Below, in pieces: positions 1-64,000 of a DNA stretch of 64,000 nt. The DNA is from Eledone cirrhosa (Eukaryota). The position numbers were made by a program, and so were the translations under genes. The stretch lies in NCBI GenBank assembly GCA_964016885.1, contig OZ024756.1:20026001-20090000 (forward strand), given 5' to 3'. The first letter of the stretch is position 1; each line of letters opens with the position of its first letter. The notes under the pieces are model-generated. The model was given only the letters and a program-made list of their open reading frames with translations. It was not told where the DNA came from and did not search any database.

Positions 1-1
1 G

Positions 2-38
<37 letters not shown>

Positions 39-403
39 AAACTTCTATCGTCCTTACACTTTTCTTAGTCTTTTATAACTCCTATTACTTTGGCACTTTC
101 AATCTTGCACGCATCGTCAGGCTTTCAAATATTTAAACTTTAAATTTGCATTTCTTATTACACAATGCTTCAAGCAAACTACAACACTTTGTTATATATA
201 TGTAAATGTGGTTGGTGTTAGGAAGGGCATCCAGCTGTAAAAAAGCTGCCAGAGACACTTCCGTACGAGCGAAACACGGTCTCCCGACCATTCCCGCATC
301 AAATGGAACAAAACCGTCTAACCCATGCTAGCGTGGAAGATGGACGTTAAACGATGATGATGATGATGATGATGATGATGTGTGTGTAAGTATGCACACA
401 CAT

Positions 404-455
<52 letters not shown>

Positions 456-530
456 AGATGGCTTCCAAAAATAATGGTTGCATTTTAAAAGGGTACGTCA
501 AAGCTTATTTGTAAAACTGTTATATATTGT

Positions 531-594
531 ATTTTGTCTGATGAAGGCATACCATAATTTAATTTGGTATCCCTGAAATATGTATAATGAAATA
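531..594 (+). ncRNA. Minimal type I hammerhead ribozyme motif, family A
   Basis: ATTTTGT-CTGATGA-stem II (AGGCATACCA/TGGTATCCCT)-GAAA-TATGTA-TA-ATGAAA, inside a ~270 bp element (about 457-727) flanked by (TA)n. Confidence 0.65.
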
Positions 595-1073
595 ATTATG
601 GTTTTATAAATATAGTTTCCATTTATTTAATATTGTATATCTACTCCAAATACTTGTTGAATGCTTTATATCAGTTATAAAAATATTTACTTGTTGTATC
701 CCAACAATTTTAAATAGAACTTTTGCATATATATATATATATATATAAATATATATAAACACACATATATATATAAATACATATGTACGTATGGGTTATA
801 TCGAACACTAATAATTATTTCTACTTTTGGCACAAGGCCAGCAATTATTACTGGTACTTTATTTTATCGACCCCCGTAAGGATGAAAGGCAAAGTTAACC
901 TTGGCGGGATTTGAACTCAGATTGGAAAGGGCCGTAACTCTATGCATCAAAGCATGGCGTCCGACCCTCTACCGATTCTGCCAATCCACCACCCTTGAAT
1001 CGAACACTAATAATAATGTTTGATTCGTTTGTGTTCGATATAACCCATATGTACATATATATATATGTATATA

Positions 1074-1148
<75 letters not shown>

Positions 1149-2311
1149 ATACAGTCCTATGCGAGCAAGACAGCCACTCTTGCCTCAAGTGGGAAAACCC
1201 CCGTCCAAACCCATGCAAGCGTGGAACACGGACGCTAAACCTGATGATGATGATGATGATGATGATGATGTGTGTACGTGTTCATACTTACAAGTATGTG
1301 TACGTGTTCATACTTACTGTGCTAGGGCAAGAAATACAATTCAAATTTCATTTTTTATATATATATCAGACAGGGTGTGGTAACATACCAGGTGGACCAT
1401 AACCCACCAGAGTACTCGATACTTGGGGTAGTAGAGTGGGTAATATGAAGAGATTCAGGACCCCGAAGGCCGAGCTCTGGCCGTTTCCACAACTAGATCT
1501 GTTGGGATTCTCATCATATCAACATCATTTTACGTCCCCTTTTCCCTGCTTGCAAGGGTGGGACGGGAACTGATTCTGGCTTGATTTCTACAGCTGGATG
1601 CCCTTCCTAACACCAACCTCATTTACAGTGAGTGCTGGGTGCTTTTTTCCGTGGCGCCTCCATGACCACTTTGCAGTGGAATGATAGGGACCCCAGTCCC
1701 TATCATCTCATTTCTACAGCTGAGTAAACTGGAGCAAACTGAGTAAACTGGTGCAAACTGGAGTAAACTGGAGCAATGTGAAATAAAGTGTCTTGCTCAA
1801 GGAAACAACACATCACCCGGTCTGAGAATTGAACTCACAACCTTTCGATTGCAAGGCCAATGCTCTAACCACTAAGCCATGTGCCTCCATATATATATAT
1901 TAGAAAGTGAGGTTTTTTTTTACAAAATGAAAAATAACCGAGGTGTCCTACACGAGTGAAAGTATAAGGGAAAATGAGGAAATCGAAAATGCAACTGGAG
2001 TCTTTTTTTTTTAAATATATATCATTCCACTGCAAAGTGATCGTGGAGGTGCCACGGCAAAAAAGCACCCAGCACTCACTGTAAATGAGGTTGGTGTTAG
2101 GAAGGGCATCCAGCTGTAGAAATCAAGCCAGAATCAGTTCCCGTCCCACCTTTGCAAGCAGGGAAAAAGCAGACGTAAAATGAAATAATGATTTGTATCC
2201 CAGGTTCAATTTGGGTTAACCACAGTAAGTAAGGTACTCAATACATTGTAGAGTATATACAAGATTTAATATAGAAATGGCTTCTACAGGATTCAAACTG
2301 TTTCATTTAAA

Positions 2312-2363
2312 GGCTTTCCTGATGATTCCTTTCGAATGAAACAGTTCTAGTCCTGTAGAAGCC
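2312..2363 (+). ncRNA. Hammerhead-like motif, family B
   Basis: GGCTTTC-CTGATGA-TTC(CTTTC)GAAT-GAAA-CAG(TTCTAGTC)CTG-TA-GAAGCC; inverted partial copy immediately upstream. Confidence 0.55.
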
Positions 2364-2389
2364 ATTTCTATATTAAATCTTATATATAA

Positions 2390-2420
<31 letters not shown>

Positions 2421-2892
2421 GTTTAACGTCCATCTTCCACACTAGCATGGGTTGGATGGGTTTGTCCCACTTGAGACAAGATTGGTCAGGTGACTGTGTT
2501 TCGCTCATACAGAACTGTTTCTGGCAGGTTTTCTACGGCTGGATTCCCTTCCTAACACCAACCACATTTACAGTGTGGACTGGGAGCTTTTTACAGTGGA
2601 CGGAAGTGGGAGCATGGAGTAGGGGGTATGTATATTGGGCTAAGAGGTGCCTACTGACTGTAGGTTGAAGTTCGTATAAATATATATATATATAACTAGG
2701 AATTGATCAACATATATATAAATAAATATATTTATTTATATATATGTTGATCAATTCCTAGTTATTAAAATGCTCGTACTTACAAAGTCCTAGAGCTTAT
2801 TTTCCGGGCGATATGGCGCATTCCGTCAAGGAATGACACCCATAATTTCGATTCTGATTGAATTCTTTTAATCTATCTTAATTTTGGATATA

Positions 2893-2927
<35 letters not shown>

Positions 2928-3108
2928 AAGATGCAGTAGAGGAAGACCACGAAAAACATGGGCAGAGGTGGTGAGAGCAGACCTCAGATCACTGAAGCTC
3001 ACGGAGATGACGAAGGACCGTGACAAGGGGGGAGATGGTGTGCTGAATAGGACCCGTCTCACCCTTCCAAGCAGGGAAAAGCGGACATAAAATGATGATG
3101 ATGATATG

Positions 3109-3145
<37 letters not shown>

Positions 3146-3330
3146 TATGTTAAAGTATTGATGGTTTGCTTTATTCTTTGGATTTACAAATTAAATCAAA
3201 ACCAGTCTACCAGGAACAGGGTTGAACCCATTATTTAATAAAGAAGAAAGATTAATAAAAGAAGAAAAAAAACGAGAAAAAAGTTAACAAAAAAAATAAC
3301 AAATAGCAAAAGGTAACAAAAATCTCCAAC

Positions 3331-3452
3331 CTTTTTAGCTCTGCCTGTTCTTCTTCTAGAGGTTCAATCTTCTGTAGAACATAAGAGTATCTGAGGTTGG
3401 CTTTCACCCAAACAGCGAGACACTCGACTGCAACTGAGGCTCGTCTTGCATT
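3331..3452 (-). CDS. DYNC2H1: DYNC2H1 exon, MTBD/CC2
   Basis: NARRASVAVECLAVWVKANLRYSYVLQKIEPLEEEQAELK; ATCAG| and |GTTGGA; not in the ORF track. Confidence 0.92.
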
Positions 3453-3629
3453 CTGATAGGGGACAAAAATATAATAAAATTATTTCTTTCGGTTTTAAAT
3501 TTAAGAAATAAAAATATAATAAAAACAATAAAATCTCCGTTGCCATCATATTCTTCTTCTTCCTCCTTTTCCTTTTTTATTTTTCATCCTCTTCCTCTTC
3601 CTCCTCTTCTTCTTCTTCATCTTCTTCAT

Positions 3630-4110
3630 CTTTGCCCCCACATATTGCTGGAGGGTCGTGGGTGGCAGAGTCCGCAAACACTCCTTCCAGCGGGCCCTGT
3701 CAGAAGCAAACGTCTCCAACTGATCCGTCTGGATCTCCAAGCATGACCAGCCAAGCTCACGGATGTTATCCAACCATCTTGCTCGGGGTCTACCCCTGGG
3801 TCTCCTGCCGGCTGGTTTTGCCTGTAAAAATCTGTCCAGCAATTCTTTACCGAGACATTTTGACCATGTCCGGAGCTGTGACCTGTCAATTCGGAGAAGT
3901 AGTGGCTCTACCTGGAGCTATGCACTCTCTTGAGAGTAACATTATTCCAAAAACCCTTCAGAAGAACTCCGTTTCGGTCGCTTACATTCACAATTGTATT
4001 CTTTCAGTTGTTACCCGAGTTTTATGACCATAGGTAAGGGCTGGCACAAATACCGAAATGAAGATAGCAAGTTTGGTTTTTACTTCTACCTCCCTTCTTC
4101 TGATTACCCA
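3630..4110 (-). mobile_element. RTE-like LINE 3' fragment
   Basis: LQAKPAGRRPRGRPRARWLDNI motif with frameshifts; related pieces at about 18420-18590, 21630-21820 and 33150-33330. Confidence 0.75.
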
Positions 4111-4604
4111 ATGATGATGATGATGATGTTAATGATGACAATGCTTATGAAATTAATGATGATGATGATGATGATAATAATAATAATAATTGTTTCTACG
4201 TTTGGCACAAGGCCAGCAATTACCCCAGTGCATTACTGGTACTTTATTTTATCGACCCCGTAAGGATGAAAGGCAAAGTAGTTAACCTCGGCGGGATTTA
4301 TAAAACTCAGACCGTAAAGGGGCACAACTCTATGCTACAAAGCATGGTGTCTGACGCTCTACTGATACTGCTAATCCACCTAATAATAATTGTATCTACT
4401 TTTGGCACAAGGCCAGCAATTACCCCAGTACATTACTGGTACTTTATTTTATCGACCCCCGTAAGGATGACAGGCAAAGTTAACCTCGGCGGGATTTGAA
4501 CTCAGAATGGCAAGGGCCGTAACTCTTTGCGTCAAAGCTTGGCGTCCGACCCTCTACCAATACTGCCAATCCACCTAATAATAATAATGATGATGGACAC
4601 AACA

Positions 4605-6564
4605 GTGGTTGTGTAGGAGACACGGTGAAAAGGCTCCCAGTCCACACTGTAAAGTGGCTGTGTAGGAGACACGGTGAAAAGGCTCCCAGTCCACACTGTA
4701 AAGTGGTTGTGTAGGAGACACGGTGAAAAGGCTCCCAGTCCATACTGTAAAGTGGCTGTGTAGGAGACACGGTGAAAAGGCTCCCAGTCCACACTGTAAA
4801 GTGGCTGTGTAGGGGACACGGTGAAAAGGCTCCCAGTCCACACTGTAAAGTGGTTGTGTAGGAGACACGGTGAAAAGGCTCCCAGTCCATACTCTAAAGT
4901 GGCTGTGTAGGAGACACGGTGAAAAGGCTCCCAGTCCACACTGTAAAGTGGTTGTGTAGGAGACACGGTGAAAAGGCTCCCAGTCCACACTGTAAAGTGG
5001 CTGTGTAGGAGACACGGTGAAAAGGCTCCCAGTCCACACTGTAAAGTGGTTGTGTAGGAGACACGATGAAAAGGCTCCCAGTCCACACTGTAAAGTGGTT
5101 GTGTAGGAGACACGGTGAAAAGGCTCCCAGTCCACACTGTAAAGTGGTTGTGTAGGAGACACGGTGAAAAGGCTCCCAGTCCACACTGTAAAGTGGTTGT
5201 GTAGGAGACACGGTGAAAAGGCTCCCAGTCCACACTGTAAAGTGGTTGTGTAGGAGACACGGTGAAAAGGCTCCCAGTCCATACTGTAAAGTGGCTGTGT
5301 AGGAGACACGGTGAAAAGGCTCCCAGTCCACACTGTAAAGTGGTTGTGTAGGAGACACGGTGAAAAGGCTCCCAGTCCACACTGTAAAGTGGTTGTGTAG
5401 GAGACACGGTGAAAAGGCTCCCAGTCCATACTGTAAAGTGGCTGTGTAGGAGACACGGTGAAAAGGCTCCCAGTCCACACTGTAAAGTGGCTGTGTAGGA
5501 GACACGGTGAAAAGGCTCCCAGTCCACACTGTAAAGTGGCTGTGTAGGAGACACGGTGAAAAGGCTCCCAGTCCACACTGTAAAGTGGTTGTGTAGGAGA
5601 CACGGTGAAAAGGCTCCCAGTCCACACTGTAAAGTGGTTGTGTAGGAGACACGGTGAAAAGGCTCCCAGTCCATACTGTAAAGTGGTTGTGTAGGAGACA
5701 CGGTGAAAAGGCTCCCAGTCCACACTGTAAAGTGGCTGTGTAGGAGACACGGTGAAAAGGCTCCCAGTCCACACTGTAAAGTGGCTGTGTAGGAGACACG
5801 GTGAAAAGGCTCCCAGTCCACACTGTAAAGTGGTTGTGTAGGAGACACGGTGAAAAGGCTCCCAGTCCATACTGTAAAGTGGTCGTGTAGGAGACACGGT
5901 GAAAAGGCTCCCAGTCCACACTGTAAAGTGGTTGTGTAGGAGACACGGTGAAAAGGCTCCCAGTCCACACTGTAAAGTGGCTGTGTAGGAGACACGGTGA
6001 AAAGGCTCCCAGTCCACACTGTAAAGTGGCTGTGTAGGAGACACGCTGAAAAGGCTCCCAGTCCATACTGTAAAGTGGTCGTGTAGGAGACACGGTGAAA
6101 AGGCTCCCAGTCCACACTGTAAAGTGGCTGTGTAGGAGACACGGTGAAAAGGCTCCCAGTCCACACTGTAAAGTGGCTGTGTAGGAGACACGGTGAAAAG
6201 GTTCCCAGTCCACACTGTAAAGTGGTTGTGTAGGAGACACGCTGAAAAGGCTCCCAATCCATACTGTAAAGTGGTCGTGTAGGAGACACGGTGAAAAGGC
6301 TCCCAGTCCACACTGTAAAGTGGCTGTGTAGGAGACACGGTGAAAAGGCTCCCAGTCCACACTGTAAAGTGGTTGTGTAGGAGACACGGTGAAAAGGCTC
6401 CCAGTCCACACTGTAAAGTGGTTGTGTAGGAGACACGGTGAAAAGGCTCCCAGTCCATACTGTAAAGTGGCTGTGTAGGAGACACGGTGAAAAGGCTCCC
6501 AGTCCACACTGTAAAGTGGTTGTGTAGGAGACACGGTGAAAAGGCTCCCAGTCCACACTGTAAA
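4605..6564. repeat. 49-bp minisatellite, about 40 copies, inside a SINE
   Basis: Unit GTGGTTGTGTAGGAGACACGGTGAAAAGGCTCCCAGTCCACACTGTAAA, running into the SINE tail at 6565-6735. Confidence 0.95.
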
Positions 6565-6755
6565 TGTGGTTGGTGTTAGGAAGGGCATCCAGCTGTAAAA
6601 CTAATCCTGCCAGAGACGCTTCAGTGCGAGCGAGACACGGTCTCCCGACCATTCCCGCATCAAATGGAACAAAACCGTCTAACCTATCCTAGCGTGGAAG
6701 ATGGACGTTAAACAATGATGATGATGATGATGATGACAGAGATACTAAGGCTTAC

Positions 6756-6879
6756 CTTTGCTTCAAATGCATCCTTATTTTTCCTCAGTAGTTCTTCCAC
6801 AAAGTTTCTGATGTCAGGTGTGATCTTACGCGCATTAAAAGACTGGATATCTTTTTCTACTCCCCTCTTTCCTAAAAAA
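6756..6879 (-). CDS. DYNC2H1: DYNC2H1 exon, MTBD
   Basis: SFLGKRGVEKDIQSFNARKITPDIRNFVEELLRKNKDAFEAK. Confidence 0.95.
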
Positions 6880-7959
6880 CTGATCACAGAGAGAGAACAC
6901 AACCATAGATTATTAATACTGTGCATGTGTGTGTATGTGGTGTATGTATATACATATATATATGTATGTGTGTGTGTATATATATATGTGGGGACAGCTG
7001 CAGAAAAAAAGTGCAGGGCGATCAAAATTGATGGTAGTTATGGAGTAGGTAGTAAGGTCGGAATTTATCAGATCGTCCCAGGTTTTTCTGGGAGGATCTG
7101 ATAAATTCCGACCTTACACACTTGCACCTCTCTAAGACAATGTCACTGGACCGAGATTGTTTGGCGCTACGCAGTAATACAGAAGACCCGCCTTGCCTAT
7201 GTACAAAGCGAAACCTAGTCAGTAGGCACCTCTTAACCAAATATACACCCCGATCCACTACCCCTACCCTATCCTCCCACGCCCACCAACACCACCCTCT
7301 CTCTGTAAAGTTGGTACCACAACATCCAGTCAAAATAAATGAGATAATGAGATGGAGATCGTGTAGGTGTCACAACAAAAAAACACACAGTCCACGCTGT
7401 AATGTGGTCGTGTAGGTAACACGGGGAAAAGTTCCCAGTTCCACACTGTAAATGTGGTTGGTGTTAGGAAGGGCATCCAGCCGTAGAAAACCTGCCAGAT
7501 AGTCCTATATGAGCGAGATACAGTCACCCGACCAACCTTGCCTCAAGTGGGACAACTCCCGTCTAACCCATGCTAGCGTGGAAAATGGATGTTAAACGAA
7601 GATGATGATGATGATGATGATGTGTGTGTGTGTATATATACATGTATATGTATGAGTGTGTGTATATTTATATGTATATATATGTGTGTGTGTGTTTGTG
7701 TGTGTATGTACATGTGTGTCTGTGTGCATATATGTGTGTGTGTATGTATATATGCATGTGTATATATGTGTGTGTGTGTGTGTGTCTGTGTGTGTGTGCA
7801 TATATATGTGTATGTGTGTATATATACATGTGTATATATATATATCTGTTTGTGTATATATATGTGTTTGTGTGTGTATATACATGTGTGTCTGTGTGTG
7901 CATATACATGTGTGTCTGTATATACATATGTGTCTGTGTGTGTATATACATGTATATAT

Positions 7960-8600
7960 ATGTGTTTGTGTGTATATATATACATGTATATGTATGCATG
8001 TGTATATATATATATATATCTGTCTGTGGATATATATATGTGCTTGTGTGTGTATATATACATGTATATGTATGCATGTGTATATATATATATATATCTG
8101 TCTGTGGATATATATATGTGCTTGTGTGTGTATATATACATGTATATGTATGCATGTGTATATATATATATATATATCTGTCTATGGATATATATATGTG
8201 CTTGTGTTTGTATATATACATGTATATGTATGCATGTGTATATATATATATATATCTGTCTGTGGATATATATATGTGCTTGTGTGTGTATATATACATG
8301 TATATGTATGCATGTGTATATATATATATATATCTGTCTGTGGATATATATATGTGCTTGTGTGTGTATATATACATGTATATGTATGCATGTGTATATA
8401 TATATATATATCTGTCTGTGGATATATATATGTGCTTGTGTGTGTATATATACATGTATATGTATGCATGTGTATATATATATATATATATCTGTCTATG
8501 GATATATATATGTGCTTGTGTTTGTATATATACATGTATATGTATGCATGTGTATATATATATATATATATCTGTTTGTATATATATATATGTGTTTGTG
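7960..8600. repeat. About 58-bp TA/TG-derived minisatellite
   Basis: TGTCTGTGGATATATATATGTGCTTGTGTGTGTATATATACATGTATATGTATGCATG... repeated about 10 times. Confidence 0.85.
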
Positions 8601-8810
8601 TGTGTGTATATACATGTATATCTATATATGTGTGTGTGTGTGATGTTGTTGCACCAACAACATCACTTACAGTTCAACAACCCAGATAGGAGACAAAGCT
8701 CAAATAGAAAGAATGGAACGACATTCCAATCTTTAATTAGGAAAAAAAAAAAAAAAAAAAAAAAAAGTGAGCGAGAGAGAGAAACAAAGCTAAGAAATTA
8801 CAATACTGAC

Positions 8811-9085
8811 CTTTTCATACTGACCCAAGATGTATCATAAATCCCCATCATACAGAGGACTGCTTCAAGGATGCAGCGAATGGTGTTAGGGGGTGCCCGC
8901 AAGGATCGGATCTCAAACAAGGCTTCACTCTGAATGTTACCAACAGCCTTTTTAGCTTCGTTCACGAGGGGTTCAATCTCAGCGAGTTCAGCATCAATTT
9001 TCTTCTTGCGTGTCTCAAGGTTCTCATTCTCCTTCGTTGCTTTCTGTTTTAGAATTACCATCTCGTTTTTCTGATCGCCAGCATC
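8811..9085 (-). CDS. DYNC2H1: DYNC2H1 exon, CC1/MTBD
   Basis: DAGDQKNEM...[30 protein letters not shown]...[12 protein letters not shown]. Confidence 0.96.
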
Positions 9086-9131
9086 CTAAATAAAGATCAA
9101 TTAATAATCATCATTTAATATCTGCTTTTGC

Positions 9132-9170
<39 letters not shown>

Positions 9171-9246
9171 AAGTTATATTTAAAATTGTTGGGTTACAAC
9201 TAGTAAATATTTATAACTGATATAAAAGCACTCGACAAATATTTGT

Positions 9247-9310
9247 ATTTTGTCTGATGAAGGCATAGCATATTGTTAATATGATATCCCCGAAATATAT
9301 ATAATGAAAT
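9247..9310 (+). ncRNA. Hammerhead motif, family A
   Basis: ATTTTGT-CTGATGA-AGGCATAGCATATT/AATATGATATCCCC-GAAA-TATATA-TA-ATGAAAT. Confidence 0.6.
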
Positions 9311-10066
9311 AAATATGGTTTTATAAATATAGTTTTCCATTTATTTAATATTATATATATATATATATATTTATTTATGTAAAGTTCGGAGCGTATGTGC
9401 ATCATTATCATCGTCATCGTTTAACGTCCGTGTTCCACGCTTGCATGGGTTTGGACGGGAGTTTTCCCACTTGAGGCAAGAGTGGTTGTCATTGCTCGCA
9501 TAGGACTGTCTGGCGGGTTTTCTACAGCTGGATGCCCTTCCTAACACCAACCACATTTACAGTGTGGGGCTGGGAGGTTTTTACCGTGTTGCCTACACGG
9601 CCACATTACAGCGTGGACTGTCTGGCGGGTTTTCTACAGCTGGATGCCCTTCCTAACACCAACCACATTTACAGTGTGGGGCTGGGAGGTTTTTACCATG
9701 TTGCCTAACACGGCCACATTACAGCGTGGACTGTGTGTTTTTCTGGGACGAGCTGATAAATTCCGACCTCACACACTTACACCTCTCCAAGGCAATGTCA
9801 CTGGACCGAGACCTTTGGCGGTACTCAGTAATAGAGAAGACCCGCCTTACCTAAATACTAAGTAAAACCTACTACAGTCAGTAGGCATCTCTAACAAAAT
9901 ACACCCCCGTCCCACCTCCCCCACCCCATCCACACCGCCCCTTTCAATGTAAAGTTATGTATATATGTATGTATATATGTATGTATATATATATATACAT
10001 ACATATATATATATATACATACATACATATATATACATACATACATATATATACATACATACATAC

Positions 10067-10136
<70 letters not shown>

Positions 10137-10765
10137 CATATATATATCATCATTCATTTTACATCCGCTTTTCCCTGCTTGCAAGGGTGGGACGGGATAT
10201 ATATACATATACATATACATACATACATATATATATAGTATAAAGAAAACGAAAAATCAGTGATGCATCTGGACTTAATTTATTGCGTGTTACAATTACA
10301 CCGGCAGGTAGCTCGAGTCATGGTCCTTGTATGGATCTGGCTGATTCTACTTCTGCAGGTTCTTTCAGACAGGTATTTCGTTTGGAGCAAATTTTATCAC
10401 ACATATATATATATATATATTCATCACCATCATCATCATTTCATTTTTACGTCCGCTTTTCCCTGCTTGCAAGGGTGGGACGGGAACTGATTTTGGCTTG
10501 ATTTCTACAGCTGGATGCCCTTCCTAACACCAACCTCATTTACAGTGAGTGCTGGGTGCTTTTTTGCCGTGGCACCTCCACGACCACTTTGCAGTGGAAT
10601 GATATGGACCCCAGTCCCTATCATCTCATTTCTACAGCTGAGTAAACTGGAGCAATGTGAAATAAAGTGTCTTGCTCAAGGAAACAACACATCACCCGGT
10701 CTGAGAATTGAACTCACAACCTTTCGATTGCAAGGCCAATGCTCTAACCACTAAGCCATGTGCCT

Positions 10766-10856
<91 letters not shown>

Positions 10857-11130
10857 TGTGGTTGCTTCATTCCTCTTCAGTATATATATATATCATCATC
10901 ATCATCATCATTTAACGTCCATTTTCTAACCCATACTAGCATGAATGTTAAACGATGATGATGATAATATATATATATATATATATATATATGCAAAAGT
11001 TCTATTTAAATTGTTGGGATACAACAAGCAAACACTTTTATAACTGATATAAAGTAACGGTCTTCCAAAAGTAACCGTTGCATTTTGAAAGGGTATGTTA
11101 AAATTTATTTATAAAACTGGTATATATTGT

Positions 11131-11193
11131 ATTTTGTCTGATGAAAGCATACCATAATTTAACATGGTATCCTTGAAATATGTATAATAAAAT
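11131..11193 (+). ncRNA. Hammerhead motif, family A
   Basis: ATTTTGT-CTGATGA-AAGCATACCAT/ATGGTATCCTT-GAAA-TATGTA-TA-ATAAAAT. Confidence 0.65.
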
Positions 11194-11591
11194 AGATATG
11201 GTTTTATAAATATAGTTTCCATTTGTTAATATCATATTATATATATATATATATTCCCACCACCCCCACCCCATCCACGCCACCCCGTTCTATGTAAAGT
11301 TGTGTTGGTGCCACACCATCCAGGCCGAAACAAATGAGATTGTGTAGGTGTCACGACAAAAAACACACAGTCCACGCTGTAATGTGGCCGTGTAGGCAAC
11401 ACGGTAAAAACCTCCCAGACCCACACTGTAAATGTGGTTGGTGCTAGGAAGGGCATCCAACTGTAGAAAACCTGCCAGACAGTCCTATGCGAGCAAGACA
11501 ATCACTCTTGCCTCAAGTGGGACTACCCCCGTCCAAACCCATGCAAGCGTGGAACACGGACGTTAAACGTTGATGATGATGATGATGATGA

Positions 11592-11629
<38 letters not shown>

Positions 11630-12040
11630 TGGAGAGAAATGAAGCAGCCATACTTCACTGGATGTGTAATGTAAGTGTGAGAGAAAAGCGGAGTTTGGCT
11701 AAACTGAAGGAGAAGCTAGGTTTAAGAGGAATCTGAAGTGGTGTGCAGGAGAGAAGACTGCGTTAGTTATGGACATGTGAAGCGTCTGGATGATAGTCGC
11801 TGGGTGAAGAGGTGCCAGGAAACCCAAGTAGAAGAAAGCTGCATTAGAGGTAGACCAAGATAGACCTGGGCAGAGGTTGAGAAAGCTGACCGCAAATTGT
11901 TGAGACTCACAGAGGAGATGACAAAGGAATGTGGCGAGTGCAGAGATACTGGGCTGAAAAGGACCCATCCAACCCATACAAGTGTAGGTAAATGGACATA
12001 AAAACAACGATGATGGTGATGATGATGATGATGATGATAT
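11630..12040 (+). mobile_element. RTE-like LINE 3' fragment with (GAT)n tail
   Basis: Degenerate ERNE..L.WMC, YGHV.R and RGRP..TW motifs; related pieces at about 17600-17870, 41560-42000 and 58850-59040. Confidence 0.7.
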
Positions 12041-12569
12041 TGAAACAATTTACTTTCCACCTGTCTTGTTCTATTTTGTTAGAATGGGTTGGAAGGTGGT
12101 GCAAATTCTGATTTTTCCATCATTTGCATATCTTGAATAGAGTTTCACTGCCATTCATATCATTAGCTTCCATGACAACACAAATATCAGCCTGGAGACA
12201 AAGCAAGACTGTTTCAAGGAACATTTCTCATGGGACAGAATTATATAAAGAATAAACACTAACTTTACTGTTGCTACTTTAAATAGTGTCTATCCCATTA
12301 TCTAATGAACATATTTTATATATATATATATATATAACGAAGGAAATGTGGTAAGGAACCAGATGGACCATAACGCACCAAAGTACTCAATACTTAGGGT
12401 AGTAGAGTGGGTAATAGGAACGAGTAGGACCCCGACGGCTGAGCTCAAGCCGTTTCGACGGCTAATTCTGGATGCAATTAGAGTCCAGAATTAGCCGTCG
12501 AAACGGCTTAAGCTCAGCCGTCAGGGTCCTACTCGTTCCTATATATATATATATATTTATATATATATA

Positions 12570-13260
12570 AAGGTAGGGAGCCAATGTATCTCCCTGGAGC
12601 ACTCCAGCCAGTATCTCAAAGAACTCTGTCATCCCATCAGGTGTAATGACTTGGGCTTTGGTGTTGGTGTAGAGCAGTGATATCAGGTCCACTATCTTCT
12701 TGGGGATTCCATAAGCCTGTAAGATCTTCATCAGGCAGTGACGGTCCACAGAATCAAAGGCCTTCCTAAAGTCAATGAAAACCATGACCGCAGGAAGCCA
12801 TTTTGCTCTAGCTCCCTCTAATATCCTCCTCAGCATCAGGATGTGACTGGTGGTTGATCTTCTCTCTCTGAAGCCGCTCTGGTTGTCCCTGAGCTTCTTC
12901 TCCATCTCAGACTGGATCCTGTTAAGAATCATCCTGTTGAGGGTCTTTTCCACAAGTGACGTCAGTGAGATCCCCCTGTAGTTGTTGGTGTTAGAGAGAT
13001 CTCCCTTCTTTGGCACTGGGACGATGTTACTGATCCTCCACTGATTCGGGGCAACTCCTTTCTCCAGTGCCCGGTTACAGAACCCCAGGATGATATCATC
13101 AAAATCACACCTCTTCATCACCTCTGATGCCACTCCAACTTCTCCATGAGCCTTGCCCTCCTTGATCTTCTTCTTGGATCTCTGAAGCTGCTCTCTGGTG
13201 AAGTCCTCTGTCTCAATATCCAGTTCCTCAAACAGCCGCCTGATCTCCCCAGTGCTCTGG
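12570..13260 (-). mobile_element. Non-LTR retrotransposon (RTE-like) reverse transcriptase fragment
   Basis: PKKGDLS..NYRGISLTS, NQSGFR..RST, IDFRKAFDSV, GVLQGDTLAP; truncated at both ends. Confidence 0.9.
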
Positions 13261-13410
13261 GCCGAGGTCAGCTTTGCCTTTCATCCTTACAGGGTCGATA
13301 AAATGAAGTACCAGTAATACACTGGGATAATTGCTGGCCTTGTGCCAAAAGTAGAAACAATTATTATTCCTGGCAATATTACAACAAACATATATATATA
13401 TATATAAACA

Positions 13411-13442
<32 letters not shown>

Positions 13443-13448
13443 AACATA

Positions 13449-13480
<32 letters not shown>

Positions 13481-13866
13481 AACATATATATATATATATA
13501 TACATATATAAATATATATATATATATATATGGCTTAGTGGTGAGAGCGTCAGGCTTACTATTGTGAGGTTGTGAGTTCGATTCTCGGACCAGGCTTTGT
13601 ATTGTGTTCTTGAGCAAGACACTTTATTTTACGTTGCTACAGTGCTCTCAGCAGTAGAAATGAATTGCAACGTCACTGGTGCCAAGCTGTATCAGCCATT
13701 GCCCTTCCCTTGGACAACATCGGTGGTGTGGAGAGGGGAGACTCGTATGTATGGGCAACTGGTAGTCTTCCACCAAACAACCTTGTGTGGACTTGTGCCT
13801 CGGAGGGAAACTTTCTAGGTGCAAATCACATGATCATTCATGACCAAAGGGCTCTTTACCCTATGC

Positions 13867-13912
<46 letters not shown>

Positions 13913-14792
13913 TGAGAGAGAGAGCTGTTGCTAATGACTCATCATCATTGTTTAATGTCTGTTTTCCATGCTTACATGGGTCAGACAGGTTGCTATGTTA
14001 TGAGAAAAGTCAGGTCCAGAGACCACATCATGCTCCTGTGGATCCGTATTTTGGCTTGGTTTCTGCAGCTGGATGCCCTTCCTACTGCCAACCCAATTAC
14101 TGTGTAGACTGGGTGCTTTTTGTTGTGTCACCAGTACTACCAGCTTACAAGCTGGAGTGGGTGCTTTTTGTTATGTCACAGAATAACCAAATTACAGGGT
14201 GAACTGGGTGCTTTTTGTCATGTCACGAGAATGACCACTTTACAGGGCGGACTGGGTGTTTTTTGTTGTGTCACCAGCATGACTACCTTACAGGGTGGAC
14301 TGGGTGCTTTTTGTTGTGTCACCAGAATGACCCCCTTACAGGGTGGACTGGGTGCTTCTTGTTGTGTCACCAGAATGACCACCTTACAAGGTGAACTGGG
14401 TGCTTTTTCTCATGTCATGAGAATGACCACTTTACAGGGTGGACTGGGTGCTTTTTGTTGTGTCACCAGAACTACCCATATGGAGTTGCTGCTAATGAAC
14501 ATATTGTATATACGAAGTTTTGTCAAAGACACAGCAACCTCTCCTGTGCACTCGGTAGAACGTGAGACCATAGATAAGCAAGCTACAGACCCCTTATCTG
14601 TCTGTGAGAACAGTAGCATTGCTTTAGTACTGACTTGGTCTATGTAGATCTGTGGCAAACTCTTGCTAGCAGGGAAAGAGGATATTAAAACGATGATGTG
14701 ACGATGTGATGGTGATGATGATGGTGATTGTGGTGATGACGATGACGATGATGATGATGATGATGATGATGAAGAGGAGGAATGACACTTAC

Positions 14793-14930
14793 CACCATAC
14801 TTTTAGTTATTTCCTTCAGTGCTGCATCAGCTTCAGATTGCTTCTCCACCAAAAGCTGGCTCTGAGTAGCTGCTTTCCCCTTCAGTTCAGCAACCAATTC
14901 TTTAGCCTCATTCAGCTTTGAAACACCTGC
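14793..14930 (-). CDS. DYNC2H1: DYNC2H1 exon, stalk CC1
   Basis: AGVSKLNEAKELVAELKGKAATQSQLLVEKQSEADAALKEITKSMV. Confidence 0.95.
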
Positions 14931-14970
14931 CTACAAATAACAAAATGGAAAAAAAAACAAGAATTACATT

Positions 14971-15166
14971 TTAACCCTTTAATGTTCAGAATCTGTTGAA
15001 ACTGGCTGTAACTGGTCACTCAAACTCATGTTAAGGTTTTGTTCTCAAAATAAATAACATCAAAATCTCATAGATTCGATATTATGTGAGATAATTATGT
15101 GAGATAAAGCCTTTACCATGAAAATATAATAGTATATATAGAGTATTGTGAATGCTAAAGGGTTAA
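14971..15166. mobile_element. TTAA-flanked piggyBac-like MITE
   Basis: TTAACCCTTTA...TAAAGGGTTAA termini; related copies at 21917-22372, 32449-32659, about 33460-33675, 43114-43365 and 56814-57042; another subtype at 33701-33963. Confidence 0.75.
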
Positions 15167-15564
15167 TTGTAAGATGTAACTCCTTATAACACCTATCATT
15201 TTTTTACTTCTGCTTTTCCACAATTGCATGGGTTGGACAGGTCTTTTACACAATTGCATGGGTTGGACAGATCTTTTACACACTTGTGTGGGTTGGACAG
15301 GGATTTACTAAAATTATTAATTATTTCATAACTAAAATAGTAACTTAATGTAAGGTTCTTATATAAAATTATGTTGGAAGATTTTAATTTAAATTGGAAA
15401 CCTTTAAAATGGGTGATCTTATTTCATAGAACCAGAGCTGGTTTTGGCTGGGTTGGTAACTAAAGGGTTACAAAGGTTTGAGTGGGATTTGAGGAAGATA
15501 TTTGGCAACTGTTTCTTGCATGATGGGTAAACAACCACATAAAGGGGCCTTCAGTATTTCATAC

Positions 15565-15801
15565 CTGTAAATGTTGGATCTGTTCCGCTACTTTCTCCTT
15601 CTTCTGTTGATAAACGTCGAAGTAGGTGCTAAGAAATGCGATATAACGTCTCGGGGTGGCACCCAGCTCATAACACGTTTCATGGAGCTGAAGAAATGTC
15701 TTGAAGAGGTGATCCTTTCCAGGGTGGGACTGATTCTGGCTGTGTTGGCTGTCTTTAGCACCTTCTTCTTTAGATCTCTCTATCAGCAACATTTCTGGGA
15801 T
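15565..15801 (-). CDS. DYNC2H1: DYNC2H1 exon
   Basis: IPEMLLIE...FLQLHETCYELGATPRRYIAFL...QHLQ. Confidence 0.93.
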
Positions 15802-16331
15802 CTAGAATGAAAAGACAGTCTGTATACATATATGAGGGTTGGCTGAATGGTTCATAGACTGACTATGAAGGAATGATGCTAGAGCTCTGAAATATTCTTA
15901 TGATTCAAAGGATGAATGACTGCACAAGGGATGATGGACATTTCCTTTTATATACAACTTTGCCGCTGGGATGATGATGATGATGATGATGGTGGTGGTG
16001 ATGATGATGGTGATGATGATAATGAGAAAGAGAAGAAAACAGGGATATATACACATATATACATACAAATATTCACATATACATACATATGCACATATAC
16101 ATACTTATATACATACATACACACACACACACATATATACATGCACATATACATACACACACACATCATCATCATCATCGTTTAACATCCATCTTCCATG
16201 CTAGCATGGGTTGGACGGGCTTGTCCCACTTGAGGCAAGATTGGTCGGGTGACCGTGTCTCGCTCATATAGAACTGTTTCTGGCAGGTTTTCTATGGCTG
16301 GATGCCCTTCCTAACACCAACCACATTTACA

Positions 16332-17300
16332 GTGTGGACTGGGAGCCTTTTTACCATGTCTCCCACACAACCACTTTACAGTGTGGACTAGGTGCTTTTT
16401 GTCGTGTCACCTACACGACCACTTTACAGTGTGGACTGGGTGCTTTTTGTCGTGTCACCTACACGACCACTTTACAGTGTGGACTGGGAGCCTTTTTACC
16501 GTGTCTCCCACACAACCACTTTACAGTGTGGACTGGGTGCTTTTTGTTGTGTCACCTACACGACCACTTTACAGTGTGGACTGGGTGCTTTTTGTCGTGT
16601 CACCTACACGACCACTTTACAGTGTGGACTGGGAGCCTTTTTACCGTGTCTCCCACACAACCACTTTACAGTGTGGACTGGGTGCTTTTTGTTATGTCAC
16701 CTACACGACCACTTTACAGTGTGGACTGGGTGCTTTTTGTCGTGTCACCTACACGACCACTTTACAGTGTGGACTGGGTGCTTTTTGTCGTGTCACCTAC
16801 ACGACCACTTTACAGTGTGGACTGGGAGCCTTTTTACCGTGTCTCCCACACAACCACTTTACAGTGTGGACTGGGTGCTTTTTGTTGTGTCACCTACACG
16901 ACCACTTTACAGTGTGGACTGGGTGCTTTTTGTCGTGTCACCTACACGACCACTTTACAGTGTGGACTGGGTGCTTTTTGTCGTGTCACCTACACAACCA
17001 CTTTACAGTGTGGACTGGGAGCCTTTTTACCGTGTCTCCCACACAACCACTTCACAGTGTGGACTGGGTGCTTTTTGTCGTGTCACCTACACGACCACTT
17101 TACAGTGTGGACTGGGTGCTTTTTGTCGTGTCACCTACACGACCACTTTACAGTGTGGACTGGGAGCCTTTTTACCGTGTCTCCCACACAACCACTTTAC
17201 AGTGTGGACTGGGTGCTTTTTGTTGTGTCACCTACACGACCACTTTACAGTGTGGACTGGGTGCTTTTTGTCGTGTCACCTACACGACCACTTTACAGCG
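16332..17300. repeat. 49/48-bp higher-order minisatellite inside a SINE
   Basis: Two unit types in the order ABB ABB ABBB ABBB ABB ABB. Confidence 0.9.
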
Positions 17301-18016
17301 TGGATTGGATGTTTTGTGGTACAAACATAACTTTACAGAGAAAGGGTGGTGTGGAGGGAAGTGGGAGGATGGAGTGGGGTGTGTCGGGTGGGGTGTATAT
17401 TGGAATAAGAGGTGCCTACTGACTGTAGGTTTAAGTTAGTATGTAAGGAAAGACAGGTCTTCTGTATTACTGCACAGCACCAAAGGTCTTGATCCAGTGA
17501 CATGGTCTTAAAGCGGTGTAAGTGTGCAAGGTCAGTTTTTATCATGTCGTCCCAGGTCTTTCTGGGTCTACCCACTCCATAGCTTCCATCAATTTTGATC
17601 GCTCTGCACTTTTTTATTCAGCTGTCGTCTTTCATGCGCATCACGTGACCATAACAGCGTAATCTGCTCTCAAGTAAACTGCATCTGAACCCCCTCATTC
17701 CTAATTTCTCAGTTCGTTTATGTTTTTGCTGTTCGTGTATATTACGATTACACATCCAATGGAGCATGCATGCTTCATTCCTTTCCAATGTGCACAGATC
17801 CTCTGCACACAATGCCCATGTCTCACTGCCATGTAACATTGCTGTTCATATACAAGCATCATACAATCATATACATACTTACAAATATACATACATACAC
17901 ATATACATATATATATATACATACATACAATACACACATATATACATGTGTATATACATACATACATACATACATATAAATATGCACACACACGCATATA
18001 TAAAACAATCTCCTAC

Positions 18017-18159
18017 CTTGAACATGCTTTGACGACTCCAAGAATCCATCCATTGGACTGTACAATATTTGTAAAGTGCCGGGTTACTTTCACAATTGAT
18101 GGCAAATTTCGGGTTCTTAAAGTCCATGATAAGAGCAACATGAAGGTTTCTTTTCACAC
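18017..18159 (-). CDS. DYNC2H1: DYNC2H1 exon, AAA4
   Basis: VKRNLHVALIMDFKNPKFAINCESNPALYKYCTVQWMDSWSRQSMFK. Confidence 0.95.
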
Positions 18160-19389
18160 CTATAATAAGAAGGGAAACAACAAAAATAACTATCAACATT
18201 AGAACGAGATTTTTGTACTCTTTTGTACAGATATTCCCTGTTAACAATTAGCACCAGCAGCTCCCATAGTAAACCCTTCTTAACACTTCAGGCCAGTACC
18301 TCCATCGATACTACAAATAGTACAGGGCTTAATACTGATCCCAATGCACTCCAACCTTCACTTTAAACTCACGTCACTATTCCTATCATTCGTCCTTAAG
18401 ACTATACATGCTTTTCTCATACTAGAGCAAAACCAACTGGCAGGAGACCCAGGGGTAGACCCTGAGCAAGATGGTTAGATAACTTCCATGAGTTTGGCTG
18501 GTCTCGCTTGGGGAATCTAGCTGGTTGCTTCTGACAGGAACATTTCTGGAAGGAGTGTTTCAGGACCCTGGCCCCACGACATGCCCAGGAATAACTGTCA
18601 ACATTAGAACCAGATTTTTGTACTCTTTTGTACAGATATTTTCTGTTACCAATTGCCATCAATTTCAACTTCCTTAGTAAACTTCCTTTAACCTGTTGAC
18701 TGCCACATATATTTTACACAGCTACAGTTGCTGTGCTGGGTTCTTTTTCAGTAAAATGACTATTTTGATTGACAAATGTTACATCAATAAACTAGTAACC
18801 CCATCTAGCTTTAAAGTTATGAACTGTCAGAAACAAGTTCATAACTTTGAAGTTATGAACTTTTGGAAAAGAGTTCAAACATATTAGGACGAGTTATCTC
18901 GTTTACAGCACTGAAGAGGTTAACACTTCAGGCCAGTACCTCCATCCATACTGCAAATAGTACAGGGCTTAATACTGAACCTTGATTCACTCCAACCTTC
19001 ACTTTAAACTTGTCACTGTTCTTATTTTTCGTCCTTATGACTCAACATCATCATCATCATCGTTTAATGTCTATCTTCCATGTTAACATGGGTTTAGACT
19101 ATATATGCTTTCTCATACATTGTTGTCACTACACTAACCAACCACTTCTCCGCTCCCAACTCTCTCATTGCTCATGTCATAAATTCATATGCAACCCTAT
19201 CGAAATATTGAATTGAAATGAATTGAAAAATAATTCTTTTCCCCCATTAGATAAAAGGGACACCCACAAAGGGCCTGGTTTTCTTTTCCCTACAACATAT
19301 GAATACATCCAAACTTATGAATTTCTTCACAATACAATCAACCAGCCACGTGCTGCTATGAGAGTAAAGCTACACTAAGATATACTCAC

Positions 19390-19612
19390 GAGACACAAAG
19401 AATGAAAACAAAGATCCTATGAAACCGCTTTCGGATGCAGTGTCTTTAAGTGGTTGCAATAAAGGTCCCAATTCTTCTGGTGTGTACAGTCCAGGGATTT
19501 CTCCAGCAGATAATAAACTGTTGACCAATTCCAGCATGGCTGTGTCAAATATGGTGTGATCTTCTATGATGAGAAGAACTTGCTGGTCTTCAATGCCACT
19601 CAGTTGCAACAA
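19390..19612 (-). CDS. DYNC2H1: DYNC2H1 exon, AAA4
   Basis: LLQLSGIEDQQVLLIIED...VNSLLSAGEIPGLYTPEELGPLL...FFVSR. Confidence 0.95.
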
Positions 19613-19719
19613 CTGTCACAAAATGGAAAGGAAAATAAAGGGTTAATATTGTAAGAGATTTTAACAACAGAAACCTAAACACAAAATTAATATCAACTGA
19701 ATTTTTGTGGTTCATCATC

Positions 19720-21238
19720 AGCCTCCCATCATGCAATAATAAGCTATGTCCATCAACAACCATTCTTACCTCTTACCCTATACCTTACTATCCTATCCCA
19801 TAATTCAACAGTAAACCAAGTCTTACTTACCTTATACCATACTATCCCATCCCATCATGCAATAGTAAACCAAACCTACCAACAACCATTCTTACTTACG
19901 CCTCATTCTACATCATACTATTCTATCCCATCATGCAACAGTAAGCCAATCAGTCTTACTTCTTACCCTATTCCATACTATCCCATCATACACACCAACA
20001 ATCAGTCTTACCTTTCACCTAATACCCTACTATCCTACATCATACAACAGTAAACCAAGCAGTCTTACCTCTCACCCTATACCCTAATATCCTATCCCAT
20101 CATACAACATTAAACAAAACAGTCTTACCTATCCCATCATGCCCACCAAGAATCATTCATACCCCTCACCCCATACCCTACTATCCTATCCCATCATGCA
20201 ACAGTAAAGCAAGCAGTTCCACTCCTCACCTTAAACCCTACTATCCTATCCCATCATGCCCACCAACAATCATTCTTACCCCTCACCCTATACCCTTCTA
20301 TCCTATCCCATCAGCAACAGTAAGCCAAGCAGTTCCACCCCTCACCTTAAACCCCACTATCCTATCCCATCATGCAACAGTAAGCCAAGCAGTTCCACCC
20401 CTCACCTTAAACCCTACTATCCTATCCCAACATGCAACAGTAAACCAAGCAGTTCCACTCCTCACCTTAAACCCTACTATCCTATCCCAACATGCAACAG
20501 TAAGCCAAGCAGTTCCACCCCTCACCTTAAACCCTACTATCCTATCCCAACATGCAACAGTAAGCCAAGCAGTTCCACCCCTCACCTTAAACCCTACTAT
20601 CCTATCCCAACATGCAACAGTAAGCCAAGCAGTTCCACCCCTCACCTTAAACCCTACTATCCTATCCCAACATGCAACAGTAAGCCAAGCAGTTGCACCC
20701 CTCACCTTAAACCCTACTATCCTATCCCAACATGCAACAGTAAGCCAAGCAGTTGCACCCCTCACCTTAAACCCTACTATCCTATCCCAACATGCAACAG
20801 TAAGCCAAGCAGTTGCACCCCTCACCTTAAACCCTACTATCCTATCCCAACATGCAACAGTAAGCCAAGCAGTTCCACCCCTCACCTTAAACCCTACTAT
20901 CCTATCCCAACATGCAACAGTAAGCCAAGCAGTTCCACCCCTCACCTTAAACCCTACTATCCTATCCCAACATGCAACAGTAAGCCAAGCAGTTCCACCC
21001 CTCACCTTAAACCCTACTATCCTATCCCAACATGCAACAGTAAGCCAAGCAGTTCCACCCCTCACCTTAAACCCTACTATCCTATCCCAACATGCAACAG
21101 TAAACCAAGCAGTTCCACCCCTCACCTTAAACCCTACTATCCTATCCCAACATGCAACAGTAAGCCAAGCAGTTGCACCCCTCACCTTAAACCCTACTAT
21201 CCTATCCCAACATGCAACAGTATGCCAAACTGTCTTAC
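19720..21238. repeat. 60-bp minisatellite abutting an exon donor
   Basis: Unit CATGCAACAGTAAGCCAAGCAGTTCCACCCCTCACCTTAAACCCTACTATCCTATCCCAA; homogeneous at about 20300-21220, degenerate further from the exon. Confidence 0.95.
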
Positions 21239-21471
21239 CCCTTTCAGGTCAAGTTTGAACTGTTTAATGCCGTATGTTCTCGATACTTTGGGAATAACGA
21301 CGTGCATCTGGTGCATGAAAGCCACCAGTCTAACGGCAGTTCGTCTGCCAACACCAGATCTGCCGGCCATCAACAGTGAGCCTCCAGCCATGGTCAAGAC
21401 ACGGTCAACATGAGCAATATGATCGATGACTTCCTTAAATATCAGAATGTCATCCATCTTGTTTTCGTAAC
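21239..21471 (-). CDS. DYNC2H1: DYNC2H1 exon, AAA4 Walker A-like
   Basis: YENKMDDILIFKEVIDHIAHVDRVLTMAGGSLLMAGRSGVGRRT...QFKLDLKG. Confidence 0.95.
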
Positions 21472-21485
21472 CTGGAGGAAATAGA

Positions 21486-21516
<31 letters not shown>

Positions 21517-22744
21517 AAATAAATAAATAAAAATAAACAAACAAACAAAAAAAATAAATAAATAAATAAAAAAATAAATTAAATAAAAATAAACAAATAA
21601 ATAAAAATAAATAAATAAAAAAATTGAATGTTAACTAGAGCAAAATCAACAGGTAGGAGACCCAGAGGCTAGACCCTGAGCAAGATGGTTGGATAACATC
21701 CATGAACTTGGTTGGTCACGCTTGGGGACCCAGTCGGATCAATTTGAGACGGTTGCTTCTAACAGGAACATTGCTGGAAGGCGTGTTTGAGCACTCTTCC
21801 CCCATGATACTCCCAGGTATAAGTGGGCAAAAAAGAACGAGGAGGAGGAGGAAGGGGAGGTTAGCTAAGTACTTATAAAGAAGCAAAAATAAAAATAACA
21901 ATTATCAATAAAACTTTTAACCCTTTACCATTTACATTACTCTATATATACTGTTATATTTTCACAGTAAACACTTTACCTCACCTAATTATTTCACATA
22001 ATATTGGATCTATGAGATTTTGATGATATCTACTTTGAGTGAAGGCGTGTGGCTGAGTGGTTAGAGAATTGGATTCGCAATCGTGAGGTTGTGAGTTCGA
22101 TTCCTGGACCAGGCGATGCATTATGTCCTTGAGCAAGACACTTTATTTCACGTTGCTCCTTCTACCTGGAATTGCGACCGATAGATAGTATTAGCAATTG
22201 GAAAGACCAACGGAAACATTGTTTCCTCGGTCCGATTTGACGAAAGTCGATCGTTCCTTCTTACTTTGAGAACAATACTATAATGTCAGTATGAGGGGCT
22301 GATTATGGCTGGTTTGAACAGAAAGAGGCAAGAGAATTCTGGCCAGATATGGCCGGATAAAATGCTAAAGGGTAGTATATCTTGTCACTAGGAATTCTTC
22401 TTTACAAATACCACCAGATGTAAGGCCCATTGTGACAGATGTCAACTTCACAACAACAGCAGCTGGTCTTACTAGCCAAGTAAGAAAGTTTTACTTCTTC
22501 AGTCAAACATCTTTTTTTTTAAACAATATAACTAAGGTGGGGAAAACCTGGGGGAGCAGTCTACAGACTATACATAATCAAAAACAACAAAAACAATCCT
22601 CATTGTTTTCTTCTGTATTATTGTGGTGGACTGGCAGTAATCAGTAGAGCATCAGACAATATGCTTTGTGGCATTTAGTTACAACCCTTTACATTCTGAG
22701 TTCAAATAACAAGGCTAACTTTGGGCAAAACTAAACAAAAACCC

Positions 22745-23165
22745 CAAACCTTACAAAATGCCTACAAAGCTAACTTTGGACTAAACAACAACAAGGTATT
22801 AAAGAAAAACCCTTACAAAATGCCTACAAAGCTAACTTTGAGCTAAACAACAAGGTATTAAAAAAAACCCTTACAAAATGCCTGTAAGGTTAACTTTGGG
22901 CTAAACAACAAGGTATTAAAAAAAAACCCTTATAAAATGCCTGTAAGGCTAACTTTGTGCTAAACAACAACAAGGTATTAAAAAAAACCCTTACAAAATG
23001 CCTGTAAGGCTAACTTTGGGCTAAACAACAAGGTATTAAAAAAACCCTTACAAAATACCTGTAAGGCTAACTTTGGTCTAAACAACAAGCTATTAAAAAA
23101 AACCTTACAAAATACCTGTAAGGCTAAACAACAAGGTATTTTTAAAAAAAACCCTTACAAAATGC
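22745..23165. repeat. About 58-bp tandem repeat containing the donor junction
   Basis: CCTTACAAAATGCCTGTAAGGCTAACTTTGGGCTAAACAACAAGGTATT(A)n, about 7-8 copies. Confidence 0.9.
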
Positions 23166-23287
23166 TCGCAGTCCTTTTGCAATAACAGACTTGAGATCCT
23201 GTTTTGAGAGTCGTCCAAGAGGTTTACCATTCAGTGAAGTTGTAGCTGACTTTGTTGATCTGCTACCCCAAGTGACATGATAGAAAG
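23159..23287 (-). CDS. DYNC2H1: DYNC2H1 exon
   Basis: SFYHVTWGSRSTKSATTSLNGKPLGRLSKQDLKSVIAKGLRAF; not in the ORF track; phases fit both neighbours. Confidence 0.92.
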
Positions 23288-24253
23288 CTGTTATATAGAA
23301 AGGTTTAGAAAAGGAATACAATTTAGAAAAATGGAAATTATGACCAGTTTTTGTAAGTGTGTGTGTATGTGAGGTTCCTTCTTTATGTTATTGCTCAGAA
23401 AAAAAAAGACAACATATTTTATAAGTAGGCTTTCTTTACAAACAGCTAGCGAATTTGAAAATTAGGTAAGTAATATGTGATTACGCCGTATATGACTACA
23501 TAGAATTAGTGTGTTAGTTGGGATTTTGCTTCGTGTCTCCCTATTTATATACATATATATATATATATACCGGCTATGGTTATATAGCTTCTAATTGAAT
23601 GGAAGGAGGCATGAGTGGCATGTTGGTGTAATGTTAACACATTGGTCCAGCAAACCAAAGATGTAGGTTCATGTCCTATGTAACATCAATACTCATCCTT
23701 TTTTCCAAAATCTCAACTAACAGACTAATTCTATGTAGTCAAATACGGCATAAGCACATGTTACAACATATTTTATATTTTGTGATAATAGACAAAGTAG
23801 GGTCCTTGGTAGACAATAAGTTGGGATGGTCATGGTAGGAAAACATTTCAGTATAAAGCAGTGTAGTTAATTCAAAGCATTGTAAGATATGTAGTATGTA
23901 GTAAAAGACTGATAATTTTCAAAAAGCCTGTACAATGCGGTAGAAATATATAAAGGGCAAATGATAACAAATAAAATAAAACAAAGTAATGTTTTACCCA
24001 GTATATTTTAACATGATATTTCAGGGTTATTACCCCTCTTTTCAAACGTGAAGCTGAAGCAGTTCAAAACAAAACAAAAAATGTGCAATCAAAGTATTCT
24101 TCCATAACTGGTCTATGTGTCGGTAAAACACATGAAGAAGTTCGCGACAACAACCATTCTACCTCATGTATTTCTGACCTGTTATTTTATCATTTATCCT
24201 TGGTTTTATTTGCCTGATTGATGATTATAAGTCTGCTCAATTATAAGTAGACC

Positions 24254-24300
<47 letters not shown>

Positions 24301-24395
24301 AAATGAAGAAAATATAAAAAAGAAGAGTAAAAAAAACATACACGCACACAAAAAAAAAAAAAAATAAAAATAAAAAGACAAATCAAAATATTTAC

Positions 24396-24666
24396 ATTGC
24401 AGTTTGTCCAATACATCGGCTGACCAATCAGCTTGGATAATTGACATGAGAAGCTGGTCAAATTTACTGTGACTCTGAGAACCAACAATCCGGTCTCGGA
24501 ACAAGCGGCACGCTTCGTAAGCCCAGATCTCCAGGATGTGTTCACTGGAACTGCTACTGGCCGAGTCGGTGAGGTCATAGCGCAGTAGATTCTGAATCCA
24601 TTGAGTTAGGTCACATGGTGTGAAGAGGTAGTGGCTATAATCATCTGCACTGAACAATGTCTGAAG
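24396..24666 (-). CDS. DYNC2H1: DYNC2H1 exon
   Basis: LQTLFSADDYSHYLFTPCDLTQW...AYEACRLFRDRIVG...ADWSADVLDKLQ. Confidence 0.95.
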
Positions 24667-24849
24667 CTGACAGAAAAACATGGCAGTGGGAAATAAAATT
24701 GAAGATTTTTTTCAAAAATTTAATTAGTTATTTAAAAAAAACAAAAATTAATGCTGTTTATTTCAATCTAAATTAATTTTGAGAAAATAAATTGAATTTT
24801 TAAATTCTAGATCCCTCTTCTCTCTCTGCTCTCTCTCTCTCCCTCTTCT

Positions 24850-26180
24850 TTCACCTACTCTTTATTTCTACCACACTCTCACCTACTCTCTCTCTCTCAC
24901 GCCTACTCTCTCTCTCTCACTCTCACCTACTCTCTATTTCTCCTACTATCTCTCATGCCTACTCTTTATTTCTCCCACTCTCTCTCTCTCTCTCACCTAC
25001 TCTCTCTCTCTCACGCCTACTCTCTCTCTCTCACTCTCACCTACTCTCTATTTCTCCTACTATCTCTCACGCCTACTCTTTATTTCTCCCACTCTCTCTC
25101 TCTCTCTCTCACTCTCACCTACTCTCTCTCTCTCACGCCTACTCTCTCTCTCTCACCTACTCTCTATTTCTCCTACTATCTCTCATGCCTACTCTTTATT
25201 TCTCCCACTCTCTCTCTCTCTCTCACTCTCACCTACTCTCTCTCTCTCACGCCTACTCTCTCTCTCTCACTCTCACCTACTCTCTATTTCCCCTACTATC
25301 TCTCATGCCTACTCTTTATTTCTCCCACTCTCTCTCTCTCCCACACTCTCACCTACTCTCTCTCTCTCACGCCTACTCTCTCTCTCTCACTCTCACCTAC
25401 TCTCTATTTCTCCTACTATCTCTCATGCCTACTCTTTATTTCTCCCACTCTCTCTCTCTCTCCCACACTCTCACCTACTCTCTCTCTCTCACGCCTACCC
25501 TCTCTCTCTCACTCTCACCTACTCTCTATTTCCCCTACTATCTCTCACGCCTACTCTTTATTTCTCCCACTCTCTCTCTCTCTCTCACTCTCACCTACTC
25601 TCTCTCTCTCTCACGCCTACTCTCTCTCTCTCACTCTCACCTACTCTCTATTTCCCCTACTATCTCTCACGCCTACTCTTTATTTCTCCCACTCTCTCTC
25701 TCTCCCACACTCTCACCTACTCTCTCTCTCTCACGCCTACTCTCTCTCTCTCACCTACTCTCTATTTCTCCTACTATCTCTCATGCCTACTCTTTATTTC
25801 TCCCACTCTCTCTCTCTCTCTCACTCTCACCTACTCTCTCTCTCTCACGCCTACTCTCTCTCTCTCACTCTCACCTACTCTCTATTTCCCCTACTATCTC
25901 TCACGCCTACTCTTTATTTCTCCCACTCTCTCTCTCTCTCTCTCACTCTCACCTACTCTCTCTCTCTCACGCCTACTCTCTCTCTCTCACTCTCACCTAC
26001 TCTCTCTCTCTCACGCCTACTCTCTCTCTCTCACTCTCACCTACTCTCTATTTCCCCTACTATCTCTCACGCCTACTCTTTATTTCTCCCACACTCTCTC
26101 TCTCTCACTTATTCTCTATTTCTCCTACTCTCTCTCTCTCTTTCTCACACCTATTCTTTATTTCTACCACTCTCTCTCTC
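24850..26180. repeat. CT-rich compound minisatellite
   Basis: CCTACTCTCT-based units with about 120-bp higher-order period. Confidence 0.9.
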
Positions 26181-27951
26181 TCTCATCTACTTGGTATTTC
26201 TCCCACTGTGGGACAGTGTGGGATAGTGTAGAGGGTAGGTGGTGGTGGTGGGAAAAGGAGGGGAGGTAAAGGTGAGACAGATAGGGCATGCTGGGTAAGT
26301 AGAAGTGGTAAGGAGGGGAAGTGAAGGTGAGACAGATAGGGCATGCTGGGTAAGTAGAGGTGGTAGGGAGGGGGGGGGGTGAAGGTATGACAGCGAGGGG
26401 GAGGTAGAGGTGGCGGGGAGGAAGGGGGCAGGGGGCGTGCAGGGTAGGTAGAGATGGAATGAGGAGGGGAGGTAAAGGTGAGACAGATAGGGCATGCTGG
26501 GTAAGTAGAGGTGGTAGGGAGGGGGAGGTGAAGGTATGACAGCGAGGGGGGAGGTAGAGGTGGCGGGGAGGAAGGGGAGGGGGGGGCGTGCAGGGTAGGT
26601 AGAGATGGAATGAGGAGGGGAGGTAAAGGTGAGACAGATAGGGCATGCTGGGTAAGTAGAGGTGGTGGGGAGGGGGAGATGAAGGTATGACAGGGATGGG
26701 GGTGCAGCGTGTAGGTAGAGTAGAGATGGGGGCAAGGAGGTGAGGTAGAGAATGTGACAGGGCAGGGGGGGGAGGAGGGGTTGTAGGGTAGGTAGATGTG
26801 TCCTGGGGAGGTGGGGGAGAGAGAAGAGGGACAGGAAGCGGGGTGCTGGGTATGAAGAGGTGTCGGGGGAGAGAGGCTGTGTGCGCTGTAGGGGAGATGG
26901 GCTAATGTTTGTGGTGACAGTGGGAGCAGTAGGTATGGTTGTGTGAAATCTAACATATTTCTAGCCTGTCACACTTTATAGTTGGTATTGGAGAGATTCT
27001 CACTTTGTTTATGATAGTAAAGCTTGGAGGAAAGGCATGAACATCACAACTTCATATTTCCCCCTCTTTCCCATTAAAGTAATAGTGTGCCATTTCTATA
27101 TACTCAGAGGAAGTCAATATTTTAACATCACTGATAAATAGAGAGACAATTATTGATATTGTCGGTGTCAGTGTCTCTGTGTGTGTGTGTCTGTGTGTCG
27201 GTGTCAGTGTCAGTGTGTGTTTGTCGATGTCAGTGTGTGTGTGGTGGTGTCAGTGTGTGTGTGTGTGTGTGTAAGTGTGTGTGTGTGTCAGTGTGTCGGT
27301 GTCAGTGTGTGTGTGTCAATGTGTGTAAGTGTGTGTCTGTATTTGTGTGTGTATGTGTATGTCAATGTGTGTGTGTGTCTGTAAGTGTGTGCTTGTCTGT
27401 GTGTCCGTATGTGTGTGTATAAGCGAGTGCTTATCTGTGTGTCTGTAAGTGTGTGTGTGTGTCTGTTAGTGTGTAAGTGTATGCTTGTCTGTGTGTCTGT
27501 AAGTGTGTGTGTGTGTGTGTCTGTAAGTGTGTGTATCTGTGTGTGTGTAAGTGTGTGTGTGTCTGTAAGTGTGTGTCTGTGTCTGTAAGTGTGTGTCTGT
27601 AAGTGTGTGTCTGTGTGTGTCTGTAAGTGTGTGTCTGTGTGTATGTAAGTGTGTGTGTCTGTGTCTGTATGTGTGTGTGTGTGTGTGTGTCAAAGAATAA
27701 GGAAGTTTCTAAATATCAAAAATCAATAACTTGTTAAAGGAACTTACTTTAAAACAAGGAGGAGAAGGAGGAGGAGGAGGGGGGAGAAGGAGGAGGAGGG
27801 GGAGGAAGAGGAAGAGGAGGTGAGATATGGTTGGTTTAAATAGTAAAAAAAAAAAAAAATAAATAAAAAAAAAATAACAATACAAAAGAACCAACAAAAG
27901 CTGAGAAATAAAAAGAGAGGAATGAAGGGGTGAAGTGAAATGTGAACCTAC

Positions 27952-28096
27952 TTGTTCATAGAGTTGAACCATGGATCCAGCCAAGGAGTGGATTTTACTT
28001 GGATTGCTCCAGATGGGATGATTTGGTAACCTTTGGTGAAATATTGAACTTAAATATGCCATATAGACTGATTTCAGTTGTTCGTGGTCCGGATAG
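27952..28096 (-). CDS. DYNC2H1: DYNC2H1 exon
   Basis: YPDHEQLKSVYMAYL...IWSNPSKIHSLAGSMVQLYEQ. Confidence 0.94.
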
Positions 28097-28173
28097 CTGA
28101 AGGAAGAAGTAGAGTAAATGTTGTGAATAAGGAGGCTATTTCCTAATATCAATAGGATTATTAGAGAAGACAA

Positions 28174-28224
28174 CCTTGTCTGATGATCCCGTGTGTGTGA
28201 AGGTGAAACTCCAGAGTAACAAGG
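28174..28224 (+). ncRNA. Hammerhead motif, family C
   Basis: CCTTGT-CTGATGA-TCC...GGT-GAAA-CTC(CA)GAG-TA-ACAAGG; perfect 6-bp stem I and GUA triplet. Confidence 0.65.
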
Positions 28225-28421
28225 CTCACCACTTAGCCATTAAATGAATATTTAAACCCTATTTTGGTATTGAATACTTTTTCTCACATCCATCAATAAT
28301 ACATGGTTTTATGTGTTTTCCAAGAGATGGCAACCTGAATGGACCTGTTGTTTTTCTCTAAAAACATTTTTTTCAGATTCTGCCCTGTCCATCCCTTCAA
28401 TCTTTCTAATTTCTCATTCTT

Positions 28422-28457
28422 TCTTCTGATGAAGGACTAGTGTTTGAAATGTTAAGA
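28422..28457 (+). ncRNA. Degenerate minimal hammerhead motif, family D
   Basis: TCTT-CTGATGA-AGGACTAGTGTTT-GAAA-TGTT-AAGA; related core-truncated copy on the minus strand at 63272-63300. Confidence 0.45.
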
Positions 28458-28794
28458 CCCTCTACTTGCTATTTCAAACATTAAACTAATATATACCTTC
28501 CATATACTATACCGATTGTGTTGTTATTTCCGTTTACCTTTTACACACACACACTTATATATATAAAATTAAATTAAAAGTCGATTGACATTATCTATAA
28601 AATAAACATATCAAACATTGACAGGAGATAATTTGTAAAGGGTGTAAACACACATCGTTATGGAGATAACATATTAGAATTTAACGAGAACTTTCAATAA
28701 AGATTAATCTCCTTTGTATATATTCCATTAAAGAAATATATTTCACCTAGACATCTTTAAGTTTGTTAGTATATATATATATATATATATATCA

Positions 28795-29141
28795 TCATCA
28801 TCATCATCATCATCATCATTTTACGTCCGCTTTTCCCTGCTTGCAAGGGTGGGACGGGAACTGATTCTGGCTTGATTTCTACAGCTGGATGCCCTTCCTA
28901 ACACCAACCTCATTTACAGTGAGTGCTGGGTGCTTTTTTGCCGTGGCACCTCCACGACCACTTTACAGTGGAATGATATGGACCCCAGTCCTATCATCTC
29001 ATTTCTACAGCTGAGTAAACTGGAGCAATGTGAAATAAAGTGTCTTGCTCAAGGAAACAACACATCACCCAGACTGAGAATTGAACTCACAACCTTTCGA
29101 TTGCAAGGCCAATGCTCTAACCACTAAGCCATGTGCCTCCA
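28795..29141 (-). mobile_element. tRNA-derived SINE family 1 (CORE-like centre, RTE-like tail), full copy
   Basis: A box TGGCTTAGTGG, B box GAGTTCAATTCT, (GAT)n tail; near-identical copies at about 1525-1890, 10430-10770, 54209-54543 and 61530-61871. Confidence 0.85.
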
Positions 29142-29302
29142 TATATATATATATAAAATATAGTTTGCAGTGCTGAGACCGAAGTGACCACTAATCATGT
29201 GAGTACTTGATACATGGGGTGATGTAGAGTGGGTATAGAGATGTGTAAAAATCCTGACTGTGGTGCCAAGCCGAAACTGCTTGGCACCGCAGTCAGTATT
29301 TT

Positions 29303-29367
<65 letters not shown>

Positions 29368-29536
29368 TAAAAGGAATTCCAACTTTGTCTGATTTACTCG
29401 TTTTATTTACAATCCTTTAAAATTATAATGGTATTATAATGAAATAGTATGGTAGAATATTAAATGTTAAGTGTTAATTGAACAAGTACTTTCATGCTCA
29501 GTTGAAAATTGCAAACTTGATTGTCACCACTGAATA

Positions 29537-29575
29537 TGAACCTGAAGATTGCGAAAGCATGAAAGTACTTGTTCA
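29537..29575 (+). ncRNA. Minimal hammerhead motif, family E
   Basis: TGAAC-CTGAAGA-TTGC(GAAA)GCAT-GAAA-GTAC-TT-GTTCA; 5-bp stem I and palindromic stem III. Confidence 0.65.
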
Positions 29576-30116
29576 ATTAACACTTATCATTTAATATTCT
29601 AGCATACTATTTCATTATAATACCATTATAAATTTTAAAGGATTGTAAATAAAACGAGTAAATCAGACAAAGTTGGAATTCCTTTTATTAATATAATCTT
29701 CTATACACAATCATACACACCCGTGTATATTTATTTATATATATATATATGTGTGTGTGTGTACACATATAAGAGGGTAACCCATGCTAGCATGGAAGAT
29801 GGACGTTAAACGATGATGATGTGTATTAGTTGTTGTCTACTGCAAAAGACATTGACATTGTCTAAAGGATTATTCCTGGTTTTTCCCTTCAATATCGTAG
29901 GAGTTCACTCTGAAACAAAGAATTCATTTCTTGAATCATTGAGTCTATAATTCCACTTGCACTGCTTTTGTGCAAAAGAAACTTTATATGCATATATATA
30001 TCTATGAAGGATTTCCTTCGAATGTAGAAGCCATTTCTATATTAAATTTTGTATATACTGTACAAATGTATTGAGTACATTACTTACTGTGGTTACCCAT
30101 GATTGAACCCAGGGCT

Positions 30117-30149
<33 letters not shown>

Positions 30150-31394
30150 ACACATATATTATGTCACATCATATCTCTGCCTGCTACTGGTACTATGAAC
30201 CCAGTACAACTTGTTTCATGGTCGGGCAGTCAGCAACTAAACTGGCTTCCCCACCAGACCAGGGTCTGCTGAGAAGGGTAAGTGGAAACCCAGCTGTCAA
30301 CAAGAGCTGTCAAAGGGTCCAAAGAGTCAATGGCCATTGACCCTGTCTATGGTTTAAATAGCCTCAGCAACCTACAATTGGTCAAGAGTGGTTAGTATGA
30401 CTACAACCACTAGAAAGGTTAAACTTCATGACAATAACACATGCGATCCTCATAACTGTCCTGTTGGTCCTGTTGTCTTGACTTGTCACTGGACACATAG
30501 CTGCGAGGGATGGAATCGGTGCTATGTGTGTAGCACAAACATGTAGCATTGATATCTTTCATCATCATCATCGTTTAACGTCCATATTCCACGCTCGCAT
30601 GGGTTTGGACGGGAGTTTTCCCACTTGAGGCAAGAGTGGTTGTCTTGCTCGCATAGGACTGTCTGGCAGGTTTTCTACAGTTGGATGCCCTTCCTAACAC
30701 CAACCACATTTACAGTGTGGGACTGGGAGGTTTTTACCGTGTTACCTACACGGCCACATTACAGCGTGGACTGTGTGTTTTTTTTGTCGTGACACCTACA
30801 CGACCTCATTTGTTTCGGACTGGATGTTGTGACACCAACATAACTTTACATCTTTATGGTCAGATATTTCTTCACAAGTCTCACAGCAGTGGAGTAGTGG
30901 CAACATGTACAGACTTGACTGGTTAGAAGCACATAGTCACAAATCTACCCCTGGGCAGCTCAAGTCTTTTCCTAATGCCACTGCACTGTTAATCTGAACA
31001 GCAACATGATTCTACAGAGAGTTGAGCATCTGAGCAGTTCTTTTTGGGGACGCACTGTTCACCCATACCACATGGGAAGGGTCTAGAAAAGGTGACCTAA
31101 ACAAAGCCTGTTCAGTCATTAAAAGAGCCAGCAGCCTGCAGTGGTTCATAATAGCAGGAAATTTCTGTCTTCTGTAAAGAAGTGGCAGTTATCATATATA
31201 TATATATATATTGGTAAAACATGAGTGGATTTATCCATCTTCATTTCTTTTTCTTATATATCATCATCATCATCGTTTAACGTCTATCTTCCACGCTAGC
31301 ATGGGTTTAGACGGGAATTGTCCTACTTGAGGCAAGATTGGTGGGGTGACCATGCCTCACTCATATAGGACTGTCATATTTATATATATACTAC

Positions 31395-31765
31395 TAAAAC
31401 TCTGTGAGTACCTTTTTGATTTCCATGTGTCTAACACACATGGGCATGCCCACAAAGTCAGAAAACAGCACAGTTCCCATGACTTTCGGAAACATTTTTT
31501 CATGCTGAGTTGCTGAAGCATGGAATAAACTACCTGCATCAGTTGTTAGCTGTCGAGACACTGCATCCTTTAAGGCCTCCATGCTTCCCGAGATTTGCCA
31601 ACACTACACCTAATGTTCCCCCCATACACATACACTCATGTATATCATGACTCATACACTATTCACTTCCCTGACATTTGTGTATTATTCTATGTACTAT
31701 ACATGCACCTTTGACGAGTTGTAGTGCACCTGAGCACTTTACACAATAATTTCATTATTATTATT
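31395..31765 (+). mobile_element. CR1/L2-like LINE 3' end
   Basis: Degenerate GH.HKV.K...FRKHFF...AWNKLPASVV motif, then a 3' UTR ending in (TTA)n; an inverted UTR copy lies at about 63145-63231. Confidence 0.7.
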
Positions 31766-32151
31766 GTGTACTCTTCTGTAATTTAATACAGCCAAAACGG
31801 AGCATAATGGGAAAATACTTTGAAAGGATGTTGATACAAATGGAATAAAACAAGTTTCACATAAATCAGAGCACTGGTTCCTTGTACATTCATAAATAGA
31901 GAGAGAGAGAAAGATAGAGACATATCTGTGAATATTTTAATTATTTAAAAATTATTAAGTGAATGTGTCCCAACGAGTCACAGTTGGTCTAATATATACA
32001 TAAAATTATAAGTGGATTCACAATGGGGTTTGGGAGATGACCACAATTAAAAAAGCGGTACTCAATACATTGGTAGCTAGTAGAGTATAGTCAACTTTAT
32101 TTTATATATGAGAGTTAAAGAGAGAAGGAAAAAGAAATAGGTAAAAGTTAC

Positions 32152-32303
32152 CTTATTGAACATATCCTCACAATAGAAGTAAACCGAGTTGACAACTTAT
32201 GTCTGCCCAGTGATGTTCCAGGGTTCATGCTAGCCACAATTTGAACACTTTCAAGTCCAACCCACTCCAGACTGGAGTTATAGAAGCCTCCAAATGTGAA
32301 TAT
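32152..32303 (-). CDS. DYNC2H1: DYNC2H1 exon, AAA3
   Basis: IFTFGGFYNSSLEWVGLESVQIVASMNPGTSLGRHKLSTRFTSIVRICSI. Confidence 0.95.
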
Positions 32304-32791
32304 CTGAAAACAGATACAACTTCCATTATGCTAACATCAATTTTGTTAAAAAAGAGACTGTCTTAAAATAAATGCTTTATTTATGAAAAATAGCCCCATG
32401 AGTTGGAAATCTAAGTAACAAAAAACCTGTGTTAAAAGCCATCTTATTTTAACCTTTTAACATTTACATTATATATACTATTGTATTTTCACGGTAAAGG
32501 CTTTATCTCACATAATATCAAATTTATGAAATTTTGATATTAGTTATTTTGAGAAGAATACCTTAACACCAATATGAGTGGCTAGTTATGGCTGGTTTGA
32601 ATAGAAAGAGGTGAGAAAATTCTAGCCAGATATAGCCAGTTTAAATGTTAAAGGGTTAAGCTGACTTACATTCATAATTCATAATTTGCTCAATGCCTTC
32701 TAAAAAAAATTAAACAGAAAAATTAAAATTACAAATTAAAAAAAAACCCAAACAAATAAGCTCCAGTAGATATAAATCCTAGGTGACACAC

Positions 32792-33038
32792 CTGTCTGAG
32801 GAATGCAATTAACTGGCAGGTTTGCCATTTATCACGGCGGGGAAGGTTGATACCTTTCAGATACAAAATTAGTCGTTCTCCTTCTTTAGGCCTGTACCTC
32901 CGTCCAGTGTTTGTGCTGACCAGCAAGCACATCTGGTCAAGCTTCTGTAGAATGTGCAATGGTGTGGTTTGTGCATTGCAATGCAATGTTGCAACACTGA
33001 CAGAGCGCAGTTGCTGGAAGCAGTGATGCAGCAACAGA
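32792..33038 (-). CDS. DYNC2H1: DYNC2H1 exon, AAA3
   Basis: SLLLHHCFQQLRSVSVATLHCNAQTT...STNTGRRYRPKEGERLILYLKGINLPRRDKW...AFLRQ. Confidence 0.95.
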
Positions 33039-33992
33039 CTGCAAAATAAGAATAAGAAAAAATATATATATAATAAAATAATATAAATAATAAAATAAAA
33101 TTTAAAAAAATTGACAACCATGAAATATTTTATTGTCTCTTCTTCTTTGCCCAATTATTCATGAGAGGGTTGTGGGGACAGAGTCCTCAAACACTCATTC
33201 CAGTGGGTCCTGTCAGAAGCAACCCTTCTCAATTGATCTGGCTGAAACTCTAAGCGAGACCAGCCGAGCTCTCCAGCAATTCTTTCCTGAGACATTCTAA
33301 CCATATGCTCATAGAATCAGAGCTGTGAAATACATCCCTACAATGATTTCTGATTTAGCCACAAGGTCAATAATTTTAGGGGGAAAGGGAAAGTCGATTA
33401 AATTTACCCCAGTGCAAACTTTTACATTTGTATTTTTTTAATTATGTTCCAAACACCAAATTTAGCATTCACATTATTTTATATATACTATTATATTTTC
33501 ATGGTAAAGGCTTTACCTCACATAATTATCTCGCATAATATCGAATCTATGAGATTTTGAAAGTATTTATTTTGAGAACAATACCTTAACATCAGTTTGA
33601 GCGACCAGTTACAGCCAGTTTCAACAGAAAGAGAATTCTGGCCAGTTTTGGCCGGTTTGAACATTAAAGGGTTAATAATGAGAAAATTACAAAAACCAGC
33701 TTAACCCTTTTGATTCCAAACTCCCTGAAACTGCCTCTGGTTCTATGATACAAAACTATTTGTTTTAAGGTGTTTATATTTATCTAAAAACCTTCCATCA
33801 TAATTTTATGTAAGAGCCTTTGTTAAGTTATGTTCCAAACACCAATTTAATAATGTGAAAGTTATATTACTAAATCGCTCCAAATTCTTGATTACTTCCA
33901 AAAGTATTTGAAAACCATAGGCAGTGTCATATTTTATTAGAAATATGGTAATGAATGGGTTAAAGCCATCTTGTGTTGTCGATGAAACTCAC

Positions 33993-34153
33993 CTTTTGCC
34001 ACATCCCTCTGGTCCAACAATGATAAATGGTTGATAGTGTTTGTCCTGAAGCCATAATGAGAAATAATCGAGGTTTCGTTGTACATCAACTGTTTTAATT
34101 ATGGGAAGCTGTGATCCTTGCTCCAAGCTGTTCAAATCATGGTGCTCATCTAT
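33993..34153 (-). CDS. DYNC2H1: DYNC2H1 exon, AAA3 Walker A
   Basis: IDEHHDLNSLEQGSQLPIIKTVDVQRNLDYFSLWLQDKHYQPFIIVGPEGCGK. Confidence 0.94.
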
Positions 34154-34339
34154 CTGTTGAAGACAACAATTAGAAGAAATAGCTTATATTAGTGTGTGTG
34201 TGAGAGAGAGAGAGTGGCTGAATATATATGAGAGAGGGAGGGAGACAGAGGTAGTGATGAGAGAAAGGAAGAGAAAGAGAATATTTGTATGTATATATGA
34301 GGCGCAGTTGTGTGAGAAAATATGTATATGAATGTATGT

Positions 34340-35385
34340 AGAGGAAGTTATACACAAGATACTGTTGTGGGAAACACAATAGAGTAGGTTATACACAAGA
34401 TACTCTTGTGGGAAACACAGTAGATATGGTTATACACAAAATACTATTGTGGGAAACACAGTAGAGGAAGTTATACACAAGATACTATTGTGGGAAACAC
34501 AGTAGAGGAAGTTATACACAAGATACTGTTGTGGGGACTGACTCATGGGAGAGACAGTAGAGGAAGTTTTACACAAGATACTGTTGTGGGGACTGACTCA
34601 TGGGAGAGACAGTAGAAGAAGTTATACACAAGATACTGTTGTGGGGACTGACTCATGGGAGAGACTGTAGAGGAAGTTATACACAAGATACTGTTGTGGG
34701 GACTGGCTCATGGGAGAGACAGTAGAGGAAGTTATACACAAGATACTGTTGTGGGGACTGACTCATGGGAGAGACAGTAGAAGAAGTTATACACAAGATA
34801 CTGTTGTGGGGACTGACTCATGGGAGAGACAGTAGAAGAAGTTATACACAAGATACTGTTGCGGGGACTGACTCATGGGAGAGACAGTAGAGGAAGTTAT
34901 ACACAAGATACTGTTGTGGGGACTGACTCATGGGAGAGACAGTAGAAGAAGTTATACACAAGATACTGTTGTGGGGACTGACTCATGGGAGAGACTGTAG
35001 AGGAAGTTATACACAAGATACTGTTGTGGGGACTGGCTCATGGGAGAGACAGTAGAGGAAGTTATACACAAGATACTGTTGTGGGGACTGACTCATGGGA
35101 GAGACAGTAGAGGAAGTTATACACAAGATACTGTTGTGGGACTGACTCATGGGAGAGACAGTAGAGGAAGTTATACACAAGATACTGTTGTGGGGATGGC
35201 TCATGGGAGAGACAGTAGAGGAAGTTATACACAAGATACTGTTGTGGGGACTGACTCATGGGAGAGATAGTAGAGGAAGTTATACACAAGATACTGTTGT
35301 GGGGACTGACTCATGGGAGAGACAGTAGAGGAAGTTATACACAAGATACTGTTGTGGGGACTGACTCATGGGAGAGACAGTAGAG
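34340..35385. repeat. 55-bp minisatellite (about 16 copies) preceded by 40-bp variants
   Basis: Unit GTAGAGGAAGTTATACACAAGATACTGTTGTGGGGACTGACTCATGGGAGAGACA. Confidence 0.95.
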
Positions 35386-35533
35386 CAAGACCTTCTAAAA
35401 CCTTCAGACAATACAAATCTCAGTAGGGAGCGGTTGCCAGGAGGAATGGGAAATTGTGAATTGTGGAGAATGTAGAGACTTTGTGAGGAACGTTCAACTG
35501 TGGTCGCAATGATGATGATGATATGCTACTGAC

Positions 35534-35641
35534 CTGGCTCTCTTGTAGTGTGTATGTCTTCAGTCGTCCAGCCTCTTCATCATAGTATGTATCCAGGATG
35601 TGTTGGGAGTCAGGGGGATTTTCTCCAATCATTGAAAACAC
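35534..35641 (-). CDS. DYNC2H1: DYNC2H1 exon
   Basis: VFSMIGENPPDSQHILDTYYDEEAGRLKTYTLQESQ. Confidence 0.9.
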
Positions 35642-36024
35642 CTGAATTTGGACAAGAGAATCAGAATAGCAACAACAACAACAACAACAACTACAACAAC
35701 AATACTAATTTCTAATTCTTGGTCTTTCTCTAGCTTTGGTAAAGGAAGACCAAGGAAAATCTGGGCAGAGGTGGTGAGAAGTGATCTCAAATCATTAGAA
35801 CTCACAAAGAAGATTAGGAAGGAACTCAAGAATGGCAGAAACATCATTAGCAACAGGTGAAGTAAATCTGCATTGATTCATGTCAGCAGTTTCTGACTTT
35901 TCACTAGCAACAAGTAAATCTTTTCTCACTTCCTTAGCAACAAGTACCGTATTTCACAGCGCCGAAGATGCTTCATCCTTGAGGATGCACCCTAATTTTG
36001 ACAACCCAAAATTTGAAAAGAAAT

Positions 36025-36212
36025 AATTGTTTCTACTTTAGGCACAAGGCCAGCAATTACCCAGTGCATCACTGGTACTTTATTTTATCGACCCCGTAAG
36101 GATGAAAGGCAAAGTCAACCTCGGCGGGATTTGAACTCAGATCGTAAAGGGACGTAACTATGCTGGAAAGCATGGCGTCTGACCCTCTACCGATACTGCC
36201 AATCCACCGCCC
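36025..36212 (-). mobile_element. tRNA-related SINE family 2 (Meta-like domain), representative copy
   Basis: Contains GCCTTTCATCCTTACGGGGTCGATAAAATAAAGTACC; many copies, e.g. about 810-995, 4185-4577, 43540-43920, 49568-49860, 50440-51200, 57520-57920 and 61315-61505. Confidence 0.8.
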
Positions 36213-36904
36213 AGGTAAACAACCTTTGGGCTCCAGAACGCATGATAGATTTTTGAGACTTATTTTAGGAAAAAAGTAGGGTCTTTGACGCTGGGGAATA
36301 TGGTGAATCTTTTCTCACTTCCTTAGCAACAGTAAATCTATGTCATCCCACAGTAATTTTGACACTTCCTTAGCAACAAGTACAGTAAACCCATGTCAAT
36401 CCATGACAGTTGTGACGACACTTCCTTAGCAACAAGTACAGTAGGCCCAAGTCAACCCATGACAACTCTTCCTTAGCAACAACCCATGGCAGTTGTGACG
36501 ATACTTTGTTAGCAACAAGTATAGTAAATCTATGACAACATATGACAGCTTTTGTCCATCATTAGCAACAAATAAATCTGTTAACCCACAGTAGTTTTGT
36601 CACTTCCTTAGCAACAAGTAAAATAATCTGTCAACTCATAGCAGTAGGTTTAACACTTTATTAGCAACAAGTAAAGTAAATAAATGTGGAGGTGTGTGGC
36701 CTAGTGGTAAGGGTGTTGGACTTATGATCATAGTGTCATAGGTTCGATACCTGGACTGGTTTGTGTGTTGCAATCTTGAGCAAAACACTTCATTTCACAT
36801 TGTTCTAGTATACCCAGCTGAAAATAAGTACCAGCTGCAATAGCTGGGGATTTAACCCTGCGAAAGACTAGCATCCTGTCCAGTGGGGAGTCTTATACTC
36901 TCAG

Positions 36905-37235
36905 CCCATGTCAACTAATGTCAACCCATGCCAACCTATGTCAACCCATGTCAACTTATGTCAACCAATGTCAGTCCATGCCAGCCAATGTTGACTTATG
37001 CCAGCCAATGTCAACCCATTCCAACCAGTGTCAGCCCATGTCAACCAATGCCATCCAATGTCAACTCATTCCAACCAATGTCAATCAATGTCAACCTATT
37101 CCAACCCATGTCAACCAATGCCACCCAATGTCAACCCATGTCAATCAATGCCAACCTATGTCAGCCCATGTCAAGCAATGTCAACTTATGTCAATCAATG
37201 TCAACCCATGTCATCCTGTCAACTTAGGTCAACCC
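36905..37235. repeat. 10-bp degenerate tandem repeat
   Basis: TGTCAACCCA-like units. Confidence 0.85.
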
Positions 37236-37695
37236 ATTTCAGTTTTGATACATCATTCGCACCAAAGTGAAGGAAATCGGTACCAATTTCCCTAATTTTG
37301 ACATTTCATTAATAACAAATTTCGTTTTATTAAAAAAATAACTGATTTTTTAAAATATATTTTAACAGATATTACAAAATTAGATGTTTTATAATTATCA
37401 TTCATCACAGGAATTAAGTTAGAGTACAAATGTACTCATTGCAATTTCTGTCTGTGATGTAAAATATCTGGTTGTGGTGGTGGTTGTGTTGGTGGTGATG
37501 GTGAAGATGACAAAGATAATGGTGATGATGATGATGATGATAAAGATGATGAAGCTGATGTTGATGATGATGAAGGCAATGATGAAAATGATAAAGATAA
37601 AAATTATGATGATGATGATGGTGATGATAAAGATGATGATGATGATGAAGATGATGATAACTACTTTACAGTGTGGACTGGGTGCTTTTTGTCAT

Positions 37696-37736
<41 letters not shown>

Positions 37737-37747
37737 ATTACACTTAC

Positions 37748-37903
37748 TTCTTTGGCAAACATTTCTCTGGATTTTGGATTCAAGTTGGATCCCAGCCCTC
37801 GAATTAAACACACACCAAAATGAGCTTTGTTTTTAGCATGGCAAAGATGTGACAGGCCATTTTTCAAAATGCCAACCAAGCTAGTTTCTACAACCAGATC
37901 ATT
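37748..37903 (-). CDS. DYNC2H1: DYNC2H1 exon
   Basis: NDLVVETSLVGILKNGLSHL...LIRGLGSNLNPKSREMFAKE. Confidence 0.94.
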
Positions 37904-38837
37904 CTGAAATGATTGAAAAACAAAAAGAAATGTTTTTTTTATTTTATTTTATTTTATTTTTTTTTTTTTACATTTTTACATTAAAATTTTAAATTAAAAT
38001 TAGGTTAAAATAACCGGACAAAACAAATAAATTCCATTTAAATAGATATTTTTTTTATGGTTTAGTGGTTAGAGCATTGCGCTTGCAACCATTAGGTTGT
38101 GAGTTTCTATTCTCGGACCAGATGCTGTGTTGTCTTTGAGCAAGACACATTGTTTCCCATTACTCTAGTTTATTCAACTGTAGAAATGAGTTGCAATGTC
38201 ACTGGAGCCAAGCTGTATCGGCCATTGCCTTTCAATTATAATGTATGTATCGAGTATACATAATGTATATATAATTGTTTCTACTTTTGGCACAAGGCCA
38301 GCAATTACCCCAGTGCATTACTGGTACTTTATTTTATCAACCCTGTAAGGATGAAAGGCAAAGTTAACCGTGGCAGGATTTGAACTCAGAACGCAAAGTA
38401 TCGTGTCTGACACTCTACCGATACTGCCAATCTATATATAATATATACATAGTATATATATATATATTGTGATGTCACTGGAGCCAAGCTGCATCGGCCA
38501 TTGCTTTTCCCTTGGACAACATCAAATATAATGTATATATTGAGTATATATAATGTATATACAATGTATACATAGTGTATATAAGTATTGTGATGTCACT
38601 GGTGCCAAGCTGTATTGGCCATTGCCTTGGACAACGTCAGTGGTGAACCATATATATATATTTATACATATATAACTTTAAAAACACTAAATGGTCCTTC
38701 TTCTGTCATTGTTGTCTTTCTTTTCCATTCACTCTCTTGTGATGGAGAGAGAAAGAGACAGGGAGAAGGAGATGGACAAGGAAAAAGAGACAGTGAGAGA
38801 GAGAGATGGACAAGGAGAGAGATTAAGAGAGGAGGAG

Positions 38838-38873
<36 letters not shown>

Positions 38874-38967
38874 GGACATGAAGAGAGATTAAAAGAGGAG
38901 GAGAGAGAGAGAGGTGGACATGAAGAGAGAGAGAGAAAGGGTTATAGAAGGTTGAGTTATATCTCAC

Positions 38968-39097
38968 CTGTTTGATGACCCAATTAAGAGCTATGTAGAA
39001 ATAATCGTCAATCCAGGTGTTAAGTTTCATCTGTTGCAGTTCCTCCTGTTTTTGTAACCATGACTGCACCAGACCTTTCAGATTTATGTTTTCATCA
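38968..39097 (-). CDS. DYNC2H1: DYNC2H1 exon
   Basis: SDENINLKGLVQSWLQKQEELQQMKLNTWIDDYFYIALNWVIKQ. Confidence 0.93.
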
Positions 39098-40609
39098 CTG
39101 ACCACCACCACCACCACAACAACAGCAGCAGCAACAACAACAGCAACAACAACAGCAGCAAGAAGAAACAAATAAAGAGAAACATAAGAAAAAAGAACTA
39201 ACACCACCAACACCTACAACAGTAACAAATGCAATAACAACAACAACACCAACAACAACAACACCTACAACAACAACACCAACAACAACAACACCTACAA
39301 CAGTAACAACAACAGCAACAACACCACCACCAAAAAAGAACTAATTAAGATATAAAAGTCAAGGAGAAAATATTAACATGAATATTTCAAGAGATACAAT
39401 TACGTAAAGTTGAAGTTTTATTAATTTCTAAAATACAACAACAACAACAACAAAAGATATATAAAAAAAAAGAGGAAAAAAGACAAAAGAGGAAAAATGG
39501 GGGAAAATTAAGAAGAAAGAAAAAAAAACGAAAAAAAAACGAAAAAAAGAAGGAATATTGAGTCAGTTTAAATATCGGAGATGGACTTGACCTTTTAAGA
39601 ACCAAGTATGGCAATACCAAGCAGAATATATATATGTATATATATATGTGTGTGTATATATATATATATATATACACACACATACATATATGTATGTATA
39701 GATATATACATAAGACATAAAAACACACGTATACATTATATATATGCCCATAAACACACACATATATATATATTATATATATATATATACACATAGACAT
39801 TATATATATATATATATACACACACACTCACATATGTATACACACACACATACACACACATTATTATATTATATTGTATCATCAGAGTTTTATTATAAGA
39901 ATCTACAGTGAATTTAAATAATTATATCTTAAGAAAAATTATTTTTGTTTCTTTTCTGCTTTTTTTTCCTCACCACCACCATCAACATCATCACCATCAC
40001 CACCACCATCAACATTAACATCACCACCACCACCATCACCAGTCACCATCACTACCATCATCATCACCACCACCATTACCACCGTCACCACCACCCCCAT
40101 TTAATGTCCTGTTCTGAAACAACTTAATGAACTTAAATTTCTAGAATACATCTATTACAGTATTGCACTCTATATTGCACTTAAAGTGCTGCACATCTAT
40201 AACTGTACTGCACTGCTCTCTATATTGCACTTACAGTGCTGCACATCTATAACTGTACTGTACTGCTCTCTATATTGCACATAAACTGCTGCACTGCACT
40301 GTACTCTATTTGGCACATAAACTGCTGCACATGTATTACTGTACTGTACTCTATATTGCACTTACAGTGCTGCATATTTATTATTGTACTACACTGCACT
40401 CTATATTGCACATATATTACTGCACTGCACTCTGTTGGCATTAGGAAGAGCACCCAGTCATAGAAACCCAACAGCCAGCCCCAGAAAAAACCCTATAAGC
40501 AGGAAATAGTCATCAGAGTTTGTCTAGTCTCCTAACATGGCAACCTAGCTAACCTCTGTTAATATAGAACATAGGTGTTAAACCATGATGATGATGTTGA
40601 AATATTTGT

Positions 40610-40860
40610 GGTAGTAATAACCTTATCTGAGAAATAAAGGTATATTCTATGGTAATAGCCTCACCTGAGAAATAAAGGTATATTCTATGGTAGTAACAAC
40701 AACACCTGAGAAATAAAGGTATCTTCTATGGTGGTAACAACCTTACCTGAGAAATACAGGTATCTTCTATGGTGGTAATAACCACACCTAAGAAATATTT
40801 CCAGTAGTAATAACCTTACCTGAGAAATGTTAACAGTAGTAATAACCTTACCTGAGAAAT
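40610..40860. repeat. 30-42-bp tandem repeat containing the donor junction
   Basis: GTAATAACCTTACCTGAGAAAT-like motif, about 7 copies. Confidence 0.85.
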
Positions 40861-41059
40861 ATCATACCCATTCGGGATATTGTAGCAGGTGATGCATTAA
40901 CAAGGTCATGTGTCTCAAATATAAAGTTCACATTGGGCCCAAATTGAATTCTCTCCCCTGATGGCATGGTCAACAGTCTGTTGTCGTCCAGTACGGAATT
41001 CAGAGATTCAATCCATTCCGGATCAATATCGCCATCACATATAATCCAAGAATGGATAT
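40852..41059 (-). CDS. DYNC2H1: DYNC2H1 exon, AAA2 Walker B and arginine finger
   Basis: [70 protein letters not shown]. Confidence 0.97.
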
Positions 41060-42192
41060 CTGTAAAAGTAAAACCAGAAATAATGATAAGACATTACGGT
41101 CAGTTGACCAACACACTTCAACCACAATAAAAAAAAAAGCAACCAATCCACCCTGTAAAGTAGTCAGACTGGTGACATAACAAAAAATACAGTTAACCCT
41201 GTAAGGTGATCATATTGGTTCCATGACAAAAAAAAAAGCACCTAGTCTACTCTGTAAGGTGGTCATGCTGGTGCCAGGATAAAAAGCTCCCAGTCCACCT
41301 TGTAAGGTGGTCATGCTGGTGCCACAAGAAAATGCACCTATTTCACTCTGTAAGGTGATCATACTGGTGCCAGGACAAAAAGCATCCAGTCCACCCAGGA
41401 AAGTGGTCATACTGGTTCCAGAACAAAAAGCACCCAGTTCACACTGTAGGTTGACATTATCATCCTCATCATCATTTTACGTCCGCTTTTCCCTGCTTGC
41501 AAGGGTGGGACAGGTCCTATTCAGCACAGCATCTCTCAATTCGTCATGGTCCTTCGTCATCTCCTCCATGAGCTTCAGTGACCTCAAAGCACCCTCCTCC
41601 CTTGCTAATCTGATCACTTAGGTATTGGAAGCTATCAACCACATCTATAGATCTTACCTGCATTTGAAAAACGTGTCTATCACTGCAACTTCTACTGACA
41701 ATAAATAACAATAGGTTTTTCACGACCAACGATACCTAGGTGATTAGATTAGCAAGGGAGGAGGGTGCTTTGAGGCCATAGTATCTAGAATAAGAATGGG
41801 TTGGAAGAAGTTTAGGGAGCTGCTTCCTCTGTTGACAAAGAAGGGCTTCTCCTTATGAATGAAAGGCTGGTTATATGATGCCTGTGTGAGATGTGCAATG
41901 CTGCAAGGTAGTGAGACATGGCCAGCAAATGCGGAGGATATGTAAGGGCTGGAGAGAAGTGAAGCAAGCATGCTCCATTGGATGTGCAATGTCAATGTGC
42001 GTTACACTGTATAGTTTGTATCTGCTCCAGAAGAGGCAATGCCTTGCTTGCCTTTAGCTCCATTGTTGTTACAGATGGGTGGTTGGCAATAAATAACAAT
42101 AGGTTTTTCACCATGGAGAAAGTACAAACACATCAATAATGTTAGGAGAGACTATATAGTTGTCTGAAGAGAGTAGATTTGAGAATAATTAC

Positions 42193-42280
42193 CAAGAGGT
42201 TCTTTGACAACTTGACGGGCGCTGTTTGTAAGTACCCCGTCTGTCCATTCTCGAGTATCTATATCGATGTGACCAAGCAG
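42193..42280 (-). CDS. DYNC2H1: DYNC2H1 exon
   Basis: [29 protein letters not shown]. Confidence 0.95.
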
Positions 42281-42330
42281 CTAAATATGTTAGAAGAAAA
42301 GTTATTAATGTTAATAGAATATATAATTAT

Positions 42331-42368
<38 letters not shown>

Positions 42369-42541
42369 GTATATGTATATATGTGTGTGTATATATACAT
42401 ACATGCATTCATACAAACATACATATACACACACATATATATATGTATATATATGCATGTATATACATACATACATTCATACAAACATATATATATATAC
42501 ATAGATTCACACACATAAATATATATATATATATGAACATA

Positions 42542-42586
<45 letters not shown>

Positions 42587-42910
42587 CGCACACATAAATA
42601 CATACATATGCATACATACACCCACAACAACAACAAAAACAACAACAACAACAACAATATCAATAAGGATAAGAATAACAACAATAACATCAATAACAAC
42701 AGCAACAACAAGAAGAAGAAAAATTACAACAGCAACAACAGCAACAACAACAACATCAATAACAATAAAAACAATAACAGCAGCAACAACATCACTAAGA
42801 AGAAGAACGACAGCAGCAACAACAACAACAACAACATTGATAATAACAACAACAAAAACAACAACAACAGCAACAACTATAAGGTGTCAAAAGACTTGTG
42901 TGCAACATAC

Positions 42911-43087
42911 CTGAGTTCTTGGCATCGCTTTCGGGTTCATAGTGTAATATTTGACTGTCTGGCCAATCTTTGCTAAGGCCTGTCGTAACACTGACCAAAG
43001 GATTGACTTTCCTGAACCACTCGGTCCAACGATCACGATTCCCATCCTTTGTTTCAGCTGTTCATAGAGTTCCAGAGCTTTCTTCAC
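42911..43087 (-). CDS. DYNC2H1: DYNC2H1 exon, AAA2 Walker A
   Basis: VKKALELYEQLKQRMGIVIVGPSGSGKSILW...YTMNPKAMPRTQ. Confidence 0.96.
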
Positions 43088-44029
43088 CTGTTCAACACAA
43101 GTTTCTCATCATTTTAACCCTTTAGCATTCAGTTTTTAACAGGCACTCACAAATAAACGTTTTCTCATTGGAGGTGCTATTACCCCTTGCAACGCCAGGT
43201 TACACTGCTAGTCTCACATAATATCAAATCTATGAGATTTTGATATTATATATTTTGAGAACAATACCTTAACATAAGAGTGAGTGGCTGGTTATAGCCA
43301 GTTTGAACAGAAAGAGGTGAGAGAATTTTGGCCGGATATGGCTGGTTTAAATGCAAAAGGGTCAAATTATGTTAGACAATGGAGGCCACAAATAGTGTTC
43401 AAGCTCTTTCTTCACCTGTTCAACACAAGTTTTTCATCATTTTAGATTATGGTAGACAACAGGGGCCACAAAAATCTAACGAAATACTGCAAAGCTCTGC
43501 TGATTTTGCCAAACTTATAGCTTTAAATAATAATAATAATTGTTTCTACTTTTGGCACAAGGCCAACAATTACTCCAGTACATTACTGGTGCTTTATTTT
43601 ATCGACCCCGTAACGATGAAAGTTAATCCCAATAGGATTTGAACTCAGAACATAAAGGGACGTAACTCTATGCCACAAAGCATGTCTAACGTTCTATTGA
43701 TGCTGCCAATCCACCACAATAATAGTATTTATATATTATTTATAATTGTTTCTACTTTAGGCACAAGGCCAGCAATTACCCAGTGCATTACTGGTACTTT
43801 ATTTTATCGACCCCGTAAGGATGAAAGGCAAAGTCAACCTTGGCGGGATTTGAACTCAGATCGTAAAGGGACGTAACTATGCTGGAAAGCATGGCGTCCG
43901 ACCTTCTACCGATACTGCCAAAATGATTTCTTGATTAACTACACAGGGCTGACATAAAGAAAACATTAAGCACAACACAAGATGATGCAGTGTGTCTTTT
44001 AACGTGTGAAAAAAATGTACATGTTTCAA

Positions 44030-44750
44030 ACAGATGTCCCTACCACATATGTCAACAGATGTCCCTATTACATATGTCTATTATATATATCAAACAGATG
44101 TCTCTATTATATATGTCAAACAGATGCCCTTATTTCATATGTCAACTGTTGTCTATGTTACATATGTCAAACAGATGTACTTATTACATGTCAACAGATG
44201 TCCCTACTACATATATCAAACAGATGTCCCTATTACATATATCAACAGATGTTCCTATTAAATATGTCAACAGATGTCCCTACTACATATGTCAAACAGA
44301 TGTCCCTATTACATATATCAAACAGATGTCCCTATTACATATATCAACAGATGTTCCTATTAAATATGTCAACAGATGTCCCTACTACATATGTCAAACA
44401 GATGTCCCTATTACATATGTCAAACAGATGTCCCTACTACATATATCAAACAGATGTCCCTATTACATATATCAACATATGTCCCTATGTCAACAGATGT
44501 ATATTACATATATCAACAGATGTCTATAACATGTCAACAGATGTGTACAACATATACCAAACAGATGTCCCTACTACATATGTCAATAGATGTCCCTATT
44601 ACAAATGTATGTCCCTATTACATGTGTCAAACAGATGTCTCTACTACATATGTTAACAGATGTCCCTACTACATATGTCAAACAGATGCCCCTATTACAA
44701 ATGTCAAACAGATGCCCTATTACAAATGTCAAACAGATGTCCCTATTCTT
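44030..44750. repeat. About 27-bp minisatellite
   Basis: CAAACAGATGTCCCTATTACATATGT-like units. Confidence 0.9.
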
Positions 44751-45187
44751 TACATCTGGACAAACATTAACACCTACCCACAGACATAACTGTCCTGCTC
44801 CTTCAGATTTCACTATATTTTTGTCAATCATCCATATCCAACCAAACCTTTACAAGTATTACTAAAGCAGTTGTATAATTCCTAACAGCATTTACTTCAT
44901 CTACTCTACATTAACTCGTTATGCTAATTACTTAATTGTCTCTGCCTTAAATCACATCAATTAACCTTGCCAGGAATCTCATTAAACCAATTACCAAATG
45001 CCTAATATTAAATGTCATTGTTCACTTCCTATATCAGCCATACACATATGAGCCAACAAAAGATACAATATAACTATTGAGTCTGCTAGAAATAGCAACC
45101 AGTTCTCTTCTATATCAGATCCTACTTTCATAACAAAAAAGACATATTCTTTTGCATTGGTTTATCAAGCAACATACTACTGTTTAT

Positions 45188-45220
<33 letters not shown>

Positions 45221-45404
45221 CCACCAAGGGTAGACCACACTAGAAAAAAATATAAATATATATATATATATAGTGAAGGCGCATGGCTTAGTGGTTAGAG
45301 CATTGGGCTTGCAATCGAAAGGTTGTCAGTTCGATTCTCAGACCAGGTGATGCATTGTGTCCTGGAACAAGACACTTTATTTCATGTTGTTCCAGTTTAC
45401 TCAG

Positions 45405-46245
45405 CTGTGTATATATAGCAAAGTAGAGTGTATATATGGCATGGTAGTGCGTATATATGGTCTGGTAGTGTGTATATATGGCAAAGTAGTGTGTATATAT
45501 GGCAAAGTAGTGTGTATATATGGCAAAGTAGTGTGTATATATGGCATGGTAGTGTGTATATATGGCATGGTAGTGTGTATATATAGCATGGTAGTGTGTA
45601 TATATGGCATGGTAGTGTGTATATATGGCATGGTAGTGCGTATATATGGTCTGGTAGTCTGTATATATGGCAAAGTAGTGTGTATATATGATCTGGTTGT
45701 GTGCATATATGGTCTGGTAGTGTGTATATATGGCATGGTAATGTGTATATATGGCATGGTAGTGTGTATATATGGCATGGTAGTGTGTATATAAGGCATG
45801 GTAGTGTGTATATAAGGCATGGTAGTGTGTATATATGGCAAAGTACTGTGTATATATGGCATGGTAGTGTGTATATATGGCATGGTAGCGTATATATATG
45901 GCATGGTAGTGTATATATGGCATAGTAGTGTATATATATGGCATGGTAGTGTATATATGACAAAGTAGTGTGTATATATGGCATGGTAGTATGTATATAT
46001 GGCATGGTAGTGTGTATATATGGCATGGTAGTGTATATATATGGCATGGTAGTGTATATATGACAAAGTAGTGTGTATATATGACAAAGTAGTGTGTATA
46101 TATGGCATGGTAGTGTGTATATATGGCATGGTAGTGTGTATATATGACAAAGTAGTGTGTATATATGGCATGATAGTGTGTATATATGGCATGGTAGTGT
46201 GTATATATGACAAAGTAGTGTGTATATATGACATGGTAGTGTGTA
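45405..46245. repeat. 21-bp minisatellite
   Basis: GTGTATATATGGCATGGTAGT units. Confidence 0.92.
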
Positions 46246-47463
46246 TATTACAAACTATAGTCAGAGATAGAAGAAACCACAGCAGCAGACATGTTCCAAA
46301 GGAGAAGTTAATAATTTATTATGTGTAAAAAGCACGTAATGGGGAATTCATTATGAGTTAATGAAGTTTTCTACCCACACAGCTAGATCCCACTATATAC
46401 ACATACATAACTACACCTCTCTCTCTATATATATATATATTTATACATGGCTATATCTCATACATACATACACAGCAACACCTCTATATATATACACACA
46501 TAAATAGCTACTCCTCAATATATATATACATAGCTACATCTACATATATATACACATACACAGCTCTCTCTCTCTATATATACATAGCTCTATATATATA
46601 TATACATAGCTACAGCTCAACATATATATATATACACATAAAAATAGCTACTCCTCAATATATATATATATACACACATAGATAGCTACTCCTCAATATA
46701 TATATATATACATACCTAGATACACCTGCATATATATACACATACACAGCTACAGCTCAATATATATATATATACACATAGCTCCACTAGCATATATATA
46801 CATAGCTACACCTACATATATATACACATGCATAACTTAACTACACCTGAATATATATACATACACAGCTACATCTCATATATACGTACACAGCAACACC
46901 TCAATATATGCACATAAATAACTTCAATGTACTATATACACATACATAGGCTACACCTCAATATATATATATATACACATACACAGCTACATCTCAATAT
47001 ATACACACACATAGGCTACACCTCAATATATATATATATATATATACACACACAGCTACATATTAATATATACACATTCATGGCTACAGCTCAATATATA
47101 TATACACACACAGCTACATATTAATATATACACATACAAAGCTAAACCACAATATATACACACACACAGCTACATCTCATTATATTTACATACACAGTAA
47201 CATCTCAATATATATATATATACATAGCTAAACCTCAATATATACACATACATAGCTAAACTTCTATATATACACACATACATGGAGGCACATGGCTTAG
47301 TGGTTAGAGCATTGGCCTTGCAATCGAAAGGTTGTGAGTTCAATTCTCAGACCGGATGATGTGTTGTTTCCTTGAACAAGACACTTTATTTCCCATTGCT
47401 CCAGTTTACTCAGCTGTAGAAATGAGATGATAGAGACTGGGGTCCATATCATTCCACTGCAAA

Positions 47464-49177
47464 GTGGTCGTGTAGGTGCCATGGCAAAAAAGCACCCAGC
47501 CCACACTGTAAAGTGGTCGTGGAGGTGCCACGGCAAAACAACACCCAGCCCACACTGTAAAGTGGTCGTGGAGGTGCCACGGCAAAAAAGCACCCAGCCC
47601 ACACTGTAAAGTGGTCGTGGAGGTGCCACGGCAAAAAAGCACCCAGCCCACACTGTAAAGTGGTCGTGGAGGTGCCACGGCAAAACAACACCCAGCCCAC
47701 ACTGTAAAGTGGTCGTGGAGGTGCCACGGCAAAACAACACCCAGCCCACACTGTAAAGTGGTCGTGGAGGTGCCACGGCAAAAAAGCACCCAGCCCACAC
47801 TGTAAAGTGGTCGTGGAGGTGCCACGGCAAAAAAGCACCCAGCCCACACTGTAAAGTGGTCGTGGAGGTGCCACGGCAAAACAACACCCAGCCCACACTG
47901 TAAAGTGGTCGTGGAGGTGCCACGGCAAAACAACACCCAGCCCACACTGTAAAGTGGTCGTGGAGGTGCCACGGCAAAAAAGCACCCAGCCCACACTGTA
48001 AAGTGGTCGTGGAGGTGCCACGGCAAAAAAGCACCCAGCCCACACTGTAAAGTGGTCGTGGAGGTGCCATGGCAAAAAAGCACCCAGCCCACACTGTAAA
48101 GTGGTCGTGGAGGTGTCACAGCAAAAAAGCACCCAGCCCACACTGTAAAGTAGTCGTGGAGGTGTCACAGCAAAAAAGCACCCAGATCACACTGTAAAGT
48201 GGTCGTGGAGGTGCCACGGCAAAAAAGCACTCAGCCCACACTGTAAAGGGGTCGTGGAGGTGCCACGGCAAAAAAGCACCCAGCTCACACTGTAAAGTGG
48301 TCGTGGAGGTGCCATGGTAAAAAAGCACCCAGCTCACACTGTAAAGTAGTCGTGGAGGTGCCACGGCAAAAAAGCACCCAGCTCACACTGTAAAGTGGTC
48401 GTGGAGGTGCCACGGCAAAAAAGCACCCAGCTCACACTGTAAAGTGGTCGTGGAGGTGCCATGGTAAAAAAGCACCCAGCTCACACTGTAAAGTAGTCGT
48501 GGAGGTGCCACGGCAAAAAAGCACCCAGCTCACACTGTAAAGTGGTCGTGGAGGTGCCATGGTAAAAAAGCACCCAGCTCACACTGTAAAGTGGTCGTGG
48601 AGGTGCCATGGTAAAAAAGCACCCAGCTCACACTGTAAAGTGGTCGTGGAGGTGCCATGGTAAAAAAGCACCCAGCTCACACTGTAAAGTGGTCGTGGAG
48701 GTGCCATGGTAAAAAAGCACCCAGCTCACACTGTAAAGTGGTCGTGGAGGTGCCATGGTAAAAAAGCACCCAGCTCACACTGTAAAGTAGTCGTGGAGGT
48801 GCCACGGCAAAAAAGCACCCAGCTCACACTGTAAAGTGGTCGTGGAGGTGCCATGGTAAAAAAGCACCCAGCTCACACTGTAAAGTGGTCGTGGAGGTGC
48901 CACGGCACAAAAGCACCCAGCCCACACTGTAAAGGGGTCGTGGAGGTGCCACGGCAAAAAAGCACCCAGCCCACACTGTAAAGTGGTCGTGGAGGTGCCA
49001 TGGTAAAAAAGCACCCAGCCCACACTGTAAAGGGGTCGTGGAGGTGCCATGGTAAAAAAGCACCCAGCCCACACTGTAAAGGGGTCGTGGAGGTGCCACG
49101 GCAAAAAAGCACCCAGCCCACACTGTAAAGGGGTCGTGGAGGTGCCACGGAAAAAAGCACCCAGCATTCACTGTAAA
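47464..49177. repeat. 49-bp minisatellite, about 35 copies, inside a family 1 SINE (47283-49280)
   Basis: Unit GTGGTCGTGGAGGTGCCACGGCAAAAAAGCACCCAGCCCACACTGTAAA between an intact SINE head and tail. Confidence 0.95.
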
Positions 49178-49972
49178 TGAGGTTGGTGTTAGGAAGGGCA
49201 TCCAGCTGTAGAACTCAAGCCAGAATCAGTCCCCGTCCCACCCTTGCAAGCAGAGAAAAGCAGACGTAAAATGATGATGATACATAGCTGCATGATGATG
49301 ATGATGTACCCTGGAGTAGCGGTCATCAACCTTTCGGACTTCACTAACTTCCTAATTTTAAATCCCGCAGACCCTTAATATGAATTAATGGTCAATGGTC
49401 GAAACAATACTGAAGTGTACATGTGTCATATTGTCAATAGATGATTCATATGTGTAAAATTATTTCATGGATGTTAGTTCTTTACTGAGGAGAAACATTT
49501 TTTAGGGGTGTAATAAAATATATTTTAACCGAATATTATTTTTGTCTTATTATTAATAAAACATAAAGGGCGGTGGATTGGCAGTATCGGTAGAGGGTCG
49601 GATGCCATGCTTTGCAGCATATAGTTACGGCCCTTTATGATCTGACTTCAAATCCCGCCGAGGTTAACTTTGCCTTTCATCCTTACAGAGTCAATAAAAT
49701 AAAGTACCAGTCACACACTGGGGTCAATTTAATCGACTTTCCCCTCACCCAAAATTGCTGGCCTTGTGCCTATATAAGAAACCATTATTAATTGTTTCTA
49801 CTTTAGGCACAAGGCCAGCAATTACCCAGTGCATTACTGGTACTTTATTTTATCGACCCCATTATTAATAGAACATAAAAATTGTAAATAATGTCCACAT
49901 TTTTCTACGCACCACCAGTGGTCCGCGACCACTGCTGTACAGCATTGTATAAAAGAAAGTTGATTTACTTAC

Positions 49973-50187
49973 CTGACTTTCATCAACAGTGAGGTTCTGT
50001 TCTTGACACACATCGCGGAATGCCTGAGCGACCTCCTCAAAATGGATGTCTTTGAAGCTAACGCCCGGGAATATGTCTTTCACCAAACTGTCAAACATGC
50101 TGCTGTCAGAAAAGGTGAGCTTTGACAGGGTGTTAAATCTTAGTGCCTGCACCACCAACATCGATTCAACAGATTCATCGATGACCA
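49973..50187 (-). CDS. DYNC2H1: DYNC2H1 exon
   Basis: VVIDESVESMLVVQALRFNTLSKLTFSDSSMFDSLVKDIFPG...VDESQ; AAG acceptor, GTAAGT donor. Confidence 0.92.
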
Positions 50188-52202
50188 CTTGACGAGGTGA
50201 ATTATATGGAAGAAGAAGAGGAAGGAGAACAAAACGAAAACATATTCAAATTCAGTTTGACATGAGGAACGATTTATAGATCAATTGTTAAAAAAAAAAA
50301 TCAATGTTTCACAAAGTGTTTTTTTCTATTAATATGTATTGAATAATTGATGCGAAGTGCAGCTCGTTGCCGTTTCTAATTAATTAAAATCTTTCAACAT
50401 GATTTGATATAAGAACCATATGTTAAGTTACTACCTCAACAATGGTTTCTGATTTAGGCACAAGGCCAACAATTTGGGGCAAGGGAAAGTTGATTAAACT
50501 GACCCCAGTATGTTACTGGTAATTTATTTTATTGAACCCGTAAGGATGAAAGGCAAGGCTAACCTCAGTGGGATTTGGACTCATAATGTAAAGGGCCATA
50601 ACTACATGCCACAAAACATGTCTTTTTATGATCTGCCAATACACCGCCATTTGTGGCTCCAAAAATAATAATAATTGTTTCTACTTTTGGCACAAGGCCA
50701 GCAATTACCCAGTGCATTACTGGTACTTTATTTTATCAACCTCGTAAGGATGAAAGGCAAAGTTAACCTTGGCGGGATTTGAACTCCAATAATAATAATA
50801 ATGGTTTCTGATTTAGGCAGAAGGCCAACAATTTTTGTGGGAGAGGAAAGTCGATTAAATTGACCCCAGTGCATTACTGGTACTTTATTTTATCGACCCC
50901 GTAAGGACGAAAGTTAAAGCTAACCTCGGCAGGATTTGAACTCAGAACATATAAGACTGTAAATTACATGCGACAAAGCATGTTGTCCGACACTCTACTG
51001 ATTAAAATAATAATTGTTTCTACTTTTGGCACAAGGCCAGCAATTATCCCAGTGTATTACTGGTACTTTATTTTATCGACCCCGTAAGGATGAAAGGCAA
51101 AGTTAACCTCGGCGGGATTTGAACTCAGTCCGTAAAGGGACGTAACTGTGCTGCAAAGCATGGCGTCCGATCCTCTACCGATACTGCCAATCCCCCACCC
51201 TACTCTACTGATTAAAATAATAATAACAATGAATTCTAATTTAAGCACAAGGCCAGCAATTTTGTAGTGTAAGTCATTCAACCCCAGTACTTGACAAGTA
51301 CTATTTTCTTGACCTTGAAAGGCAAAGCTGACTTTGGTGGGATTTGAACTTGGAATGTAACAAGTTGTAACTAAATAGTGCCAAGCATTTTCTTTGATGA
51401 TCTACCACATCATTTGAAGGGGAAGTTGAGGGTGGAGAAGACCACAATAAGGATGAAACATAACATAAACGTACCGTACCTGTTTATTTACCTACTTACT
51501 TATCGTTCTACCTACTAGCACGCTATCTTCACATCTACCTATTTAACTACCTGTTTACTCATATTTAAAGTTCTATAATAATCTGACACAGAGAAGAGCC
51601 AAACTCCCACTGTCATCGCCTCCATCTCTCTCGCCCTCCCCTGAAAATTATCCATTAATTAATTAGAATGCAGTGTATTTCATTAGAAATATGGTAATGA
51701 AAGAGTTAATTCAGCATTCCCTGCTAAAACTGACATATTGTATTCGTTAGTAGGTAATTTTAAATATATAAGCGCTCCAACTGCCTGGATCAGTGACCAA
51801 TACTTTCATGTGGTGGTTATCTATAGCTATTTAAAGCTATTTTTAGATTCAAGATGACCAATGTGTTCGTGTGGTGGCTATTTATAACTGAATGACATGT
51901 CTTAGAAATAAAACTAAGTATTTCAAATATGGTGAGTGTGTGTGTGTGTGTGCGTATGTGTGTGAGAGGGAGACAGAGAGGGGGAGGGGAGAACGTGAGA
52001 GAGAGAGAGAGAGTAAGAGAGAGAGGAGAGAGAGAAAGTGAGAGAAGAGAGTAACAGAGAGAGAGAGAAGAGAGTAACAGAGAGAGAGAAGAGAGTAACA
52101 GAGAGAGAGAGAGAGAGAGAGAGAGAACAGAGCAACAGAGAGAGAGAGTGTGTGTGTGTGTGTGTTAGAGAGAGAAAGAAAGTGAGAGAGAGGGAAAGTG
52201 AA

Positions 52203-52271
<69 letters not shown>

Positions 52272-52366
52272 AAGTGAGAGAGAGAGTGAGAAAGTGAGAG
52301 AGAGACAGAGAGAGAGAAGAGAATTAGAGAGAGAAAGAGAGTGAGAATTAGAGAGAGAAAGAGAGT

Positions 52367-52420
<54 letters not shown>

Positions 52421-52430
52421 AGTGAGAAAA

Positions 52431-52482
<52 letters not shown>

Positions 52483-53018
52483 TATATCTATATTTAGTTA
52501 GGCATTATAAACATCTCAGTCAATCTACTCAACTGCTTGGCATAAATAACCATAATTTCTTATGTAGGTGCAAGTCATAGAATTTAAGAATTAAAAGGAT
52601 GGAGAGGAAGTAGAATCATATACTTATACGAAGCTCAGCTAAAAGGTTCATGAAGGAGAGCTGCTAGAGCTGTGAAATCTTGTTTGCATTTACTTCAAAT
52701 CTTCAGATTTATATAGTCCCTGGAAAGAAACGATGCATCGTTTCTTTCGCGGGACTATGTTGTTGAAAGAGACAACATCATCATCATCATCATCAGGTTT
52801 AGCGTCCGTGTTCCACGCTTGCATGGGTTTGGACGGGGGTTTTCCCACTTGAGGCAAGAGTGGTTGTCTTGCTCGCATAGGACTGTCTGGCGGGTTTTCT
52901 ACAGTTGGATGCCCTTCCTAACACCAACCACATTTACAACAATAAAAAAAAACCTTATTTGGTCATTCCACGAGAGTACCTTGGTCAACCTATGAACTTT
53001 TCAACTGACCCTTGTATA

Positions 53019-53072
<54 letters not shown>

Positions 53073-53632
53073 TTTATATGTTTTTACTATCGTTTAATCA
53101 TGAGGTAGGACCCATGCACATTTATCTTTATCAGGGCTTCTGAAACTGTTGGAAGGGATGGAGGGAAGAAGAGAAGAGGAGGAAAGTGTCCTCAAATGGG
53201 AGACCTGGCCTCAATGCTTGCAGAAGAGTATACTCTGCTAAAGACACCCAAGGGCCAAGTGCACCCAAGGACTAGGTACTCCCTAGGTGCACAAATGAAA
53301 GAAGGAGTCTTTAGACTGCTAGAAAGAAAATCGCTTGACTCATAACTCCTGACTGAGTCACAGGGGCACCATCGTGACATACAGCATGTCCTGGGTACTT
53401 TAAAACTGGCAGAGCACATCCTCTCTCCAGGTCTGAACACAGCTTATATCTTCCGGAAGGATTATATCTTCCGGAAGGAGAGAGAAAGAGAGAGAATGAT
53501 AAAGAGGAAGGGAGAAAGAGGAAGGGAGAAAGAGGAAGGGAGAAAGAGGAAGGGAGAAAGAGAAAGGGAGAAAGAGGAAGTGAGAAAGAGATATAGAGGA
53601 AGAAGACAAAAAAAAACTGATTATTTACGTAC

Positions 53633-53736
53633 CACCTTCAGTTCTGGCTTTCTGTAAAAGACTAGCACATCCTCGAAGAACAGTTTTCATGGCTCTCAAC
53701 CCCCAGTCATAGTGTTGCTGTGGTGTTAATAATTGC
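53633..53736 (-). CDS. DYNC2H1: DYNC2H1 exon, AAA1 sensor II
   Basis: [34 protein letters not shown]; not in the ORF track; an alternative donor 3 nt upstream is possible (end 53636). Confidence 0.93.
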
Positions 53737-55539
53737 CTTTAAAAGAGAAGAACTGGGGTCAAATTTGTACTTAAGCAAAGAAAAAGAGAAAATAAAAAAC
53801 TATTTAGAAGTTGTCCTTGTTGGGCTCTTGGCTTGACCTGATAACTAAAGTGTGTGAGACCCCATTTGCTCATAATAGTGAGAGATGGGGAGGGCGTGAG
53901 AGATGGAGGCGTTGACAGTGGGAGTTTGGCGCCTCTGTATTCGGACCTGGAAGCACATGGGTTAGTGGTTAGAGCATTGGCCTTGCAATCGAAAGGTTGT
54001 GAGCTCAATTCTCAGACCGGGTGATGTGTTTTTTTGCCGTGGCACCTACACGACCACTTTGCAGTGGAATGATAGGGACCCCAGTCTTTATCATCTCATT
54101 TCTACAGCTGAGTAAACTGGAGCAATGTGAAATAAAGTGTCTTGCTCAAGGAAACAACACATCAGCCAGTCTGAGAATTGACTCACAACCTTTCGATATA
54201 TATATATGGAGGCACATGGCTTAGTGGTTAGAGCATTGGCCTTGCAATCGAAAGGTTGTGAGTTCAATTCTCAGACCGGGTGATGTGTTGTTTCCTTGAG
54301 CAAGACACTTTATTTCACATTGCTCCAGTTTACTCAGCTGTAGAAATGAGATGATAGAGACTGGGGTCCCTATCATTCGACTGCAAAGTGGTCGTGTAGG
54401 TGCCACGGCAAAAAACACCCAGCACTCACTGTAAATGAGGTTGGTGTTAGGAAGGGCATCCAGCTGTAGAGATCAAGCCAGAGCCAGTTCTCATCCCACC
54501 CTTGCAAGCAGGGAAAAGCGAATGTAAAATGATGATGATGATGTACATGTTTGATGGTGAGGGCGTGAGAGATGGAGGCAATGACAGTGGGAGTTCAGCT
54601 CCTCTGTATTCAGACCTGGTGTACGTGTGTGTGTGTGTGTAAATGTTTACTTCTATTTATTCAATATGACAGTAGATTCTCCAGCATTATGTTACTCTAT
54701 GGATTTATATGAAATTCAAGCTTTGAATTACACTACAGAAGAATCATGTTAGCAACTTACATGCATGGTCTTGTAACCCCTAAAGGAGTCAGAGAGGTGC
54801 TATATTGACAGACGGCATTTCTAGGGAATTTTTTTAAACCTGGCCAAGCCCATCCCTCTCCAGATCTGAATACAGCAGATTTCTTCCAGAGAAGGATAGA
54901 TAGGGAAAAAGAGGAAGTGAGAAAGAGAGACAGAGGAAAAAATCAACCCCAATACTCATCTTCTCTTTAGGTTTAAACATAGCTTATTTCTTCTAGGGAG
55001 AGAGAGGGTGAGGGAAAGAGAGAGGGAGTGGGAAAGAAAGGGAAAGAGAGGAAGAGAGAGAGAGAGGGAGCAGGAAAAAGAAAAGGGGAGAGAGAGAGAG
55101 TGGGGGAGTGGAAAAGAGATATAGAGAAAGAATTGACCCCAGTACTAGACTGATACTTTTTTTTAATCAACCTCGAAAGGATGAAAGGCAAAGTTGACCT
55201 CGGCGGGATTTGAACTCAGAGAGCAGAAAGCCGAAATGAATACCATAAAGCATTATATCTGACATTCTAATGACTCTGCCAATTCACTACCTTTTTTAGC
55301 AACTTACAAATACATAAAAAAAAACTTATATTCATATTTTTAATGGCTAAAATGGCTCTTCTACAATATAAAGAACAGTTTAGAAATATAATTACCATAT
55401 ATACTTGAATATAAGCCGATCCCACTATCTGAGAAATGGGCAAAACTCCAAACCTTATTTACATAGAATTTGAAGTTGGTGAAAATCGTTATTATACACT
55501 GATTCATTCAAACTAAATGTCTCCATCGTGGTAGTTACA

Positions 55540-55925
55540 ATTCCTTTTTGGCAGTTATACCTTCCAACTTTCTTCAGGTGTCTAACTCTTGTTAAAATCA
55601 CATTTTGGTAGTTACACCTTCCAACTTTCTTCAGGTGTTTAGCTCTCGTTACAATCATATTTTGGCTGTTACACCTTCCAACTTTCTTCAGGTGTCTAGC
55701 TCTCATTACAATCATATTTTGGCTGTTATACCTTCCAACTTTCTTCAGGTGTTTAGCTATCATTAAAATCATATTTTGGCTGTTATACCTTCCAACTATC
55801 TTCAGGTGTCTAGCTATCATTAAAATCATATTTTGGCTGTTATACCTTCCAACTTTTTTCAGGTGTCTACCTCTCGTTACAATCATATTTTGGATGTGGT
55901 AAACTCCGCTTTCTTCAGGTGTCTG
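55540..55925 (-). repeat. 57-bp tandem repeat, 7 copies, hammerhead-like
   Basis: Unit ACACCTGAAGAAAGTTGGAAGGTATAACAGCCAAAATATGATT... Confidence 0.85.
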
Positions 55926-56553
55926 CTGGTAATTCAAACTGAATCATCATCATCACCGTTTCACATCCATTTTTCGACGCTAGGATGAGTTAAACGAGTT
56001 GTCCCATTGTGAGACAAGCGAGATCAGATGGCTGTGTCTTGCTCATACAGAGCTGATTTTATCCAAGCCACAAGCGGATCTGGAGCAGCAACAACAACAA
56101 CAGCAATAAAAACAACAACAATAGTAACAAAAACAACACCAACAACATCATCACCACCACAAACAACAATAACAACAAGAACAGTAACAAAAACAACACC
56201 AACATCACCACCACAAACAACAACAATAGCAATAAGAACAGCAACAACAACAGTAACAAAAACAACACCACCATCACAATGACAAACAATAATAGCAACA
56301 ACACCACACAACCACCACCACAATAGTAACAAAACAACAAAACAACAACAACAACAGTAACAAAAACAACACCAACATCACCACCACAAACAACAACAAC
56401 AATAACAACAAAAACAACACCAACATCACCAAAAACAACAATAGCAAGAACAAGAACACCAACAACACCAATATCACCACAACCACCACCACCACCACCA
56501 CAAACAATAGCAACAACAATAAGAACATCACCACCATTACAATAACAACTTAC

Positions 56554-56777
56554 TTGGAAAGGTTGAAGACGGCAACCAGCTTTCGGCCAATTGTTTTGGC
56601 CTCTTTAAAGCCATCAGAAAAAAGGATGACTTCAGCAATTTGTTCATTGTCCGGCTTGGACATGGCCACTGGCCGAAATAGTTGCTTTAGATTGTCTGGA
56701 AGTTTCTGCCGCCCTCCGTAACCTTTACCTGCCGGGTTCATTGTTATAAAGATTCCGGAATTATGGTCAATTTCAAT
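56554..56777 (-). CDS. DYNC2H1: DYNC2H1 exon, AAA1 sensor I
   Basis: IEIDHNSGIFITMNPAGKGYGGRQKLPDNLKQLFRPVAMSKPDNEQIAEVILFSDGF...FNLSK. Confidence 0.97.
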
Positions 56778-58029
56778 CTGAAAGTCAAAAATAGTAAGTG
56801 GAGTCTTCTAGTTTTAACTGTTTAGCATTTAAACCGGCCATATCTGGCCAGATCTCTCTCACCTCTTTCTGTTCTAACCGGATGTAAATGGCCGCTTATA
56901 TCTATGTTAAGGTATTGTTCCCAAAATAAATGACATTAAAATCTTGTAGATTCGATATTATGTGAGATAATTATGTAAGATAAAGCCTTTACTGTGAAAA
57001 TACAATAGTAAATATAGAATAATATAAATGCTAAAGGGTTAACACTTAATATCCTGTACTGCATGGAAGTATGTGGCCTTGTGGTAAGGGTGTTGGATTT
57101 ATCATACAATCATAATATCATGGGTTCGAGTTCTGGACTGGGTTGTGTGTCGTGTTCGTAAAACACTTCATTGCAGAGGCAATCTTGTACTATAAGTTGC
57201 TTCATACAATAGAAGCACTGGCTTGAAGAACCACTGGGCTTGAGACAGATTTTAACCCTGCATTGAACTGGCATCCTGTTCAGGGAGAAGTCTTGTTCTC
57301 TCAGTCATTCATACCATGGAAACCAGGTGTGTCTTTCATTAGAAATATGGTAATGAAAGGGTTAATGACATAGGCTGTGTCATTCATTAGAGAGATGGTA
57401 ATGAAAGATGATGATGGTAATGAAAGATGATGATGTTGATGATAATGATGGTGATGATGTTGATGGTGATGATGTTGATGGGGGAACTGTTGATCACATG
57501 GTGTCACAGAAGAGAAGAATAATTGTTTCTACTTTTGGCACAAGGCTAGCAAGCAATTATCCCAGTGTATTACTGGTACTTTATTTTATCGACCCCCGTA
57601 AAGATGAAAGGCAAAGTTAACCTCGGCGAGATTTGAACTCAGACCATAAAGAGCCGTAACTCTATGCTGCAAAGCATGGCGTCCAACCCTCTACTGATAC
57701 TGCCAATCCACCGCCTTCACCAGAAGAGAATAATAATTGTTTCTACTTTAGGCACAAGGCCAGCAATTACCCAGTACATTACTGGTACTTTATTTTATCG
57801 ACCCCATTAGGATGAAAGGCAAAGTCAACCTCGGCGGGATTTGAACTCAGATCGTAAAGGGACGTAACTATGCTGGAAAGCATGGCGTCCGACCCTCTAC
57901 CGATACTGCCAATCCACCGCCAGAAGAGAATAATAATTATGGTGATGAAGGTGATGGTGATGGTGATGGTGATGGTGATGTTGGGGGACCTGTTTATCAT
58001 ATAGTGTCACAGAAGAGAATTGGTCTTAC

Positions 58030-58212
58030 ATTTTTGCCAAGTAATTCCATTCTTGCAGATTTGTTTTTGATTGCATCTTGGATGACTTGAATTTGCATGG
58101 ACACAGCTGACAGCACAGGTGGTTCCAGTCGATTGAATTCATCAAAACAGCCCCAGGCACCGCATTTTACAAGACCGATAAAGATACGCCCCATTGATTT
58201 CACATCCAGGCT
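58030..58212 (-). CDS. DYNC2H1: DYNC2H1 exon, AAA1 Walker B
   Basis: SLDVKSMGRIFIGLVKCGAWGCFDEFNRLEPPVLSAVSMQIQVIQDAIKNKSARMELLGKN. Confidence 0.96.
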
Positions 58213-58296
58213 CTGCAAAAGTATGGAAAACAAAGTTATCGGACAGCTAGAGAGATAGGTAGAGAGATGAAATTTATTGTGAGGCTAGAGAAAAAG

Positions 58297-58845
58297 GGTG
58301 GTGTGGTGTGGTGTGGTGTGTTGTGGTGTGGTGTGTTGTGTGGTGTGGTGTGTTGTGTGGTGTGGTGGGGTGGTGTGTTGTGTGGTGTGGTGTGGTGTGG
58401 TGTGGTGTGGTGTGGTATGGTGTGTTGTGTTGTGTTGAGTTGTGTTGTGGTGTGTTTTGTTGTGTGGTGTGGTGTGGTGTGGTGTGGTGTGGTATGGTGT
58501 GGTATGGTGTGGTGTGGTGTGGTGGTGTGTGGAGTGTGGTGTGGGGAGGTGTGTTGTGTTGTGTTGTGTTGTGGTGGTGTGTTGTGTTGTGTGGTGTGTT
58601 GTGGTATGGTATGGTGTGGTGGTGTGGTGTGTTGTGTGGTGTGTTGTGTGGTGTGTTGTGTGGTGTGTTGTGGTGTGGTGTGGTGTGGTGTGGTGTGGGG
58701 TGGTGTGGTGTGGTGTGGTGTGTGGTGTGTTGTGGTGTGTGGTGTGTTGTGGTGTGTGGTGTGTTGTGTTGTGTGGTGTGGTGTGGTGTGTGGTGGTATG
58801 GTGAGGTGTGGTGTGGTGTGTTGTGGTGTGGTGTGTGGTGGTGTG
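58297..58845. repeat. (GTGTG)n pentanucleotide satellite
   Basis: Direct inspection. Confidence 0.9.
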
Positions 58846-59154
58846 CTGCCCATGACCTTCAGCGATCTAAGATCAGTTCTCATCACCTCCACCCATGATT
58901 TTCGTAGTCTTCCTCTACCTCACCTTCCTTCTACTGGAATTTCTTGGCACTTCTTTACCCAGCGGTCATCCTCCATGCGCATCACATGTCCATACCAATG
59001 CAGTCTTCTCTCCCGCACACTACAGCTTATCCCTCTTATATAATGTCTTTGTGGATTGATATCTATCTCATCCTGAAGGTTGGCTTGGGGAGAAAAGCAC
59101 TGACAGCCGGAGTAAAATAAAAACTTGCCAGCTCAATACCAGTTAGGGTACATC

Positions 59155-59592
59155 TTTATAAACATGGTAGATATGTCATCTGGTGATAAATATAGCAAAT
59201 GTGTCATCTGCTGATAAACATGACAGATGACATCTGGTGATAAACATGACAAATGTGACATCTGGTGATAAACATGACAAATGTGTCATCTAGTGATAAA
59301 CATGACAGATGTGTCATCTGGTGGTAAACATGACAGATGTGTCATCTGGTGATAAACCTGGCAGATGTGACGCATGGTGATAAAAATGATAGATATGACC
59401 TCTGGTGATAAACATGACTGATATGACATGGTGATAAACATGACAGATGCGTCATCTAGGGATAAACCTGACAGATGTGTTATCTGGTGATAAACATGGT
59501 AGATATGTCATCTGTTGAGAAACATGACAGATGTGACATCTGGTGATAAACGTGACTGATATGACATCTGGTGATAAACATGGTAAATATGA
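59155..59592. repeat. About 29-bp minisatellite
   Basis: CATCTGGTGATAAACATGACAGATGTGT-like units. Confidence 0.9.
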
Positions 59593-60325
59593 CATATATA
59601 TATATATACAGACAGACACACATACATATATATATATATACATACACACATATGTATATATATATATATTTGTATATAAATATATATAGACAGACACACA
59701 AATATATATATAAATATACATAAATACATACATATACATATATATATATATATACATATACATTCATATACACTCAAACACACACACACACATATATATA
59801 TATTCATACTCATATATACATGCAAGTGTGGTGTGGTGTTGTGTGTTGTGTATGTGCATATATATACATATATACATACACAGATAAATACATACATACA
59901 TATATATATATACTCATATATACATGCAAGTGTGGTGTGGTGTTGTGTGTTGTGTATATGCATATATATATATACATATATACATACACACATAAATACA
60001 TACATACACATATATATATCATCATCATCATATTTATATATATATATATATACACACACACATACAGACACACAAATACATTTATATATATGCATACACA
60101 CATAAATATATATATATATATCCCCCCCCCCCCCCACAAGGTCACCCACAAACATAATTCTAAAGAAACCCGCTCTTTCATCTTCCTAACATGAAATTAG
60201 TGGGGAAGATAGATGATAGATCGATCCAGTCATTTTATAAATAATAAAAATATAGAGAGAAAAAGTGAAAAAAGAATCGGCCACATAATTTTAGGAAGAA
60301 TTACTTGATGTTTCTGATGTTTCTA

Positions 60326-60694
<369 letters not shown>

Positions 60695-62092
60695 TTACCA
60701 TGGGATTTGCACCAAGAAAGTTCCCCTCTGTGGCACAAGTTGGAGCAAGGTTGTTTGTGTAAGACCAGCAGTCTTTCCATGCCACCGATGTTGTCCAAGG
60801 GAAAGACTACGGATGATACAGCTTGACACCAGTGATGTTGCAACTGTTACAGCTGAGTAAACTGGAGCAATATGAAATAAAGTGTCTTGCTCAAGAAACA
60901 TAATGTATCACCTGGTCCGAAAATAAAACCCACAACTTCCCGATTGCAAGTTCAATGTTCTAAGCACTAAGCCATATGTCATTGCAAACTTATATATATG
61001 TAAAGGATTATTTGATAAAAAGTAAAATAAATATATATGTATATTATACTGGTACCACAAATCATCTAGCCCACACTGTAAAGTGATCATGTAGGTGTCA
61101 CAACAAGAAGCACCCAGCACACTGTAAAGTAGATGTGTAAAAGACATGGCAAAAAGCACCCAGCACACACTGTCAATGTGGTTGGCATTAAAAAGGACAT
61201 CCAGACGTAGAAAACTAGCGAGACACGGTCACCCGATCCAACTTGCCTCTAAATCGGACAAACCCATCTAACCCATGCTAGCGTGGAAGATAGACATTAA
61301 TCGATGATGATGATAATAATTGTTTCTACTTTTGGCACAAGGCCAGCAATTATCCCAGTACATTACTGGTACTTTATTTTATCGACCCGGTAAGGATGAA
61401 AGGCAAAGTTAACCTCGACGGGATTTGAACTCAGACTGTAAAGGGACGTAACTATGCTGGAAAGCATGGCGTCCGACCCTCTACCGATACTGCCAATTCA
61501 CTGCCCTATGATGATGATAATAATGATACATCATCATCATCATCATCATTTTACGTCCGCTTTTCCCTGCTTGCAAGGGTGGGACGGGAACTGATTCTGG
61601 TTTGATTTCTACAGCTGGATGCCCTTCCTAACACCAACCTCATTTACAGTGAGTGCTGGGTGCTTTTTTTGCCGTGGCACCTCCACGACCACTTTGCAGT
61701 GGAATGATATGGACCCTAGTCCTATCATCTCATTTCTACAGCTGAGTAAACTGGAGCAATGTGAAATAAAGTGTCTTGCTCAAGGAAACAACACATCACC
61801 CGGTCTGAGAATTGAACTCACAACCTTTCGATTGCAAGGCCAATGCTCTAACCACTAAGCCATGTGCCTCCATACATATATATATATAATTGAAAAGCCA
61901 ATTAAATCAACCCCAGTGTGTTACTGGTACTTTATTTCATCAACAGCATAAGACAAAGCGACCTCAGTAGGATTTGAACTCAGAACATAAAAGGATGTAA
62001 CTATATACCACAAAGAATGGTGCCCAATGCTCTACCAATTACTCCCGATCCACGGTCATTAAGATTTAATAATGACAGAAAGCCTATGTTAC

Positions 62093-62232
62093 CTTGAGTT
62101 AGTGTCAAGTAGCACTTGTCAGTTAGAGGTGTGTGTACCAGCTTCTGGATGTTTCCCTGGTACTCAAATGTGTAGTTAAACTCAGCGTCTACCATTTTGA
62201 CCACACAAAGGTTAGTGCCTTGCAGGTAAAAC
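62093..62232 (-). CDS. DYNC2H1: DYNC2H1 exon (linker/AAA1 start)
   Basis: [47 protein letters not shown]; TATAG| and |GTAAC. Confidence 0.95.
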
Positions 62233-62602
62233 CTATAAAAAAAAGTGGTAACCTCAAGATTCTAGAAAACTAATTCATTCAATGGATTAAAGACAGGGGC
62301 CACATATGTTCCTGCATATTAATAAAACAAATAAAAGGTAGCAGTGTGCAGGTGTATGGTGCATGAGTGCATTTGTACATGTGTGTGTGTGCATTCCGCA
62401 CACACACACACATACATTGAACAATTCAAGCTAGCATGAAAAAGTCAACATAAAATAAGGATAATGATAATGGTTTCTGATTTAGTCACAAGGCCAACAA
62501 TTTGGAGAGAAGTTGATTAAACTGACCCCAGTATGTTACTGGTACTTTATTTTATCAACCACATAAGGATGATAGACAAAGCTAACCATGGCTAACTTAC
62601 TC

Positions 62603-62658
<56 letters not shown>

Positions 62659-62744
62659 AAAGTTTTATTTAAAATTGTTGGGTTACAACAAGTAAAAATT
62701 TTATAACTGATATAAAGCACTCAACAAGTTTTGGAGTAGATATA

Positions 62745-62989
62745 CGATATTAAACAAATGGAAACTATATTTATAAAACCATATTTATTTCATTATACAT
62801 ATTTCGGGGATACCATATTAAAAATATGGCATGCCTTCTTCAGATAAAATACAATATTATTTATAAAACTGTTTATATATTGTATTTTATCTGAAGAAGG
62901 CATGCCATATTTTTAATATGGTATCCCCGAAATATGTATAATGAAATAAATATGGTTTTATAAATATAGTTTCCATTTGTTTAATATCG
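62745..62989. repeat. Perfect 113-bp inverted repeat with a family A hammerhead in each arm (62787-62850 minus, 62884-62947 plus)
   Basis: Arms 62745-62857 and 62877-62989 are exact reverse complements with a 19-nt spacer; core CTGAAGA...GAAATATGTATA. Confidence 0.85.
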
Positions 62990-62991
62990 AA

Positions 62992-63076
<85 letters not shown>

Positions 63077-63564
63077 GTAAAAGGTAAACAGAAATAACAA
63101 CACAATCCGTACAGTATATGGATGGAATATAATATAATATAATGAAATTATTGTGTAAAGTGCTCAGGTGCACTACAACTCGTCAAAGGTGTATGTATAG
63201 TACATAGAATAATACACAAATGTCAGGGAAGTACATATATTAGGTTAACGCTTGAAATAGCAGGAAGAGGGTCTTAACATTTCAGATGCTAGTCCTTCAT
63301 ATAATATATAGTAATATATATAATATATAGTAATAATAATTATGAAGACTAAAATCCGAAGAGGGTTCGATAAGGATTATATATATATAATGATTTCTAG
63401 TATAGGCACAAGGCCAGTAATTTGGGGGAAGGGTAAAGTCGATTAAATCGACCCCAGTACGTTACTGGTGCTTTATTTATCGACCCTGTAAGGATGAAGG
63501 GCAAAGTTAACCTCGGGAGGATTTGAACTCAGACTGTAAAGGACCGTAACTCTATGCTGACGAT

Positions 63565-63661
<97 letters not shown>

Positions 63662-63835
63662 TGTATAATGAGTAACTTAGTCATATTACTAAATCCCACG
63701 AAATTATTATTTTCAAAATGATTTGGAAAAAAATTATAGACAGTTTCAGTGTCTTTTATTAGAAATATGGTATTAAAATGGATAAAATGGAAATGTCTAA
63801 AACAAACAAACAAACAAACACAGTTGTGTTTTCAC

Positions 63836-64000
63836 CTGAGTTGTTTCTGCCAATGCCAGTCAGAGAGTGAAGTGACATTTGCTGCCATAAGCTGTTGGAT
63901 TACATCCATATTATGAACCATATCTAGGATAAGGGCTTTCAGTTTCAGTTCAAGAACTTCGGTACACTTCACATTTTTGCTTGTAAGAATGTCAAGCTTA
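63836..64000 (-). CDS. DYNC2H1: DYNC2H1 exon (5' end cut by window edge)
   Basis: VLELKLKALILDMVHNMDVIQQLMAANVTSLSDWHWQKQLR; donor CAG|GTGAA. Not in the ORF track. Confidence 0.93.

Follow-up and report, generated by a model that had tools for sequence, protein, structure and literature searches.

In the excerpted text of PMC8557442, the features given for Penelope-like elements (PLEs) comprise 5' truncation, a neighbouring copy that is inverted and truncated, a tail of 30–40 bp and a bias towards (TA)n, with hammerhead ribozymes about 100–200 nt from the PLE 3' end. The available part of PMC3846280 describes inverted insertions in head-to-head arrangement, in which one arm carries a tail and the junctions show microhomology. 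According to excerpts of PMC11167929, AT-rich DNA is cut on both strands by a purified PLE protein, which begins reverse transcription at two sites that set the limits of the tail and which mainly uses RNA that is uncleaved. The minimal hammerheads of PLE ends, as presented in the excerpts of PMC4209133, occur mostly singly or as opposite-strand pairs 100–700 bp apart, have an extra base after A9 and a palindromic stem III, and show low activity, and this only as multimers; the dimer model of hammerheads is reviewed in PMC6765202 (excerpted text). Since PLE ends bearing hammerheads are on record from across the animals, the class itself is already known. For cephalopods, the portions consulted give PLEs at 6.83% and 190 families in Octopus vulgaris (PMC13282606) and 235 Rfam hammerhead loci, without detail, in the giant squid (PMC6962438).

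Here, we describe a hammerhead-bearing repeat, termed family A, in a 64,000-nt stretch of the genome of Eledone cirrhosa, the whole of which is referred to as the window. Family A is probably a new family of this already known element type rather than a new system. Our literature searches found no published description of it; PLEs being abundant in Octopus vulgaris, it may already sit unnamed in a cephalopod repeat library. An exact 30-nt piece had no match in metagenome, prokaryote-genome or viral contigs and was absent from the parts of the supplements of PMC13282606 and PMC8557442 that were available, in which line breaks can hide a match. Three octopus PLEs were rejected as candidates for its identity on the basis of the excerpts of PMC8557442: Hydra-1_Obim has a different hammerhead sequence, and the 3' ends of Naiad_Obim and Naiad_Ovul are by eye unrelated to family A and appear there without a canonical hammerhead.

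Anatomy of the insertions

The earlier note had described family A as an approximately 270-bp element with five copies in (TA)n tracts. The (TA)n setting stands, as all eight flanks consist of (TA)n, in which target-site duplications are unreadable. There are indeed five hammerhead motifs, but only four independent insertions, because the last two motifs, at 62.7–63.0 kb, lie on the identical arms of one inverted insertion; nor are the 270 bp the whole unit. Only insertion 1 is plain, the other three being rearranged. The features are as follows, with arm positions in brackets given in the coordinates of copy 1 (454–727).

454..727, plus strand: insertion 1, a plain 5'-truncated 3' end of 274 bp with (TA)n on both sides
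9168..9351, arms on both strands: insertion 2, inverted arm 9168–9245 (647–727) and forward arm 9239–9351 (522 to about 633)
10992..11238, arms on both strands: insertion 3, inverted arm 10992–11054 (664–727) and forward arm 11062–11238 (462 to about 633)
62655..62997, arms on both strands: insertion 4, inverted arm 62655–62857 (524–727) and forward arm 62857–62997 (505–643)
627..645, plus strand: proximal 3' end zone (end B), where the forward arms of insertions 2–4 stop and (TA)n follows
640..727, plus strand: optional 3' extension ('tail', about 85–95 nt), ending at the distal end A (727)

Together these insertions, which are 88–94% alike, make up 1,046 bp or 1.6% of the window. They have two 3' ends, i.e. 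position 727 and the zone near 627–645, and variable 5' ends, with starts at 454, 462, 505, 522 and 524. Insertion 1 and each of the three inverted arms carry the tail, which all three forward arms lack. All three inversions are head-to-head, the inverted arm having the distal end and the forward arm the proximal one. In two of the three inverted copies the arms are free of overlap, and in insertion 2 they are joined by microhomology; the arms of insertion 4 share about 120 nt and have the same sequence over the motif.

Nine listed public sequencing runs contain part of 454–727, and four of these, all from the same organism, share half the words or more; no RNA run is found among the listed runs that contain the piece, and the shares in runs X6–X9 are small. 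Four of the 12 listed runs (X1, X4, X5 and X10) were aligned to 454–727 at 80% likeness, which yielded 4,287 contigs in X1, 1,369 in X4 and 84 in X5 (from a second organism), as well as 34,354 of the 12,467,656 RAD-seq reads of X10. These data contain thousands of family A variants, both 3' ends and further inversion joints. In X1, the summed depth falls from 2.9 million at 604–613 to 0.18 million at 504–513, dips at 634–653 and rises again at 664–693; such a two-humped profile is expected from two 3' ends that are each truncated in the 5' direction, with the reservation that likeness to copy 1 and edge effects influence depth as well, and that contig depth does not equal copy number. Among the rows listed (24 of 412), loose ends entering TA repeats are found in X10 behind position 640 (5,847 reads) and 627 (1,397 reads), and in X4 behind position 724 (three contigs). 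Among the 15 joints listed (of 16), 13 connect opposite strands, each joint resting on few read starts.

The reads also reveal variation within the family. Variants at 526, 531, 561 and 562 are common in X4 (526: 13,116 of a depth of 18,287) and nearly absent in X1, although both runs come from the same organism; the X4 variants are a distinct subfamily. Loose ends in X4 before position 574 lead into a different stem II.

The hammerhead motif: structure, folding and variation

A descriptor requiring the hammerhead core, a stable stem II and a stem I of at least 5 bp found five loci in the window and no match in 40 block-wise dinucleotide shuffles, thereby bearing out the motif copies that had been noticed at 531, 9247, 11131, 62787 (minus) and 62884.

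530–594, plus strand: hammerhead of insertion 1, predicted cut after 586
9246–9311, plus strand: hammerhead of insertion 2, predicted cut after 9303
11130–11194, plus strand: hammerhead of insertion 3, predicted cut after 11186
62883–62948, plus strand: hammerhead of the forward arm of insertion 4, predicted cut after 62940
62786–62851, minus strand: hammerhead of the inverted arm of insertion 4, predicted cut after 62794
530–537/587–594, plus strand: stem I of the insertion 1 hammerhead
538–544, plus strand: CUGAUGA of the same hammerhead
545–554/565–574, plus strand: its stem II
575–578, plus strand: its GAAA
578–585, plus strand: its stem III segment

The order CUGANGA, GAAA, NUH is present in all five motifs, and each motif combines a stem I of 8 bp with a stem II that is long and bulged, a 6-nt near-palindrome and an AUA triplet. 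To judge from their sequence, the family A motifs are of the type I hammerhead pattern with an intact core. Most of what the earlier note had read from the letters was thus confirmed, i.e. that CUGANGA, GAAA and AUA are kept in every motif, that N7 is U or A, that changes in stem I (G-U to A-U, U-G to U-A) preserve pairing, that the stem III segment (UAUGUA/UAUAUA) is a short near-palindrome, and that a cut would be expected after the AUA at about 586, where the predicted site indeed falls. Across the motifs, pairing is 100% in stem I and 89.6% in stem II; stem III has only 2 bp as a monomer, with its 8-nt segment being self-complementary. Rfam searches returned no hammerhead family for 454–727 at E up to 10 and no hammerhead among the matches listed for the whole window (150 of 223). 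To our knowledge, Rfam models miss minimal PLE hammerhead variants.

The closest described ribozymes are the metazoan PLE pseudo-LTR hammerheads (Cervera and de la Pena 2014, PMC4209133). As far as the excerpts of that paper go, these share with family A the type I topology and long bulged stem II, an extra base after A9 with a G-C below it (in one of two possible registers), the short palindromic stem III and the occurrence mostly as single dispersed motifs with opposite-strand pairs. Stem I of family A is longer, however, with 8 bp compared to 4–5 bp in the Schistosoma families, and the predicted cleavage site of family A is AUA.

Folding of the monomer is no better than that of shuffled sequences (z −1.37 to +0.75). 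Closing stem III within one copy would cost 2.9 kcal/mol, whereas pairing of the 8-nt stem III segment with a second copy would yield −2.2 to −3.2 kcal/mol, which fits dimer-type ribozymes. The suggestion of a dimer-favouring stem III therefore holds up, and its near-perfect palindrome makes this a ribozyme suited to dimer tests. In insertion 4, the two arms would form a single hairpin of about 120 bp (−187.5 and −182.4 kcal/mol), which in this folding model would bury both of its hammerhead motifs. The tail (640–727) folds no better than shuffled sequences (z −0.32).

An important question is whether the hammerhead is conserved as a structure. Among the four insertions, none of the 12 core positions varies, compared to 28 of 189 other positions (P ~0.15). 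All pairs of stem I are kept through two one-sided changes, whereas stem II, counted in the register with the extra base after A9, shows one two-sided change (insertion 3) and five unpaired cells; these five are the only unpaired ones among 88 pair cells, and a change on both sides occurs in one of 22 pairs. With these four copies, the covariation score was reached by 240 of 500 shuffles, or by 136 of 500 in the other stem II register, i.e. covariation is not significant. Thus, of the 'structure-preserving variation' that had been claimed, the maintenance of stem I stands, but as far as the window copies are concerned the overall pattern is suggestive only: four copies without significant covariation hold too little variation, and selection is not demonstrated from them. 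The sequencing runs add larger numbers. In X1, 33 of 43 common changes (at 32 positions) were examined, none of which falls in the core (P 0.22 over the whole piece; P 0.085 within the motif alone). In the motif, 8 of 11 changes fit the fold compared to 4.5 expected under random placement (permutation P=0.013), with these 11 marking related subfamilies and thus being non-independent, and 10 further common changes lying outside the count. From these sequence comparisons, selection on the ribozyme in source copies appears likely.

Directly 3' of the hammerhead, none of the 28 positions of 597–624 carries a common X1 variant (same 33 of 43 changes), in the region of highest depth. This invariance may possibly reflect a protein-binding signal or an alignment bias.

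A looser hammerhead scan gave eight matches in the window compared to a mean of 0.13 in 30 shuffles. Two of these, at 24045 and 52796 (both minus strand), were dropped as chance matches because they belong to no family or lie inside a (GAT)n tract. Another one defines a second family.

29362–29693: second hammerhead family, with C3 at 29542 on the plus strand and the predicted cut after 29570

This locus is again a head-to-head inversion in (TA)n, with arms that are 97.8% identical and both end at the same terminus, and it shares only short AT-rich matches with family A (best E 0.003). The base of stem II in its motif is formed by a U-U pair, as in the Hydra-clade PLE hammerheads in the excerpts of PMC8557442. 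A second, nearly unrelated hammerhead family with the same inverted (TA)n anatomy provides independent support for an origin of family A from PLEs.

Origin of the insertions

The link to PLEs that had been proposed for family A holds. Five of seven features looked for are present, i.e. a hammerhead in the 3' repeat, variable 5' truncation, an inverted copy, a tail at one end and a microsatellite or AT-rich target. The remaining two are a direct partial tandem, found in none of the four short insertions but expected mainly in long copies, and an open reading frame (ORF). The earlier note had called for a search for linked Penelope RT/GIY-YIG ORFs, which came back negative: none of PLE type is present among 271 of the 318 ORFs of the window (low-repeat ORFs of at least 45 aa, apart from 29 that lie within a minisatellite and the shortest 18), the family A copies themselves being too short to reach an ORF. 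As far as the available parts of PMC8557442 and PMC3846280 go, EN+ PLEs (Penelope/Poseidon, Neptune, Hydra, Naiad) share with family A the 5' truncation, the head-to-head inversion, a tail that is optional and confined to one arm, a target of (TA)n and a hammerhead about 100–200 nt from the 3' end, the family A cut site being located 141 nt before the distal end. The family A tail of about 85–95 nt, however, is 2–3 times longer than the 30–40 bp described for these elements. This long tail and the strict polarity of the two ends, as observed in three inversions plus read ends, are the only unusual points.

A PLE-type origin, from either a long or a short source, is thus highly probable in our analysis. 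More specifically, we favour, with somewhat better than even confidence, the reading that the four insertions are 3' ends (the pseudo-LTR region) of a longer PLE retrotransposon, copied in by target-primed reverse transcription. Of the non-autonomous, ribozyme-bearing element of about 270 bp in the earlier note, the hammerhead and the connection to PLEs would then remain, but the copies have the appearance of 3' ends of something longer, truncated on the 5' side and often inverted. In analogy to published PLE biology, an RT/GIY-YIG protein would nick a (TA)n tract on both of its strands, and cDNA would be primed at two places on the RNA: one strand would prime at the distal end (727), the other at the proximal end (about 635–643). 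Both cDNAs would stop early, and their joining would generate a head-to-head insertion in which only one side carries the tail. Sequence 5' of the cut site is retained in all insertions, so that the RNA templates had likely not been cleaved at this hammerhead. Within the source element, cleavage by the ribozyme would be only weak and would take place either in a dimer formed by tandem copies or with the help of protein; the copies scattered in introns were likely defunct from the moment of insertion.

A useful comparison is PAc, the Poseidon of Anolis (excerpts of PMC11167929), which likewise has two 3' ends downstream of a hammerhead and an AT-rich target, and the insertions of which also keep sequence upstream of the cut site. 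In contrast to family A, the ORF of PAc starts inside the hammerhead, whereas no open frame follows the family A hammerhead, and the spacing of the two ends is smaller in PAc. Going one step further, family A might be a very abundant PLE family that has an unusually long tail of about 90 nt and in which priming from the two target strands would invariably occur at separate sites, distal and proximal, often on one RNA, with the hammerhead being selected in source copies and the X4-enriched subfamily as a possible living source; this extended picture is tentative. If true, its short copies, which number in the thousands, would serve as a natural archive of how PLEs integrate. The value of the present data lies in naming an abundant repeat and in a large sample of junctions that bears on how PLEs make inverted copies and tails.

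The main rival reading is a short non-autonomous PLE derivative of about 300–500 nt, moved in trans by PLE protein with the same two-site priming and retaining ribozyme and tail as cis signals. Such derivatives have been described (PMC8557442 and 10.64898/2026.07.22.740005, as excerpted), and the short unit would agree with the lack of a PLE ORF among the window ORFs scanned, with the very low depth at the 5' end and with insertions 1 and 3 starting within about 10 nt of each other (454 and 462). Moreover, 10 of the 13 inversion joints among those listed have one side at 460–461 or 519–521, a clustering that runs against purely random truncation and could mark a short unit. However, heavy 5' truncation of long PLEs would look alike, and the fall in depth is partly an edge effect. 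In three X4 contigs, position 457 is preceded by 30 nt of concordant non-TA sequence, which points to 454 being a truncation point, with the sequence upstream of 454 amounting to 30–32 nt in a few contigs of this run only. In X10, depth only halves from about 800 at 494–503 to about 400 at 454–463, and 724 reads run over the two ends. With sequence thus continuing past 454, we regard a short source as rather unlikely and the truncated end of a longer PLE as the better account.

Family A could also derive from a non-LTR retrozyme, i.e. tandem units cut to monomers, circularized and reinserted, with the window copies being solo derivatives. According to the excerpts of PMC7229834 and 10.64898/2026.07.22.740005, these elements are small, AT-rich, non-coding and PLE-related with a type I hammerhead, which fits the approximately 270 nt and low GC of family A, and solo monomers exist. 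Retrozymes are tandem, however, whereas none of the four insertions contains tandem copies within the window, no 727-to-454 head-to-tail joint is seen among 15 of the 16 joints, none of the seven arms begins at the cut site (587), and fixed 3' with variable 5' ends would be unexpected from a circle. We therefore rejected this very improbable reading, the earlier note having named retrozymes beside PLEs as carriers of minimal type I hammerheads, for the lack of its defining tandem units of 150–450 bp, each with a hammerhead.

Least probable of all is a non-PLE repeat such as a TA-targeting MITE or a LINE end with an incidental hammerhead pattern: inverted arms and TA target do resemble a MITE, and the core is not clearly more conserved than 597–624, but the motif is far above chance, 8 of the 11 common variants examined in it fit the fold, and a MITE was rejected because identical terminal inverted repeats at fixed ends are lacking, with the ends of inverted copies differing (727 versus about 635–643), arm lengths varying and insertion 1 showing no inversion.

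Host gene and neighbourhood

Protein searches identify the host gene as the metazoan cytoplasmic dynein 2 heavy chain, encoded on the minus strand. Two such searches named no cephalopod; the SINEs and the microsatellite load give the genome an octopus-like look. The family A copies lie between dynein exons, with insertion 1 presumably being intronic. The three lone family A hammerheads are antisense to the host gene, an arrangement with a chance of 1 in 8 in so few cases, and the only sense-oriented one sits inside the long hairpin of insertion 4. A dynein AAA5-type exon at about 22369–22480 (weak PF12781 match, E 2.9e-05) has plus-strand orientation and breaks the order of the other dynein exons, which are on the minus strand; this suggests a local inversion, a duplication or a misassembly.

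Other repeats are found throughout the window. A reverse transcriptase fragment at 12465–13280 on the minus strand (PF00078, E 8e-22), which we take to be LINE/RTE-like, is interrupted by a (TA)n tract and shows no link to family A by its position; further remnants of RT elements are located near 3549–3917. Several tRNA-like SINE heads have identical Rfam scores, and minisatellites of 48–49 bp have grown inside dispersed repeats across the window, e.g. at 4604–6581, 10701–10758, 16320–17315 and 47455–49177.
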